A stretch of DNA of 64,000 nt from Terriglobia bacterium (GCA_963666975.2 CAXVYR010000003.1:800001-864000); one strand, 5' to 3'; counted from the first letter of the stretch, positions 1 to 64,000 are shown. Numbers and translations are program-made. The notes: generated by a model not told the origin, from the letters alone.

Positions 1-589
1 TGATGGTGCTCCACGACCAGATCAGCTTCCGCGCATTAAGAACCTGGGGATGATGGTAAGCCAACGGAACACGAATCTGTGGGAGACGTACCGCGGCGCG
101 TCGGTGATTGCCAAGCAGTATGGAATCGAGTACACCAATTGGACGGTGCCGCGCAGGAGTCTGACGGAGGCAGGCATCATGAGCACGTTTGAGATCGACC
201 GGCCTCTTCCGCACAAGGTGTTCTTCTTTATTACAAAGGGGATGAATCGGTACAACGACCGGGACCAGATGGTCTATGGGCCTGGGGAGAGGACGGATCG
301 GATTATCCAGTTGAAGGCCCTGACCGTATGGGGCGGATACTACGTGCTGCGGGAGGACCTGCTGGGGACGCTGGGGCCGGGGAAGTTTGCGGATTTCATT
401 TTGCTAGATCGGGATTTCCTGACGATCCCGGAAGCAGATATTCCGAAGATAGAGGTGCTGATGACGGTGGTCGGCGGAAAGACGGTGCATTTGAATGCGG
501 CGCTGGCAAGCGAGATCGGGATGCAGCCAGTGGGCGCAAGCACCTGGACAGAGCCGATCCCGGAAGGATGGGAACCAAAGGCTTATTGA
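1..589 (+). CDS. Amidohydrolase family protein (YtcJ/Amidohydro_3-like), 5'-truncated by the window edge
   Basis: C-terminal GTLGPGKFADFILLD...TVVGGKTV motif; near-identical to the C-terminus of the 622..2553 protein. Confidence 0.85.
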   Translation, partial: DGAPRPDQLPRIKNLGMMVSQRNTNLWETYRGASVIAKQYGIEYTNWTVPRRSLTEAGIMSTFEIDRPLPHKVFFFITKGMNRYNDRDQMVYGPGERTDRIIQLKALTVWGGYYVLREDLLGTLGPGKFADFILLDRDFLTIPEADIPKIEVLMTVVGGKTVHLNAALASEIGMQPVGASTWTEPIPEGWEPKAY

Positions 590-621
590 ACCGAATGTTT
601 GGTTTGAGGAAGGAGGCAGAG

Positions 622-2553
622 GTGAGAAAAGGAATGGATGTAGTACTGGCTGTGGTGTTAGCTTCTGGCTTGGCCTGGGCTCAACAAGCGAACGTAGCGG
701 CGAAGTTGGGTTATCCCCAGATGATTGTCTACAATGGCAAGATCGTGACGATGGATGACGCCTCGTTTGAGTCCCGTGTGGGGACGATTGCGCAGGCGAT
801 GGCCCTCCGGGACGGGAAAATCCTGGAGATGGGGACAAATGCGGAGGTGCGGGCATTGGCAGGGCCGCAGACGAGGCAGATTGATCTGAAGGGCCGAACG
901 GTGTTACCGAGCTTCATCATGACGCACGAGCACCCGGTGGACTGGGCCTTTACGGAACCCCGCGGTTTCCGGCATGTGTTCCCCAATGATGATGTGATCA
1001 TCTCTCGATGGCTGCCGAACCTGCCGGCGAGGGAACAGTTGGCGCTGTTTGAGCCAACGATGCGGGAGGCCGTGGCGAAAGCGAAGCCAGGGCAGTGGAT
1101 CCGGGTGATTCCCAACTGGGGCCCAGACTACGAATGGGCTGAACAATTTAGCGGGCCCCGTGGTGGATTCTGGAACGACTCCATCACGAAAGAATACCTC
1201 GATGTATTGGCGCCCAACAACCCGGTCTGCATCAGTAACGGCTTTACCAGCGCTTGCATGGGCAATACGCAGACTGTGGAAGAATATCGCAGTGTGCACC
1301 CGGCATTGGACCATTATGCAACTCTCCGCGTAGGCCTACCGCCGAATGAGGAAGTCGCCCGCCGGATCGAGCAATCGGGCAGGTTGCCACGTCCGGCGAA
1401 TGGCGATGTTCTGTTCAAGGGGAAACTGCCGGAGTTGGCTGATGTGCTCAAGGCACAACTCGATCTGTGGGCCAGCTATGGGATCACAACGTTTGGTGGC
1501 TGGTGGTATGCCTATTCTAATCTGCACGCATTCCACCTGCTGGATTCGAAAGGGGAAATGCCGGCGCGGCTTGCATTGGGGCATCGGGGGCCAGCGTGGG
1601 ACTTGGGCACGCTGCGAATGTTGGCTGGCATGTTGGGACACGGAACAGACCACTTATGGTTTATCGGAGCTTTCGGTAGTGGCGGCGGTTGCTTCTCGGT
1701 TCCGGAGAGGGCGGAGTGGACGGAGCAGCGGGGTGATAATCGGGAGAGTAATGACCCGAGGGGTGAGGGATGCAGTAATGCTCCCGGCACGCATGGCTAT
1801 GAAATGAATGTAAGGATCGCGGAATCCGGCCTCCGGTTTGCCACAATGCATACAGGGGGGGACAAAGGGATTGATTATCTCATGGATGCGATTGAAGAAG
1901 GGAGCAAGCGGGCCGGGATGACGCTGGAGCAGATTCGCGCCAAGCGGCATGCTTTTGATCATGGCGCGGGAGCTCCTCGACCGCAGCAGCTCCCTCGGAT
2001 TAAGAACCTAGGGATGATGATCAGCCAGTTGAACACGATTTTGTGGGAGACCCACCGGGGTGCGTCCGTGATCGCCAAGCAGTATGGGGTGGAGTACACC
2101 AACTGGGTGGTGCCCCGCAAGAGCGTAACGGAAGCGGGGATCATGAACACGTTTGAGATAGACCGGCCGCTGCCGCACAAAGTGTTCTTCTTCATCACGA
2201 AGGGCATGAACCGCTACAACGACCGGGACCAGATGGTCTATGGGCCTGGGGAGAGGACGGACCGGATTATCCAGTTGAAGGCCCTGACCGTATGGGGCGG
2301 ATACTACGTGCTGCGGGAGGACCTGCTGGGGACGCTGGGGCCTGGTAAGTACGCTGATTTCATCGTCCTGGACCGGGATTTCCTGACGATCCCGGAAGCA
2401 GATATTCCGAAGATAGAGGTGCTGATGACGGTGGTCGGCGGAAAGACGGTGCATTTGAATGCGACGCTGGCAAGCGAGATTGGGATGCAGCCAGTGGGCG
2501 CAAGCACCTGGACAGAGCCGATCCCGGAGGGATGGGAACCAAAGGCTTATTGA
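622..2553 (+). CDS. Secreted amidohydrolase family protein (YtcJ/Amidohydro_3-like)
   Basis: GTG at 622 after AGGAGG (611-616); signal peptide; NGKIVT, IDLKGRTVLP, THEH, MH, DH and PGKYADFIVLD motifs. Confidence 0.85.
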   Translation: MRKGMDVVLAVVLASGLAWAQQANVAAKLGYPQMIVYNGKIVTMDDASFESRVGTIAQAMALRDGKILEMGTNAEVRALAGPQTRQIDLKGRTVLPSFIMTHEHPVDWAFTEPRGFRHVFPNDDVIISRWLPNLPAREQLALFEPTMREAVAKAKPGQWIRVIPNWGPDYEWAEQFSGPRGGFWNDSITKEYLDVLAPNNPVCISNGFTSACMGNTQTVEEYRSVHPALDHYATLRVGLPPNEEVARRIEQSGRLPRPANGDVLFKGKLPELADVLKAQLDLWASYGITTFGGWWYAYSNLHAFHLLDSKGEMPARLALGHRGPAWDLGTLRMLAGMLGHGTDHLWFIGAFGSGGGCFSVPERAEWTEQRGDNRESNDPRGEGCSNAPGTHGYEMNVRIAESGLRFATMHTGGDKGIDYLMDAIEEGSKRAGMTLEQIRAKRHAFDHGAGAPRPQQLPRIKNLGMMISQLNTILWETHRGASVIAKQYGVEYTNWVVPRKSVTEAGIMNTFEIDRPLPHKVFFFITKGMNRYNDRDQMVYGPGERTDRIIQLKALTVWGGYYVLREDLLGTLGPGKYADFIVLDRDFLTIPEADIPKIEVLMTVVGGKTVHLNATLASEIGMQPVGASTWTEPIPEGWEPKAY

Positions 2554-2638
2554 ACCGAATGTTTGCTTTGAAGAAGGAGGCCCAGATTGTGATTGAACAG
2601 GGGCGGTAGGAGTACAACACCCGGAAGCCGCGCTCGGC

Positions 2639-2901
2639 TATAGAGTCTGTGTGAAAACTTGGTTTTTACGTCAGGGCATGACTTCAGTCATGCCGTAACG
2701 CGTTTGAAATGAAAGCCCCTTCCTTGCGGCTTTACAGGCTGCTGAAAAAAGGCTCGAAAGGGTCAAATCGGAATTTTGCCGAATGACGATTCAATAACTT
2801 ACGAGCCAACGTTTCGGCGAAGAGCGCCAAAAGTTACCACTTTGGTTCTTTTTTCAGCAGCCTGTTCAGCCGCTGAGGGTAGTTATCACACAGACTCTAT
2901 A
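2639..2901. mobile_element. MITE-like element with ~21-bp terminal inverted repeats, carrying a REP-like palindrome
   Basis: TATAGAGTCTGTGTGAAAACT (2639-2659) / AGTTATCACACAGACTCTATA (2881-2901), 1 mismatch; internal GGCATGACTTCAGTCATGCC palindrome. Confidence 0.75.
2734..2865. mobile_element. Nested MITE-like element with perfect 18-bp terminal inverted repeats
   Basis: ACAGGCTGCTGAAAAAAG (2734-2751) / CTTTTTTCAGCAGCCTGT (2848-2865); splits a GCGGC-TTTA-GCCGC hairpin. Confidence 0.8.
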
Positions 2902-2919
2902 GGCCCCCGGAGCCATTTC

Positions 2920-3050
2920 TATCTTCTACAAACAAAGTGGCTGATTCTATATTTGCCACGCTTCGGAACTGCTAAGACCATTTCTGCCACCAACATATTG
3001 AACATTATAGGGTTATCCTGATCCCACCAACAGGCGATTGCGGAAGCACC
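2920..3050 (+). repeat. 131-bp direct repeat, copy 1 (left-truncated MITE)
   Basis: 13 mismatches counted by eye against 6571..6701, no gaps. Confidence 0.9.
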
Positions 3051-3152
3051 TTGCAGACCTCCGAGAATCCCACCATAGGCAATAGACCATAGGTTCGAAA
3101 TGCACTAGATAGTGGTAGAATTCGACGATGTTAGCGATTCGAGACCGGACCC

Positions 3153-6100
3153 ATGAAAGACGCAACGGCACCTTATAGTGCTGTCTATCATTTCCGCGAC
3201 GACCACCTGCTTGAGACGTTTATCGCGAAGATTCCCCGTTCTCAACTGGTCGAATACTTGCGTAGCAATGACTCGCTGCGAAACCGATATTTTCGGGGGT
3301 TTCGCATCTCCAACACTGTCCCCACCCGCCAACAGGTTCTGACCGCATACAAGAAGGAGATCATCGATCGCAACAACGGCAAACTCGCATCTTCGCTGTG
3401 TGCCCATTGGATTCGCCAACAGCCGGTGCTCGCAAGCGTTGCATTGAAATCTCTCGGTATTCAGTCTGAGGATCCTGCTGATGCAAAATTGTGGATCAAC
3501 GACGTTCACGCGAAGCTCGACCTAGAGCAACACGAAGATAGCCTCCGAGCACTAGTCCGCGCGCTGGCTATGCAGTTCTCCAACGAGGATGTTCACATCT
3601 TCGTCTCGATCATTTCCTATGGCACCAATCAGCAGACCCTGCGGAACCTCGTCGAGGGAGAACTGCTGAATGTGGCGAACGACCCTCAGATAGTGAAAGA
3701 CCGGATCGAGGGCTACCTGGAAGCAGCGAAAACGAAGATCAAGGATCTTGAACAGTTTCGCAGCGAACTCGAGTGTCAGCTAGAAGGCGAGTTGACTAAA
3801 GCGCGAGGAGCGCTGGACGGCATGCTACGGGAGCATGAAGAAGTTGCAACACGTCTCGCCCAAGAAGAAACATCGACCCAAGGGCTGACGAATCAACTCG
3901 AAGAGATCAAAGCAAAACTCCTCGAACGACAGCAGGCACGAAATGCCACAAAGAACCAAAAGGTGAAACTGTCCAAGACCATCAAGCGCCAACGCGAGGG
4001 ATTGTCGACAACACAGGCCACCTTCGAGAAGCGGCTCAAGGACGTTAGCCAAAGTCTTGATGAACAATCGAGTCATATGGCCGAACTCGCCACAGAATTG
4101 CAACAGATCAAAGAACGGATTCTCGCGGAAAAAAGTAAGCAAGTTCCAATGACACCAGTACCGGCAATTGCTCAGCCCGAACCATCCGCCGTGGTTCCTA
4201 TTCCTGGACCAACACCCTTGCCATTAACATCAGCACCGGAACCACACAAGCGAGCCCTTAACATTCTAGGAAATAACGCGATCTGCTATCAAGGAATCCA
4301 GAGGACGTTCCGAAATGCTGTCGTGACGTTCCTGCGTGATCGCTTGGCCCGCCTCTTCCCCGAGGATCACATCCAGCGAATGAAAAAGACGTTCGGGGAA
4401 GATTGGGAGAAAGCTGCACAGGACGCAAGCCGGTCGAGAGAAAATTTAGGTACAACGACCATCGTGCGCGACGAATACGATCTCCTCGGAACAAACCACT
4501 TTTATGGTATCTTCGAGCGTTTTTATGACAAGATTTTCACCCCTGAAGCTGGCCAATCCCCCAAAATCCCAAAGCCAGTGAAAGCCAGGTTCCTTGGCAA
4601 CCTGAAAGCTATTAAGGACTGCCGAGACCCACTGTCGCATTCGGTGGAAGAAGAGATCTCCTTTGAGGAAGCACACCATTTCCTTTACCTTGCCCAGGAG
4701 ATCCTTAAATGGTTGGGGTGCGACGCACAGGCGGCAGAACTCTCCACGTTAGCAGCACAGCTCGGCGGTGGCGAACCAGAAACGGCGTCGCTCCTCCGCC
4801 GGCTTCCTAGCGAAGACAGCATCTGCCTTGAGTTTGTCGGCCGCGACACGCTGCTCAAAGATCTCACCGGCTGCTTTGCCAATCCTGACAACAAACGGTG
4901 CCTCCTCGCTGGCGACGGCGGGAAGGGAAAGTCTGCGGCTGCCTACCGGTTCGCGCAGAGAATGCCGTCCTCAACCGAGCGCTTTCAGCTCATCGTCTGG
5001 CTGAGTGCGAAGCAACGCAGGTTCCGTGAAGGAGCACCCACCACCATCGAATCGCCGGACTTCACCACCGCTGGAGAAGCCGTCGATCGGCTCCTGACCG
5101 AATACGGCGCAATAACGCAGGACATGGACAAACCCCTCGCCGACAAGAAACGCCTCCTTTTCGAATACCTCAATGAGTTTCCAGCCTTTATCATCGCGGA
5201 CGATATTGACACAGTGCTCGAAGACGATGAAGTCGTGAGCCTCTTCACGCACGAAATTCCGAACACTCAATCTGCCGTCCTACTTACGTCTCGACGGGCT
5301 ATTCCCGGAATTCGCAAATTCATTGTCGAAGGGTTCGACCCAGTCGAGGCTGAAGAGTTCATCAAGTCCCGCATTCAACTCTACGGTCTTAAAACCGTAG
5401 CTTTCACGCCGGCAATCATTAAGGAAATAACAAAAGTTTCAGACAGTTCGCCACTCTACATGGATGATCTCATGCGCCTCACGCGGATCGTGGAGGTTCA
5501 GAAAGCCATCAGGATGTGGGCGGAGAGAACAGGCGATGAAGCTCGCAAGTACGCCCTACAGAGAGAAATCGAACAGCTCTCTGGTGACGCAAAAAGAGTC
5601 CTCATTGCGGGTGCGGTAACAGATGACTCCATTTCCTTTGTAGAGTTGGAGAGTATTCTGGAATTTTCTGAAGATCAGCTCTTGTCTGCGCTGACTGAAC
5701 TCCAAACGTTGTTCCTTTTTCCGAAGGAACCTGCTGTCGAAGGCGAACAGCGCTACCAGATCAATCTCAACACAAAGAAACTCGTTCGGCTCGTCGAAGG
5801 CGCCAGCGATCTCTACGCGCGTATCGACACTCGCAGCAAAGCGCTAGCGGGCAAACTCCCGGATGTCGGGTACGGTATTGTGAGCTCCCTGATCAGACAG
5901 GCGCACCTCCGCCTCAATGCGGGGCAAAACACAGAGGCCGAAGCAATTCTCCTCGGAGCCATCGAAAAGTACCCGAATGTGCCGGATTTGCAGGGCTTTC
6001 TCGGTTACGCCTACAAACGCATGCATCGCATCGTGGACGCACGCATCCAGTTCGAGGCAGCCTTCAAGCTCACGGCCAAGAACCCCGAAATGTATCTGCA

Positions 6101-6533
6101 CTGGATCAAGCTCGAGATCGCGGAGAAAGAATGGTCCAAGGCCATCACGGTTGCCGACCGGGCGCTAAAGATCCTCCCGGATGCCTACGCAATTGTCGAG
6201 CGAAATGCCTACGCAATTGTCGAGCGAAAGGTGTATGCGCTACGACAGGCAGGCTTTGACTTTCATAAAAGACTATTTCGCGAAAAGGCAGAAAGAATGT
6301 GGACCGACGCTGTCGAGGAGGTCAAAAGACGATTCAAGCCCCCGGAGGCTCTCCCGGCGGGCGCGCGTGAGTTGAACGCGTCCATGTATCTCAATATCGT
6401 GATTTGCCTCGAAATGCTCGGAAAAAGTCGGGATCGAAACTACTGGCTTGAACACTGGGAGAAAGAGCACCCCGACGATCCCCAAGTGGCTAGGCAGAAA
6501 GAATATATCAAACACAAGCGAGGGGGCCTGTAA
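3153..6533 (+). CDS. Coiled-coil + Swt1-like HEPN + STAND (NB-ARC-like) NTPase + TPR protein; putative antiviral NLR/Avs-like protein
   Basis: Heptad-rich region ~aa180-330; Pro-rich linker; RDPLSH (RxxxxH); FVGR, Walker A GDGGKGKS, Walker B FIIADDID, sensor VLLTSR; C-terminal TPR-like helices. Confidence 0.8.
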   Translation: MKDATAPYSAVYHFRDDHLLETFIAKIPRSQLVEYLRSNDSLRNRYFRGFRISNTVPTRQQVLTAYKKEIIDRNNGKLASSLCAHWIRQQPVLASVALKSLGIQSEDPADAKLWINDVHAKLDLEQHEDSLRALVRALAMQFSNEDVHIFVSIISYGTNQQTLRNLVEGELLNVANDPQIVKDRIEGYLEAAKTKIKDLEQFRSELECQLEGELTKARGALDGMLREHEEVATRLAQEETSTQGLTNQLEEIKAKLLERQQARNATKNQKVKLSKTIKRQREGLSTTQATFEKRLKDVSQSLDEQSSHMAELATELQQIKERILAEKSKQVPMTPVPAIAQPEPSAVVPIPGPTPLPLTSAPEPHKRALNILGNNAICYQGIQRTFRNAVVTFLRDRLARLFPEDHIQRMKKTFGEDWEKAAQDASRSRENLGTTTIVRDEYDLLGTNHFYGIFERFYDKIFTPEAGQSPKIPKPVKARFLGNLKAIKDCRDPLSHSVEEEISFEEAHHFLYLAQEILKWLGCDAQAAELSTLAAQLGGGEPETASLLRRLPSEDSICLEFVGRDTLLKDLTGCFANPDNKRCLLAGDGGKGKSAAAYRFAQRMPSSTERFQLIVWLSAKQRRFREGAPTTIESPDFTTAGEAVDRLLTEYGAITQDMDKPLADKKRLLFEYLNEFPAFIIADDIDTVLEDDEVVSLFTHEIPNTQSAVLLTSRRAIPGIRKFIVEGFDPVEAEEFIKSRIQLYGLKTVAFTPAIIKEITKVSDSSPLYMDDLMRLTRIVEVQKAIRMWAERTGDEARKYALQREIEQLSGDAKRVLIAGAVTDDSISFVELESILEFSEDQLLSALTELQTLFLFPKEPAVEGEQRYQINLNTKKLVRLVEGASDLYARIDTRSKALAGKLPDVGYGIVSSLIRQAHLRLNAGQNTEAEAILLGAIEKYPNVPDLQGFLGYAYKRMHRIVDARIQFEAAFKLTAKNPEMYLHWIKLEIAEKEWSKAITVADRALKILPDAYAIVERNAYAIVERKVYALRQAGFDFHKRLFREKAERMWTDAVEEVKRRFKPPEALPAGARELNASMYLNIVICLEMLGKSRDRNYWLEHWEKEHPDDPQVARQKEYIKHKRGGL

Positions 6534-6535
6534 GT

Positions 6536-6701
6536 GGTGCTTCCGCAATCTAGTGTTGTTAGCGCATCCTTATCTTCAACAAACAAAGTGGCTGATTCTA
6601 TATTTGCCACACTGCAGAACCGCTAAGACCATTGCTGACAGCAACATATTGAAAATAATAGGGTTATGCTGATTCCACCAACAGTCGATTGCGGAAGCAC
6701 C
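6536..6701. mobile_element. MITE-like element with perfect 15-bp terminal inverted repeats (contains copy 2 of the 131-bp repeat)
   Basis: GGTGCTTCCGCAATC (6536-6550) / GATTGCGGAAGCACC (6687-6701). Confidence 0.75.
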
Positions 6702-6733
6702 CACTGAAGATCCGTCCGTTATGCGAGAATGGG

Positions 6734-7117
6734 ATGATGGCCCGCGTGAGAATGGACAAGTGGCTCTGGGCCGCCCGATTCTTCAAGACGCGCTCGCTCG
6801 CTGCACGGGCATGTGAACTCGGCAGGATTACGTCCAACGGACAACAAACCAAGTCCTCGCGCGAGGTCCGCGTCGGCGACCTGTTGCAAGTGAAGAGCGA
6901 CGCAGGCGACTTTCAGGTGGAGGTTGTGCTCCTCAGCGAGATGCGCGGCCCGGCGGCGGTTGCGCAGACGCTCTACCGTGAGACAGAGACGAGCCGGGAG
7001 TTGCGGCTAAAGTTGGCAGAGGAGCGTAAAGCGATGCCGCATTTCGAGGGGTCGAGGGAAGGCAAACCATCGAAACGCGATCGCCGTGAACTCGATCGGT
7101 TTCGGGGTAGAGTGTGA
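6734..7117 (+). CDS. hslR: RNA-binding S4 domain protein, heat shock protein Hsp15
   Basis: RMDKWLWAARFFKTRSLA and GKPSKRDRR motifs. Confidence 0.9.
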   Translation: MMARVRMDKWLWAARFFKTRSLAARACELGRITSNGQQTKSSREVRVGDLLQVKSDAGDFQVEVVLLSEMRGPAAVAQTLYRETETSRELRLKLAEERKAMPHFEGSREGKPSKRDRRELDRFRGRV

Positions 7118-7239
7118 CCACAGAACACTAAAATTGATTTTACTACCTATTTTTCGTCTGAGAGACCTGGGGCAATGGGGACAGATGGGTTAGAGATATT
7201 TCTCAAACGGACGGGGCTACTTTGGATGCTCCAGACATC

Positions 7240-10200
7240 TCAGAACGACAGCCGGAGAGCGAACTGAATTTGACGGGGGGTGGTGGCTGTTGACCTTATT
7301 TTTCCGGCGCTCGGATTGATTGTCCCTCCATCACGGAAAATCGCTGTCGGAGGTCCGCCCGGCGCCTGAAAATTCGGATGGTTGGCAAGATTGAAAAACT
7401 CCGCCCGGAACTGCAGGTTGCGTTCAGAATCGATTCTAAACTCTTTCTGGAGGGAGAAGTCCAGGTTGACGATACCAGGACCGGTGAGGGTAGTACGGCC
7501 CGCATCTCCGATGTACCCAGGTTCTGGTGGTTGGAAAGCACAAGGATCAAAATACAAGTCTGGCCCTCCCAGCTTTAGGTCCGGCTCAATCAGCATCTGT
7601 CCGGTGAGCGGATGCCTGCAACCAGCGGTTACTCCGTTGGTTGGGTCACGGTTGTAGAAAGGTGTCAGATTCGGACGTTGGGAAACAAATAGGAATCCTG
7701 TGGAGGGAATTCCGTAAGAAACACCAAAGGCCGATCCGGAACGCAACGATAGAATTCCTCCGAACCTCCACCCCCCGATCAACGATGATAGCCATCCAGA
7801 GTTGAACCACCGCTGGCCGGAACCAATCGGGGGACTGTAGAAATACCGCAGCGAGAAATTATGGCGCCTGTCGAATGTGGAAAGGCCTCGATTCAACTTC
7901 CGATCCAGTCCGTAATGTTCCTGCAGGCCACGAACGGACGAGGCGTCGTCCACACTCTTGGAGTAGGTATAATTGGCTCCCAAAGTGAAATTCCTCCCGA
8001 AATCGCCGTTGATAGAGACATAGCCGGAATTGTAAAAGGATTGTGCATCCGTTAATGTCCTCTGAATACTGCCAAAGGCTGGGTTCATGACATTGTCCGG
8101 CGGCGTCTGAGGCCGGTTCGGATCTGAGGAGGAATATAGGTTCCCATCTGGCTTAACCCATTCCGGATCGGGAGGTAGAAACAGTTTTCCGTCCGGCTGG
8201 CGTACCGCGAAAGGATACAAATTGGCTTCAAACGTCCGGAGGAGATGGTTGCCTCGCGCGCCGACGTAGCTGATCTCTGCCGTCCATCTCGGCGTCAGTT
8301 GCCTTTGAAGCGATAGGTTATACCGATAAATCACAGGGTTCTTGGGGTTGTGGTAATCGAAAATTCGGAGTTGGCCGGCATCTCCCCTCGCAGCAGCCAC
8401 GGCATCAGGGAATGTTTCCAAGGCCTCGAAGTTGGGCCGAAGGCTGGGTTCATGACTGTCCGGCGGCGTCTGAGGCCGGTTCGGATCTGAGGAGCAATAT
8501 AGGTTCCCATCTGGCTTAACCCATTCCGGATCGGGAGGTAGAAACAGTTTTCCGTCCGGCTGGCGTACCGCGAAAGGATACAAATTGGCTTCAAACGTCC
8601 GGAGGAGATGGTTGCCTCGCGCGCCGACGTAGCTGATCTCTGCCGTCCATCTCGGCGTCAGTTGCCTTTGAAGCGATAGGTTATACCGATAAATCACAGG
8701 GTTCTTGGGGTTGTGGTAATCGAAAATTCGGAGTTGGCCGGCATCTCCCCTCGCAGCAGCCACGGCATCAGGGAATGTTTCCAAGGCCTCGAAGTTGGGC
8801 CGAAGTGCATACTTATAAAATGGCAAGGTCCTTCGGAGGTTCTCCACAGTGTATTCAAGAAGAGGCTCATGGTAAATTCCAACTCCCGCACGAACCTGAG
8901 TCCGCCGGTCATTGCCGGGTGACCAACTCAAACCGAAGCGGGGAGCCAGATTTCGCAGGCTGGGATTGGAACTCATTAGCTGACCCAGGCGCGGTTCAGA
9001 ATCAAGAAGTACGTCGAGCAAATAGACGTCCCGCCCCCGCGTGTCGTGAATTTTCGTGGTGAACTCATAACGGAGGCCTAGACTGAGCGCAATATTCGGA
9101 CGGAGTTGGTAATCGTCTTGGAAGTAGAATCCGAGGAGGGTCTGTCGAAAGTCGCGTTCCGAACTAGAACCGGGCAACGCTAGTTTGAGCTTGGTACCCT
9201 CTCCTAGCCGGAAGAGGTTCTCCAGGCTGCTGAAAGTCCATATGCCGCCCAGCGCATGGTTATCAAACACATTCCATTGAAAGCGCTCGATCAACGTCCC
9301 CAGCTTCCAAGTATGGGATCCGCTGCGGTAGATGAGATCGTCTGCAAATTGGAATGAATTCATTGTCTTACCGGCCGGTGCATCAAAATGTGCTGCGAAA
9401 CGGGTTAATCCTGCTACATGAAGTTGGCCATACCGCGGGGCACTGGGCACAAAGAACAGCGAGCGAGGAATCTCCCGCGCGTGCGCACTATTAAATGTCG
9501 ATGTCGGCCGTGTGTAGCTGGCGCGAAACGTGTTTAACAAAGTGGGGGAAAAGAAATGGGTTTCGGCTAAAGTCAGATACTGCTGTCTACTCTTAATGCG
9601 CCACGGAAGCTCTGCCGTACTGCCAACGGCCATTTGGTCGGCATCGTCAAAGGTATAGCGGCCGAATAAGGCGTCGTGATTGCTCAGTCGCTGGTCAATC
9701 CTGGCCGCGAAGAAATATTCGCTGGTAGGTAATCGAGCAGATGTGCGATTTTCAGCAACTCCCGTGGGATCGCCGTTACGATCCAGCAATGGCACCTGGG
9801 GAAGGGGGTAGAGCGCTAGATAGGGTAACACCTTCGTATTAGCAATAATGGGTTCTCTTCCCGGCAGAGAAAGTATTCCGCGGCGCGCTTCATTGTCGGG
9901 GACGAAACTCACGACGTTTTGGGTCAGCCGATTAAGAAGCACCTCGAAGCTAGTCATAAAAAAGGTTTTTTCTCGGATCATCGGGCCTGTTACTGTCGCT
10001 CCGAACTGGTTGCGCTTGAAAGGCGGCTTCTCGGGCGGGTCAAAGAAGTCGTGGGCATCCATCTTGCTGTTCCGGAGAAACTCGAACAAGCCCCCATGCC
10101 ATTCGTTGCTCCCCGAGCGGGTAATTGCATTCATCACCCCACCGGCAGCACGCCCGTACTGTGCCCCGTAGTTGGCGGAGAATATCTGCACCTGCAGCAC

Positions 10201-10911
10201 GGCGTCGGCTCCCAACTGCCCTCCAGCGGCACTGCGCGGCACTCGATTGTCCGTGCCGTTGATGTCCGTCCCGTCCAACATAAAGGCGTTCCACTCGCCG
10301 CGCCCGCCTGAGACTGTAATGCTGGAACTCTGACCTCCCTGCCGTCCGCCACCTGAAGGGTCGCTCACTCCAGCCTGCAAGGTGAGCAACTGTGTATAGC
10401 TTCGCCCGTTCATCGGCAACCCGACCAATTCAGACTCATCAATTATGGTGGTAGCCACAGCGGATTGCGACTGCCCAGTCGTGGTGTCCTCTCTCTGCTG
10501 AGAACCCACGGGGCTGGGTTCCACTCGAAACTCCTCCCGCGTCGTCTCTCCTGCCTCTAACGCCACCCATTTTCGTTGCTGGGTGAGAAAGCCAACTGCT
10601 GACACTATCAAACGATACCTTCCCGGTGCCAGTCCTCTCAGTTCGTATTCACCACGAGCGTCCGTTTCAGTTTTCAATGCCTTCGTGGAAGAGACGTCCT
10701 CTACTGTCAGCACTGCCTGTGCCACTGGCGACCCGGAGATCGAGAGCACGCTGCCTCTCAAGGTCGCCGTTTCCTCTCCCCGAGCCCCCGAATCAAGAAC
10801 AAAGAGAAATCCCACTCCCAGCAGAACTCTACAAATCTTTTGCCATCGTGTGATTTCGTACTTTGCGAGAGCTGCAACTTGGCTGGGAAGGAATATCAGA
10901 GTGTGCAACAT
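7240..10911 (-). CDS. TonB-dependent receptor with N-terminal carboxypeptidase-regulatory-like domain (Oar-like)
   Basis: LPMNGRSY, TRSGSNEWHG.LFEFLRNS..DA.DFF, RNQFG and C-terminal RQIQFALRLSF; ATG at 10911 preferred over the overlapping longer ORF. Confidence 0.9.
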   Translation of the reverse strand: MLHTLIFLPSQVAALAKYEITRWQKICRVLLGVGFLFVLDSGARGEETATLRGSVLSISGSPVAQAVLTVEDVSSTKALKTETDARGEYELRGLAPGRYRLIVSAVGFLTQQRKWVALEAGETTREEFRVEPSPVGSQQREDTTTGQSQSAVATTIIDESELVGLPMNGRSYTQLLTLQAGVSDPSGGGRQGGQSSSITVSGGRGEWNAFMLDGTDINGTDNRVPRSAAGGQLGADAVLQVQIFSANYGAQYGRAAGGVMNAITRSGSNEWHGGLFEFLRNSKMDAHDFFDPPEKPPFKRNQFGATVTGPMIREKTFFMTSFEVLLNRLTQNVVSFVPDNEARRGILSLPGREPIIANTKVLPYLALYPLPQVPLLDRNGDPTGVAENRTSARLPTSEYFFAARIDQRLSNHDALFGRYTFDDADQMAVGSTAELPWRIKSRQQYLTLAETHFFSPTLLNTFRASYTRPTSTFNSAHAREIPRSLFFVPSAPRYGQLHVAGLTRFAAHFDAPAGKTMNSFQFADDLIYRSGSHTWKLGTLIERFQWNVFDNHALGGIWTFSSLENLFRLGEGTKLKLALPGSSSERDFRQTLLGFYFQDDYQLRPNIALSLGLRYEFTTKIHDTRGRDVYLLDVLLDSEPRLGQLMSSNPSLRNLAPRFGLSWSPGNDRRTQVRAGVGIYHEPLLEYTVENLRRTLPFYKYALRPNFEALETFPDAVAAARGDAGQLRIFDYHNPKNPVIYRYNLSLQRQLTPRWTAEISYVGARGNHLLRTFEANLYPFAVRQPDGKLFLPPDPEWVKPDGNLYCSSDPNRPQTPPDSHEPSLRPNFEALETFPDAVAAARGDAGQLRIFDYHNPKNPVIYRYNLSLQRQLTPRWTAEISYVGARGNHLLRTFEANLYPFAVRQPDGKLFLPPDPEWVKPDGNLYSSSDPNRPQTPPDNVMNPAFGSIQRTLTDAQSFYNSGYVSINGDFGRNFTLGANYTYSKSVDDASSVRGLQEHYGLDRKLNRGLSTFDRRHNFSLRYFYSPPIGSGQRWFNSGWLSSLIGGWRFGGILSLRSGSAFGVSYGIPSTGFLFVSQRPNLTPFYNRDPTNGVTAGCRHPLTGQMLIEPDLKLGGPDLYFDPCAFQPPEPGYIGDAGRTTLTGPGIVNLDFSLQKEFRIDSERNLQFRAEFFNLANHPNFQAPGGPPTAIFRDGGTINPSAGKIRSTATTPRQIQFALRLSF
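8076..8805. repeat. Intragenic tandem duplication of ~365 bp in the TonB receptor
   Basis: 8076.. and 8441.. copies differ by one 2-bp indel and one substitution; net insertion 363 bp. Confidence 0.95.
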
Positions 10912-11008
10912 TAGCCTTTCTTCTGGAATTTCCTTTATAAAGTCCTGGTCGTGTAAATTATACACCCAACACCTTTTGTGGGGGATTTTTGCGGGAGCAG
11001 AGCGTCCG

Positions 11009-12319
11009 CTATGGCACGCCCGGTGAACTCTTCCAATAGGCGGGTAGATTCGGTTTGGTATCGAGGAGGATCCCCAGCACGGCCCGGCGGTCCTCCGCCG
11101 ACAGGCGCGCGAACTTCGGGCTGGCATCCTTGCCGGTCAGGGCACCGGTCGGGACACCAGTCAGGACATCGTAGAGCGCGCGCAAAACCTCTTCCCGAGC
11201 TGCGTCCGGAATGCTGTCGAACGCCTCGCTGTACACCATATAACTCAGCGGATAGCGAAACAGCCGCTCCTGCAGGTCGAAATCACGCAGGGAGCGCCCC
11301 TGCGCATCGCGCGGGCCGCGCTGCTCGAAAGTTTCCGTAAACGTGGAGTCCCCTTCGATGCGTTTCTGAATCGGCGCTTCGTCCGCAAAAAGCATATAGG
11401 TCACCAGTTCATCGACGAGGAAATCCAGCCGCTGGCGAAACTCCTCCAGCTTCCCTTCTTCCGCAGCAACCCGCACCTCCCAGCCAATCCGCAGGATCAA
11501 GTTCGTCATACGGGTCTGATGCTCAAGCGTCATCAACGCAACAATATCGCTGGAGGGACTCAGGTAGGCGGATTTGTTAAACGGCTCCTCCCAGCCTGCC
11601 AGGTTCCGGCCTTCGCTGCGGCCAGCCCCAGCGTTGTCCGCGATGGCCACTCCCCTGTGTGTGATCCCGCCAAGCGTTCCGCTGACGTACCATCCGCCCC
11701 AACGGTCTTCCAATGGAATGCGGTGATCGGTGGCGAACGCGCGCGTGAAGGGCGACCCATCGGGCCGGGGGACCGTGGAACTGACCACGATGCCCGGAAC
11801 ATTCAGCGTCGCAGGACCCATGTGGCACTGCAAGCAGGACATCACTTGGCGGCTGAAGCTGGGCGCACCGGACGAACGATTCGCCAGCGTGTAGAAGACC
11901 ATGCCTTGGGTGGGATCGAGAGCCGCCACTTCCAGCACCTGGCTGTTTCGCACAAACGCAATGGATACGCTGTCATTGAAGTAAATCGCCCGCGGCCTTG
12001 CCGGAGAAATGCGGGAAACCTGCGAGCTGGTTTTGGAAAAGACCAGCACCTGCGAATCGACGCTGATTCCAAGGTTCTGCAGTAAGCTGGGCAGATATCC
12101 CCGCTCCGTGTCAAACTCCAGCTTCGCTTCCCCCTTCTCCATCTGACTTTGCAGACGGGCTACGGGGTCATCTGCCGGACGTTCCAGATATTGGATTGCG
12201 CTGTGATCGAAAGGGATAGGAGAGTAATCAAAATTTGCGTCATGCCCTTGCAGCGCCCACCCGGTCCCCATAAACACCATGCTCACGGTTCCCAGCAGCA
12301 ACAAGCATCGAGCGATCAC
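11009..12319 (-). CDS. Secreted monoheme c-type cytochrome domain protein
   Basis: GTG at 12319 with GGAGG; signal peptide; CLQCH heme motif; SQVLVFSKTS and RWGGWYV motifs. Confidence 0.7.
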   Translation of the reverse strand: MIARCLLLLGTVSMVFMGTGWALQGHDANFDYSPIPFDHSAIQYLERPADDPVARLQSQMEKGEAKLEFDTERGYLPSLLQNLGISVDSQVLVFSKTSSQVSRISPARPRAIYFNDSVSIAFVRNSQVLEVAALDPTQGMVFYTLANRSSGAPSFSRQVMSCLQCHMGPATLNVPGIVVSSTVPRPDGSPFTRAFATDHRIPLEDRWGGWYVSGTLGGITHRGVAIADNAGAGRSEGRNLAGWEEPFNKSAYLSPSSDIVALMTLEHQTRMTNLILRIGWEVRVAAEEGKLEEFRQRLDFLVDELVTYMLFADEAPIQKRIEGDSTFTETFEQRGPRDAQGRSLRDFDLQERLFRYPLSYMVYSEAFDSIPDAAREEVLRALYDVLTGVPTGALTGKDASPKFARLSAEDRRAVLGILLDTKPNLPAYWKSSPGVP

Positions 12320-12437
12320 GGGCTTCCTCCAGCAATTCCGGCAACACCTCCTAAGCATACGGCAATGGGCGGCCCTTGCGAAAATTTATGGCGCAGGCGG
12401 CATAGCCAGGCAGTATGGCGCAGGCAATAGTGACAGA

Positions 12438-14018
12438 TCACTGAGCCTTCTCCATCACCGCCGCGAACTCTCGGAATGAAAGCGGGGGGCCGTGAACTCG
12501 CACAATGCGGTCCACGTTGAGACCTTCCTGCTTGACAAAAGCATAGTAAGCGCGCGCCCGGTCTTCGATATTGGAGGGGTCAAAACTGCCGGTCACCAAA
12601 TCGGCCGTAAGAGTAATCCGCTCCCGTGGCATATAAAGCGCCAGCATGTCCCGGACATGCGGGTTCGGGAGGGGATAAATCTGCACCACGCGGCTTCCGT
12701 CGGTGTACTCCTTCATGCTGTCCACGCCCTCCACGGCATATTGCGGCGGGCTGCCGGAACTTGCCCCCGCGCCTGCCAGGGAATCGGGATTGATGGTTTT
12801 CGGCGCTTTGAGCACGCCCTCCACGAAGGGCACGATATTGGCATGGGCGATGATGGTGGCGCCTTCCGCGGCATAGGTCCGGACGCCTCCGGAGTGATCC
12901 TGATGATAGTGCGTCATCATGGTGTACCGGATGGGCTTGTCAGGAAATTTTTCTTTTATCGCTGCGATGACCTCAAGGGACCGCTCCTCAAACAGCGGCG
13001 CTTCGAAGGTCATGACGTGATCCGCCATCTCAACGACCAGCGACTGATGCCCCGCCCCCTTCGCCAGCCATACGCCGGGGACCACTTCCTCCAGCGTGGC
13101 GTCCTGCGGGCCTGCGTAATACATATAGGTGACACCCATCGACACACGGCGCAACGGCCATTGGGAGATTATTCGCTCGCCGGGCTCCGGCGCCTGCCGC
13201 ACTGGTTCCGGAATGGCGAAGGCCGCGGAATCGACGGAGGGATTGTTTTGTATCTCCTGGATGGTTTCCTTCCGGATGAGCTGGCCATTCAAGGTTTTTT
13301 CCTGGCTGAAGGGAAGCATCACTCCGCTGACGTCCCTCCAATCGGTCCATACAAAGGCATTTCGGGTGTCGCTAAAGGTGACGTCGTCTTCAAGGTATGC
13401 CGCGCTCGCCGGCAGATGCGTGGCCGCGTCGATGCGCAGCTCCACCGTCTGGCCCGCATCCTGGTAGCGCAACACCTGAACGGAGTGTCCGCCGCCGGAT
13501 CCCTCTTCCTCTTTATCCGGAACACGGTCCAGCCCCTGGGCCTCGCTTGCCGTCAGCAGCACCCGAACCGGCATGCGGCGCAGGTTACGCAGCCGCGTTA
13601 CATAAACGCTCCCGTGCATGCGGCTTTGCGTGACCTCGCCGCCCGAGCCCGTCTCCTCCCGCATGCCGGCATCCCCTTCTATGACCTCCGTATAAGAAAG
13701 CGACCGTTCTCTTGGATAATATAAATCCCCGCTGTACTCCATTCGGGCCGCTTCTTTTTCATAGTCGGCTGTCCGCGTGATCGAAAAATCGCTCACGTGG
13801 CGCGAGTCGCCTGGATACATCGCCTGTATGGGGTCCCAATCGGACCCTTCACTGACGACGCGCTGCGTTCCGACATTTCGCAACGCCTCCCAGCCGCCCA
13901 TCGCCGCTGCGGCTTCGTCGAGCGCCCGGCGCGCGGCGACTTCCCCGGTTTGCGGCCCGGAACATCCGGCTGCCGCCACTAGCACGAGCAGAACAAAAAT
14001 GGCTAGTCGCAATTTCAT
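12438..14018 (-). CDS. Lipoprotein with C-terminal MBL-fold metallo-hydrolase domain
   Basis: Lipobox AAGC; THYHQDHSGG, PH, TAD and VHG motifs. Confidence 0.8.
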   Translation of the reverse strand: MKLRLAIFVLLVLVAAAGCSGPQTGEVAARRALDEAAAAMGGWEALRNVGTQRVVSEGSDWDPIQAMYPGDSRHVSDFSITRTADYEKEAARMEYSGDLYYPRERSLSYTEVIEGDAGMREETGSGGEVTQSRMHGSVYVTRLRNLRRMPVRVLLTASEAQGLDRVPDKEEEGSGGGHSVQVLRYQDAGQTVELRIDAATHLPASAAYLEDDVTFSDTRNAFVWTDWRDVSGVMLPFSQEKTLNGQLIRKETIQEIQNNPSVDSAAFAIPEPVRQAPEPGERIISQWPLRRVSMGVTYMYYAGPQDATLEEVVPGVWLAKGAGHQSLVVEMADHVMTFEAPLFEERSLEVIAAIKEKFPDKPIRYTMMTHYHQDHSGGVRTYAAEGATIIAHANIVPFVEGVLKAPKTINPDSLAGAGASSGSPPQYAVEGVDSMKEYTDGSRVVQIYPLPNPHVRDMLALYMPRERITLTADLVTGSFDPSNIEDRARAYYAFVKQEGLNVDRIVRVHGPPLSFREFAAVMEKAQ

Positions 14019-14228
14019 TATTCTGATCATTAGTTTTGATCCTCATCGCGTGCAGGTTTGTATGCGCCAAATCATACTCCAGTTGTCTTGTCCGCTCGAC
14101 AAGAAATTGAACCAAAATATATTGAAAACCTTCCGGCTCATGACCTCGTCGCGGCGACGCTGCTTTTGACAATCGCAAGTGGTAGAATCTGAATGCCTGT
14201 TAGATTCCAAGTGAAAGCCAGAATCAGG

Positions 14229-15836
14229 ATGACGAAGAAAAACTCGCCGGTGCAGCCGGTTTCCTTCACCACGGTAAGCGGGGTTCCCATCAAGGAACTC
14301 TACACCTCGGCTGACCTTCCCGGCTTTGACTACGCGCGGGAGTTGGGCGACCCCGGCCAGCAGCCCTATGTGCGGGGCATCCATTCGGATATGTACCGGG
14401 GCCGTCTCTGGACGATGCGGCAGTTCAGCGGCTTTGCCAGCCCGGAAGAGACCAACCAGCGCTATCGTTATCTGCTTTCCCAGGGACAAGCCGGCCTCTC
14501 GGTGGCCTTCGATCTGCCCACCCTGATGGGTTACGACGCCGACGACCCACTGGCCGAAGGCGAGGTGGGCAAATGCGGCGTCTCAATCTCGTCGCTCGAA
14601 GACATGGAAATCCTCTTCCGCGACATCCCGCTGGAGCGGATCACCACCTCAATGACCATCAACTCCCCCGCCGCCGTGCTGTGGGCGATGTATCTGGCCG
14701 TTGCCGAGAAGCAAGGCGCGGACTGGAAGAAGATTTCCGGCACCATTCAGAACGACATCTTGAAGGAGTACATTGCCCAGAAGGAGTTCATCTACCCGCC
14801 TGCTCCTTCCCTGCGGCTGGTCATCGACACCATTGAGTTCAGCGCGCAACAGACGCCCCGTTTTCATCCCATCTCGATCAGCGGGTATCACATCCGCGAG
14901 GCGGGCTCGACCGCCGTGCAGGAGCTGGCCTTCACCCTGCGGGACGGGATCGAATACGTCGAGGCCGCCATCGCGCGCGGTCTCGCAGTGGACGATTTCG
15001 CCCCCCGGCTCTCGTTTTTCTTCAATGCCCACAATGACTTTTTCGAGGAGATCGCCAAGTACCGCGCGGCGCGGAAAATCTGGGCGGCCGTCATGCGGGA
15101 GCGGTTCGGGGCCAAAAACCCGCGCTCCTGGATGTGCCGGTTCCATACCCAGACCGCCGGATGCTCCTTGACGGCCCAGCAGCCCTACAACAATGTTGTG
15201 AGGACCACGATCCAGGCGCTGGCCGCCATTCTGGGCGGAACGCAGTCGCTGCATACGAACTCTCTCGATGAGGCGCTGTCGCTGCCCACCGAGGAGGCCG
15301 CCACGCTGGCGCTCCGCACGCAGCAGGTGCTGGCGCATGAGAGCGGCGTGACGGATACGGTGGACCCCCTGGGCGGCTCATATTTCTTGGAGCGCCTCAC
15401 AATGGACATGGAGCAGGCCTGCTATAAGTATTTTGAGGAGATCGACGGCATGGGCGGCATGGTTCGCGCCATCGAGCGGGGTTTCCCGCAACGGGAGATC
15501 GCACAGGCCTCTTACCGCTATCAGCGCGCGGTTGAGTCCGGCGAGAAGCTGATTGTCGGCGTCAATGCTTTTTGCGGAGATCAAGACCAGCCGGAGATTC
15601 TCTCCATCGACCACTCAGCAGGAGAGCGCCAGGTTGAAAAGCTCCGCCGCTTGCGCTCCAGGCGCGACGCGGGCCGCGCACAGGCGGCGCTCGATGCGCT
15701 GGAAGTCGCCGCCCGTGGCAGTGACAACTTGATGCCCCCGATCCTCGAATGCGTCCGTGCCTACTGCACCGTAGGCGAGGTCTCCAACCGCCTCCGGGCA
15801 GTTTTCGGAGTCTATCAAGAAGTAAGCGTGATTTGA
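14229..15836 (+). CDS. B12-dependent acyl-CoA mutase large subunit (substrate-binding domain only), isobutyryl-CoA mutase-like
   Basis: [41 protein letters not shown] and QSLHTN motifs; no B12-binding domain. Confidence 0.9.
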
Positions 15837-15859
15837 GTCAATCCGGGCCGGGACTCAAT

Positions 15860-15885
15860 CCGAGCCACGACCGTGAGGGAGTGGA
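15860..15885. repeat. REP-like repeat CCGAGCCACGACCGTGAGGGAGTGG
   Basis: Reverse-complement matches at ~22555-22580 and ~35819-35844. Confidence 0.7.
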
Positions 15886-15900
15886 CCACTCAGACGCTTC

Positions 15901-15940
15901 GTTGTCATCCCGAGTGAGCGCAGCGACGAGGGATATGCAC
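15901..15940. repeat. GTCATCCCGAG-type REP-like repeat (copy L1)
   Basis: Direct copy at 16797-16836; inverted copy at 17151-17182. Confidence 0.85.
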
Positions 15941-16094
15941 TTAATCCGGTATAATTGCCCCCGCCGCCTTCAGAATCAGGCGCTCCGAAGCATCTCCAAT
16001 CCGGTATAATTGCCCCGACCCAGCCGTCTTATGCAGACACGAACTGGCTTGATGCCAGTCAGCATAATCAAATAGTAAGGCCGACAAAATAAAG

Positions 16095-16781
16095 ATGCTG
16101 AAACGCTACAAAAACGAGTTTTTCAAAACTATACAAAGTGCGGGATTAGACATATCAGACTTTTCCGGAGAAGAGATATTTTACAAAGAATATCCCGCGT
16201 TCAAAATAACTTACACGCCCGGTAACATTTTTTTTGTTGCCCGCCACTTCAAAGATGATCCCAAACTGTTCGATTGCATGTATGCGCAGTTTACCGGCAC
16301 GAACCCTCCGCCGGAAATAGGGCTAATTCCCGAAGAGGGCTGGTATATTTTTGAGGCAGTCATATCTACATTTCAACGGTGGTTAGACAACGAGGTTAGG
16401 GTGACGATGGAAGAGGCACTCATCCCCGACCTCTGGTCACAAGCTACCTCCAGCTTCATCGAAGCGCACCCAATCGATAGCCAAGAGGCATCCAACTTCA
16501 CAGAGGAAGAGCGGGAGCAGATAAAGTTGGCGGCATCTACCTTTCGGCTTCTTGTTCAGGAGACCTTCGCTCCAACGGAAGATCAGCGAACAGTGGTCGC
16601 CGAGCAGTTAGCATATTTGGCGTCCTCTGTTGATCGATTAAACCGCTTTGACTGGAAAGCGGTAGCTATATCCACACTCATGGCTATTTCAGTGGCTTTG
16701 AGTTTAGACACCGAGCGAGGACGACAGCTATACGGTCTCTTTCAGCAGGCCTTTAGCGCACTCACTCATCTACTTAGATAG
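16095..16781 (+). CDS. Hypothetical protein, lower GC, with hydrophobic C-terminal helix
   Basis: 228-aa ORF with AT-richer codons; no family recognised. Confidence 0.7.
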   Translation: MLKRYKNEFFKTIQSAGLDISDFSGEEIFYKEYPAFKITYTPGNIFFVARHFKDDPKLFDCMYAQFTGTNPPPEIGLIPEEGWYIFEAVISTFQRWLDNEVRVTMEEALIPDLWSQATSSFIEAHPIDSQEASNFTEEEREQIKLAASTFRLLVQETFAPTEDQRTVVAEQLAYLASSVDRLNRFDWKAVAISTLMAISVALSLDTERGRQLYGLFQQAFSALTHLLR

Positions 16782-16796
16782 GGGGCTAACCCCCAA

Positions 16797-17182
16797 GTTG
16801 TCATCCCGAGCGAGCGAAGCGACGAGGGATCTGCACGTAAAACCACTCTCCGATGCCATACTACGTTTATATTCTGGCGAGTCGGTCTAGGAATCTTTAC
16901 ACAGGTGTTACCAACAACATTTACCGAAGGCTTTGGGAGCACCGCGAAGGGCAATCGACCGGCTTTACAAAACGGTATCGGATTCATCGCTTGGTTTACT
17001 TGGAACCCCATGAAGACGTGCGAACTGCTATTGCTCGTGAAAAACAGATCAAGGCGTGGCGGCGGGCGAAAAGGGTGGCACTGATCGAGGCTGGCAACCC
17101 CGCATGGGATGACTTAACAGCGGGTTGGTTTGTAGCTACGGGAAAGAGAAGTGCAGATCCCTCGCTGCGCTCGGGATGACAA
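16797..17182. repeat. Inverted REP-like pair flanking the GIY-YIG gene
   Basis: GTTGTCATCCCGAGCG...GAGGGATCTGCAC (16797-16836) vs GTGCAGATCCCTCGCTGCGCTCGGGATGACAA (17151-17182). Confidence 0.9.
16853..17179 (+). CDS. GIY-YIG nuclease (UPF0213/YhbQ-like)
   Basis: YYVYIL...LYTGVT...RRL.EH, AIAREKQIK and NP.W.DL motifs. Confidence 0.92.
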   Translation: MPYYVYILASRSRNLYTGVTNNIYRRLWEHREGQSTGFTKRYRIHRLVYLEPHEDVRTAIAREKQIKAWRRAKRVALIEAGNPAWDDLTAGWFVATGKRSADPSLRSG

Positions 17183-17283
17183 GCGAAGGGCTCGGGATGG
17201 CATCGGAAAGATATAAAGCTAGGGAATACACCTATGGTAAAAATGGTTTAGAAATTTAGGTGCGTCCTTATAGGAGAACCGCA

Positions 17284-18456
17284 TTGACCCAAACCGTCGA
17301 AACCAATCGCCCGCCGTTAACCCTCCTCACCCCGGAAGAGGAACTCTTCCAATCCTCCGTCCGGCAGTTTGCTCGGGACAAAATTGCTCCGCTGGTCCGG
17401 GAGATGGACGAGAAGGGCGAGTTCCGCCGGGAGTTGATTGACGACTTTTTCCGGATGGAGTGGATGGGTATCGAAATTCCGGAAGCCCTGGGAGGCTCAG
17501 GCGGGAGCTTCTTTAACTGCATCCTGGCCATTGAGGAACTCTCCGCCGTGGACCCCTCCGCCGCAGTCATCGTGGACGTCCACAACACCCTGGTGAACAA
17601 CGCTGTGCTGCGCTGGGCGACCGAAGATCAGAAAAAGCGCTACCTGCCCCGCCTGGCCGCAGACACGATGGGCGCTTACGCGCTTTCGGAAGCCGGAGCC
17701 GGAAGCGACGCCTTTGCTCTGGCCACGGTTGCCGATGACCGGGGCGACCACTTCCTGCTCCGTGGCCGGAAGCTGTGGATCAGCAATGCCCGCGAGGCCG
17801 GGCTGTTTCTTCTGTTTGCCAACGCCAACCCGGAGGCGGGCCACCGGGGGATCACCGCCTTCCTGGTGGAGAGAGGCTTCCCCGGCTTCGAGGTCGGACG
17901 AAAAGAAGACAAGCTCGGCATCCGCGCCAGTAGCACATGCGAGTTGCTGCTCGATGACTGCCGCGTGCCGCGCGAAAACGTGCTGGGCAAGATCGGGGAA
18001 GGCTACAAGATCGCCATCGAGACGCTGAACGAGGGGCGCATCGGCATCGGCGCGCAGATGATCGGGCTGGCCCGAGGGGCGCTCGATCATGCCATACGCT
18101 ATTCCAAGGAGCGCAAGCAGTTCGGCAAGGCCATCGCGGATTTCCAGGCTGTGCAGTTCCAACTGGCGGAGATGGCAACGGAGATTGAGGCCGCGCGGCT
18201 GATGGTCTATAACGCCGCGCGCCTGCGCGATGCGGGCCAGCCCTTCCTGAAAGAGGCCGCCATGACCAAGTACTTCACCTCCCAAGTCGCCGAGCGCGCC
18301 GCCTCGCTGGCCGTTGAAATCTTCGGCGGCTACGGCTTTACCCGCGACTACCCGGTCGAAAAGCTTTACCGCGACGCCAAGATCGGAAAAATCTACGAGG
18401 GCACCTCCAACATGCAGCTCCAGACCATCGCCCGCGCCATACTCGGTGCGCGGTGA
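17284..18456 (+). CDS. Acyl-CoA dehydrogenase (short/branched-chain type)
   Basis: TTG after AGGAG; ALSEAGAGSD, KLWISN, KLGIRAS, RKQFG and IYEGTSNMQ motifs. Confidence 0.92.
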   Translation: MTQTVETNRPPLTLLTPEEELFQSSVRQFARDKIAPLVREMDEKGEFRRELIDDFFRMEWMGIEIPEALGGSGGSFFNCILAIEELSAVDPSAAVIVDVHNTLVNNAVLRWATEDQKKRYLPRLAADTMGAYALSEAGAGSDAFALATVADDRGDHFLLRGRKLWISNAREAGLFLLFANANPEAGHRGITAFLVERGFPGFEVGRKEDKLGIRASSTCELLLDDCRVPRENVLGKIGEGYKIAIETLNEGRIGIGAQMIGLARGALDHAIRYSKERKQFGKAIADFQAVQFQLAEMATEIEAARLMVYNAARLRDAGQPFLKEAAMTKYFTSQVAERAASLAVEIFGGYGFTRDYPVEKLYRDAKIGKIYEGTSNMQLQTIARAILGAR

Positions 18457-18662
18457 GGACGAATGCCGTCATGGAGCATCAGCAGTCTGCTCCAGAAACC
18501 GTCTAGCGACCTTCGTGTCCATTCCTTCCACTGCTCCTTCCACTGCCCTGCCCATTCGGACGTCTCCCGGCAAAGGATTTCGGGCAAAGTGGAGAGGTTT
18601 CCATTCGGGCAGACAATTTGTCCGGCACTAGCCAAACACAACGAGCAGGAGTATGATCGGCT

Positions 18663-18701
18663 AAAGTAAGGGCGCAAAAGTAAGGGCGCAAAAGTAAGGG
18701 C
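18663..18701. repeat. 14-bp tandem repeat (AAAAGTAAGGGCGC, ~2.8 copies)
   Basis: Seen directly. Confidence 0.9.
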
Positions 18702-18766
18702 AATGAGACAGCGCCTGAGATGGCAGATGCGACAGAGAAAAGTAAAAAGTAAAGTGGTGTGACTGT

Positions 18767-19810
18767 ATGTATTCCTTTCGCACGGCCCTCTTGCTTCTTT
18801 TCTTCTGGGCAGCCATCCCCGCGCAGGCCCAGTTGCCGGATTCCTTCAGTGGCTGGGGAACAAAAAGCTTCCAGCCGATTCCCCCAACCCATCTCACACA
18901 GTTCGTGGGAGACGACGCCTCCCTGCTGGAAGAATACGGCTTTGCCGCAGGGGAGCGGCGGGAATATGAAAAGGGAGGCGCGACTCTCTCCGCCACCTTG
19001 TGGAAGATGCAGGACGCCAGCGGCAGCTTTGGACTCTTCACCTTTCTCCGGGAGCCGGGAACCACCCCGGTCGAGATGCCGGACCGGGCCGCAGCAGGAC
19101 CGGACCGTTTACTGCTCCAGCGCGGGATCTACCTGCTGGAGGTCCAGGGAGCGCAACTGACGCCGGACGAGGTGGAACTGCTGCTTGAAAACCTCCCGCC
19201 GATGCGCGAGTCGAGAACCCAGTTGCCCTTGCTCCCCTCTTACCTGCCGGAAGAGGACTTGGTTGCCCAATCGCAAAAGTACCTGATGGGGCCCGTTGCC
19301 TTTGAGCGGATCGAACAGGATTTACCCTCTGCCGTCATTGGTTTTGACATGGGGGCCGAGGCCACGATAGCGCAGTACCGCATCGGGGGCAACGCGGTTC
19401 GCCTGCTGCTCGTCAGCTATCCCACGCCTCAAATGGCCGCAAAAAAACTGCGGAACTTCGAGCAAACCCCTCCTCTCGGCCAGGACCGCCCCCTCTACAT
19501 TGAGCGAAAGAGTTCCCTGCTCTGCTTTGTCCTGGACGCGGCGAACCCGACCCTGGCGGATGTTTTGTTCAGCCAGGTCAACTATAGGATTTCGGTCACT
19601 TGGAACCAGTACGTCCCTACGCCAAAGGACAACTTCGCTCAAATGATGCTGAACATATTTATGTTGGCTGGGTTCGTTCTGATGTTTGCCTTCGTGACCG
19701 GCCTTTCTTATGGGGGAGTTCGCCTCCTGGCAAAGAAGTTCTTCCCGATACCTATTTTCGACCGCCCGTCGCAGGTTGAGATCATTCAGTTGCGCATAGA
19801 CGACCGGTAA
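18767..19810 (+). CDS. Exported/membrane-anchored hypothetical protein (DUF6599-like)
   Basis: Signal peptide (AQA); C-terminal TM helix; LLEEYGF and MQDASGSFGLF motifs. Confidence 0.65.
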   Translation: MYSFRTALLLLFFWAAIPAQAQLPDSFSGWGTKSFQPIPPTHLTQFVGDDASLLEEYGFAAGERREYEKGGATLSATLWKMQDASGSFGLFTFLREPGTTPVEMPDRAAAGPDRLLLQRGIYLLEVQGAQLTPDEVELLLENLPPMRESRTQLPLLPSYLPEEDLVAQSQKYLMGPVAFERIEQDLPSAVIGFDMGAEATIAQYRIGGNAVRLLLVSYPTPQMAAKKLRNFEQTPPLGQDRPLYIERKSSLLCFVLDAANPTLADVLFSQVNYRISVTWNQYVPTPKDNFAQMMLNIFMLAGFVLMFAFVTGLSYGGVRLLAKKFFPIPIFDRPSQVEIIQLRIDDR

Positions 19811-19959
19811 CATATTGTGGCTGTTGCCAGATACCGTCATATTTGGTGAAAAAGGAGGAATCTGGAAATACTATTTACCATATATTGACAATTATTGTAA
19901 TGTTTGTAACTGCATGATAAATAACATGTTATTTAATTTATATTTGTCTTAAATTTCCC

Positions 19960-19989
19960 TTGACAAGAGTTTGAGGGCAGGAATAAACT
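19960..19989 (+). promoter_or_regulatory. Sigma70-like promoter upstream of gap
   Basis: TTGACA-N18-TAAACT after an AT-rich tract. Confidence 0.55.
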
Positions 19990-20042
19990 CAGTTCACGGT
20001 TTTGACGGTTGCGCATTTGTCGAAACTGTTTACCCTTTCGTC

Positions 20043-20072
20043 AATGCCCACCCTTTGGGTGGGCATTTTTTT
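20043..20072 (+). terminator. Rho-independent terminator-like hairpin in the gap leader
   Basis: AATGCCCACCC-TTT-GGGTGGGCATT followed by a T run. Confidence 0.75.
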
Positions 20073-20151
20073 GTATAGTTTTTTTGGGACCGCCCAGGCT
20101 CACCGATATTTTTTTATCCAACCCCGCAATACTGGAAAGGAGAAAGAATTC

Positions 20152-21162
20152 ATGAAAATTAAAGTAGGCATCAACGGTTTTGGAAGAATTGGGCGCAATA
20201 TTTTCCGTGCTTCTTTGGGTAATTCCGAGATCGAATTCGTCGCCGCCAACGACATCACCGACCCGTACACGCTCGCTCATTTATTGAAATATGATTCAAT
20301 TCTGGGCAACTTGAAAAACTCCGTGACCTCCGGGAAGGATTCCTTGTCGGTGGATGGCAAGAGCATGAAGGTTTTTGCCGAGCGGGACCCCGGCAAGATT
20401 GATTGGGATTCGGTGGGAGCTCAGGTGGTAGTCGAATCGACCGGCTTGTTTACCAACGCGCCGGACGCCGCCAAACACCTGCGGGGAGGGGTGAAGAAGG
20501 TCATCATCTCGGCTCCCGCCAAGGGCGAGGACGTCACCCTTGTTTTGGGCGTCAACGACAATGCCTATGACCCGGCGAAGCACCGCGTCATATCGAACGC
20601 CTCCTGCACCACCAATTGTCTGGCCCCGGTGGCCAAGATCCTCAACGACCAGTTCACAATCCGAAGCGGCTCCATGACCACGATCCATTCCTACACGAAT
20701 GATCAGAAGCTGCTCGATCTGCCTCACAAGGACCTGCGCCGCGCACGCTCCGCCGCGCTTTCCATGATCCCCACCTCGACCGGCGCCGCCAAGGCGGTTT
20801 ATCTGGCCATTCCGGAGCTCAAGGGCAAGCTCGACGGTTTTGCCATGCGCGTGCCCACCCCCAACGTGTCGGTGGTGGATTTGGTCGTGTTCGTCGAGAA
20901 GGCCACTTCCGTAGAGCAAGTCAATGCAGCGCTGAAGGCAGCCTCCACAACAGGCCCCATGAAGGGTATCCTCGGCTATTCAGAAGAGGAACTGGTCTCG
21001 GCAGACTTTAAGGGCGACGAGCGCTCCTCGATAGTGGACGCCCCCCTGACGCGTGTCATCGCTGGGAACTGCGTGAAGGTGATCTCCTGGTACGACAACG
21101 AATGGGGTTACTCCTGCCGGGTTCGGGATCTGATTCAGTTCATGGTCGCGAAGGGATTGTAA
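20152..21162 (+). CDS. gap: Type I glyceraldehyde-3-phosphate dehydrogenase
   Basis: GINGFGRIGR, ASCTTNCL and WYDNEWGY motifs. Confidence 0.98.
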   Translation: MKIKVGINGFGRIGRNIFRASLGNSEIEFVAANDITDPYTLAHLLKYDSILGNLKNSVTSGKDSLSVDGKSMKVFAERDPGKIDWDSVGAQVVVESTGLFTNAPDAAKHLRGGVKKVIISAPAKGEDVTLVLGVNDNAYDPAKHRVISNASCTTNCLAPVAKILNDQFTIRSGSMTTIHSYTNDQKLLDLPHKDLRRARSAALSMIPTSTGAAKAVYLAIPELKGKLDGFAMRVPTPNVSVVDLVVFVEKATSVEQVNAALKAASTTGPMKGILGYSEEELVSADFKGDERSSIVDAPLTRVIAGNCVKVISWYDNEWGYSCRVRDLIQFMVAKGL

Positions 21163-21243
21163 ATAGCGCCTTCGAGCTTTGAACTTCGAAGTTTGCCAGT
21201 GCCGCGCCGTCCACGGCCTTAACGCCGAGGGCAAACGATCCCT

Positions 21244-22437
21244 ATGCCAAAACTCTCCATTCGCGACCTGACCCTGGAAGGCAAGCGCGCCTTTGTTCGT
21301 GTAGACTTCAATGTCCCCTTATCGGAATCAGGCGCGATCACCGACGACACCCGTATTCGCCAGACACTTCCTACGCTGGAGTACGCCCTGGAACGTGGGG
21401 CGCGCTTGATTCTGGCCTCGCATTTAGGGCGACCCAAGGGCAAACCCAATCCCAAGATGAGCATGGCTCCCGTGGCGGAGCATCTGAGTTCCCTGCTCCG
21501 CCGCCCGGTCGCCTTCGCCGCCGACTGCGTGGGTCCGGAGGCCGAACGTTGCGCGGCCAGCCTCGGCAACGGCGAGCTGCTGTTGCTTGAAAACCTTCGC
21601 TTCCATCCCGACGAGGAAGCCAACGATCCGGAATTTTCCCGGCAGTTGGGGCAGATGGCCGCCTGCTATGTGAACGACGCCTTTGGCTCGGCTCACCGCG
21701 CGCACGCTTCCACCGCCGGCATCACCGAGTTCGTTCCCGCCTCCGCCGCTGGTTTGTTGATGGAAAAGGAGCTGGAGTATCTCACCAAGGCCACCTCCAG
21801 CCCGGAGCGGCCCTACGTGGCCCTGCTCGGCGGGGCTAAAGTATCGGACAAGATCGCCGTCATTCGGAATCTGCTTCCTCTGGTGGACGCCCTGCTGATC
21901 GGCGGCGCTATGGCCTACACGTTTCTGCGCGCACGGGGGGATCAGACGGGAAAGTCATTGGTGGAGGAGGACAAGCTCGACCTTGCGAAGAGTCTGCTGG
22001 CCGAGGTGGAGCAGAAAAAATACCGCTTGCAGTTGCCTGTGGATCACATAATCGCACAGAAACTGGACGCGGCAGCCGAGACGCGCACGGTCGATGGCAG
22101 CGCCACGCCCATCCCGTCCGACTGCATGGGGCTCGACATTGGGCCGGAGACGGTGAAGCTCTACGCCGCCCAGATCGCCCAGGCCAAAACTGTCGTCTGG
22201 AACGGGCCGATGGGGGTGTTTGAACTGGAGCCCTTTGCACAGGGGACATTGAGTATGGCGAAAGCTCTGGCGGCTCTGAATGGAACCAGCATCGTCGGCG
22301 GCGGGGACTCGATAGCCGCCGTCGCCCAAGCAGGGGTCGCCGAGCGCATCACGCATATCTCAACCGGCGGCGGGGCGTCGCTGGAATTCCTGGCGGGCAA
22401 AAAACTTCCCGGTGTCGAGGCGCTGACGGACAAGTAA
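21244..22437 (+). CDS. pgk: Phosphoglycerate kinase
   Basis: RVDFNVP, SHLGRP, NDAFG and STGGGASLE motifs. Confidence 0.98.
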
Positions 22438-22484
22438 ATAGAAACCTTGTCGTGTGCCGGATTAGAGAGCACCTCCACATTTCA

Positions 22485-22625
22485 TGTATAGTCAGAGCCG
22501 CGCGCGCAAGCAAGCGGACACCGAACGCCAAGTGAGCAACCAAAGCTTGGTTGACCGCTCCCTCACGATCGCGGCTCGGATAGATTCACCAACAACCCAC
22601 TCTGCACCAACCCTGAAACTGTTTA
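22485..22625. repeat. Dispersed composite REP-like element (copy A)
   Basis: TGTATAGTCAGAGCCGCGCGCG...AAAGCTTGGTTGACCGCTCCCTC.CG.TCGCGGCTCGGAT...TCACCAACAAC shared with 35716-35880. Confidence 0.8.
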
Positions 22626-22859
22626 GGCGGCGGGATTCAGCAGGCTGCAAAGAATTCCCCAAATTAGTTACAAAGCAGAAAAACTTTCTCCTTTTCGCTC
22701 AGCCTGTCAAGCTCTGCTCAATAAACCAACTTTGTTTGCAGCAAGTTGCGAATGCTAAATTCTATTTGTTCTGGAAATGCAATTGCTTATGAAATACCAG
22801 TTCCTATAAAGTAGCTGTCCATAAATGAGCAAGAATACTTAAAAGGTCAAGGAGGCGAA

Positions 22860-25488
22860 ATGCACCCCCAGAGTATTTCCCATAAAAAGTCCGGCCTACT
22901 AGCTTCTCTGATTTTACTGGGTCTGGCAGCTTTGGTCTTGGTAGGCTTCGGCCCTGTCCTTCCCCAGGACGAGGCGGTGGGAGCGACTGGCAAACAGCAG
23001 GTCTTGGAGTCCTACGGGAAACTGCCGCTCTATTTCATTGAGAACCAGGGGCAGCTCGACTCCCGCGTCGGCTACTATATCCAGGGTGGCGACAAGAGCA
23101 TCTACTTTACCGGCAGCGGTGTGACGTTTGCGCTGACGGCTCCCGCAGAGGAAGAGGATGAGGGAACCCCGGAAATCAGGCCCGCATCGTTCGATCGCGG
23201 AGGGCTTGGCAATGAGTCTCCGGTGGCCCGGCAACGATGGGTGGTCAAGCTGGACTTCGTCGATGCCAACCCGAATACGCAGCCTGTGGGGCAGGAGCCG
23301 ACCGACGCCGTCATCAGCTATTTTAAGGGGCCGCGGGAGGAGTGGACTACCGGACTGCCGACCTACGCGAGCCTGGTTTATCGCGATCTGTGGCCTGGCA
23401 TTGACCTGGTATACACCGGCACCGGCAGCCGCCTGAAATACACCTTCGTAGTCCAGCCCGGGACTGACCCCAACCAGATCAAGCTGGCCTACCGTGGCGC
23501 GTCGGCGGTTCGGATCAATGAAGCAGGGCAACTTGAGGTTTCCACGCCGGGCGAAAGTTTCCAGGAGGACAAGCCATACGCCTATCAGGAGGTGGAAGGC
23601 CAGGACTTGGACTTGAAGGTGGAGGTGGCGGCGGCCTACAGCCTGGAGGGCGAGGCTTCCGAGAGAGTGCAATTCGGCTTCAGCGTGGGCGACTACGACC
23701 CGCAGAAGGTGCTGGTGATCGACCCCATCATCCTGCTCTACGCTGGCTACATAGGTGGCTCAGGCTTCGATAATGGTCGGGGCATTGCTGTGGACTCCAC
23801 GGGCAACGCCTACGTTGTCGGCGACACCACCTCCACCGAGGCCACCTTTCCGGTGACGCTGGGACCCGACCTGACCTGGAATAGCGATTGGGACGTTTTC
23901 GTGGCCAAGGTGAACTCCTCGGGCACTGCCCTCCTCTACGCCGGCTTCATCGGCGGCTCAAGCATCGATGTCGGTCTTGGCATTGCCGTGGACTCCACGG
24001 GCAACGCCTACGTTACCGGCAATACCACCTCCACCGAGGCCACCTTTCCGGTGGCCTTTCCGGTAACGGGGGGACCCGACCTGACACACAATGGTGGCTT
24101 CGACGCTTTCTTGGCCAAGGTGAACCCCATGGGCACAGCCCTCGTCTACGCCGGCTACATCGGCGGCTCGGGCAGCGATTTTGGTAGGGGCATTGCCGTG
24201 GACTCCACGGGCGCCGCCTACGTTGCTGGCTGGACCGACTCCACCGAGGCCACCTTTCCAGTGGCGGCGGGGCCCTACCTGACCTTCAATGGCGTCGAGG
24301 ACGCCTTCGTGGCCAAGGTGAACCCCTCAGGCACTGCTCTCGACTACGCCGGCTACATCGGCGGCTCGGGCGGCGATAACGGTTGGGGCATTGCTGTGGA
24401 CTCCACTGGCTACGCCTACGTTACCGGCCAGACCAATTCCGACGAGGCCACCTTTCCGGTGACAGTAGGACCCGACCTGACTTTCAATGGCAGCACCGAC
24501 GCCTTCGTAGCCAAGGTAAATCCTTCGGGGACTGCCCTTGACTACGCCGGCTTCATCGGTGGCTCAGGCAGCGGTGCCGGTCATGGCATTGCCGTGAACT
24601 CCACGGGCTACGCCTACGTTACCGGCTGGACCAATTCCGACGAGGCCACCTTTCCGGTGAAGTTGGGACCCGACCTGTCCTACAACGGTGGCTTCCCCGT
24701 CGGTGATGCCTTCGTGGCTAAGGTGAACCCCGCTGGCACTGCGCTGGACTACGCTGGCTACATCGGCGGCTCAGACGACGATCAAGGTTGGGGCATTGCC
24801 GTTGACTCCACGGGCAACGCCTACGTTGTCGGCGACACCCGCTCCACCGAGGCCACCTTTCCGGTGACGCTGGGACCCGACCTGACCTTCAATGGCGGCA
24901 ACTTCTCGGGACGCCTTCGTGGCCAAGGTGAACCCCTCGGGCACTGCCCTGGACTACGCCGGCTACATCGGCGGCTCAAACCAGGATAGCGGTTCGGGCA
25001 TTGCTGTGGACTCCACGGGCAACGCCTACGTTGCTGGCTGGACCTCCTCCACCGAGGCCACCTTTCCGGTGACGCTGGGACCCGACCTGACCTTCAATGG
25101 CGGCAGGGACGCCTTCGTGGCCAAGATCACTGACGTCCCACTGCTCGTGGAGATCGACATCGACATCAAGCCGGGTAGCGATCCCAACAGCATCAACAGC
25201 CGTAGCCGGGGAAAAATTCCGGTGACTATTCTCTCCAGCGCCACATTCGACGCCATGAGCCTCGATACGACCTCGCTCACTTTCGGCAGGACGGGAGACG
25301 AAGACAGCCTGGCCTTTTGCAATGGCGGGCCGGGGAACGTAAACTCGGACAAACTGCGCGATCTGATGTGCTTTTTCAATACGGAAGACACAGGGTTTCA
25401 GTCGGGCGATACGGAGGGCGTGCTGAAGGGCATGACGCTTACCGGCACACTGATTATCGGGACCGATTCGGTTCGCATCGTGCCTTAG
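22860..25488 (+). pseudogene. SBBP beta-propeller repeat surface protein, frameshifted near 24900
   Basis: FIENQGQ and IDP.LLY motifs; seven ~66-aa YAGYIGGS..D...GIAVDSTG.AYV repeats; the last repeat and the IDIKPG C-terminal domain continue in another frame (24892..25488). Confidence 0.85.
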
Positions 25489-25597
25489 AGCCTTTCACCA
25501 ATTGGTGTAGTCTGGCTAATCTTTGGTATCCACGGCGAATTGTTTTTTCGCCGTGGGCTTTTCATTCCCCGCAACGACCCACGACGAGGAAAGCGCT

Positions 25598-25621
25598 CCC
25601 TTCGGCAAGCTTAGGGCAGGC
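25598..25621. repeat. REP-like repeat CCCTTCGGCAAGCTTAGGGCAGGC
   Basis: Reverse-complement relative GCCTGCCCTGAGCGAAGCCGAGGG at ~35746-35769. Confidence 0.55.
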
Positions 25622-25666
25622 TGTCGTGGCTACCACTGCCCGATATACACCAAGGAGAGAAATGCG

Positions 25667-26290
25667 CTAGGATTCCTGCTCCCAGCCTGCCAGAATCTTT
25701 TCGGCCAGGTTCTCTCCCGACTCGGACCATAGCAGCTTCTTCGCAACCGGCAGCTTCCGTTCCAGCCTGTGCACAAAGCCCACAAGCTGCTGGATGTTTT
25801 CTTGCGTCCGGCGTTGTATCATCTCCAACTCCGGAGTGGTCCGTGCCTGCGCCAACTCGTTCGGGTCCGGGATGAAGGCATAGTCCAGTCCGAAGTTGAC
25901 CTGAAGGTCGCAGCGTCCCTCCTCGCCTTCATCCTCGAACTCCCGCCCAAAGCAAGTCAGCGAAACAGGAGCAGGAACCTGACGCCTTTTGCCCGGCTCC
26001 TCCGGCGAGGCTTGCAGCCAGAGGTCCCAATTCATCTCCACCTCGTAGGCACAGTCAGCGTGGAGCCACTCCGCGGCCAGGCCGGCCACATGGCCCACGT
26101 CGGCCCCCTCCAAGAAGCTTTGCTGCAAAACCGGCGTCTCGCTCCAGCGGATGGGATAAATAGCAAGCGACCGGACGCCGGGCAAAGTAGCCGAGACCGG
26201 AAACTCCGCGAGCGCGCTCCCCCAATGCTGGAGCATGTTGCTCTCGCTGAAGTTATTTAACCAGAGATTCAAATATACAAGGTCAGCCAT
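25667..26290 (-). CDS. Hypothetical protein
   Basis: 207-aa ORF with host-like codons. Confidence 0.7.
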   Translation of the reverse strand: MADLVYLNLWLNNFSESNMLQHWGSALAEFPVSATLPGVRSLAIYPIRWSETPVLQQSFLEGADVGHVAGLAAEWLHADCAYEVEMNWDLWLQASPEEPGKRRQVPAPVSLTCFGREFEDEGEEGRCDLQVNFGLDYAFIPDPNELAQARTTPELEMIQRRTQENIQQLVGFVHRLERKLPVAKKLLWSESGENLAEKILAGWEQES

Positions 26291-26437
26291 GGAGGACCAT
26301 TATGGAAGGGCGGGGAAAGGAAGGCAATGCTTAGTCCCGAAACAGCGGTGTCTTTCCTGCGAATCCAACTTTAAGAATCAGATTAACAATCTACTTTACT
26401 TTATTGATTCTTTGAATGTTGCGTACCATGTGAAATC

Positions 26438-27994
26438 TTATTCAAAACTCCGCAGATCGCTCCCGGTCATCTCCGGCGGCTGGGGAATGCCGTAGATGCC
26501 GAGCAGGGTAGGCGAGATGTCGCGCAGCGAGCCTCCCGCACGCAAGCGGACACCTGGGCTGTCGGGAACGACCAGAAGGAAAGGCACAGGGTTGGTGGTG
26601 TGGTAGGTATGAGGACCACCGCTGACGGGGTCCGTCATCAGCTCCGCGTTGCCGTGGTCGGCTGTAACGATCATGCCGCCGCCGACGCGCCGCAGCGCCG
26701 CGTAGATGCGCCCTAATCCGGCGTCCACCGCTTCCACGGCGCGGACTGCCGGCTCCAGCTTCCCGGAGTGGCCCACCATATCGGCGTTGGCGAAATTGAT
26801 CACTAGAAAGTCGAACGCCTTGTCCTCAATCGCCTTGACGACAGCGTCGGCGATCCCGCTGGCGCTCATCTCCGGTTTCAGGTCATAGGTGGCGACTTTG
26901 GGAGAGGGCACTAGGACGCGGTCCTCTCCAGGGAAGACCTTTTCGATACCGCCGTTGAAAAAGTAGGTGACGTGGGCATACTTTTCCGTCTCGGCCACCC
27001 GCAGGTTGCGCAGTTTGCGCTCGGCCAGGATGTTGGCCAGGATGTGCTCGGGCATCTCCGGACCCAGCACATGGGGAAAGGTGAAGCTCTTTTCGTACTG
27101 GGACATGGCCACAAAGTGGAGGCGCTGGGGCATCCGCGCGCGCGAAGGCTCCGTAAGGGTGGGATCGGTCAGCGCGCGGGAAATTTGCCGCGCACGGTCG
27201 GCCCGGAAGTTGAAAAAGATCACGGCATCTTCGTCGCGTATCACCCCAACCGGCTCTCCCTGCTTGCCGGTAATGACAACCGGCGCCACAAATTCATCGG
27301 TCACGCCCTGCTCGTATGAGCTCTTGACAGCCGCAATGGGGTCCTGCGCCTTCACCCCTTCGCCATTCACCCCTTTGCCTAGAACCATGGCCGCGTATGC
27401 CTTTGCCGTGCGCTCCCATCGCTTGTCGCGGTCCATGGCATAGTACCGGCCGCTGACGCTGGCGACCGCCCCCACGCCAATGGAACGCATCTGTTGCTGC
27501 AACTGCTCCAGGTACTCCCGGCCGCTGGTGGGGGGCGTATCCCGTCCGTCGAGAAACGCATGCACAAACACATGCTCCACATGGCTCTGCCTCGCCATCC
27601 GCAGCAGCGCATAGAGGTGCTCCTGGTGGGAGTGGACTCCGCCATCGCTGACCAAGCCAAGCAGATGGAGCCGGCGGCTTCGCGCATGCTCCATGGCGCG
27701 GGTCAAAACGGGGTTGCGGAAGAACTCGCCCGACTGAATCATGCGGTCGATGCGGGTGATGTCCATTTGAATGATCCGGCCGCTGCCGATGTTGAGGTGA
27801 CCCACCTCGCTGTTGCCCATCTGACCGTCCGGCAGACCTACGGCAGGGCCGGAGGTGTGGATCAAGGTATTGGGGAAGCTGCGGGTCAGTTCATCCCAGG
27901 CAGGCTTTCGGGCCAGCGCGATGGCGTTGTTCTCAGGCGAGGGGTTGTGGCCCCATCCATCGAGGATAATTAAGAGGAGTGGTTTGGGAGGCAT
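26438..27994 (-). CDS. gpmI: 2,3-bisphosphoglycerate-independent phosphoglycerate mutase
   Basis: [32 protein letters not shown] and TADHGN motifs. Confidence 0.98.
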
Positions 27995-28013
27995 GGATAC
28001 AGATTCAACTACG

Positions 28014-29017
28014 CTAATGGTTGCTGTTAGAGATCAGGTTGACTAATTCCTTGACAGATTTCTCCAAGAAGTTTTGGATCGGCAAGATGCGGCTTGCAAC
28101 GTTTACGCCCCAATAATCTTTAATGCAATTGCATATCTTTTGTGCGTTGCGATCAACAACTATGATCCTTTTATCGGATTGCTTGCGAAGGACATTCGTA
28201 TGGAGCATTGTCAGGAATGCGTCCTCGGGACGGAGCGAGCTGCCAATGAGTATGAGATTCTTGGCCTCAGCCGACGCTGCTACCGCGTCAAGCATCAGAT
28301 GGGATATTGCGACTGTTGGAAGCTTCACGTAACTTGGGGCAATCAGATAGATCTTCCCATTCGCCAAACCATAATGTTTGTTCTTCGCTGATCTTGGGAA
28401 GAATTGTTCAATTGTTCGTCAAAATAGAGTCCGACGTGTCGCGCGTTAGGTTTGTCACAATAGGCGGCGATTTGGAAGCTTGACGAGCCGTGGATTTTCA
28501 GCACCTTCACGGGGCTCTTCCGAAAACTACAGCTGCCAGACGGGAGGTCAATCGGGGACCCGTATCCCCCGTTTGGAGACCATTTTTCACGGAGGTCCAG
28601 CACACCCTCCAGGACGCAATCGTAGTTCAGGCTGATGGCCACGTCTCCCGGAGTGAAAGCCTCGTCGATGAGTTGAGTCAACCACGGCTTACTAGTCAAA
28701 AGGTTGTTCGAGACCCGAAACTGGCAGGGGGACGCAACCCCGAGTTTCCCGGAAATGCCGAAGAACCTACCGAGTTCGGCTTCGATACATTTTCTCAGTT
28801 CGGTTAGGTTCCCACTCTCCCCGGACCCAGCCTGTGCGATATCAACATCCAGCTTCGTCAACGCAATTTCGATATCCCCTGTCTTGTACTGTTTCTTCAG
28901 TTTTGGAGCAACGGAATTAGATGTCTCGCCCGCAAGTGCATCGAGAAGCTCACTGTTCAGCGGGGCTTCTGGAAATACCGCCTTTGTGAACCCGGCTCCT
29001 ATGATGAAGACATTCAC
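28014..29017 (-). pseudogene. SIR2-like (sirtuin-fold) protein, frameshifted by an 8-bp tandem duplication
   Basis: IIGAGF, SLNYD, LKIHGS and IGSSLR.ED motifs split across two ORFs; GAACAATT x2 (minus strand) at ~28402-28417. Confidence 0.8.
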
Positions 29018-29033
29018 GTCAGTCTGTCCTTAT

Positions 29034-29182
29034 GCCTAACATCTGCTGTTATAACCGTCACCGCTTCGCAAAAGCTAAAAAGATCACTTCTGAATCTTCA
29101 AAGGATTCAAATCGTTCTCCTGCCAACCAGTACCCGTGAAGCGTGAGACACGAAGCGCGTCGGCTGCGATGCAGGGCTATCC
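29034..29182 (-). other. Degenerate integron attC-like region
   Basis: Minus strand GTTAGGC core just upstream of the SIR2 RBS; TAGCCCTGCATCGCAGCCGACGCGC resembles an attC 5' arm. Confidence 0.35.
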
Positions 29183-29199
29183 GACCCTGATAAATATGA

Positions 29200-29490
29200 C
29201 TATACCCGCCAGATACGCCGTGCTCCGTGAATTAGGGCCAGCACAATAATCCTCTCCGGCGAGACTTTGTAAACCAGGCGGTAGGGCATGACCAGCAGCT
29301 CTCGAATTGTCTGATCTCCAAACTCCGACACGACTTGGCCCCTTTCAGCGAAGTCAGCAAGCGAAGCGGCGGCGTCTTTGACTTCTTGAACGAATGAAGC
29401 TGCATAGTGTTCCGAGTCCCGAGCAATGTAATCGGCAGCGGCCAATAAATCGTCCCAAGCGGGTTCGGTCCACACTACCTCTCGAGCCAT
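29200..29490 (-). CDS. Type II toxin, RelE/ParE family
   Basis: VVWTEPAWDDL...YIARDS, GQVV.E, IRELL..PYRLVY and LIHG.R motifs. Confidence 0.88.
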   Translation of the reverse strand: MAREVVWTEPAWDDLLAAADYIARDSEHYAASFVQEVKDAAASLADFAERGQVVSEFGDQTIRELLVMPYRLVYKVSPERIIVLALIHGARRIWRV

Positions 29491-29663
29491 CGCCCCATCC
29501 GCCTTTCAACTTCCTCCTGGGACAATAATCTGCCTTCGCGGGCCGCTTCCAGGCCCTTCCGAATCTTCTGGCGAACATAAATGTGGTACTGGATGTCTTC
29601 CAGAGAGGCCTCTTCGGGAAGTTGCGCAAGAAGCTCCCGAACCTCTTCCTTGGCTGTTTTCAT
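29475..29663 (-). CDS. Putative antitoxin of the RelE/ParE pair
   Basis: MKTAKEEV..LL..LPEEASLEDIQYHIYV...KGLE; overlaps the toxin start. Confidence 0.8.
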   Translation of the reverse strand: MKTAKEEVRELLAQLPEEASLEDIQYHIYVRQKIRKGLEAAREGRLLSQEEVERRMGRWLER

Positions 29664-29764
29664 TGGGGTTTCCTCCATGACCCTATTCTACTGCCAGCCG
29701 GCGACTGGGCCAACCAAAAGAAAACATACAACATACCGCAAAAAAATCCTTCCGCCGCTGCTGC

Positions 29765-29851
29765 CAGCTAATAACCAAACACGGTCGCACCTTCGCGGCA
29801 AGACCCAGATCAACCAACCATCCACACCTCGCCTCGGCGTGGATCACTCAT
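29765..29851 (-). pseudogene. PemK/MazF toxin remnant (frameshifted and truncated)
   Basis: Removing a 4-bp duplication (TGGT x2) gives MSDPRRGEVWMVDLGLAAKVRPCLVIS; ATG overlaps the end of the upstream small gene. Confidence 0.75.
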
Positions 29852-30035
29852 GGAGAGATTCTTCTTTGTCTAGTTGGAGAAACGCCTGCTCGGCGGCAAG
29901 GAGCAATGAATCGTCGGATAATTCCGGCAGATCAAGGCTGAGGGATCGCCGGATGATTTCGAGAGCCGCTTGTTGCTTCTCCTCATCAGGAAGAAGTTCA
30001 AATGATTTTACGAGTTGTTCGACAGACTTTGTCAT
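29844..30035 (-). CDS. Small acidic protein, probable antitoxin of the dead PemK
   Basis: 63 aa; translationally coupled to the PemK remnant. Confidence 0.65.
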   Translation of the reverse strand: MTKSVEQLVKSFELLPDEEKQQAALEIIRRSLSLDLPELSDDSLLLAAEQAFLQLDKEESLHE

Positions 30036-30130
30036 ACAATTGCTTTCTCTCTCCCATTATAGTGTGACTATGCGGGAAATTAAGTAAAAACCAGAAAGCA
30101 GACGCTTGGGAACCCTGCTTCTCACGCAGC

Positions 30131-31480
<1,350 letters not shown>

Positions 31481-31909
31481 TCAACAAAGTGCAGGTTAAC
31501 GCGAAAGTGGTAACTGGATTATTTTTCATCGAACTACGGCCCGAACGGGCAGCATACCAGGACTGGCTTCGGCAGCTTTCTCGGTCGCAGATAGGTGAGC
31601 AGATGGGGAAGAAGGTCATTCCGGTCGTTGGTCACCACCCAGAACTCTTCCCGGAGACCGATGAGCAAAAGCGGGAAAAGAAAAGCCTGCTCCGTCACGA
31701 ACCACCGGCGACTTTGACTTACACAGCTTGGGCTCACCCAACTTAGGTGTACTAAAAAATACGCGGCAGCTTTGACTCCCGGCAGAAGCCCTATAATTCG
31801 TCGCTTCGTCCTTCGTGGGGGGCCGGAATAAATAACTTGACTTTCATAGGCCCCTCTCTATTATAGCCGTAGCTGTTCTGAAACTACAAACAGTTGGGAG
31901 GTGTAGTGT

Positions 31910-32107
31910 GTGGCGGAAGTAAGGCTTCAAGATGGCGAGTCGCTTGAGAATGCCCTTCGCCGCTTCAAGCGGAAGGTCCAACAATCCGACATCATCAAGG
32001 AAGTCAAAAAACATTCGTATTATCTAAAACCGGGCGAGAAACGACGAGTCAAGGCAGCATTAGCGCGCAAGCGAAACCGCAAAAAGACCAGACGCGACTT
32101 CGACTAA
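31910..32107 (+). CDS. rpsU: 30S ribosomal protein S21
   Basis: ESLENALRRFKRKV...YYLKPG; GGAGG RBS. Confidence 0.95.
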   Translation: MAEVRLQDGESLENALRRFKRKVQQSDIIKEVKKHSYYLKPGEKRRVKAALARKRNRKKTRRDFD

Positions 32108-32262
32108 TCTCCGATGGTGCAGTTGGACGGAATACTCTTTGGCTCAGTTTGAGCGGGCCAAGGGGGAACCGTCAGATGGTTTTCCGAGGTCCTGATCCAG
32201 TTAGGCTGCTGGCGTTACCGGCACGTCGAAACTCTGGGAATTTCGGGGGGGGACTCAAATCC

Positions 32263-32583
32263 ATGGCGGAAAATGCGGAATATCAAGATCGAACCTTGAA
32301 GTGCGTGGACTGCGGTGAGGATTTCGTCTTCACGGCAGGAGAACAGACTTTCTTCGCCGATAAGCATTTCCGGAATGATCCGAAGCGGTGCAAGACCTGC
32401 AAGGCGAAGCGGAATCAATCGGCATCGGGCGGCGGCCAGCGGGCGGAGACCACTACGGTCTGTTCGCAATGCGGGAAAGAAACTACAGTGCCCTTCCGGC
32501 CAACACAGGGCCGGCCGGTTTTTTGCAGGGAGTGTTTCCAGCAACATCGGGTGGCATCCGCTTCGGCCGGGCAGATCCAATAA
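32263..32583 (+). CDS. Zinc-ribbon + CxxC-x17-CxxC domain protein
   Basis: CVDC..F.FTAGEQ.FF, PKRCKTC and CSQC...VPFRP...PVFCREC motifs. Confidence 0.9.
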   Translation: MAENAEYQDRTLKCVDCGEDFVFTAGEQTFFADKHFRNDPKRCKTCKAKRNQSASGGGQRAETTTVCSQCGKETTVPFRPTQGRPVFCRECFQQHRVASASAGQIQ

Positions 32584-32739
32584 TTGATTGAGCACGTCGC
32601 TACGTCTCGTTCCCTCCCCTGTGGGTTTATGTATCGGGATGGCGGGTGCATTGTGTGCCCGAAGCGCCTGTTGCGCATTTTTTCGCACCTTCCTCAATAA
32701 TTCCCTGCAATTCTCTGCTCGGTTCATTCAAGCTAAGGG

Positions 32740-34182
32740 ATGCCCAGTTTTCATACCATCAACTACGGATGCCGCGCCAATCAGGCGGACGGAGCCGCGC
32801 TGGAAAAGGATCTCTCCAACCGCGGCTTCCAAGCCGTCAGCGACCGTTCCCGCGCGGACATCGTAGTCGTGAATAGCTGTACCGTGACGGCTGCCGCTGA
32901 CTATGACGTGCGGAAGACGGTGCGAAGGATTCAGCGCGAAAACCCTGCGGCACAAATCCTGGTGACCGGCTGTTATGCCCAGCGCAGCCCGCAGGAGTTG
33001 GCCGCTTTGCCCGGCGTCCAATGGATCATGGGCAATTCCCATAAAACAAAGATCGGGCCCATTCTCTCCCGCGAATTCCCTTCCGCCAGCCCGGATCATC
33101 ATTTCCTGCCCTTGCAAGCGCTGAATGCTCCCGCTTTGGAGGGTGAATCCGGATTGAACGATGACCTCCAAAAGCTGGGGACCACGGCTCCTGCCAGCAC
33201 CCCCTTCGCCCCAAAGATTTTTGCCGGTGATATCCAGTCGCAGTACCAGCTTCTGATGGCCCCCGTCTTCGGCGCCGCCGGGGAGCGGACCCGTCCCAAC
33301 CTGAAGCTTCAGGATGGCTGTAACAATCGCTGCTCATTTTGCATTATCCCCTCCGTGCGCGGACGCAGCCGCAGCCTGCCGCTCACAGCCGTCCTGGAGC
33401 ATGTCGGCTCGCTCTGCAAGGCTGGCTACCGGGAGGTGGTCCTTTCGGGCATTAACCTGGGCCGCTACGGACGCGACCTGCCGGGAAACCACGGCTTGCG
33501 TCAAATGGTTCGCACCATCCTGGATGAAACTCCCGTCGAGCGGCTGCGGCTAAGCTCTGTGGAGCCGATGGATTTCAGCAACGCGCTGCTCGACCTGATG
33601 GCATCCTCTCCCCGCATTGCCAAACACGTCCACGCTCCGTTGCAGAGCGGCTCGGACCGAATCCTGCGGCTGATGTACCGCAAATACCATCCGCACAACT
33701 ATCGGGACCGTATCCTGGCCGCTTATCAGTTCATGCCGAACGCCGCCTTTGGCGCCGACGTAATGGTGGGATTTCCGGGCGAGTCGGAAGAGGACTTTGA
33801 ACTAACGCGCAGCTTTATCGACTCCCTTCCCTTTACCTATCTGCACGTCTTTCCCTTTTCCCGGCGTCCCGGCACGCTGGCCGACAAAATGGCCGGTCAG
33901 GTCAACGGCGCCCTCATACGGAAGCGGGGCCGCATCCTGCGCGAGTTGGCGGCGGAAAAGAATTGCCAGTTTCGGCAACGGCAGGCAGGCCGAACCCTTT
34001 CGGCAATCACCCTGGGGGAGGAGACTCCCGGCGGCACCATCGCGCTGAGCGATAATTACCTGAAGGTATTGATTGCGGGCAAGCGGTTAGCTGCGAACAG
34101 AATCGTTTCTGTCAGAATTTCCGGCCTGACTGCGGATGGCTTGCTAGGCGAGTTGGAACCAGCCGAACCTTCCCGGACTTAA
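32740..34182 (+). CDS. mtaB: tRNA methylthiotransferase MtaB
   Basis: GCRANQAD, NSCTVT, TGCYAQ and radical SAM CNNRCSFC motifs. Confidence 0.9.
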   Translation: MPSFHTINYGCRANQADGAALEKDLSNRGFQAVSDRSRADIVVVNSCTVTAAADYDVRKTVRRIQRENPAAQILVTGCYAQRSPQELAALPGVQWIMGNSHKTKIGPILSREFPSASPDHHFLPLQALNAPALEGESGLNDDLQKLGTTAPASTPFAPKIFAGDIQSQYQLLMAPVFGAAGERTRPNLKLQDGCNNRCSFCIIPSVRGRSRSLPLTAVLEHVGSLCKAGYREVVLSGINLGRYGRDLPGNHGLRQMVRTILDETPVERLRLSSVEPMDFSNALLDLMASSPRIAKHVHAPLQSGSDRILRLMYRKYHPHNYRDRILAAYQFMPNAAFGADVMVGFPGESEEDFELTRSFIDSLPFTYLHVFPFSRRPGTLADKMAGQVNGALIRKRGRILRELAAEKNCQFRQRQAGRTLSAITLGEETPGGTIALSDNYLKVLIAGKRLAANRIVSVRISGLTADGLLGELEPAEPSRT

Positions 34183-34218
34183 CCCTTCCAGGATTTAACC
34201 CTTCCAGGACTTAACCCT
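34169..34218. repeat. 16-bp tandem repeat x3 spanning the convergent mtaB/acpS stops
   Basis: CTTCC(C/A)GGA(C/T)TTAACC x3. Confidence 0.9.
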
Positions 34219-34606
34219 CTGCCGGACTTTTTCCTTCGATCATTACTTCCGCCAGAGCAATAGTGCGGGTGTGGGTGATGGAGAGAACGATATGGGCACC
34301 GCCCATGCCCTGGAAGACTTCCAGAGCCCGGCCGGAGAGCTTCAGGATCGGTTTTCCCCCTTTCCTATTGGCGATCTCCATGTCACGCCATGTGATGCCG
34401 CGCCGTAATCCGGTCCCCAGGGCTTTCATAGTCGCTTCCTTGGCTGCAAAGCGGGCGGCAAAACGCTCGTAGGAATTGCGGCGGCTCCGGCAATAGGCGA
34501 TTTCAGTTTGTGTGAACACACGGTTCAGGAACCGCTCGCCGTGGCGCTCCACGGCAGCCTTTATCCGCGAAACCTCCGCAATGTCCACGCCCAAGCCAAG
34601 GATCAT
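34211..34606 (-). CDS. acpS: Holo-ACP synthase
   Basis: GLGVDIAE, AARFAAKEA.MKALGTG and LSITH motifs. Confidence 0.95.
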   Translation of the reverse strand: MILGLGVDIAEVSRIKAAVERHGERFLNRVFTQTEIAYCRSRRNSYERFAARFAAKEATMKALGTGLRRGITWRDMEIANRKGGKPILKLSGRALEVFQGMGGAHIVLSITHTRTIALAEVMIEGKSPAEG

Positions 34607-34640
34607 AAAAGGCTGCCGTGCCCTCACTAACCGCCTGAAT

Positions 34641-34669
34641 CTGTGCCTAACCGAAACTGACCCGCTACC
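34641..34669. repeat. Solo end of the 41500-41695 MITE-like element
   Basis: CTGTGCCTAAC.GAAACTGACCCGCTACC matches 41667-41695. Confidence 0.75.
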
Positions 34670-34779
34670 CGCTTCTTTGACGGCTGCTCCGGCCAAAGTA
34701 TACCATTTAGGTGGAGCGGGGCATGGTATGTGGAATATCCGCCGCGTTTGCCCCGCCCGGTAACGAAAGGTCTCTGCAG

Positions 34780-35709
34780 ATGCTGCTTCAAGTTCCCCGA
34801 TTGGCTCGACTGCCATGGCTCGTCCACGGCTTCAGCACACGGCGCGGAGGCGTAAGCCGCCTGCCTAACTCCCGAACAGGTTCCGCTCCCGGCAAAGAGT
34901 TGAACCTCGCAAAGATCATAGGAGACAGTGCGCGGAACGTAGCCGAAAACCGGCGGCGGCTGATGGTCCGGCTCCGGGCAAAAAAAATGCAACTCGTGAC
35001 ACAGCGGCAGGTCCATTCGGATTTGATCCACGTAGTGAACTCTTCTCTTCCCTCAGATTTTCCCTCGGCAGGCGACGGATTGCTGACGGACCGCGCCGGG
35101 CTGTTGCTCTCGGTAGTGGTGGCCGACTGCCTGCCGATTCTGTTAGTCGACACAAAACAGCGAGTGGTCGCGGCGCTCCACTGCGGCTGGAGAGGAACGG
35201 TGCGGCGCATCGCACAAAAGGGCGTGGGACTGATGAAACAAACCTACGGCTCGCGCGAGCGGGACCTGCGGGCCGCCATCGGGCCGGGCATCCGGGTCTG
35301 CTGCTACAGGGTCGGCGAGGAGGTGCGGGATGAGTTTGAAGGACAGTTTTCCTACGCCTCGCAGCTTTTTGTGATTTGCAAGGAACCGAGCCCCTTGCAA
35401 ATAAGGTATCCGCTTCTTTTCCACTACAACCCGGAGTCGCACGCCGCCTTTGACAATCCGTTGTATCTCGACTTGGTACAGGCCAACATTCTTCAGCTCC
35501 GGGAGGCCGGTGTTCCTGCCACCCACATTTACGCCGACGCCCCCTGCACCAGTTGCAACCCGCAGTTGTTTTTTTCCCACCGCCGCGACGCCGGGCAAAC
35601 GAACCGCCCAACAGGCCGAATGATGGGGGTGGTGGGCATCCGGGACATGCCGGCACGCAAAGCAATATCTGCCCGGGAGAAAAGTTGGAGCATCATAGTT
35701 TGTCTATAG
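34780..35709 (+). CDS. pgeF: YfiH/PgeF family protein
   Basis: HGFSTR.GGVS, QVHS, ADCLPI, HCGWRG, IGPGI..CCY.V and FFSHRR motifs; start uncertain. Confidence 0.9.
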   Translation: MLLQVPRLARLPWLVHGFSTRRGGVSRLPNSRTGSAPGKELNLAKIIGDSARNVAENRRRLMVRLRAKKMQLVTQRQVHSDLIHVVNSSLPSDFPSAGDGLLTDRAGLLLSVVVADCLPILLVDTKQRVVAALHCGWRGTVRRIAQKGVGLMKQTYGSRERDLRAAIGPGIRVCCYRVGEEVRDEFEGQFSYASQLFVICKEPSPLQIRYPLLFHYNPESHAAFDNPLYLDLVQANILQLREAGVPATHIYADAPCTSCNPQLFFSHRRDAGQTNRPTGRMMGVVGIRDMPARKAISAREKSWSIIVCL

Positions 35710-35715
35710 TGTTCG

Positions 35716-35880
35716 TGTATAGTCAGAGCCGCGCGCGTCTGTCCCGCCTGCCCTGAGCGAAGCCGAGGGATCAGCATACGGTCTCCGAATACCCGGTGAA
35801 CAAGTAAAGCTTGGTTGACCGCTCCCTCGCGGTCGCGGCTCGGATGACTCACCAACAACACGCTTTACAGCAACTCTGAA
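35716..35880. repeat. Dispersed composite REP-like element (copy B, with an extra REP inside)
   Basis: Homologous to 22485-22625. Confidence 0.8.
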
Positions 35881-35899
35881 GGTCTAGTTTGTGGTGAAA

Positions 35900-36445
35900 T
35901 TAGAACAGGTTGTCAATCTTGATCTGAAAACCAGACAGCAGGTGGCTCTCGAAGGTGTCGCCGGAAGCAAACTGCCGGGCGAGTTGAAGGCCTTCCCCGC
36001 TCCGCCGGTAGAGTTCCATGGTCCGTGTCTCCGGGTCCGCAATCCAGTATTCCTGAACGCCGAACTGCGAGTACACGGCCAGCTTCCGTCTGCGGTCCTT
36101 ATCGGCGGTGCTTGGAGAAAGAACCTCCACCAACAGGTCGGGAGCGCCTTCGATTCTTTCTTTCGCCACTTCGCTGACCCGCTCCTTGCTCACAAACAGA
36201 ATATCCGGCTGCAGCACCGTATACTGGTTGAAGATGGTGTCCAGCGGCGCAATGTAAACCTTGCCAAGCGATTTCTGCTCCACATAGGCCAATAGCCAAG
36301 CATAGAGTTTCCCGACAATCTCCTGATGGTGCGCTGTAGGCGAAGGCGTCATAACCAATTCTCCGTCGAAGAGCTCGTACTGGTTCCGGTCCTCGGGCAG
36401 GAGGCAATACTCGTCGTAGGTCATCTTTGTGGCGGAGGATTTCAT
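35900..36445 (-). CDS. Uma2 family endonuclease
   Basis: YELFDGEL..TPSP...HQ, QPDI, APDLLVEVLSPST.D..K...Y...GV.EYW motifs. Confidence 0.92.
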   Translation of the reverse strand: MKSSATKMTYDEYCLLPEDRNQYELFDGELVMTPSPTAHHQEIVGKLYAWLLAYVEQKSLGKVYIAPLDTIFNQYTVLQPDILFVSKERVSEVAKERIEGAPDLLVEVLSPSTADKDRRRKLAVYSQFGVQEYWIADPETRTMELYRRSGEGLQLARQFASGDTFESHLLSGFQIKIDNLF

Positions 36446-36512
36446 GAAACCAATTGTAGCATGGCGGAACGCAAGTCGATTGGGCTGAGCTTCTTTTGAA
36501 CTGCCAGGAACG

Positions 36513-37547
36513 CTAGACCTCGGCAAGCTTCAACTGCCCACAGGCGGCGAAGATATCCCGGCCACGCGGCTTGCGGATGTAGGCGGGCACTCCCTTACGA
36601 ATCAGTATCTGCTGAAAGCGGACAATCAGTTCATCCGGAGGTGTCTTGAACGGCAGTTCCGGACCTGGATTCATGCCGATCAGATTTACCTTGCAGGAGA
36701 TTCCCTGCACCAGCCGGCACAGACGCCTGGCATCGTCTGTGGTGTCGTTGACTCCCGCAAGCAGGACGTACTCAAACGTCAATTTCTCCCTGGCGCGCAG
36801 TGGAAACTCGCGGCAAGCCCGCAGCAACTCCTGAAGCGGCCATTTCCGGTTGATCGGTATGAGGCTGTCTCGCATCACATCGGTCGTGGCGCTCAGGGAG
36901 ACGGCAAGTTGTGGGCGGACTCTCTCCATACCAAGTTTCTCGATACCGGGAACAATACCGGAGGTGGAAAGCGTCATCCGCCGGGTGGAAAGGCCTATAC
37001 CTTCCGTGTCCGACAGTAACCGCACTGCCTCCAGCGTATTCTCATAGTTCAAAAGCGGTTCGCCCATCCCCATGAAAACCAGGTTCAGCCGTTCTGTTGA
37101 CCGGGAAGCATTCTTCTCGGTTAGCAGCAACACTTGGCCGGCAATCTCTCCCGGCGTCAAGTTCCGGCTGAAGCCCATCAACCCCGTCAGGCAAAATTGG
37201 CAGTCCACCGCGCATCCAACCTGGGTGGAGAGACAGATCGTCGTCCGCGCCGGCTCGGGCATCCGCACCGCTTCAATCCGGCTGCCATCGGCTAGCCGCA
37301 GCAGATAGCGGGAGGTTCCATCGGCGCTTTGGAACTTTTTCTCCAACTGCGGCAGAGTAGCTTGAAACTCGTGAGCCAATCGCTCCCGCAAAGCGGCCGG
37401 AAGGGGCAATATCTTTTTCATGTCCCATTGCTGCTCGTGATAGAGGGCGTGATAAAGCTGGCGGCCCCGGTAAGGCGGCTCACCTATGGCAGTCAAGAGT
37501 TGCTGCATCTGCTGTGCGGAGAGACCGATTAGTTCTTTCTTTGGCAT
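36513..37547 (-). CDS. rlmN: 23S rRNA (A2503-C2) methyltransferase
   Basis: CLSTQVGCAVDCQFC, MGMGEPL and DIFAACGQL motifs. Confidence 0.95.
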   Translation of the reverse strand: MPKKELIGLSAQQMQQLLTAIGEPPYRGRQLYHALYHEQQWDMKKILPLPAALRERLAHEFQATLPQLEKKFQSADGTSRYLLRLADGSRIEAVRMPEPARTTICLSTQVGCAVDCQFCLTGLMGFSRNLTPGEIAGQVLLLTEKNASRSTERLNLVFMGMGEPLLNYENTLEAVRLLSDTEGIGLSTRRMTLSTSGIVPGIEKLGMERVRPQLAVSLSATTDVMRDSLIPINRKWPLQELLRACREFPLRAREKLTFEYVLLAGVNDTTDDARRLCRLVQGISCKVNLIGMNPGPELPFKTPPDELIVRFQQILIRKGVPAYIRKPRGRDIFAACGQLKLAEV

Positions 37548-37868
37548 ATAAATCCCGCTTTTGATTCTAACAGATGCCGGAACCTGCGACCGGCAGAAGC
37601 CGCCCGGCCAATTTTCTGCATCTCATGAATATGCGTATAGGAGTTTTGATCCGGGAGGCTGAAATTAAGAAAATCCACATAACTCATTGCAAACAAAATG
37701 ATTAAATCTCTGTAGATTTACTGGTATTTGCAGGTATGGGTGGGAGATAATAGTATTGTAGGGTTGGACCTGGAAGCGCACCACTGGAAGCGCACCAGAA
37801 GTTACTTCCTGGCGGAACAGTATCCCAGCCTACTCCCTGATTGAAGACCCCCCATCGGAGACAATGCT

Positions 37869-39134
37869 ATGCGAAATATTCAGAAAGCAATCCTTCCCAA
37901 CGGCCTGGCCGTTCTCACCGAGTCCATGCCCCATGTGCGTTCCGTCTCCGTGGGCATCTGGCTCGGCACAGGTTCGCGCCAGGAGCAGCCGGAGAGAAAC
38001 GGCATTTCCCATTTTATCGAGCACATGGTCTTCAAGGGAACCAAAACCCGGACAGCCGAGCAGATTGCTCGTTCGGTGGATTCGATTGGCGGGCACATGG
38101 ATGCCTTTACCGCCAAGGAATGCGTCAGCTTCAACGCCGTTGTTCTGGATGATCAACTGGAGACGGCATTTGATGTTCTGAGCGACTTGGTGCTGCATCC
38201 CCTTTTCCAGCAAGAAGAAATCAGCCGGGAACGCGGCGTGATCCTCGAAGAGATCAAATCGGAACAAGACAACCCGGACTATCTGCTGCACGAGATTTTT
38301 ACGCAGAATTTCTGGAAAGGACATGCTATCGGCAAGCCCATCCTGGGCACTCGGGAAACCGTCGGCCGGTTGAAGCAAGATGTGATCCAGGAACAGTTTG
38401 CGCGGATTTACAGGCCGAACAACATGGTCATTTCCGCTGCCGGACATCTGGAGCATTCCCATCTGCTGCAATTGGCCGAGCAACGCTTTCATTCCTTAAA
38501 GAAACAGGAGATGCAACTGCCGGACTCGCAACCGGCTACCCATTCCCGGATCACCTTGCGCAATAAAAAATCCCTGGAGCAGGTGCATCTCTGCTTGGGG
38601 GTACCCTCCTATCCCATGTCGCACGATGGCCGGTATGCGTGCTATGTATTGAACACGCTTCTCGGCGGCGGCATGAGTTCCCGCCTGTTCCAAAACATCC
38701 GCGAAAGACAGGGCCTCGCCTACTCGGTGTTCTCCGATCTGGTCCCTTATAAAGACACAGGATGTCTTTTCGTCTACGCCGGCACCTCTCCGGAAACGGC
38801 CGCACAGGTAGTCCGCAGCATCGTGCAGGAATTCCGGGAGTTGAAAGAAAACGCCGTCGATCCGGAAGAACTGCGCCGTGCCAAGGACCATCTCAAGGGA
38901 AGCCTGATGCTGGGCCTGGAATCCACCGGCAGCCGCATGTACAGCTTGGCCCGCCAGTATATGAATTTCGGCAAGTTCTTCACTCTGGATGAAATTATTG
39001 CTAAGATCGAAGCCGTCACCGCCGAGGATCTGACCCGGATCGCCCGGATGTTTTTCCGGACCGATGACATTGCCCTTACCGTTCTCGGCAGGCTGGATGG
39101 ACTCAAGATCGACAGGGAGATGCTGGTCTGCTAA
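37869..39134 (+). CDS. M16 (pitrilysin) family zinc peptidase
   Basis: HFIEH and GGGMSSRLFQ.IRE..GLAY motifs. Confidence 0.93.
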   Translation: MRNIQKAILPNGLAVLTESMPHVRSVSVGIWLGTGSRQEQPERNGISHFIEHMVFKGTKTRTAEQIARSVDSIGGHMDAFTAKECVSFNAVVLDDQLETAFDVLSDLVLHPLFQQEEISRERGVILEEIKSEQDNPDYLLHEIFTQNFWKGHAIGKPILGTRETVGRLKQDVIQEQFARIYRPNNMVISAAGHLEHSHLLQLAEQRFHSLKKQEMQLPDSQPATHSRITLRNKKSLEQVHLCLGVPSYPMSHDGRYACYVLNTLLGGGMSSRLFQNIRERQGLAYSVFSDLVPYKDTGCLFVYAGTSPETAAQVVRSIVQEFRELKENAVDPEELRRAKDHLKGSLMLGLESTGSRMYSLARQYMNFGKFFTLDEIIAKIEAVTAEDLTRIARMFFRTDDIALTVLGRLDGLKIDREMLVC

Positions 39135-39332
39135 GTTTGGAGGCGTCTCCGAACTTCCGCCAGCAGCTTCCGATTGTTTTGACGACTAGCCGGTCGAGTC
39201 CTGCGCGGTGTTCCGTCCGGGGTCTCTGCCGGTCGCAGAGGAAACCGCTTGTCGCTTTGTCCATGAACGATCCATGAGGGTTTTTCTCGGTAATCTTTCC
39301 GAGGTCGGTTAGGAGGAGCCATTAGCATTCGC

Positions 39333-40097
39333 ATGGCCGTGCTGGGAAGCGGCAGTTCCGGCAATTGCACTTTCCTGGCGACAGAGCGTGTCAAGGTCTT
39401 GATCGACGCCGGACTCAGCGGACGGGATACCTTACGGCGGCTGGCTTCTATCGGTGAGAAACCGGAATCTCTCCAGGCAATTCTGGTTACCCACGAGCAC
39501 TCGGACCACATCAGCGGCTTAGCCCGTTTGGCGAGCCATTACAAGATTCCGGTTTACATTTCTACCCAAACGCAGGCCGTGCTGCCGCCGCGAGTGAAAC
39601 TCCCGGCGGTCGAAACCATCCAGGCCGGCAAGCAATTCGAGATCGGCGACCTCACCATCGAGCCATTCACCATTCCCCACGACGCCGCTGATCCGGTCGC
39701 TTTCCGTCTCACCGCGGACGGGATACGCGTAGCGGTGGTGACCGATCTGGGCTACATCCCGGAGAACGTGAAATACTATCTCCGTAGCTGCCATTGTCTG
39801 GTCATGGAAGCCAACCACGACCTGGAAATGCTCCGCAACGGCCCCTACCCATGGTTCGTCAAGCAGCGGGTGATGAGCCGGGACGGCCATCTTTCGAATC
39901 ACGCGCTCAGCGACTTCCTGAGCAACGACTTTGACGGCGCCGCGCAGGTGCTGGTGCTGGCCCACTTGAGCGAATGCAACAATCACCCGGAGATCGCGCG
40001 CATGGCGGCGACCTCGGCGCTGGAGGCGCAAAACGGCCGCGAGACCAAGCTGGCCGTCAGCTCGCAGCAACAGCCGACCGCGATGTTCCGGTTTTGA
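39333..40097 (+). CDS. MBL-fold metallo-hydrolase (YycJ/WalJ-like)
   Basis: LGSGSSGN, THEHSDH, PHDA, EANHD, GHLSN and LAHLS..NN motifs. Confidence 0.9.
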   Translation: MAVLGSGSSGNCTFLATERVKVLIDAGLSGRDTLRRLASIGEKPESLQAILVTHEHSDHISGLARLASHYKIPVYISTQTQAVLPPRVKLPAVETIQAGKQFEIGDLTIEPFTIPHDAADPVAFRLTADGIRVAVVTDLGYIPENVKYYLRSCHCLVMEANHDLEMLRNGPYPWFVKQRVMSRDGHLSNHALSDFLSNDFDGAAQVLVLAHLSECNNHPEIARMAATSALEAQNGRETKLAVSSQQQPTAMFRF

Positions 40098-40107
40098 GGA
40101 ATCCCCA

Positions 40108-41424
40108 TTGATCGATCGCTACACACGCCCGCCGATGGCCCAAATCTGGGCGGAGGAGAATAAGTTCCGCAAGTGGCTGGAGGTGGAGCTTGCCGCAGCG
40201 GATGTTCTGGCCGAGCACGGAGAAATTCCCGCCGAGGCGGCCCGCACCATGCGCCAGGGCGCGCGGTTTGAGCTGAAACGCATCGAAGAGATCGAGGCCG
40301 AGGTAAAACACGACGTAGTGGCCTTCACCACGGCAGTGGCGGAAAATCTGGGCCCGGAGTCCCGCTACCTGCACTTCGGCCTGACCTCGAACGACGTGGT
40401 GGACACGGCGCAGGCGCTCCGTGTGCAAAGCGCCTCCCAACTCATCCTCGAAGGTCTTCGCAAATTGGGAGAGGTCCTGCAGCGGCGCGCGCTGGAGTTC
40501 AAAGATACCGTCATGGTGGGCCGTACCCACGGCGTTCACGCCGAACCGATTACTTTCGGCTTGAAGCTCGCCAACTGGTATTCGGAAAACTCCCGCAACT
40601 TGGCCCGCATGGAGCGCGCGGCTGAGGAGATGGCGGTGGGGAAAATCTCCGGCGCGGTGGGCACCTTTGCGCACGTAGGACCGGAGATCGAAACCGCCAT
40701 CTGCCGGAAGCTGGGGCTGCGTCCGGCGGCGATCTCCAGCCAGGTGATCCAGCGCGACCGTCACGCCCATTACTTGGCGACACTGGCTGTGCTGGCATCG
40801 TCGCTGGATAAGATCGCCACCGAGATTCGTTCGCTCCAGCGCACCGAGGTCCGCGAGGCGGAAGAGTACTTCGGAGGCTCGCAAAAAGGCTCCTCAGCGA
40901 TGCCGCACAAGCGGAATCCGGTCGGCTGCGAGCAGATCAGCGGCTTGGCACGCGTGGTGAGGTCCAATGCACAGGCGGCGTTTGAAAACGTGGCGCTGTG
41001 GCACGAGCGCGATATCTCCCACTCCTCGGTGGAGCGCGTCATCCTGCCCGACAGCACCATCCTGGCGGACTACCTGCTCGACCGCACCTGCCGGATCGTG
41101 GAAAAGCTGCGAGTTTACCCCGAGCGGATGCGGGCCAACCTGGAAATGACGCGCGGCCTGGTCTTCTCCGGCCAGTTGCTGCTGGACCTGGCAGCCAAAG
41201 GCGTCTTGCGGGAAGAGGCATATCTCTGGGTACAGCGCAACGCCATGCGCGCCTGGGAAAACGGAGACGACTTCCGCAAGCTGGTGGAGGCAGACGCCGA
41301 TATCTCCCGCGCGCTTTCCTCCGGAGAAATCGCAGCGTCGTTTGATCTGCGCCGCCACCTCCGCCACGTGGACGCCATCTTCGCCAGGGTGTTTGCAAAA
41401 CAGAGCCCGACGCAGAGCTTCTGA
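40108..41424 (+). CDS. purB: Adenylosuccinate lyase
   Basis: HDVVAF, GRTHG and GSSAMPHKRNP motifs. Confidence 0.97.
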   Translation: MIDRYTRPPMAQIWAEENKFRKWLEVELAAADVLAEHGEIPAEAARTMRQGARFELKRIEEIEAEVKHDVVAFTTAVAENLGPESRYLHFGLTSNDVVDTAQALRVQSASQLILEGLRKLGEVLQRRALEFKDTVMVGRTHGVHAEPITFGLKLANWYSENSRNLARMERAAEEMAVGKISGAVGTFAHVGPEIETAICRKLGLRPAAISSQVIQRDRHAHYLATLAVLASSLDKIATEIRSLQRTEVREAEEYFGGSQKGSSAMPHKRNPVGCEQISGLARVVRSNAQAAFENVALWHERDISHSSVERVILPDSTILADYLLDRTCRIVEKLRVYPERMRANLEMTRGLVFSGQLLLDLAAKGVLREEAYLWVQRNAMRAWENGDDFRKLVEADADISRALSSGEIAASFDLRRHLRHVDAIFARVFAKQSPTQSF

Positions 41425-41499
41425 GGATCATGGCGTGCTGTTTTCCCTGCTCCGCCTGTTTTACTCCTGTACCCGTGCCAAGAAACCAACGATGAAAAA

Positions 41500-41695
41500 G
41501 TAGTGGGTCAATTTCCATGTCAGGGCACGGTTTTAACCGTGCCGATCACGAGGCACCGAAGAGCGGCTTTAGCCGCTGAGGTTGATTTCCCTCAGGGGCT
41601 AAAGCCCTTCTGGTAACGGCTATCTAACGGCACGGTTAAAACCGTGCCCTGACAAATCGTGTGACGCTGTGCCTAACGGAAACTGACCCGCTACC
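41500..41695. mobile_element. MITE-like shell containing an inverted REP doublet (REPIN-like)
   Basis: Outer GTAGTGGGTCAATTTC / GAAACTGACCCGCTAC; inner perfect IR TGTCAGGGCACGGTTTTAACCGTGCCG (41518-41544) / 41628-41654; GCGGCTTTAGCCGC and GGGCTAAAGCCC hairpins. Confidence 0.75.
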
Positions 41696-41765
41696 GGTTC
41701 AAAGATTCAGATGACACCGAACCTTTTTTTTACTAAAATTTCATAATAAGTCTTTTGGTGATTGT

Positions 41766-43100
41766 ATGAGCTTTCGCTTCACGCTGTTTCTCGGCTTTCT
41801 ATTGCTCAACTTGATGGCCTACCTCTCCCTGCGCCGCTCGGTATCGGTGTGGGTGAGTCCGGGCCGCCGCCGGAGAGTGCTTGACTTGGTAAGCCTGGCC
41901 GTTTGCCTGCTGAACATTCCCTTGCTCGTGTTTTTCATTCGCCAGGCGAGCGGCACCCTGCACTTGGTCTCCCCTGCGGTGCTCCAGATTGTCTTCTACC
42001 CCGCCATGGCGTGGCTGACTACCATCATCATTTTCTTTTTCATTGCCGGACCCTCCATGCTGATTTGGTCCATAGGAAAGGCCCTGGTTGGCTTGGTCCG
42101 CAAGGGAAAGCATGTGCTCTCCGGACCGCCGCCGCCCACCCTGACCTCCCGTGCGCCCGCCGTATCGCGGCGCAGCTTTATCGCCGGAAGCACCGGCCTG
42201 ATGATCCCCGCAATCTACGGCATGGCGGCATACGGAGCTTACGGCAGTATGGGCGAGATCGATATCTCCGAGGAGATCGCCATCCCCCTGCCCCATTTGC
42301 CAAGATCGTTGGATGGATTGACGATTGTTCAGCTTTCCGATCTTCACGTGGGTCCTTACATTCGCGAGAAGGAGTTGCAGCACGTCGTCAGTCTCACCAA
42401 CGATCTGCGCCCCGACGTGGTGGTCATCACCGGGGACATACTCGACCGGAGCCTTTCCAGCCTGCCGGATGCGGTGCGCGGGTTGACGGGAATCAAGGCT
42501 CCGCTGGGCGTGTTCACCGTCCTGGGAAACCACGATATTTCCTCCGACCGGTTTAGCTACTCAGAAAATTTTCGCGGCGGGGTCAACATTGACAACGGAC
42601 TCCAGTCCATCGGCATCCGGACCTTGCGGAACCAGGTGATTCGCATAGGCTCCGGCCAGGACCAACTGGCGCTGCTCGGCCTCGACTGGCTTTCGACGCC
42701 CGGTTCCAGAAGTTTCTACAGCTATCAGCGCAGCGAATCCCAGCGGCAACTGGCCCGCATGACGGAAGAGGCCGGCCCGGAAACGCCTACCGTTTTGCTG
42801 GCTCATCACCCCCACACTTTTATGGACGCAGCGCCGCTCGGCATCGGCCTGACGCTCTCCGGGCATACGCATGGCGGCGGACAGATCATCTTGGCCACCG
42901 TGGACGGCGTCCCCATCGGCATCGCCACCCTCCGCTTCAAATACTTGAGCGGCCTGTATAAGGAAAACGGCTGCTCACTCTATGTCAATCGCGGCATTGG
43001 GTATCTCGGCATTCCTATTCGGATCAACTGCCCGCCGGAGATCAGCCGGTTCAAAGTGATCTCTGCCGCTTCGGCTGAGAGCGAACCGCTGCCTTCCTAG
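41766..43100 (+). CDS. Membrane-bound metallophosphoesterase (YkuE/YaeI-like)
   Basis: N-terminal TM helices; SDLH, TGD, GNHD, LAHHP and GHTHGG motifs. Confidence 0.92.
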   Translation: MSFRFTLFLGFLLLNLMAYLSLRRSVSVWVSPGRRRRVLDLVSLAVCLLNIPLLVFFIRQASGTLHLVSPAVLQIVFYPAMAWLTTIIIFFFIAGPSMLIWSIGKALVGLVRKGKHVLSGPPPPTLTSRAPAVSRRSFIAGSTGLMIPAIYGMAAYGAYGSMGEIDISEEIAIPLPHLPRSLDGLTIVQLSDLHVGPYIREKELQHVVSLTNDLRPDVVVITGDILDRSLSSLPDAVRGLTGIKAPLGVFTVLGNHDISSDRFSYSENFRGGVNIDNGLQSIGIRTLRNQVIRIGSGQDQLALLGLDWLSTPGSRSFYSYQRSESQRQLARMTEEAGPETPTVLLAHHPHTFMDAAPLGIGLTLSGHTHGGGQIILATVDGVPIGIATLRFKYLSGLYKENGCSLYVNRGIGYLGIPIRINCPPEISRFKVISAASAESEPLPS

Positions 43101-43754
43101 GAAGAAGTCTTTGGCCGGTAGTCACGGCGATCTACGCAGGTGTCGTAGGTAGTCCGGTCAATTCTAATCCAGTCAGTTTTTTCGATACCACGGCGATTGC
43201 GCATCGTCGGGCTGGATGGAAACGCGGAGGCCACCTTAATCCATCTGCCTTGCTCCCGAGCGATTGCACGGATTTCTTCCGCCACTTCCGACAGGTCCTG
43301 GTCCTGGCTGAAAATAAGCGCCACATCATACTCATTCTGGTGGGCCATGCGGATGCTGTCCAGGGCGATACGGACGTCGATTCCTTTTTCCTCGCCGGTT
43401 AAAAAGGTGTGTGTGCGCCGGTTAAAAAGGTGTGTGTACCGTCCGGCAACTTGATGACTCTGTTCTGGTAACGCAAGGAGCGCGAGAATACCTGGACCCC
43501 TGACGGCCCATAACTGCCAGTTTTGAGGACCAGAAAGAGTGCCAAAAAGGATCGTCTGCCGGATCAGGAATGCCCGTGTAGAACCACATCTGGCTCACAT
43601 TCCATCCGGCAGCTCCAGCGACAGCCCGAGACAGAGCGGCTACATCGTAGTTTGGGTAGGTATAGTCGAAAGATTCCCTGACGGAGTGGAACAGATTCTG
43701 TCCATCTACGAAGATGACGGCGCTCTTGACGGTTGGTTCAGGGGACAACTCCAT
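43097..43754 (-). pseudogene. NYN (LabA/DUF88 PIN-like) domain protein, frameshifted
   Basis: FVDGQNL, EKGIDV.IALD and SQDQDL motifs; 1-bp loss in a G run near 43498 and a 23-bp tandem duplication at ~43393-43437. Confidence 0.85.
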
Positions 43755-43778
43755 CCCCCCCCCCCCTCAAATAAATAA

Positions 43779-43855
43779 CCCCGCCCGAGGCCTTACGGCA
43801 TGTCGAGCGGGGAGCAAGTGCACTTCCATGTTAGCAAGCCCCGGTTCCTTGTCAA
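43779..43855 (-). promoter_or_regulatory. Promoter and structured 5' leader of the NYN gene
   Basis: TTGACA-N16-TAACAT, then stem CCCCGCTCGA/TCGGGCGGGG capped by GCC-GTAA-GGC. Confidence 0.6.
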
Positions 43856-43874
43856 GCCTCATCTTGGACAGGTT

Positions 43875-44646
43875 TTACAACCGGTTAATCATGCTGGCGA
43901 TGCAGGCGGCTCCGAAGCCGTTGTCGATGTTGACCACGCCTCATCTTGGCCACGTTGCTGGCGCAGCTATTCAACATTCCGAGCAGCGCCGCCAAGCCGT
44001 GGAAACTCGATCCGTAGCCGATGCTGGTGGGAACGGCGATGACCGGAACGGCTACGAGACCCGCCACCACGCTGGGCAACGCCCCCTCCATCCCCGCCAC
44101 GCAGACAATTACCCGCGCCGATGCCAGCTCGCTCCGGCTGTTCATCAAGCGATGGATCCCGGCTACGCCTACGTCATAGAGATGCCCCACAGGGTTCCCC
44201 ATCACCTCGGCTGTGACCAGCGCTTCTTCGGCTACGGGGATGTCGGAGGAACCGGCGGAGACGACCAGGATTTTTCCCTTGCCATACTGGGTGCGGTCGC
44301 GGCAGATGGCGATGGTACCCGAAAGAGGATGGAAGATGGCTGCCCTGGCGACCCGCTTCACCCTGGCCGCCACGGCGCGGTCGGCCCGGGTGATGAGGAC
44401 GTTTTTCGTGCTCTTCAGCATCTGCCGGACGATCTGCTCGACCTGCTGCGGCGTTTTCCCGGCGGCATACACCGTCTCCGGCATTCCCTGCCGCAGTTGC
44501 CGGTGGTGATCGATCTTGGCGAAGCCCAGGTCTTCAAACGGCAGATGCTTCAGCCGCTCGACGGCATCCTCCGGCTTCATCTTTCCTTTTTGGACAGCCT
44601 CAAACAGTCGTTGGATTTGCTGCTGGTTCAATACTGTTTCCGCCAC
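43875..44646 (-). pseudogene. larB: Nickel pincer cofactor biosynthesis protein LarB, C-terminally frameshifted
   Basis: DLGFAKIDHHR..R.G.PE, AG.SD.PVAEEA, DVGVAGIHR and VAGMEGAL motifs; the conserved tail VVNIDNGFGAA is out of frame after a 10-nt insertion. Confidence 0.85.
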
Positions 44647-44815
44647 TTATCGCTTTTTAGTGTTTTCCTGTTAGTGCTTGCCTGTTTTCGTCGCTTGCCT
44701 TCGTCCGTACTGCGTCCGTACTGCGGAGAATCAGTTTAACAACCCTCTCGGATGAGACCAAGCGATTTGCGAGGCTGACGTATAATGGATTGATTTTTTC
44801 TGGTGCTTCAAGCCA

Positions 44816-45736
44816 ATGGCTGATTCTTTGTCAAAAGAAACAAACGGCTCTCCCTTCTCCCTCTTGCGGAGCCTCCGCACCACTTTGGAGATGATCCGAA
44901 TCGAGCACTCCCTCTTTGCCCTGCCGTTCGCCTTGATGGGAGCATTGCTCGCCGCCCGCGGCCTGCCCCATGGTCTGCCAACGACACAGCAGCTCCTGTG
45001 GATTGTGGTAGCAATGGTCGGGGCGCGCTCCGCCGCCATGAGCTTCAACCGCCTGATCGACCGGCATCTCGACGCACGGAACCCTCGCACCGCCGGATGG
45101 GCACTGCCCGCCGGCGCGCTCAGCGTTCGCTTTGTCGTTTATTTTGCGCTCCTTTCTTCGGCGCTGCTCGTGATCGCGGCCCACCAGTTGAACCCCCTGG
45201 CGTTCCGGCTTTCTCCCGTCGCGCTGGCTATCCTGTTTGTCTATTCCTATACGAAACGGTTCACTGTTTTGTCCCACCTCGTGCTTGGCTTCTGCCTGGG
45301 GATGGCGCCCGCAGCCGCATGGATCGCCATCCGGGGAACTCTGGAGCCGAGCATCCTGCTGCTGACGGCCGCTGTGACGCTGTGGACTGCCGGGTTCGAC
45401 ATTCTGTACTCCTGCCAGGACGCGAGGTTTGACGCGCAAGCCGGACTGCACAGCGTACCCCAGCGATGGGGCATCGCACGCGCCTTGCAGATCTCCTCGG
45501 CCCTGCATTTTCTGATGGCGATCCTGCTGATCTGGCTGGCGCGGCTCGAACATCTGGGCTGGATGAGCTTGGCCGGGGTTGCAGTCACCGCGCTGCTGCT
45601 GATCTATGAACACCGCTTGGTCAAGCCTGCCGACCTTTCCCGCCTCAACGCAGCTTTCTTTACGGCCAATGGGTGGATCGGAATTCTTCTCCTGCTCTTT
45701 TGGGGATTTGATATAGTCGTCCAAGGGCAGCGTTAA
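44816..45736 (+). CDS. UbiA-like prenyltransferase (MqnP-like)
   Basis: IEHSLFALPF, ARSAAM.FNRLID..LDARNPRT, YSYTKRF and GFDILY.CQD motifs. Confidence 0.9.
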   Translation: MADSLSKETNGSPFSLLRSLRTTLEMIRIEHSLFALPFALMGALLAARGLPHGLPTTQQLLWIVVAMVGARSAAMSFNRLIDRHLDARNPRTAGWALPAGALSVRFVVYFALLSSALLVIAAHQLNPLAFRLSPVALAILFVYSYTKRFTVLSHLVLGFCLGMAPAAAWIAIRGTLEPSILLLTAAVTLWTAGFDILYSCQDARFDAQAGLHSVPQRWGIARALQISSALHFLMAILLIWLARLEHLGWMSLAGVAVTALLLIYEHRLVKPADLSRLNAAFFTANGWIGILLLLFWGFDIVVQGQR

Positions 45737-45763
45737 AAGAACCCGCCACAAAACCGCAGAGCT

Positions 45764-47098
45764 TCAGGGCTGCGCCTTCGCGCGATATTTGCCGGCGATA
45801 GCTCCTCCGATGAGCAGGGCGTAAAAAGGGATGTACTCCAGCAGCCGGAAGAAAGTCTCCTCTTCCCACAATCCGAGCGTGCGATAGGGAATCAAAACGT
45901 GGTAGAAAAGAAATGTCGTAACGGTAAGCAGCAGCCAGGCCGGGTTCGGATAAATCGCCAGCAGCGGCACAATCCATGTTACATACCAGGGGAAACAGTT
46001 CGGCGAAACAAGCAGAACCGTCCCCAGAATCAAGAAGGAGGCCCGCTCCGGCCTTAGCTTTCGCATGACTGCATAAAGGATGACCGCCGCAACAATCGAA
46101 AGATATATCCGCCAGCCCACGGTTGCCGACCCCGTGAACTCCCAAATCAAGGCGTAAAGACTATCGTTGTTTCGCCAGTTTTCCGTGTAGCCCGCAAGGT
46201 CATCGCCCAGGTGCCGCCACGCCCCGGCGTAGGGAGCGAATGCAACGGCAGCGACGAGCACCGGCACCCAAAGAAATTTCCAGGAAGTCCGAAAGAGGAA
46301 CACCGGTAGCAAGAAGGCAGCATAGAGCTTGGATAGCGCCGAGGCAGCCACGCCCGCCATCGACAGCTTCCCCTGCCCTTTCTGATACCACAGCAGCGCC
46401 AGAACAAAGGCAAAGACCGGGAGCGAGTCATTGTGGCCGCTCGCGCCGAAGACGACCACCGTCAATGGACTCCACGCATAAACGACCGCCCGCAGGGGCG
46501 AAACTCCCAGCGCAGGCAACAAACGAAACAGCAGAAGCACCACACCCAGGTCGAAGAAAAGATAGGGCAGCTTCAGGAGAATCACCCAATCGGTGAGAAG
46601 AAACGACAGCCAATAGAGTTCTTCGAGCAACGGGCCATAGACGGTCGCAAAGTCCCGTCCAGGGATGGCCGTGTAAGTCTCATCGCGCAAAAAAGCGAGG
46701 TCCGGATCGGAAGGGCGGGCCAGGTAAGGATTGTAGCCGGCCTGCTGCACCTTCCCCTCCCAGCGGTAACGGTACAGGTCATCGGAAAGCGAGGGATACA
46801 GGGGAAGCAGGGTGAGGCGAAATGCCGCTGCGGCCACGAAAACAAATACCAGCAGCGAGCGCTGCGGCGAGATTTTCTCCGAAAGATAGATCGAAACCAA
46901 GTACAATATTCCCACTAGGAGAATCAGCAGAATGAACGTCTCAACCTGCTCTTTCAGGTTGTTGAGACGAAGGATGAAAAGGTAGAAAAGCTCCATCGCT
47001 CCGGCCAGCGCCGCAAGCATCCAGATGAGCCGCCGGGAAGCGGGTTTGCCGTCCGCTGGTGTTGAGTTGTTGTGAATCATCTGACCGTTGTGAGGCAT
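45764..47098 (-). CDS. Polytopic GT-C glycosyltransferase (GT87/DUF2029-like)
   Basis: SDDLYRY.WEG...GYNPY, YAWSPL and SGHND motifs; many TM helices; start uncertain. Confidence 0.8.
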   Translation of the reverse strand: MPHNGQMIHNNSTPADGKPASRRLIWMLAALAGAMELFYLFILRLNNLKEQVETFILLILLVGILYLVSIYLSEKISPQRSLLVFVFVAAAAFRLTLLPLYPSLSDDLYRYRWEGKVQQAGYNPYLARPSDPDLAFLRDETYTAIPGRDFATVYGPLLEELYWLSFLLTDWVILLKLPYLFFDLGVVLLLFRLLPALGVSPLRAVVYAWSPLTVVVFGASGHNDSLPVFAFVLALLWYQKGQGKLSMAGVAASALSKLYAAFLLPVFLFRTSWKFLWVPVLVAAVAFAPYAGAWRHLGDDLAGYTENWRNNDSLYALIWEFTGSATVGWRIYLSIVAAVILYAVMRKLRPERASFLILGTVLLVSPNCFPWYVTWIVPLLAIYPNPAWLLLTVTTFLFYHVLIPYRTLGLWEEETFFRLLEYIPFYALLIGGAIAGKYRAKAQP

Positions 47099-47120
47099 CT
47101 AATAGTTTGGTCTGATTCCT

Positions 47121-48752
47121 ATGACGTATCCCGCAACGATTTTAGCAGCAGAAAACCCCCTGCTCCTCTACTTTGAGCGTCTCTTCATTGCGGACCCTTT
47201 CAGCGGGATGTACCAAGTCAATGCCTTCGATCTGCTTTTATTGATCCCTTACTTCCTGGTGCTGGCCATCTTGTCCGTCTACGGACTCCACCGTTACTAT
47301 CTGGTGTACACCTATTATCGCTACCGCCGCAACCTGCCCAAACGCGAGCCGGGCCAGATGAATCCCCTTCCCCGCGTCACCGTTCAATTGCCCGTCTACA
47401 ATGAACGCTACGTGGTGGAACGGCTGATTGATGCAGTCTGCCGCTTGGAATATCCCTCCGAGCTGCTGGAGATTCAGGTCCTGGACGATTCCACCGATGA
47501 CACCTCCACCGCAGCCCGCCACTGCGTGGAACGTCATGCCGCCCTCGGCTTTCCCATTGGCTACTTTCACCGGAACAACCGGCAGGGATTCAAAGCAGGC
47601 GCTCTGGCTGCGGGGTTGCAAATTGCCCGGGGCGAGTTCGTGGCCATCTTCGACGCCGACTTCCTGCCGCCGCCGAACTTCCTGCAAACCACGCTTCCTT
47701 GCTTTCGCGACCGCACGGTCGGCATGGTACAAACTCGCTGGAGCTATATCAACCGCAATTATTCCCTGCTGACCCGCGTGCAGTCCATCCTGCTCGACGG
47801 CCATTTTATCCTGGAGCACGGCGCGCGATCCCGTTCCGGCTGTTTCTTCAACTTCAACGGAACGGCCGGCATCTGGCGCCGACAAGCCATTGAAGAGGCC
47901 GGCGGCTGGCAGCACGACACGCTGACCGAGGATACAGACCTCAGCTACCGCGCCCAGTTGCGCGGATGGAAGTTTCTTTACTTGCAGGAGGTCGAGTGTC
48001 CGAGCGAATTGCCGGTGGAGATGAACGCCTTCAAGTCCCAGCAGGCCCGCTGGGCGAAAGGGTTGATTCAGACAGCGCGCAAATTGCTTCCCACGCTGTG
48101 GCGCAGCCCGCTCCCCTGGCACGTCAAGATGGAGGCTTTTTTTCATCTGACCGCCAACATCTGCTACCCCTTGATGGCGGTCCTGGCCGCGCTGTTGTTG
48201 CCTGCCATGATCGTGCGATTTTACCAGGGCTGGTTTCAGATGCTCTATATCGACCTGCCGCTTTTGCTGGCCGCCACTTGCTCAATTTCCGCCTTCTATC
48301 TGGTCTCGCAGCGCGAACTGTTTCCCGGAGAATGGAAGCAAACCATCAAGTTCCTTCCGCTCCTGATGGCCACCGGCATCGGGCTGACCCTCAGCAACTC
48401 ACGGGCGGTGATGGAAGCCCTGTTCGGCGTCCCTTCCCCATTTGTCCGAACGGCGAAGTACCGCATTGAATCGAGCTCCGACCGCATCGCGAACAAAAAA
48501 TACCGGCACCGCGCCAACTGGATTGCTCTGCTTGAAATGCTGGCTGGCTGTTATTTCGTCTTTACGGTTTACTACGCGGTCGAAAACGAAAACTATGCGA
48601 CGGTCCCCTTCCTTTGCCTGTTTGCGTGTGGATATTTGGGAATGGGATTGCTCTCCGCCTTTCAGGGAAAAGGGGAGAAACTGCTGGGCGTGCTGTACAG
48701 CCGCCTGGCGCTGTTGCTGCGGCCCATCGCAAAGGGTTTGCAGGAATCTTGA
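47121..48752 (+). CDS. GT2 glycosyltransferase, cellulose-synthase-like
   Basis: QLPVYNE, DDSTD, FKAGAL, FDADF, TED and QQARW motifs. Confidence 0.93.
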
Positions 48753-48823
48753 GGCGGATAGCATCTGTCTCACAATCGGGCGGCGGTTTGCAAAGAGCAA
48801 TCACTCCAAGAACGATCAATCCA

Positions 48824-50209
48824 GTGCAACGATTTGTCGACTTTCCGGCTGCCTGCCTTCTAGCGATCCATTTTCTGTCTGCATTTCTGGCTTGCATGGC
48901 GGCAGCGGGGCAAGCTGGGGCGCAAGAGCGCGAGCCCCTGGCGATGTACCGGGAACGCCGTGCGGCTCTCCGGGAAAAGCTCAAAGACGGGATCATTGTT
49001 CTCTTCGGGAACCAAGAGGGACCGGGGTCAGAAGCATTCCACGTTTTTCGCCAGGAAAATAATTTCTACTACCTGACCGGCCTCAACGAGCCGGGCGCCG
49101 CGCTTCTGCTGGCTCCGCCGCTCCAGGACCGGCGTTCTCCTTACTGGAAACAATTCTCGAAACTCCCCCGCGAAATTCTTTTCCTGCCCCAGCCCAACCC
49201 GCAGCAGGAAAAATGGACCGGCCCCAAACCGGACCTCTACGACGATTCCATTCATGCTCAAGTCGGGTTCGCAGCCGTCCAGGGAATGGAAACGCTCGGG
49301 AGCGAGGTCCGCCGGCTTGCTCCGGGCTACCGTGCAGTCTATACCCTGCTGCCTTCGGCGCACGCATCCGAGATGGAGACGGCCTTGTACAAAGGACGCC
49401 TGGAAAAGCTGGAAGCAATCTTACCCCTCGCCAGAATCCGCGACGCCCGCAGAGCCCTGGCCAGCCTGCGCCAGATAAAGTCAGAGAGCGAACTGGGACT
49501 GATCCGCCGCGCCGTAGACTGTTCCATCGATGCGCACTTGGTGGCGGCGCGCGACTTGCGGGAGGGTCTGTTTGAATATGAAATTGCGGCCTTGATGAAA
49601 TACACCTTTGAGCGCGCTGGCTGCGAGCGGCCCTCATTCGCTCCCATGGTTGGCTCCGGAGAGCGCTCCACCATCCTGCACTACAACCGCAACCGGGGAC
49701 AGCTCGAAACCGGAGACTTGGTGGTCATTGATGTGGGCGGAGAATACGGGCACTACGCAGCCGACATCACGCGGACCTTGCCTGTCAGCGGCCGCTTCAC
49801 GCCCCGGCAACGGGAAATCTACGAGATTGTTCTCGGAGCTCAACAGGCCGCCATGGAAGCCGTCAAGCCCGGCGTCAATCTCACCGGACGTGATCCCGGC
49901 AGCCTCTACCAAACCGCCTACGAGTACATCAATACCCACGGCAAGGACCGGCACGGCAAGCCCCTCGGGAAATATTTCACCCACGGGGTGGGGCACCACG
50001 TCGGCCTGGACGTGCACGACGCAGCGGTCCCCAGGACGACGCTCGAAGCCGGGATGGTGATCGCCATTGAGCCCGGCATCTATCTGCCGGAGGAAAACCT
50101 CGGGGTCCGCATAGAGGATATGGTGCTGGTGACATCAGACGGGTATCTGCTCCTCACGGAACGATTGCCCCGCACAGTAAAGCAGATTGAAAGCTTGCTG
50201 CAAAAGTGA
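48824..50209 (+). CDS. Xaa-Pro aminopeptidase (M24B)
   Basis: FRQENNFYYLTG, LHY, DVG, ADITRT, HGVGH.VGLDVHD, EPGIY and RIED motifs; start uncertain. Confidence 0.92.
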   Translation: MQRFVDFPAACLLAIHFLSAFLACMAAAGQAGAQEREPLAMYRERRAALREKLKDGIIVLFGNQEGPGSEAFHVFRQENNFYYLTGLNEPGAALLLAPPLQDRRSPYWKQFSKLPREILFLPQPNPQQEKWTGPKPDLYDDSIHAQVGFAAVQGMETLGSEVRRLAPGYRAVYTLLPSAHASEMETALYKGRLEKLEAILPLARIRDARRALASLRQIKSESELGLIRRAVDCSIDAHLVAARDLREGLFEYEIAALMKYTFERAGCERPSFAPMVGSGERSTILHYNRNRGQLETGDLVVIDVGGEYGHYAADITRTLPVSGRFTPRQREIYEIVLGAQQAAMEAVKPGVNLTGRDPGSLYQTAYEYINTHGKDRHGKPLGKYFTHGVGHHVGLDVHDAAVPRTTLEAGMVIAIEPGIYLPEENLGVRIEDMVLVTSDGYLLLTERLPRTVKQIESLLQK

Positions 50210-50255
50210 GCACTACAAAAACCTCGCCGCAATCGTTCCTAGTCATCGCACCAGA

Positions 50256-50284
50256 TTGACGGGGTTTCCCTCCTTCCCTATAAT
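50256..50284 (+). promoter_or_regulatory. Near-consensus sigma70 promoter upstream of efp
   Basis: TTGACG-N17-TATAAT. Confidence 0.7.
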
Positions 50285-50408
50285 AAAAGCACCGCAGCCT
50301 TCTCATTTGCTCTGGAGCAACCGGGATCAGCCCGACGAAAGTAAAGCGTTTGCGACATTGGGATCGGGAGCTTTCGCGGAAATAAAACTTAAAGGAATTC
50401 CCTGAGAA

Positions 50409-50969
50409 ATGATACCAGCGACCCAGTTGCGGCCAGGCAACGTCATCAAGCATGAAGGAGAGCTGTGTTCCGTTTTTGGAGTCTCTCACCGGACGCCCGG
50501 AAATAAACGCGGCTTTGTGCAAGCCAAGCTCCGCAACCTGCGCTCCGGCTCCATGATGGAGCACCGCTTCCGGTCCGAGGATACTGTCGAGTTGGCCATC
50601 ATCGATAAGCAGGATATGGAGTACCTCTACAACGACGGCGATGATTTCCATTTTATGAACACCGAGACCTTCGAGCAGATCCAACTGTCGCGGTCGGTCC
50701 TGGGCGAGGGCGCGAACTACCTGACGCCTAACGTGCAGATCAAGGTGGAGTTTTTTGAAGGGAATCCCGTCGGCATTGAGTTGCCCACTACGGTGGACAT
50801 GACGGTAGTGGAAACCGAACCCGGATTGAAAAGCGCCACCGCCAGCAGCGTCACCAAACCCGCCAAGCTCGAAACGGGTTTCGTGGTGCAGGTTCCTCCC
50901 TTTATCAGCACGGGGGAAAAGATTCGCGTGGATACCGCAGAAGGCAAATACTTGGAAAGAGCAAAGTAA
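50409..50969 (+). CDS. efp: Elongation factor P
   Basis: TPGNKRG loop; FMN.ETFEQ and KPAKLETG...QVP.FI motifs. Confidence 0.97.
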
Positions 50970-51051
50970 AAACAGGTCCGCCCGGCCCGATCGAATGGTC
51001 CGGGAGAAATGACCGCTCCCCTGAATGGGCAGAACTGGGTGACCTGTGAAT

Positions 51052-51206
51052 TATTGCTTCCCTTCTCCGGGCTGGCTCCGAGCTTTGCGGGATTGTATCA
51101 GGTCAACGCCGTGGTCCCGGCGGGCGTGACACCCGGCAACGACGTGCCGGTGGTCCTCAGCGTCTCCGGGCAGGACAACCCCCCCCGGTGACTATGCCGT
51201 GCAGTC
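51052..51206 (+). pseudogene. Remnant of a TIGR03437-like C-terminal domain
   Basis: FSGLAPSFAGLYQVNAVVP.GV.PG..VPVVLSV with no upstream gene body. Confidence 0.65.
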
Positions 51207-51334
51207 AGGGGGCAGCGCAGTAAGAAGGCCGTGCAGTGATCTGATTGAGGAGCAATCCGGCAGAGACGCGCCAGCAGGGGACGGTTAGCATCAGGATGGC
51301 CACGATTTCCGGAAGAGGCATCCCGCGCCTTAGG

Positions 51335-52579
51335 TCAGGCAGCTTCCGGCTGGCTCTCCAAGGCATTCAGCAATTCAATGGCGCGCTGGAAGGGAGCATC
51401 TTCACGGGGTTGTTGCGGCGCGGGCGGCTCTTCCCCTTCGGCAGATCCTTCATCCACCCCTTCATCCGCCCCTTCACCAGATAAAGAAACAAACTCCCGC
51501 TCTTCCGCAACCAGCACATTGGGCGTAATGCCGTTGCCCTGGATTTCCTTGCCGGACGGGGTAAAGTACTTGGCAATGGAGAGGATCAGCGCCGAGCCGT
51601 CGTCCATCGGGATCAGTTTCTGAATCGCGCCAATCCCGTAAGTTTTCTCTCCCACCACATCGCCCCTGCGGTTATCCATAATGGCTGCGGCCAGGACCTC
51701 CGCGCCGCCGCCGGAAAATTGATTGACCAGCACAACCAGCGGTTCCTCTGAAAAGGCTTTATTGGGATCGGCAATGAAGCTCCGGCGGGGATATTGCTGC
51801 CCGCTGAGGTAGCTGATGAGCCCGCGCTTCAAAAATAGGTTCGCCGCAGCAATTGCTTCTTCGATCTCCCCCGAGGCGTTGTCGCGCAGGTCCAGCACGA
51901 ATTTCTCGGCTCCGCTTTCCCGCAACTCCTGAATCAGGGTTGCGATTTGCCCTGACGCGCCCTCCGGGAAAGCTTCCACGCGCAGGTAGCCGATTCCAGG
52001 ACTCACGATGCGGCCCACCACGTCCGGGAGAAGCGTTACCGCCCGCTCCAGTTGGAACAGTTTTGGATCCGCAGCGCGTTCCCGGACGACGGCGATCTCC
52101 ACCAGGGAACCTCCCGGCCCTGCCAGAATGGAGTTTACTTCCGCCAAAGACATCTCGCGGGTGCTTTGCCGGTTGACGGATTCAATCATGTCGCCCGGCC
52201 GCAGGCCGGCCTTTTGCACGGGGCTATTGGGCAGCACGGCCACAATGCTTACGAAGCCGAAGCGTTTGGAAAGCATGGCTCCAATCGAGGCCTCGCCCTG
52301 CTCCCTGCCTTGATACTCGCGATATTCCTCCGGGGTCAGGTAGCTGCTGTAAGGGTCCAGCGACTCGAGCAGCCCGTGCAGCGCTCCCTCGGTCACTCTT
52401 GTTAAATTGGCGTCTTCCACGTAATCACTTTCAATCCGGGAAAGAACCTCGCTTAAGACGGCAAGGGGGCGATACGGTTCCTGGGAACTTCTTTCCTGCC
52501 CCAGCAAAGCGCCGATGACCAGCGACAGGGTCAGCACTGTAGAAAATAAAACGACTGTGATTTTTCCGGGAAGTTTCAT
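51335..52579 (-). CDS. S41 (CtpA-like) PDZ peptidase homolog, catalytic residues apparently lost
   Basis: LDPYSSY, PDZ domain, IGYLR and VLDLRDN motifs; SGGGAE and TYGIG replace SASASE and TFGKG. Confidence 0.85.
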   Translation of the reverse strand: MKLPGKITVVLFSTVLTLSLVIGALLGQERSSQEPYRPLAVLSEVLSRIESDYVEDANLTRVTEGALHGLLESLDPYSSYLTPEEYREYQGREQGEASIGAMLSKRFGFVSIVAVLPNSPVQKAGLRPGDMIESVNRQSTREMSLAEVNSILAGPGGSLVEIAVVRERAADPKLFQLERAVTLLPDVVGRIVSPGIGYLRVEAFPEGASGQIATLIQELRESGAEKFVLDLRDNASGEIEEAIAAANLFLKRGLISYLSGQQYPRRSFIADPNKAFSEEPLVVLVNQFSGGGAEVLAAAIMDNRRGDVVGEKTYGIGAIQKLIPMDDGSALILSIAKYFTPSGKEIQGNGITPNVLVAEEREFVSLSGEGADEGVDEGSAEGEEPPAPQQPREDAPFQRAIELLNALESQPEAA

Positions 52580-52691
52580 GGATCAATGCACCCCGCGTCT
52601 GCCATACAAAAACTAGGCTCATTATATCACGGCTGCTTTCCGGATTCGGGTTGAGCTTGTGCCCCTTCCCCGCAACGAGTTTGCCTGACCG

Positions 52692-54356
52692 CTATTCGAC
52701 GTAGCGCTGGGCAACCGGCAACCTGCGTCCGATGCCGAAGGCCTTGGAGGTGACCCGCAGTCCGGGGGCGGACTGCTGCCGCTTGTACTCGTTGCCATCC
52801 ACAAGCCCGATGATGCTGCGCACCAGCTCCAGGGGAACGCCGTACTTCTCCACGATCTGCGCCGGCGTTTCGTACTCCTCAATATAGGCTTTCAGCACAA
52901 CATCCAAAACCTCGTAAGGCGGCAGGCTGTCGGTGTCCTTCTGGTTGGGACGCAACTCGGCGGATGGCGCTTTCTCCAGGATCGCTTGGGGAATCACCTG
53001 CCGGTCCCGGTTGGCCACCGCCGCCAGTTTGTAAACCATCGTTTTGGGGATGTCGGAGATCACTCCCAACCCCCCGACCATGTCGCCGTACAAGGTGCAG
53101 TAGCCCACAGCCAGCTCGCTTTTGTTGCCGGTAGAGAGCACCAGCGAATGGAACTTGTTGGAGAGAGCCATCAGCAGGTTGCCGCGAATACGCGCTTGCA
53201 GGTTTTCCTCAGTTACATTACTGGTTACATTACTAGTTACATCGCTCGCCGTCCCCTCAAAGGCCGGGCACAACGTCTCCCGATAAGCGCGGAAAATATC
53301 GGAGATCGGAAGCACCTGGAACCGGATTCCCAGGTTGGCAGCTAAAGCCCGCGAGTCCTCAATGCTGCCCGGAGAAGAATAAGGACCCGGCATGCCGACC
53401 CCCAGCACATTTTCCTTCCCCAGCGCCTCCGCAGCAATGGCGGCGGTGAGCGCAGAGTCAATCCCGCCGCTCAAGCCGATCAGCACTCGCTGAAATCCGC
53501 ACTTCTGTACGTAATCGCGCGTGCCCAGAATCAGCGCTTGATAAACGGCTTCTTCCGGCTGGCTGGCTTGCGGGTGGATGTCGCCCTGCTGGGTGGAGGT
53601 GTCAAAACAAATGAGGTCCTCTGCAAAAGAGAGGGCCTGGGCACGAACGTTTCCTTCCGCATCCAGGGCCATGCTGGAGCCATCAAAGACCAGACTGTCA
53701 TTTCCGCCCACCAGGTTGACGAACACGACCGGCATGCGATGGCGCAGCGCAAAGGCTTGCAACATTTCCCGGCGAAAGGGGCGCTTTCCTGTCGAGTATG
53801 GCGAGGCGGCAATCGTGACCAGCAGGTTGGCGCCTTGCTGCACCAGTTCCTCCACCGGGTCCCGCGTATAAAATCGCTTCTTCCAGAAAGCCTTGTCGTT
53901 CCAAATGTCCTCGCAGATAGTCAGCGCTACCTGTTTGCCGCAAAAAGGCAGCACCGCCTGCTGCTGGGCCGGCGCAAAGTGACGCATCTCATCAAAAACG
54001 TCGTAGGCAGGCAGCAGCATTTTCGACTGCACAAACCGAACCTGCCCGCCGGAGAGCAATGCCGCGCTGTTGGAGGCGGCCTTGCCGGTATCATTCTCTG
54101 CCTTGCTGACGAAACCGCAGATCAAAGGGATGTCGGGCACTTCCCGCGCCAGCCGCTCCAGCTCTTGCCGGTTTCGCTCCACGAAGCCTGGTTTCTCCAC
54201 CAAGTCCAGCGGAGGGTAACCGCACACGGAAAGCTCCGGGAAAATCACCAACTCAGCCCCAGCCTGCCGGGCCTGCCGCGCAAAGCGGATGATCTTTGCC
54301 GCATTGCCCGGCAAGTCGCCAACTGTGGTATTCACTTGAGCCAGCGCGATCTTCAT
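52692..54356 (-). CDS. nadE: Glutamine-dependent NAD+ synthetase
   Basis: Nitrilase domain FPEL/K/ICED; GLSGGIDS, ENLQARIRG, TGNKSE and PSAEL motifs. Confidence 0.96.
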   Translation of the reverse strand: MKIALAQVNTTVGDLPGNAAKIIRFARQARQAGAELVIFPELSVCGYPPLDLVEKPGFVERNRQELERLAREVPDIPLICGFVSKAENDTGKAASNSAALLSGGQVRFVQSKMLLPAYDVFDEMRHFAPAQQQAVLPFCGKQVALTICEDIWNDKAFWKKRFYTRDPVEELVQQGANLLVTIAASPYSTGKRPFRREMLQAFALRHRMPVVFVNLVGGNDSLVFDGSSMALDAEGNVRAQALSFAEDLICFDTSTQQGDIHPQASQPEEAVYQALILGTRDYVQKCGFQRVLIGLSGGIDSALTAAIAAEALGKENVLGVGMPGPYSSPGSIEDSRALAANLGIRFQVLPISDIFRAYRETLCPAFEGTASDVTSNVTSNVTEENLQARIRGNLLMALSNKFHSLVLSTGNKSELAVGYCTLYGDMVGGLGVISDIPKTMVYKLAAVANRDRQVIPQAILEKAPSAELRPNQKDTDSLPPYEVLDVVLKAYIEEYETPAQIVEKYGVPLELVRSIIGLVDGNEYKRQQSAPGLRVTSKAFGIGRRLPVAQRYVE

Positions 54357-54586
54357 AAACTTCCTTTGTTCCTATTATAAACCTCCGAGAGAACCGATGA
54401 GGTATTACCGCGCAGGAACGCGCCGTGCTTGTTGATTGAGTTGAAACAACACCCGTTGCAAATCTTTCCAGAGTCAATGATAATATGCCGGGAATCCGCT
54501 TGGTCCCGGTTGCAGGCGGCTTACTGTAATAATCGATTGTGGCATACTATGCGGTAAGGCAGTCCTCTGCCATTGGTGGAGACCCT

Positions 54587-55072
54587 ATGAGCGCCGAGGA
54601 AGATCAAAAGCTATCGCGCGAGTACTTCCAGCGCGCCTACGCCCGTCAGATGAAGGGCGAGTTGGAGGATGCGGCAGAGCTGTACAAAAAGTCAATCGAA
54701 GCGCTTCCTACCGCGGAGGCTCACACTTTCCTTGGCTGGACCTACAGCTTTATGGGACGCCCGCAGGACGCCATCGCCGAATGCCACCGGGCGATTGAGA
54801 TCGATCCGGACTTCGGGAACCCGTACAACGACATCGGAGCCTACCTGATCGAGCAGGGGTCGCTCGATGAGGCCATCCCCTGGCTGGAAAAGGCAACGCG
54901 CGCGCGCCGGTATGAAAGCTATTGTTTCCCCCATTTCAATCTCGGACGAATCTACGAGCAAAAGCGCCTGTGGAGAAAAGCCATCGACTGCTACCGCGCA
55001 TCCCTGGGCCACAACCCTCAATACATGCTGGCAAAAGCGGCCCTGCGCCGCCTGCAGGCGATGATGAATTAG
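54587..55072 (+). CDS. Tetratricopeptide repeat protein
   Basis: TPR pattern AEAHTFLGW...AIEIDPDFGNPYNDIG. Confidence 0.9.
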   Translation: MSAEEDQKLSREYFQRAYARQMKGELEDAAELYKKSIEALPTAEAHTFLGWTYSFMGRPQDAIAECHRAIEIDPDFGNPYNDIGAYLIEQGSLDEAIPWLEKATRARRYESYCFPHFNLGRIYEQKRLWRKAIDCYRASLGHNPQYMLAKAALRRLQAMMN

Positions 55073-55149
55073 CGCGAAGGAGGCAGTAAATAGGAGTCTG
55101 AGTGAACTGCCTGTGTCACTGTGCTTTCCTGGCTCCTGATTTCCTCCGC

Positions 55150-55719
55150 TCAAGGTTTCTGCGCAATGATCTGGGCTATGCCGCGCTCCTTCACAGTTTC
55201 CTGGTAGGCAAGAATCCGGAAGTCGCGAAACAGTTCCAGTAACTCCTGACGTTCGAGCAGGTGCATCGAATGGCGGGGACGTCCCGGAAAGCGCCGCTGA
55301 TCCACCGTATAGGTTTTGTAAACAATCAATCCTTGCGGCTTCAGGGCAGCCTTGAGCACGGGAAACAGGTCGCGCTGGAGGTAAAAGAAACCGATCAGCA
55401 AGTCAAAACAGCTCGTTCCCAGCGAAACTGTTTCGAGGTCCTGACAGAAAAGCTCCAGCCGAACGCCGCGCTCTACAGCCAGCGCCTTCGCCCTGCGCAG
55501 CGCTTCCAGGGAAACGTCGCAGGCCGTGACGTTCCAACCTTTTTCCGCCAGATACACTGCATTGCGGCCCGCTCCGCAGGCTACGTCCAGCGCGCGGCGT
55601 TTCTCAGGAAACAGACCGGAGTACTCCTCCAACTGCTCTAAGAAAGGGTCTGGCTCTCTGGCGGCGTGGTCTCCCGACCGGAATCGCTCGTCCCACTTAG
55701 CCCGCTCTTGTTGTGACAT
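55150..55719 (-). CDS. Class I SAM-dependent methyltransferase (TehB-like)
   Basis: ALDVACGAGRN motif. Confidence 0.9.
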   Translation of the reverse strand: MSQQERAKWDERFRSGDHAAREPDPFLEQLEEYSGLFPEKRRALDVACGAGRNAVYLAEKGWNVTACDVSLEALRRAKALAVERGVRLELFCQDLETVSLGTSCFDLLIGFFYLQRDLFPVLKAALKPQGLIVYKTYTVDQRRFPGRPRHSMHLLERQELLELFRDFRILAYQETVKERGIAQIIAQKP

Positions 55720-55735
55720 GGCGTGATTCCCGAGG

Positions 55736-56440
55736 CTATAGCCTGCCCGAAAAGCCGGAAGGCTGCTCCGCCAGCCAGTTGAGCATTGCCCGCAGAGCCC
55801 GTCCACGGTGGCTTCTCTGTAATTTTTCTTCCGAAGAATATTCCGCGAAGGTTCTGTTGCTCTCAGGGTCCAGAAAAAGAGGGTCATAACCAAAGCCTCC
55901 AGCGCCCCGGGGCGAAGCCAGGATGATTCCCTCTGCTACGCCACGAAACTCGGCCAGCACTCGACCTGCCTGCGCCACGGCGATGACGCAGACAAACCGG
56001 GCGGTTCGTTTCGAGGCCGTGATGTGAGACAGATCCCGGAGCAGTTTGCCGTTGTTTTCCGCGTCGCTGGCAGCCTGCCCCGCGAAACGCCGGGAGCGCA
56101 CGCCGGGAGCGCCTCCGAGGGCGTCCACTTCCAGTCCTGAATCGTCAGCCAGCACCAGCCCGCCGACCAACCGGCTGTAATGGAGGGCCTTTTTTCGTGC
56201 GTTGACCAGAAAGGTTTCTCCATCCTCTTCACAAGAGGGGAGAACATCCAGGCTGGCCACTGGCTCGGCTACCAAGCGGGCGGAACGGCCGCAGCCGGCA
56301 AGCCATAGGCGAGCACCCAGGCGAAACTCCTCAATTTTTCCGGCATTCGAGGAAGCAATCTGTACTGTGGGAAAAGGAGGGGGTGTATCGGCAGCTTGGG
56401 GTGAACTCAATGAGGTAGGGCTTTCTTTCGGGATACGCAT
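55736..56440 (-). CDS. rdgB: RdgB/HAM1 non-canonical purine NTP pyrophosphatase
   Basis: SSN.GK, ADDSGL.VDAL.GAPGV.S, GFGYDP and SHRGRA motifs. Confidence 0.93.
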   Translation of the reverse strand: MRIPKESPTSLSSPQAADTPPPFPTVQIASSNAGKIEEFRLGARLWLAGCGRSARLVAEPVASLDVLPSCEEDGETFLVNARKKALHYSRLVGGLVLADDSGLEVDALGGAPGVRSRRFAGQAASDAENNGKLLRDLSHITASKRTARFVCVIAVAQAGRVLAEFRGVAEGIILASPRGAGGFGYDPLFLDPESNRTFAEYSSEEKLQRSHRGRALRAMLNWLAEQPSGFSGRL

Positions 56441-56502
56441 GAACCTTCTGGGCGCATGGCCGAATCGTATCCTTGGTAATCCGACATCGGGGGAATCCGG
56501 CA

Positions 56503-56898
56503 TCAGGCCGGAGCGCGGGCCGGAGAAGCTGCCGTCCCCACCCCTTGTTCCTGCAGCTTGAGCAAGAAACTAAACTGAGGCTTCGGGTCGCCTCGTCCCC
56601 AGCGGTTCAATTCCCATTTGGCTTTCAAGAAACGCACGCCGGGCTGTCCGCTCAAATCCAGCAGGAGTTGGTGGATGCCTTTGTAGAATTTCTGAGGGAA
56701 CGCCGCCAATGCTTTCTCGCTCCACGTCTGGCCGTCTTCCGAGCCCCACACGCTCACGTCCAGCGACTCCTGCTCGATGATCTTCGTAATGGCCAGCGTG
56801 AGCAGCGCGCTCTTTCCCTGCGCCGAGCCCAACTCAACCGGAGCACTTTCACCATTGGCCTCGACCGTGATTTCAGATACCAGAAAAACGTCCAGCAT
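56503..56898 (-). CDS. Hypothetical protein
   Basis: 131-aa ORF with GGAG RBS. Confidence 0.7.
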   Translation of the reverse strand: MLDVFLVSEITVEANGESAPVELGSAQGKSALLTLAITKIIEQESLDVSVWGSEDGQTWSEKALAAFPQKFYKGIHQLLLDLSGQPGVRFLKAKWELNRWGRGDPKPQFSFLLKLQEQGVGTAASPARAPA

Positions 56899-57094
56899 GC
56901 CGCATTTACTCCTTCCGCTCCTTCGCTCCTGATTCAGCAGTCCTTCATTTCAAAGCTGATATTGTAACATCCGAAGGACCCGGCGTAACCCGGCAGTTGC
57001 CGGCAGTTTCTAATCTCAAGACCGGAGCCGTTATTCCACTACCACATCCACGCGGAAGATTACCTCTCAACCGTCAGTGCCCGCCGGGGATTCT

Positions 57095-58306
57095 CTACTT
57101 CCGGCGCGTTTTGAGTTTCCGCAGCCGCCGAGCGGCCTCGCCGAGCGTATCTTCTTTTTTGCAGAATGTGAAGCGGACTTGCTGGCGGCCATCGGCCGGG
57201 TCGCTGTAGAAGCTCGATCCGGGTACGGCTGCGACGCCGACATCCTGAATCAGATACTCCACAAAACTGGCATCATCCGGGAAGCCGAACCGGGAGATAT
57301 CCGTCATGATGTAGTAAGCCCCCAAGGGGCGAAAGCAGGTGAAGCCGCACTCTTCGAGGACGCTTAACAGGCAGTCCCTTCGCTTAGCATAATCGGCTGC
57401 CAGCTTTTGGTAATAGCTCTCAGGCAGCCCAACGGCGGTGACTCCGGCCTCCTGTAAGGGAGCGGCAGCGCCGACGGTGAGGAAATCGTGAACCTTGCGG
57501 ATGCTGTTGGTCAACTCCCGGCAGGCAATAGTCCATCCCACGCGCCAGCCTGTGACACTGTAAGTTTTAGAAAGGCTGCTGATGGTAACGGTACGCTCCC
57601 TCATTCCCTCCAGGCTGGCGATGGAGATGTGCCGGCTGCCCTCATATAAGATGTGCTCGTATATCTCGTCGGTGATGGCCAGCGCCTCCCACTTGCGGCA
57701 CAGCGCGGCGATTGTTTCCATCTCATCTCGGGTAAAGACCTTGCCAGTGGGATTGTTCGGGGTATTGAGGATCACGGCGCGGGTGCGCTCGTTGAAGGCG
57801 GCCGCCAGCTCATCAGGCGAAAACCGCCAATCGGGAGGCTTCAGGCGTACAAAACGCGGGACGGCCCCTGTGAGCGCGCAATCCGGTCCGTAGTTCTCAT
57901 AGAAGGGCTCAAAGATGACGACCTCGTCGCCGGGATTTAGCAGGCTGAGCAGCGCGGCGAACATGGCCTCGGTGGAACCGCAGCAGACCGTTATCTCCGT
58001 CTCCGGGTCCACCTGCCATCCCAGGCTGCGGGAGGCCTTCCGGGCCAGCGCGTCGCGAAAATTCTTGGCTCCCCAGGTGATGGCGTACTGATTGATGTCG
58101 GCGTCGATGGCTTGCTTGGCGGCTTGTTTCACCTCCTCCGGCGCAGGAAAATCAGGATAGCCCTGCGAAAGATTTACCGCGCCGTGCTGCAAGGCCAGCC
58201 GCGTCATCTCCCGGATGACGGATTCGACCAGCCCGGACGCACGCTCGGATGTGGTGAGGCTCCGCGAAGCTCGATTGGCCCCGGACACCGGGATGGGATT
58301 AGCCAT
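57095..58306 (-). CDS. PLP-dependent aminotransferase class I/II
   Basis: NLSQGYPDF, NTPNNPTG, DEIY and SLSKTYSVTGWRVG motifs. Confidence 0.95.
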   Translation of the reverse strand: MANPIPVSGANRASRSLTTSERASGLVESVIREMTRLALQHGAVNLSQGYPDFPAPEEVKQAAKQAIDADINQYAITWGAKNFRDALARKASRSLGWQVDPETEITVCCGSTEAMFAALLSLLNPGDEVVIFEPFYENYGPDCALTGAVPRFVRLKPPDWRFSPDELAAAFNERTRAVILNTPNNPTGKVFTRDEMETIAALCRKWEALAITDEIYEHILYEGSRHISIASLEGMRERTVTISSLSKTYSVTGWRVGWTIACRELTNSIRKVHDFLTVGAAAPLQEAGVTAVGLPESYYQKLAADYAKRRDCLLSVLEECGFTCFRPLGAYYIMTDISRFGFPDDASFVEYLIQDVGVAAVPGSSFYSDPADGRQQVRFTFCKKEDTLGEAARRLRKLKTRRK

Positions 58307-58391
58307 GCGGGACTATCCTCTTCATCTTCATCCCTCTTCATCAGTTTATTGTCCCTTAGTCTATTGTCCCATGTTCTGTATTCTTGAAGCT

Positions 58392-60647
58392 CTATGGACC
58401 GCCGCGCTCAGCAGTCTTGTTGTTTCCTAAAGTTGGGCTGGAATCCCGCTCACGGTAAATTCTGCGGTACAACTCCGCATTGCGCAGAACCGATTGAACG
58501 TACCCCCGGGTCTCGGTAAAGGGAATGCTCTCGATGAACTCGGTCGGCTCATCAAATTTCGTATCATTGCGATTCGCTTCGCTCAGCCATTCTTTCACCC
58601 TGTTTTCGCCGGCATTATACGCCGCCAAGCCAAGCTCCGGCTTGCCCTCAAACAGATCCAAAACCTTCTTCAAAAAGTGGGTTCCCCAGGTCAGGTTATA
58701 TTCCGGCAGATACAACCGGGAAAGCCGGTACTGGCGCGCGCTGCGATTGGGAACCCCGCGCGCCACACGGCGGGCGGTGGAAGGAAGCAACTGCATCAAT
58801 CCCCGCGCATTGGCGCGGGAGCGGGCTTGCGGATTGAATTCGGATTCCTGCCGGATCAGTCCGGCCACCAAATAAGGATCGAGCTTCGCGGCTTCCGCTT
58901 GCTCCTTTACCTGCTCCCACCACGGCAAAGGAAACAGCAATTCCCACTCTTCGCGAGGCAACTCGGAGAGTTGAGAAGTGAGATAACCATTCAAAAACCG
59001 CTTGGCGTACCGAAGCGCCAGATGATGGTGGCCCCGCTCTTTTTCCAGCTGCGCCAGCTCCCTGCCCAGAAAACGGGAGGACCGGTCGCGAGCAAGCGCC
59101 GCCTGCAGTTCGCCCAAGGCCAGATCCATCAGCCAGACCGACTCCAGCAACTTCGCCTTCTTCCAATGCCGCTCGGCAGAAGCTGCGAGACTTTCCGTTT
59201 GCGAGGACCCTGAAGTTCTCTCCCGGAATTTACCGAGAGGCACAGGCGCTTCGGGCTGCATCAGTGCCGGAACCGCCAGCATGGACGCCAGACGCCGACG
59301 GCCGAGATGACCGTAATAGAAATTCGGAAACAACTCGACCAGCCTGCGATAATACGTCGCCGCCCGTGCGGGAAATTCCTTCTCCGCCATGCGTCCCAGC
59401 CAGTACAAGGAAGCGGCAGACTGAGAGCCAGTGGGATAATTCCGCACGTGCTCTTCAAACAGCCGCTGGGCTTCCGGCAAGCGGCGTTCCCGGTAATGCC
59501 ACCAAGCTACCTTCCAGTGGCTTAGCTCGGCGTACTCGCCCTGGGGAAAGCGCTCGTACAGCATCCTGTAGTAGCGGTGCGCGCGCTCCAGGTCGGGGAG
59601 CAGTAAATAATAATTCCCCGCCAGAAAAAGCGCTTGCTCATACCAGGGGGAGCGCGGATATTTCTTCGAGAGTAAATCAATCTGCTGGAAAACAAGCTTT
59701 TCGCGCCGTACCCGGCGGTACAGCGCCGCCAGCGTGTACAGGCGTTCCGCATCCTCTTCCGGGACGGAGAGTTTGAGCTTGGCAAGCGTCGATAGCGCCG
59801 GCCAATTGGCTCTGCCCCGATACTGGGAAACACCCATCCGCAGCTGGTAACTCGCCCGCTCCGCTCCCTTGCTCCGGGCCACGAGCGCTTGATATGCCCT
59901 TCGCGCGCTCTGCCAGCGGCCCCGCGCGAAGAGCCGCTCGGCCCGCCGTTTTCTCATCTCCAGCGAGGGCTGCGGAAAATTCTTTTTAAGTTGCTGCTGC
60001 AACCGCTCCAACTGCTTCTCTGCCTTGGACGCTTGCCCGGAAGTTGGGAAAAAGTAAAAAACCTCCTGATAAGCACGCGCTGCCTGGGTAAACTGTTTCT
60101 CTTGCATGTACGCCTCGGCCAGCAGAGCTTGTGCTTCCGGTTTCGGAAGAAAACTCGGAGGAGACGCGAACCGGGCAATCACCCCGGCTGGCTGTTCCAT
60201 CTCCAGCAGACTCTCCGCCCACCTCAGCGTGGCTGGCACAGCGAGAGCGCTCTCCGGATAGTTTTCCGCAAAGCCGTCAAGCAGTTCGGCAGCGGCGGCG
60301 TGTTCTTCCCCGGCCAGTTCAGCTAATGCCAGGTAGTATTCGCCATAATCCTGCAACGGAGTCCGGGGAACACGGGCGGCATCGAAATACGTTTTAGACT
60401 TGGCGTACTGTTCTTCCTGGTAGGCATGAACCCCCAGCACAAGGTAGGCCAGCACGCCGCTGACATCGTTCCGGTTTTCCCCGGCAAACTGTTCGAGGAG
60501 GGCAAGCTGGGAAACCGACTTTTCTTCCAGCAATGTTCTGCTGACCGCTCGCAGCACGGCGGGGACTGCTGCCGGGGCCTGCGCAGCGCGGCCCGCGCTG
60601 GGGATACTCACCAGCACACAGAGTAGGATGCCTGCCAGAAAACTCAT
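58392..60647 (-). CDS. Soluble lytic transglycosylase (TPR + SLT domain)
   Basis: IRQESEF, ARGLMQL, AAYNAG and IPF.ETR.YV motifs. Confidence 0.93.
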   Translation of the reverse strand: MSFLAGILLCVLVSIPSAGRAAQAPAAVPAVLRAVSRTLLEEKSVSQLALLEQFAGENRNDVSGVLAYLVLGVHAYQEEQYAKSKTYFDAARVPRTPLQDYGEYYLALAELAGEEHAAAAELLDGFAENYPESALAVPATLRWAESLLEMEQPAGVIARFASPPSFLPKPEAQALLAEAYMQEKQFTQAARAYQEVFYFFPTSGQASKAEKQLERLQQQLKKNFPQPSLEMRKRRAERLFARGRWQSARRAYQALVARSKGAERASYQLRMGVSQYRGRANWPALSTLAKLKLSVPEEDAERLYTLAALYRRVRREKLVFQQIDLLSKKYPRSPWYEQALFLAGNYYLLLPDLERAHRYYRMLYERFPQGEYAELSHWKVAWWHYRERRLPEAQRLFEEHVRNYPTGSQSAASLYWLGRMAEKEFPARAATYYRRLVELFPNFYYGHLGRRRLASMLAVPALMQPEAPVPLGKFRERTSGSSQTESLAASAERHWKKAKLLESVWLMDLALGELQAALARDRSSRFLGRELAQLEKERGHHHLALRYAKRFLNGYLTSQLSELPREEWELLFPLPWWEQVKEQAEAAKLDPYLVAGLIRQESEFNPQARSRANARGLMQLLPSTARRVARGVPNRSARQYRLSRLYLPEYNLTWGTHFLKKVLDLFEGKPELGLAAYNAGENRVKEWLSEANRNDTKFDEPTEFIESIPFTETRGYVQSVLRNAELYRRIYRERDSSPTLGNNKTAERGGP

Positions 60648-60870
60648 ATGTCTTTGACCCTGGAAACTATAGTTGAGAGTCTTTGCAAAGCTCATCCGCA
60701 CACACACCGCCGGACACGCGCCAGGAAAGTCCTGCATTCCCCCGCTCCTTCATTATCGGCGACCGGGCTGCCGCCTACAATTTATTTTTCCTGTGATCTG
60801 GCTATGAGCTTCTATGGAACACACGACGCAAGTTCGCCACGACGGTACTAGGGGCGGTACTGGGAGAGAT

Positions 60871-62022
60871 TTACTCGCTCTCGAACGGTCCGGGATATTG
60901 ATCGCCCAGCACGGAAGGATCGTTCCCTGCCAGCTTCAGAACCAACTCGTAATGCAGGTAGTCAAAGGAGCGCGCGGCGGTCTCTCCAAAACGTTTCTGG
61001 TAGTTCTGGCGGGTCTTATCAATATCTTCCTTGATGGCCGCATATGCGTTTTTGTTTTTCCGTCCCTCTTCAATCTTTCCCTTGTGGTAGGAGAGCAGAT
61101 CTTGCACCGCGACGCGAGCGAACCGATGCGCTTTTTTATGCGCATCCTTCTCTTCCTTCGGCAAGGAACTTGTATCCGGTGGCGGCGGCAAAGCGTCTTC
61201 GCCTTCCCCGGCGGCCGGTATGCTGGCGGCAAAGGATCCCGGCGGCGGACCCTGCTCGACGGCCGGCACCTCCGCTGGAGTCTCCAGCAGAGGTGCTGCC
61301 TCTTCTGCAACTGCCTCGTCCGCAGCCGCTGCGGAGGGTTCGGCAGCGGGCGCTTCGGCTGCTGCTGCCGGTGCGGTGCTGGCGGATTGCCTTGCCGGGG
61401 CCGTCTCCAGGCTGAGGCCCGTGACCTGAGCCAATATCTCCAGAGCCGACGGCTCCGCCGACCCGGCGACAGTCCCTGCATCCGCATAGAGAGCTGCAAC
61501 CACGCGCCCGCGAACCACCACCGGCAACAGGCATAGGTTCTCATCCGCAGACTCTCCGACAGCTTGCCCGAGCGCCTCCGGCATATTCTCTCCAGAACGC
61601 TGGCCGATGAAGGCCCGCTGGCGGCTCACTATATCCTGGAAGATTCCCGCTTTCCCGGCCGAGATGGCGACGGAGCGCAAACTTTTCGCATCCTTTGCCG
61701 TAAAGCCTTCGGCGCGCCAAAAAGAAAAGTCGTCTCCGCGTTGCACAAACAACGCGCAACGGCCCGAATATTCCACCGCGCCTTTCAAAAAAGCCGTCAT
61801 GATCTCGCTTTGTCCGGACGCCTGGAGGATGCTCGATACGGCTTGATTCAGCGCCGCCAGGGCGGGCGCAGCGGACGCCCCGCCTCCCTCCCCTTTCGGC
61901 ATGCGCGCCATAGCATTGGTGATCTCCCTCCGAAGCTCCTGCTGCAGCGAGGCCAGCCGGTTATCCAGCGCCCGCTGGATCAGCTCCTCGAGTGCCCGTT
62001 CCAATGAACCGCTATTCGCCAT
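60871..62022 (-). CDS. GAF-like domain protein with Ala/Pro-rich linker
   Basis: LLPVVVRGRVVAALYAD motif; C-terminal A.RFARV.V.DL..Y domain. Confidence 0.75.
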   Translation of the reverse strand: MANSGSLERALEELIQRALDNRLASLQQELRREITNAMARMPKGEGGGASAAPALAALNQAVSSILQASGQSEIMTAFLKGAVEYSGRCALFVQRGDDFSFWRAEGFTAKDAKSLRSVAISAGKAGIFQDIVSRQRAFIGQRSGENMPEALGQAVGESADENLCLLPVVVRGRVVAALYADAGTVAGSAEPSALEILAQVTGLSLETAPARQSASTAPAAAAEAPAAEPSAAAADEAVAEEAAPLLETPAEVPAVEQGPPPGSFAASIPAAGEGEDALPPPPDTSSLPKEEKDAHKKAHRFARVAVQDLLSYHKGKIEEGRKNKNAYAAIKEDIDKTRQNYQKRFGETAARSFDYLHYELVLKLAGNDPSVLGDQYPGPFESE

Positions 62023-62355
62023 CGCAGCTCCTCAATACGATACCTTCGTATCCTTAAGAATTTTTCCCGGCCAGGATATCTTCCGTCCAAGCCATACGCT
62101 CCAGTCCCAACGGACCGCTGCCTGTTTTGCTCTCCAAAATACCTGCCTTCGGAAATTAATGCCGCCGGCAGGCCCATGTCAAATAGTTTCTATGATTTCC
62201 CCAAATCTCGCAAGGGCACATACAAGATACACTCGGCCCCGCGCGGATCCTTCCACCGTTCGCGGGGAACTGCTCTCGCACTGTGCAGGTTTCCCTGCCT
62301 CCGTTGCCGAGAGACTATGGTAAAATGGAGATGTTTGAGAATTATTCTCCCTCAT

Positions 62356-62706
62356 GGGGGCGAAACGGATTCGACGGAAAGGAAAAGGGCTAGAAGGCAT
62401 ACCGGGGTCCATGCACCCGTAATCGCGTGGACAAAAACACAATTGCCAATCCTGAATTGGCTCTCGCTGCTTAATTAAGTGGCGCGTCGCGCTGCTCCAG
62501 CCCGTGGGAGTGGATGCGGCGACGTTGAACGGGCTAGTTCTTCCTTTTCGGTCCGTGAAGGAAGGGCGAAATTTTCCGGACTAGCGGCTGGTAATTCTTG
62601 TCGGTTCGACGTTGCCGGCGGTGAAGTTTTTCGAACACGACTAAGTATGTAGGCTTTTAGCCAAGTGCCTTTTCGGACGGGGGTTCGACTCCCCCCGCCT
62701 CCACCA
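62356..62706 (+). ncRNA. ssrA: tmRNA
   Basis: 5' GGGGGCGAAACGGATTCGAC; 3' GGTTCGACTCCCCCCGCCTCCACCA; tag ORF 62445-62474 encodes ANPELALAA*. Confidence 0.97.
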
Positions 62707-62727
62707 AGATTAACTTGTTTATTTAGA

Positions 62728-63898
62728 TCAGTTTAGGATTCCACTACTCCCGCCGCGTACCTCTCGCGTACCCTTCGTCGCGGGAGTGGCCGTCGATAGA
62801 TTACCCCAAACACGTCGAACGTCCGCTTCCAATTGCTCCTGGCGAGCACGCACCCAAGGGGCGTAATGTTTCTCCGTAACCTTTATACTTTGGTGCCCCA
62901 GCAAGACCGAAACCCTTTCCAGCGGTACCCCAGCTAACAACAACTCAACCGCAAAGCTGTGACGGAATCGGTGAGCATGCCCTTCTGGTATGCCTGCATT
63001 CTGGAACAGCTTTTTCAGGCTACGTTGCCAATTGCCAACTGCGCTCTTGGGTTTCGATTCTCCGCTCCAGAAAAAATACCGGCGGTTTGTCTGTGATATC
63101 GCCTCCAAAGCTTCGATTACAGAATTAGGGAGGGGACAATAGACTTGCGTTCCGGTCTTTGCTGTACAGAGGAACAGCTTGTCGTCGACAACCCGCTCTT
63201 TAGAAATCGTCACAGCATCTTGGATCCGCAACCCGCTATAGCGAAGCAACAAAACCAACGCCTTCAGTCGTCGCCCATTTTCCTGCCCGGTGCGGCCGTA
63301 ATTGTCAGGGTAGCGGTCGCAGGCTGCGAGAGTGCGGATCACCTCTTCCCTGGTAAAAGGCATGGTTGGTGAGGCTGACACTTTTGGATTCTTTAGTTTG
63401 CTCGCAGGATTACCAGCAATCCAGTCGCTTTCGTGAGCAAAACGGAAAAAAGCTCTCAAGCAATCTAGTTTTTTTGTGGCGGAGAGGTTACGATTTGGCC
63501 ACGACGCTCGAAACTCCCGAAGCAGATCCAATGTGAATTCTTTGACAAATCGAAGTCCTTTGGCCTGCACGAATGCCTGCGTCTGCCGAAACAGCAGCCG
63601 GTATTTGTAGATCGTTGGCTCACGTAAATTCCTAGCTTCGGCGTCTTGAAGAAACTTTTGGAAGGAATCTTCAATTGTCACGGGTTGGGGCTTATCGGGT
63701 TCCGCAGTTCGGCAACCTTCGGATTCCCACTTGCGGATCAACTCCTGGGCTTTTTCCCAGTCACGTAGTCCAAGGGATTCACGCATTTCCCGCCCCTGGA
63801 GGAATCCGTCCACCCAAAGCGGGCACCGGCACCGGCGGTACCGGCGGCCCCCCCCGGTGGCGGCAGCGCTTTATATGGCGGCGGTAAACGGTAAGCAT
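62728..63898 (-). mobile_element. Tyrosine integrase adjacent to the tmRNA 3' end; N-terminus frameshifted at a G8 tract
   Basis: SGLR, HRFRH, LGH and HY catalytic motifs; ATG at 63898 (MLTVYRRHIKRC) is 1 nt out of frame with the gene body. Confidence 0.88.
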
Positions 63899-63899
63899 G

Positions 63900-63945
63900 G
63901 CGAACAAATATCAAATAAATAGCGAACAAATAGCGTAATTATATT
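63900..63945 (-). promoter_or_regulatory. 11-bp-period direct repeat, LexA (GAAC-N7-GAAC)-like, upstream of the integrase
   Basis: CGAACAAATAT/CAAATAAATAG/CGAACAAATAG/CGTAATTATAT. Confidence 0.5.
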
Positions 63946-64000
63946 ATAACATGTTTAGGCCAATGAACAAGCAGTGTACGTCGTCAGATAATGTGAGGGT

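Follow-up and report, generated by a model that had tools for sequence, protein, structure and literature searches.

A HEPN-STAND-TPR protein with an extra N-terminal domain and coiled coil in a Terriglobia bacterium, a candidate single-gene antiviral RNase

The presence of one long, multi-part gene standing by itself in an acidobacterial genome has led us to wonder what its product does, and how much of it was already known. The gene occupies positions 3153 to 6533 (+ strand) of the 64,000-nucleotide stretch of DNA that we analysed (hereafter the window) and is one intact open reading frame of 1126 codons plus stop, with its ATG at 3153 and its stop ending at 6533. A first, sequence-only reading had proposed an undescribed antiviral system of Avs/NLR type with an unusual domain layout. 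That layout was borne out in the eight parts that we distinguish: an N-terminal domain, a coiled coil, a proline-rich linker, a HEPN domain, its RDPLSH motif, a STAND NTPase with its motifs, a helical and winged-helix region, and TPR-like repeats. Taken together, the protein is most likely a one-protein antiviral sensor that would cut RNA once switched on; the word "undescribed" will need to be narrowed.

A solitary accessory gene and its neighbourhoods

The choice of start codon matches the N-termini of 27 long-form homologues in the alignment, and contigs from four runs are identical across 2930-6608. The gene does stand alone, as the sequence-only reading had said, with one copy in the 4.23-Mb genome and non-coding flanks of 599 nt and 155 nt, and it is indeed less GC-rich than its surroundings (0.532 against 0.573 for the window, a value equally low in only 7 of 304 equal-sized windows). 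The claim that it is bracketed by repeats holds as a description, since the sequences at 2920-3050 and 6571-6701 are 90% identical. It fails as a bracket: what lies upstream (2920-3050) is a 5'-truncated copy, and what lies downstream (6536-6701, terminal inverted repeats at 6536-6558 and 6679-6701) a full copy, of a MITE-like element that is ~166 nt long and ends in inverted repeats of 23 nt; the genome contains 8 full-length copies of it, and sister genomes many. Because both flanking sequences are copies of an element dispersed genome-wide, the bracket is not specific to the gene, and the repeats were rejected as the ends of a cassette. The upstream copy holds a sigma-70-like site at 2925-2953.

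Its standing as a rare, accessory acidobacterial gene is supported: it was sought and not found in 40 relatives, two of the same genus included, and its homologues occur patchily in Acidobacteriota, Verrucomicrobia, Chloroflexota, Proteobacteria, Dormibacteria and a Nitrososphaera bin. The neighbourhoods of homologues amount to 26 loci, and PADLOC was run on 34 hand-picked neighbour proteins from 14 of them. In raw counts, strong matches lie no more than three genes away in seven loci, the neighbours being RT_UG19 (DRT) and CapP (L022); a DruE-like helicase, HerA and a methylase (L027); PDC-M34A/B (L028); DpdE/DrmD, DrmMI, ZacA and ZacC in a DISARM-like set, with a 4-nt overlap with the methylase gene (L032); a type IIG R-M protein and HKD-Snf2 (L037); PDC-S01 (L039); and AbiEi of AbiE (L053). 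Weaker or generic matches occur in two further loci (L026 and L051). Resolvase, IS1595, DDE_3, TrwC relaxase or IS21 genes are neighbours in L023, L025, L026 and L049; the first three of these are long-form loci, in which resolvase, IS1595, DDE_3 transposase and TrwC relaxase are found within three genes. No partner gene is conserved across the 26 loci. Contexts are variable and often of defence or mobile character, and a conserved housekeeping setting, which would have spoken against the proposal of the sequence-only reading, was not seen.

Some of the evidence points away from phage defence. In its own genome the gene lies outside any defence island, has no PADLOC neighbours and is surrounded by genes for amidohydrolase paralogues, an S4-domain protein, a TonB-type outer-membrane protein, methylmalonyl-CoA mutase, GAPDH and PGK; the majority of Dehalococcoidia homologues also sit amid housekeeping genes; and the TPR array is short (~225 aa) and strongly conserved (63% mean identity) rather than diversifying. 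One may therefore think of a non-immune signalling STAND protein of the MalT or AfsR type of TPR-STAND, in which an endogenous metabolite or stress signal would lead to RNA turnover by the HEPN domain with no phage role, and such a function would fit with the interspersion of defence-associated and non-defence STAND clades in a 2026 phylogeny (PMC13581612). We regard it as unlikely, given an extremely patchy spread (none of 40 relatives, yet several phyla), the lack of a conserved neighbour across those loci, the repeated occurrence of homologues beside or within defence and mobile genes, the low GC content, and the exchange of effectors, HEPN for Schlafen/AlbA_2, on the same chassis.

The mobile genes near the three long forms, a chassis relative carried by a conjugative plasmid and the MITE-like repeats that flank the gene here would also suit a weapon or addiction module of a mobile element, that is, a toxin-like RNase that excludes competitor elements or stabilises its carrier. 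This is distinctly unlikely in our view: there is no conserved antitoxin-like partner, no relative was found among 50,697 phage records and IMG/VR contigs, plasmids yielded only distant relatives of the chassis (6 of 72,556), and the locus itself has neither integrase nor transposase. The mechanism would, besides, overlap with that of the antiviral RNase that we favour.

The N-terminal domain, the coiled coil and the linker

The antiviral reading has to account for the 368 residues that precede the HEPN domain. The first part, aa 1-185 (3153-3707, + strand), is predicted to be an all-alpha domain of 12 helices (AlphaFold2 pLDDT 88.5) with an LRNRxFxGFR patch (R43, F47, G49, R51), W86 and S152 as its conserved features. 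A Pfam scan of aa 1-186 gave no family better than E 0.03, far under curated scores, and a Foldseek search of the model against PDB and BFVD returned nothing at E <= 0.001. VIA matches were heterogeneous, with a top Z of 5.9, and the first half gave weak SAP/CARD matches at noise level (NOD1 CARD, Z 5.0; BinCARD, Z 4.8; FAN1 SAP, Z 5.3). The domain is rare: only 74 representatives occur in 1.84 billion proteins, and a search of 200 further genomes from the phylum did not find it.

It is followed by a predicted coiled coil of ~145 residues, aa 186-330 (3708-4142, + strand), recognised by composition (zero proline; E, L, K and Q abundant) and by a heptad (3.5-residue) periodicity that only 5 of 500 shuffles equalled. 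Its matches are only of coiled-coil type (SMC, Rad50, JetC, LmuB), and among the folded parts it shows the lowest conservation, with a mean identity of 22%. The linker, aa 331-368 (4143-4256, + strand), is proline-rich (12 Pro in 38 residues) and probably flexible, variable in length, with 13% mean identity.

The 36 long forms that carry the N-domain and coiled coil form a single clade in a tree of 74 rows, which indicates that the pair was acquired once, and in none of 30 loci other than those of long forms does the N-domain appear as a separate neighbouring gene. Beyond HEPN-STAND-TPR proteins the pair is seen again on one other STAND family only, proteins of ~1500 aa that share it at 30% identity over 350 aa (aa 11-360, E 2e-35) and at whose C-terminus there is a match to the PRTase effector of type III-A retrons (E 7.9e-36). 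Judged by these alignments, the N-domain with its coiled coil is a portable module. The sequence-only reading had noted that this extra N-terminal part was foreign to the Avs1-5 architectures known to it; that remark has held up, and it is for this part only that novelty seems to be left.

The position at the far N-terminus, the usual place of an effector or adaptor, could suggest that the output of the long form is the N-domain, for instance as a death-like adaptor recruiting another effector, and that HEPN has come to serve as a sensor that binds RNA or as a scaffold without activity, much as the HEPN domain of eukaryotic Swt1 is thought to be inactive (PMC3710099). The SAP/CARD resemblance would go in the same direction, but its Z scores are those of noise. 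Moreover, the catalytic arginine and histidine predicted for HEPN are invariant in the long forms too (28 of 28), the short, ancestral forms do without the N-domain, and no nearby partner gene bears the same domain, so that we hold this division of labour to be quite improbable. The N-terminal module most likely adds a further regulatory or sensory part, or else a stalk for pre-assembly, to an antiviral protein whose RNase would be HEPN.

The HEPN-STAND-TPR core

The stretch aa 369-525 (4257-4727, + strand; AlphaFold2 pLDDT 86.8) is most readily interpreted as a HEPN domain, perhaps of Swt1-like type, and the alignments place it in effector position, short forms starting directly at it. Its predicted catalytic motif of Rx4H type, RDPLSH (aa 491-496; 4623-4640, + strand), had drawn the attention of the sequence-only reading. 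Composition predicts a mean of 1.61 RxxxxH motifs by chance, with at least one in 1633 of 2000 shuffles, and the motif alone is not evidence because one is expected anyway. The evidence is, rather, the invariance of both residues across the family together with the predicted fold. R491 and H496 are invariant in 28 of 28 long forms (alignment A1), in 26 of 26 sequences of A2 and in 22 of 22 of A4, an alignment that takes in Dehalococcoidia proteins 28-36% identical to ours, in which Rx5H replaces Rx4H.

As to the fold, the best VIA match of the model among 48,161 PDB chains was 4pqz_A, the C-terminal (HEPN) domain of yeast Swt1, with 127 of 136 residues aligned, an rmsd of 3.8 and a Z of 7.7; this is under 8, and below the level for which the tool itself warns that helical bundles may match through a shared arrangement. 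HEPN proteins make up at least 8 of the best 17 matches, among them Csm6 (4rgp, 6tug), the AF_0298 HEPN (2hsb), AbiF (8vz6), sacsin HEPN (3o10), 1wwp and Cas13 (6vrc). Other routes gave less. Foldseek found nothing for the model at E <= 0.001, the isolated segment hit no Pfam HEPN family at E <= 10, none of the 25 most frequent Pfam families across 26 members is a HEPN family, and an HMM profile of the domain had 0 matches among PDB sequences. With hhalign, the HEPN alignment met a PF18731-positive protein, encoded by the gene neighbouring the L028 homologue, with a probability of 39.6% (E 3.1e-4, 63 columns, N-terminal half only), the N-terminal helix aligning with this Pfam HEPN_Swt1 protein. 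A HEPN fold at aa ~370-530, on which the sequence-only reading had staked its proposal, is in this way moderately supported, and a non-HEPN helical bundle with RDPLSH present by chance, leaving a STAND-TPR protein with its output undefined, is very improbable, for although the shuffles, the missing Pfam, Foldseek and PDB-profile matches and the modest Z would all allow it, the two residues persist down to 28% identity, the structural search is headed by a HEPN domain, the N-terminal helix aligns as described, and the architecture class was assigned a Swt1-like HEPN in 2013 (PMC3710099).

The STAND NTPase (NOD), aa 548-745 (4794-5387, + strand), was delimited from Pfam matches and invariant motifs. 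P-loop NTPases of this kind are defined by a Walker A GxxGxGK[ST] and a Walker B hhhhDD, followed by an arginine-bearing strand. Here we find FVGR, the Walker A GDGGKGKS (aa 587-594; 4911-4934), the Walker B FIIADD (aa 679-684, within FIIADDID at 5187-5210) and TSRR (within LLTSRR); GDGGKGKS, FIIADDID and LLTSRR are invariant or almost so in the alignments. Pfam scores of the query are low (AAA_16, E 8.5e-6, 26.8 bits where the cut-off is 32.6; NACHT, E 0.006; NB-ARC, E 0.017). A2 contains 25 full-length short forms, of which all 25 match AAA_16, 24 NB-ARC and 20 NACHT, with best E values of 1e-8 for AAA_16 and 1e-6 for NB-ARC. A profile of the NTPase had the NB-ARC protein 9h2l_A as its best match in the PDB (E 9.8e-4), and assignment to the NB-ARC/AAA_16 type of STAND is supported by these comparisons.

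The next region, aa 746-900 (5388-5852, + strand), would be the helical and winged-helix part of the STAND module, an assignment that we draw from its place within the STAND architecture; it has a mean identity of 69% and many invariant columns, with SPLYMDDL and ELQTLFLFPK as examples. The TPR-like array, aa 901-1126 (5853-6530, + strand), presumably serves as a sensor or autoinhibitory domain. Pfam TPR matches span aa 915-1017, the isolated segment brings TPR_14, TPR_19 and TPR_2 over their gathering scores, and its profile matches the TPRs of OGT (E 4e-10). Within the array lies a perfect 24-nt tandem duplication (6181-6228, + strand; NAYAIVER twice), which is lineage-specific, being missing from 27 other long forms, and was seen again in a second assembly and in the contigs of four runs.

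Proposed function and comparison with known systems

By analogy with Avs proteins, we put at about 0.62 the probability that its product is an NLR-like (STAND) conflict protein consisting of one chain and built on the Avs plan, acting as an abortive-infection RNase. At rest, the TPR array and an ADP-bound NTPase would keep the protein closed. The TPR array, and possibly the N-terminal module too, would bind a sign of infection, most probably a phage protein, upon which the closed state would be released, the nucleotide swapped, and the NTPase and winged-helix modules would oligomerise. Oligomers would bring together the HEPN domains of neighbouring chains, whose paired Rx4-6H motifs (R491/H496) may form an active, metal-independent RNase; cleavage of RNA would halt translation and abort the infection. 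We infer the trigger, the oligomerisation, the RNase activity and the protection alike. The ancestral form is a HEPN-STAND-TPR protein of ~760 aa, to which one acidobacterial lineage has added the N-domain, the coiled coil and the proline-rich tether. It is tempting to go further and to see in the N-domain and coiled coil an undescribed portable module of NLR-like immunity, placed on two unrelated STAND chassis with different effectors of known type, a HEPN RNase here and a retron-type PRTase in the other case, and serving as a two-input sensor or a pre-pairing stalk, an idea that we offer as tentative. As a stalk, it would pre-pair the chains and leave the HEPN RNase spring-loaded; and if the portable-module idea is true, the long form would represent a new class among prokaryotic NLRs, made of five parts, beyond another Avs.

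As for the claim that the system is undescribed, it was overstated. A Swt1-like HEPN joined to a STAND ATPase and TPRs (with or without S1) is already an entry in Table 1 of a 2013 paper by Anantharaman, Makarova, Burroughs, Koonin and Aravind (Biol Direct 8:15; PMC3710099), with Npun_F6454, MED222_16016 and Desac_1927 as examples; the HEPN was assigned there by profile methods, Rx4-6H is given as kept and the class as "mostly active", and a conflict system was predicted. Matched by architecture alone, that class, with its HEPN of the Swt1/Abi2 group, corresponds to the short form (~760 aa, several phyla) and to the core here, whereas our protein has 368 extra N-terminal residues and no S1 domain. 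We found in the literature no experiment on the HEPN-STAND-TPR family. Nor does any PADLOC-DB model match the protein, which had been a point of concern for the sequence-only reading: in PADLOC-DB v2 the query yields only coiled-coil noise, and six short forms give nothing at E <= 0.001.

With the Avs proteins (Avs1-5 and Avs7-21; Nature 2026, PMC13581612) it shares a single chain with an N-terminal effector, a STAND module and a TPR-like sensor, as well as modular effectors, a patchy horizontal spread and, at some of the loci of its homologues, nearby defence genes, an association that in Avs is frequent. It departs from them in its predicted HEPN RNase, where Avs effectors are nuclease, SIR2, TIR or protease, in a TPR array of only ~225 aa, where the 2026 census took sensors of at least 400 aa, and in the extra domain and coiled coil ahead of the effector. 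The term HEPN is absent from six supplementary text files of that paper, and its main text uses it for a non-STAND Streptomyces protein only.

The likeness to bNACHT proteins lies in a HEPN effector on a bacterial NLR-type NTPase; the difference is that the AAA_16 and NB-ARC models score the NTPase here higher than NACHT does. We know of no tested bNACHT that has this architecture. HEPN and Schlafen RNase domains figure among the enzymatic effectors of bNACHT (Kibby et al., 10.1101/2022.07.19.500537).

Two further comparisons concern the parts rather than the whole. WP_040140559.1 of Rhizobium etli, borne by the conjugative plasmid pRetIE4771b and annotated "RNA-binding domain-containing protein", has a homologous STAND-TPR chassis (26% identity over aa 544-1008, E 3e-28) and, in the same N-terminal place, an RNA-directed domain that is Schlafen/AlbA_2 instead of HEPN; at 853 aa it has neither N-domain nor coiled coil. 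The metagenomic proteins P0147, P0154, P0157, P0164 and P0173 (~1480-1500 aa) share the N-domain, the coiled coil and a STAND NTPase with ours, and differ in ~450 aa of unassigned sequence where HEPN sits here, in an NTPase of AAA_22/AAA_16 type, in having no TPRs, and in a C-terminal effector that looks like the PRTase of type III-A retrons (Pfam PRTase-CE, PADLOC PRTase_III-A). Set against the published sources cited above, the HEPN-STAND-TPR core belongs to what was already known, and it is the N-domain with its coiled coil that appears to be new here.

Gene anatomy and the HEPN assignment

The gene at 3153-6533 on the plus strand is one open reading frame of 1126 codons, and its ATG matches the N-termini of 27 full-length homologues. 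The sequence-only reading had described the product as an N-terminal domain, a coiled coil, a Pro-rich linker, an RxxxxH motif, a STAND NTPase and TPR-like repeats, encoded by a solitary gene of low GC content, and this description is confirmed as a whole. The motifs that it named are present (RDPLSH at aa 491-496, GDGGKGKS at 587-594 and FIIADD at 679-684); the coiled coil (aa 186-330) is devoid of proline, abundant in E, L, K and Q and possesses a 3.5-residue hydrophobic periodicity matched by 5 of 500 shuffles; the linker (aa 331-368) contains 12 prolines in 38 residues; and TPR models match at aa 915-1017, above cut-offs on the isolated C-terminal segment. The GC content of the gene is 0.532 versus 0.573 for the window, only 7 of 304 equal-sized windows being as low, and the gene stands alone, as a single copy in the 4.23-Mb genome.

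Contigs from four sequencing runs (four studies) are the same as the window over 2930-6608, with zero variants within the gene, and a second assembly encodes the same protein, identical at 1126 of 1128 positions with a 2-aa insertion. On one 4.5-Mb contig of a third assembly, proteins at least 90% identical occur in three pieces (P0194, P0195 and P0196 of 217, 418 and 537 aa), which reflect either a pseudogene or broken copy, or frameshift errors of long-read sequencing. A perfect in-frame 24-nt tandem duplication at 6181-6228 repeats NAYAIVER twice within a TPR helix; it is found in the second assembly and in the four-run contigs and is missing in 27 other long forms of the family, and is lineage-specific.

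The RxxxxH motif arises in 1633 of 2000 shuffles of the protein, and so the motif alone is worthless as evidence for a HEPN domain. R491 and H496 are invariant in 28 of 28 long forms, in all 26 sequences of an alignment that includes the short forms, and in 22 of 22 crops of the domain, among them Dehalococcoidia proteins with 28-36% identity; the Dehalococcoidia relatives have an Rx5H spacing, still inside Rx4-6H. The AlphaFold2 model of aa 369-525 (pLDDT 86.8, pTM 0.84) was compared with 48,161 PDB representatives, and the top match is the C-terminal domain of yeast Swt1 (4pqz_A; Z 7.7, rmsd 3.8 Å, 127/136 residues), a value to be read with the tool's own warning that a Z below 8 may reflect a common helical arrangement; for this reason the assignment to HEPN counts as well supported, short of proof. 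The top 17 matches also hold Csm6 (4rgp, 6tug), the AF_0298 HEPN protein (2hsb), AbiF (8vz6), the sacsin HEPN domain (3o10), 1wwp and Cas13 (6vrc), and the same list includes Roquin (4txa), TT1696 (1ufb) and AbiA (8oz7), which we take to be HEPN-containing as well. In an hhalign comparison with the HEPN_Swt1 (Pfam) product of a gene neighbouring the homologue at locus L028, the domain-only profile gave a probability of 39.6% (E 3.1e-4, 63 columns, first helices); an hhalign run with the whole-protein alignment had given 1.6%. No Pfam HEPN family matched isolated aa 369-525 at E <= 10 or ranked among the 25 most frequent families over 26 members, neither phmmer nor profile searches matched the segment among PDB sequences, and Foldseek against PDB left its model unmatched at E <= 0.001; when relatives that are shorter or consist of the HEPN domain by itself were sought, the 26 proteins retrieved all appeared to be pieces of members of this family. 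Likely, the domain belongs to a Swt1-like HEPN subfamily.

The NTPase of our protein scores 26.8 bits against AAA_16, for a Pfam cut-off of 32.6, with weak matches to NACHT and NB-ARC. Among 25 full-length short forms, AAA_16 is matched by 25/25, NB-ARC by 24, NACHT by 20 and nSTAND_NTPase5 by 17; the NTPase profile has its best solved relative in 9h2l_A (E 9.8e-4), an "NB-ARC domain-containing protein", and FVGR, the P-loop, FIIADDID, TSRR and SPLYMDDL are invariant or almost so. Judged by its sequence, this is a divergent STAND module, in the usual order of NTPase, helical/putative winged-helix region and repeats.

Two forms of the family and a rare N-terminal head

A word-indexed search yielded 164 proteins at E <= 0.001, which fall into two length classes: long forms of about 1100-1160 aa, aligned to the whole protein, and short forms of about 750-780 aa, aligned to its last two thirds only and starting directly at aa ~370. 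A FastTree phylogeny of the core common to both forms (74 rows, 36 long and 38 short) puts all 36 long forms in one clade nested among the short forms, with an SH-like support of 93, which argues that the N-terminal 368 residues were gained once on an older HEPN-STAND-TPR protein. One 771-aa protein on a 2419-nt contig groups with the long forms and was probably cut at the contig end. Mean pairwise identity among long forms is 65% for HEPN, 68% for the NTPase, 69% for the helical/winged-helix region and 63% for the TPR array, and falls to 42% for the N-domain (aa 1-185), 22% for the coiled coil and 13% for the Pro-rich linker. The 35 loci confirmed by a pattern scan of 185,579 species representatives place the long forms in Acidobacteriaceae/Terriglobales bins and the short forms in Acidobacteriota, Bryobacteraceae, Verrucomicrobia, Chloroflexota/Dehalococcoidia, Proteobacteria, Dormibacteria and one Nitrososphaera bin.

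Residues 1-190 are modelled as 12 helices (pLDDT 88.5). Foldseek against PDB and BFVD viral structures found no match to the N-domain at E <= 0.001, and neither a Pfam family nor a usable ESM Atlas match was obtained; a VIA wide search gave a best Z of 5.9, to unrelated mixed proteins, and the first 90 residues match SAP or CARD at noise level. A HMMER search over 1.84 billion representative proteins identified just 74 with the N-domain, among them long forms, fragments and STAND proteins of about 1480-1500 aa. The latter (metagenomic P0147, P0154, P0157, P0164 and P0173) define a second STAND family that shares the N-domain and coiled coil with our protein at 30% identity over aa 11-360 (E 2e-35). 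After the coiled coil this family differs, with ~450 aa that match no family, another kind of STAND NTPase (AAA_22/AAA_16) and, at the C-terminus, a PRTase-CE domain, which matches the retron type III-A PRTase effector of PADLOC (E 7.9e-36). The N-domain and coiled coil are thus a rare portable head on two different STAND proteins, each with a defence-type domain. Many cluster members of the PRTase family are split into pieces.

The N-terminal module was located by tblastn in only the 5 long-form loci of 35, and the N-domain was absent from searches of 200 other Acidobacteriota genomes. A split-gene origin of the N-domain was considered and rejected, a separate copy lying near 0 of the 30 non-long-form loci.

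Genomic context and flanking repeats

The 40 relatives searched (2 from the same genus, 11 from the same family and 27 from the same class) yielded weak TPR matches only and no true homologue. The 50,697 phage records searched hold no relative, and a pattern-based scan of IMG/VR viral contigs returned none. The neighbourhoods of homologues were checked at 26 loci, where genes were called crudely as longest non-overlapping ORFs and 146 neighbours were scanned with Pfam, and no neighbour is conserved across them. PADLOC was run on 34 hand-picked proteins (32 of the 146 neighbours and 2 further out), and its matches, which do not by themselves establish an enrichment, comprise RT_UG19 and CapP (L022), a DruE-like helicase, HerA and a methylase (L027), type IIG R-M and HKD-Snf2 (L037), PDC-S01 (L039) and AbiEi (L053). 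At L028 (6143-7337), a DUF5343 and HEPN_Swt1 gene pair, which matches the PADLOC candidate system PDC-M34A/B, lies directly upstream of the short-form gene. At L032 (4018-10283), the short-form gene is flanked on one side by DpdE/DrmD-like helicase and DrmMI-like methylase genes and on the opposite side by ZacA/ZacC genes, and overlaps the stop of the methylase gene by 4 nt; here the STAND gene is embedded in a composite defence locus. Mobile-element genes accompany other homologues (a resolvase at L023, an IS1595 transposase at L025, DDE_3 and the TrwC relaxase at L026, IS21 at L049), and most Dehalococcoidia loci carry varied housekeeping genes around the homologue.

In its own genome the gene has metabolic surroundings, which comprise clustered amidohydrolase paralogues together with methylmalonyl-CoA mutase, acyl-CoA dehydrogenase, GAPDH and PGK. 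Its upstream neighbour is an Amidohydro_3 gene (328-2553), the true start of which is probably later than listed given a signal-peptide-like stretch from about codon 103; at least 5 Amidohydro_3/Amidohydro_1 paralogues are clustered upstream (window 1-2553 and G000:C3:786001-800000, locus L059), and tandem amidohydrolase paralogues occupy the orthologous place in the sister genome G001. It is followed downstream by a small S4-domain gene (6689-7117) and by a minus-strand gene for a CarboxypepD_reg/OMP beta-barrel receptor of 1295 aa (7240-11127), in which a 363-nt tandem duplication at 8071-8805 (2.0 copies, 98% matches) repeats ~121 aa of the barrel.

The sequence-only reading had also described the gene as bracketed by repeats. 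Repeats of 131 nt with 90% identity do lie on both sides, but they are dispersed genome-wide: they belong to a MITE-like element of ~166 nt with 23-nt terminal inverted repeats, present as a full copy at 6536-6701 and a 5'-truncated copy at 2920-3050, with 8 full-length copies and fragments in the 4.23-Mb genome and many in the sister genomes G002 and G009. Because the element is dispersed, we rejected these copies as cassette ends or att sites, and they say little about the arrival of the gene. Both carry a sigma-70-like site (TCTACA/TCAACA-17-TATATT) pointing into the downstream gene, and the short-read contigs of the four runs end at these repeats. No empty site was definable in the sister genomes, synteny with G001 ending right after the amidohydrolase and G002 sharing the S4 gene only. 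Further upstream, the intergenic region 2573-2902 contains nested inverted repeats (2638-2659/2881-2902 and 2726-2751/2848-2873), and its segments 2573-2643 and 2642-2732 have counterparts of 83-95% identity in several genomes of the family; the region resembles either another small repeat family or a structured element. Rfam gave no match in 2400-7400.

Possible mode of action and relation to known systems

In STAND/NLR proteins, a ligand on the repeat domain frees the ADP-locked state, the NOD oligomerises and proximity activates the N-terminal effectors. HEPN RNases, which serve as the lethal domains in Cas13, Csm6, RNase L and many toxins, build their active site from two domains together. 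On the observed anatomy, conservation and context, we favour, at a probability of roughly 0.6, an Avs-like, HEPN-armed STAND protein, of which we infer every functional step. It is tempting to propose that the TPR array senses a cue and drives NTP-dependent oligomerisation, which would pair the HEPN domains, the paired domains then cleaving RNA and arresting growth. In the long form, the N-domain and coiled coil, held on a flexible Pro-rich tether, may supply a second input or keep the chains paired in advance. Should the protein be only a regulator, it would represent a rare case of a STAND-controlled RNase in normal physiology.

The interest of this family centres on the unexplained N-terminal module and on the chance to study how a HEPN domain is activated by an NLR-type protein from one compact gene, the catalytic and P-loop residues of which are clearly mutable. 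The family exists naturally both with the extra head and without it, which makes it possible to ask directly how oligomerisation of the NLR type activates a dimer-dependent RNase, and also to test what an added N-terminal module brings. Reuse of this module on a PRTase-bearing STAND protein suggests that it is a building block of general use in prokaryotic immunity, one as yet without a model in any database; as regards the family itself, PADLOC-DB v2 has a model for neither the long nor the short form.

The suggestion of an undescribed Avs/NLR-like antiviral system is supported in part. The core HEPN-STAND-TPR architecture appears in Table 1 of Anantharaman et al. 2013 (PMC3710099), and no experimental study of such a protein, nor a tested STAND/NLR-type sensor driving a HEPN RNase, was found, the former in full-text searches of non-subscription literature; we therefore place the core, by its architecture, as a catalogued one. 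The part that stands is the N-domain and coiled-coil head, for which we found no description and which, like its presence on a PRTase-bearing STAND protein, appears undescribed. In its accessible portions, the 2026 census of Avs7-21 (PMC13581612) names HEPN for a non-STAND protein only, and the word "HEPN" is absent from six of its text supplementary files; the accessible part of the bNACHT preprint (10.1101/2022.07.19.500537) includes both HEPN and Schlafen in its list of effector domains. The STAND-TPR chassis has a distant relative in WP_040140559.1, encoded on the Rhizobium etli conjugative plasmid pRetIE4771b (L061, 4386-6947) next to a thermonuclease-family gene and annotated only as an "RNA-binding domain-containing protein", which joins an NB-ARC-like STAND and TPR to a Schlafen/AlbA_2 domain in place of the HEPN domain of our protein. 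Such swapping of HEPN and Schlafen/AlbA_2 effectors on one chassis is typical of Avs-like proteins.
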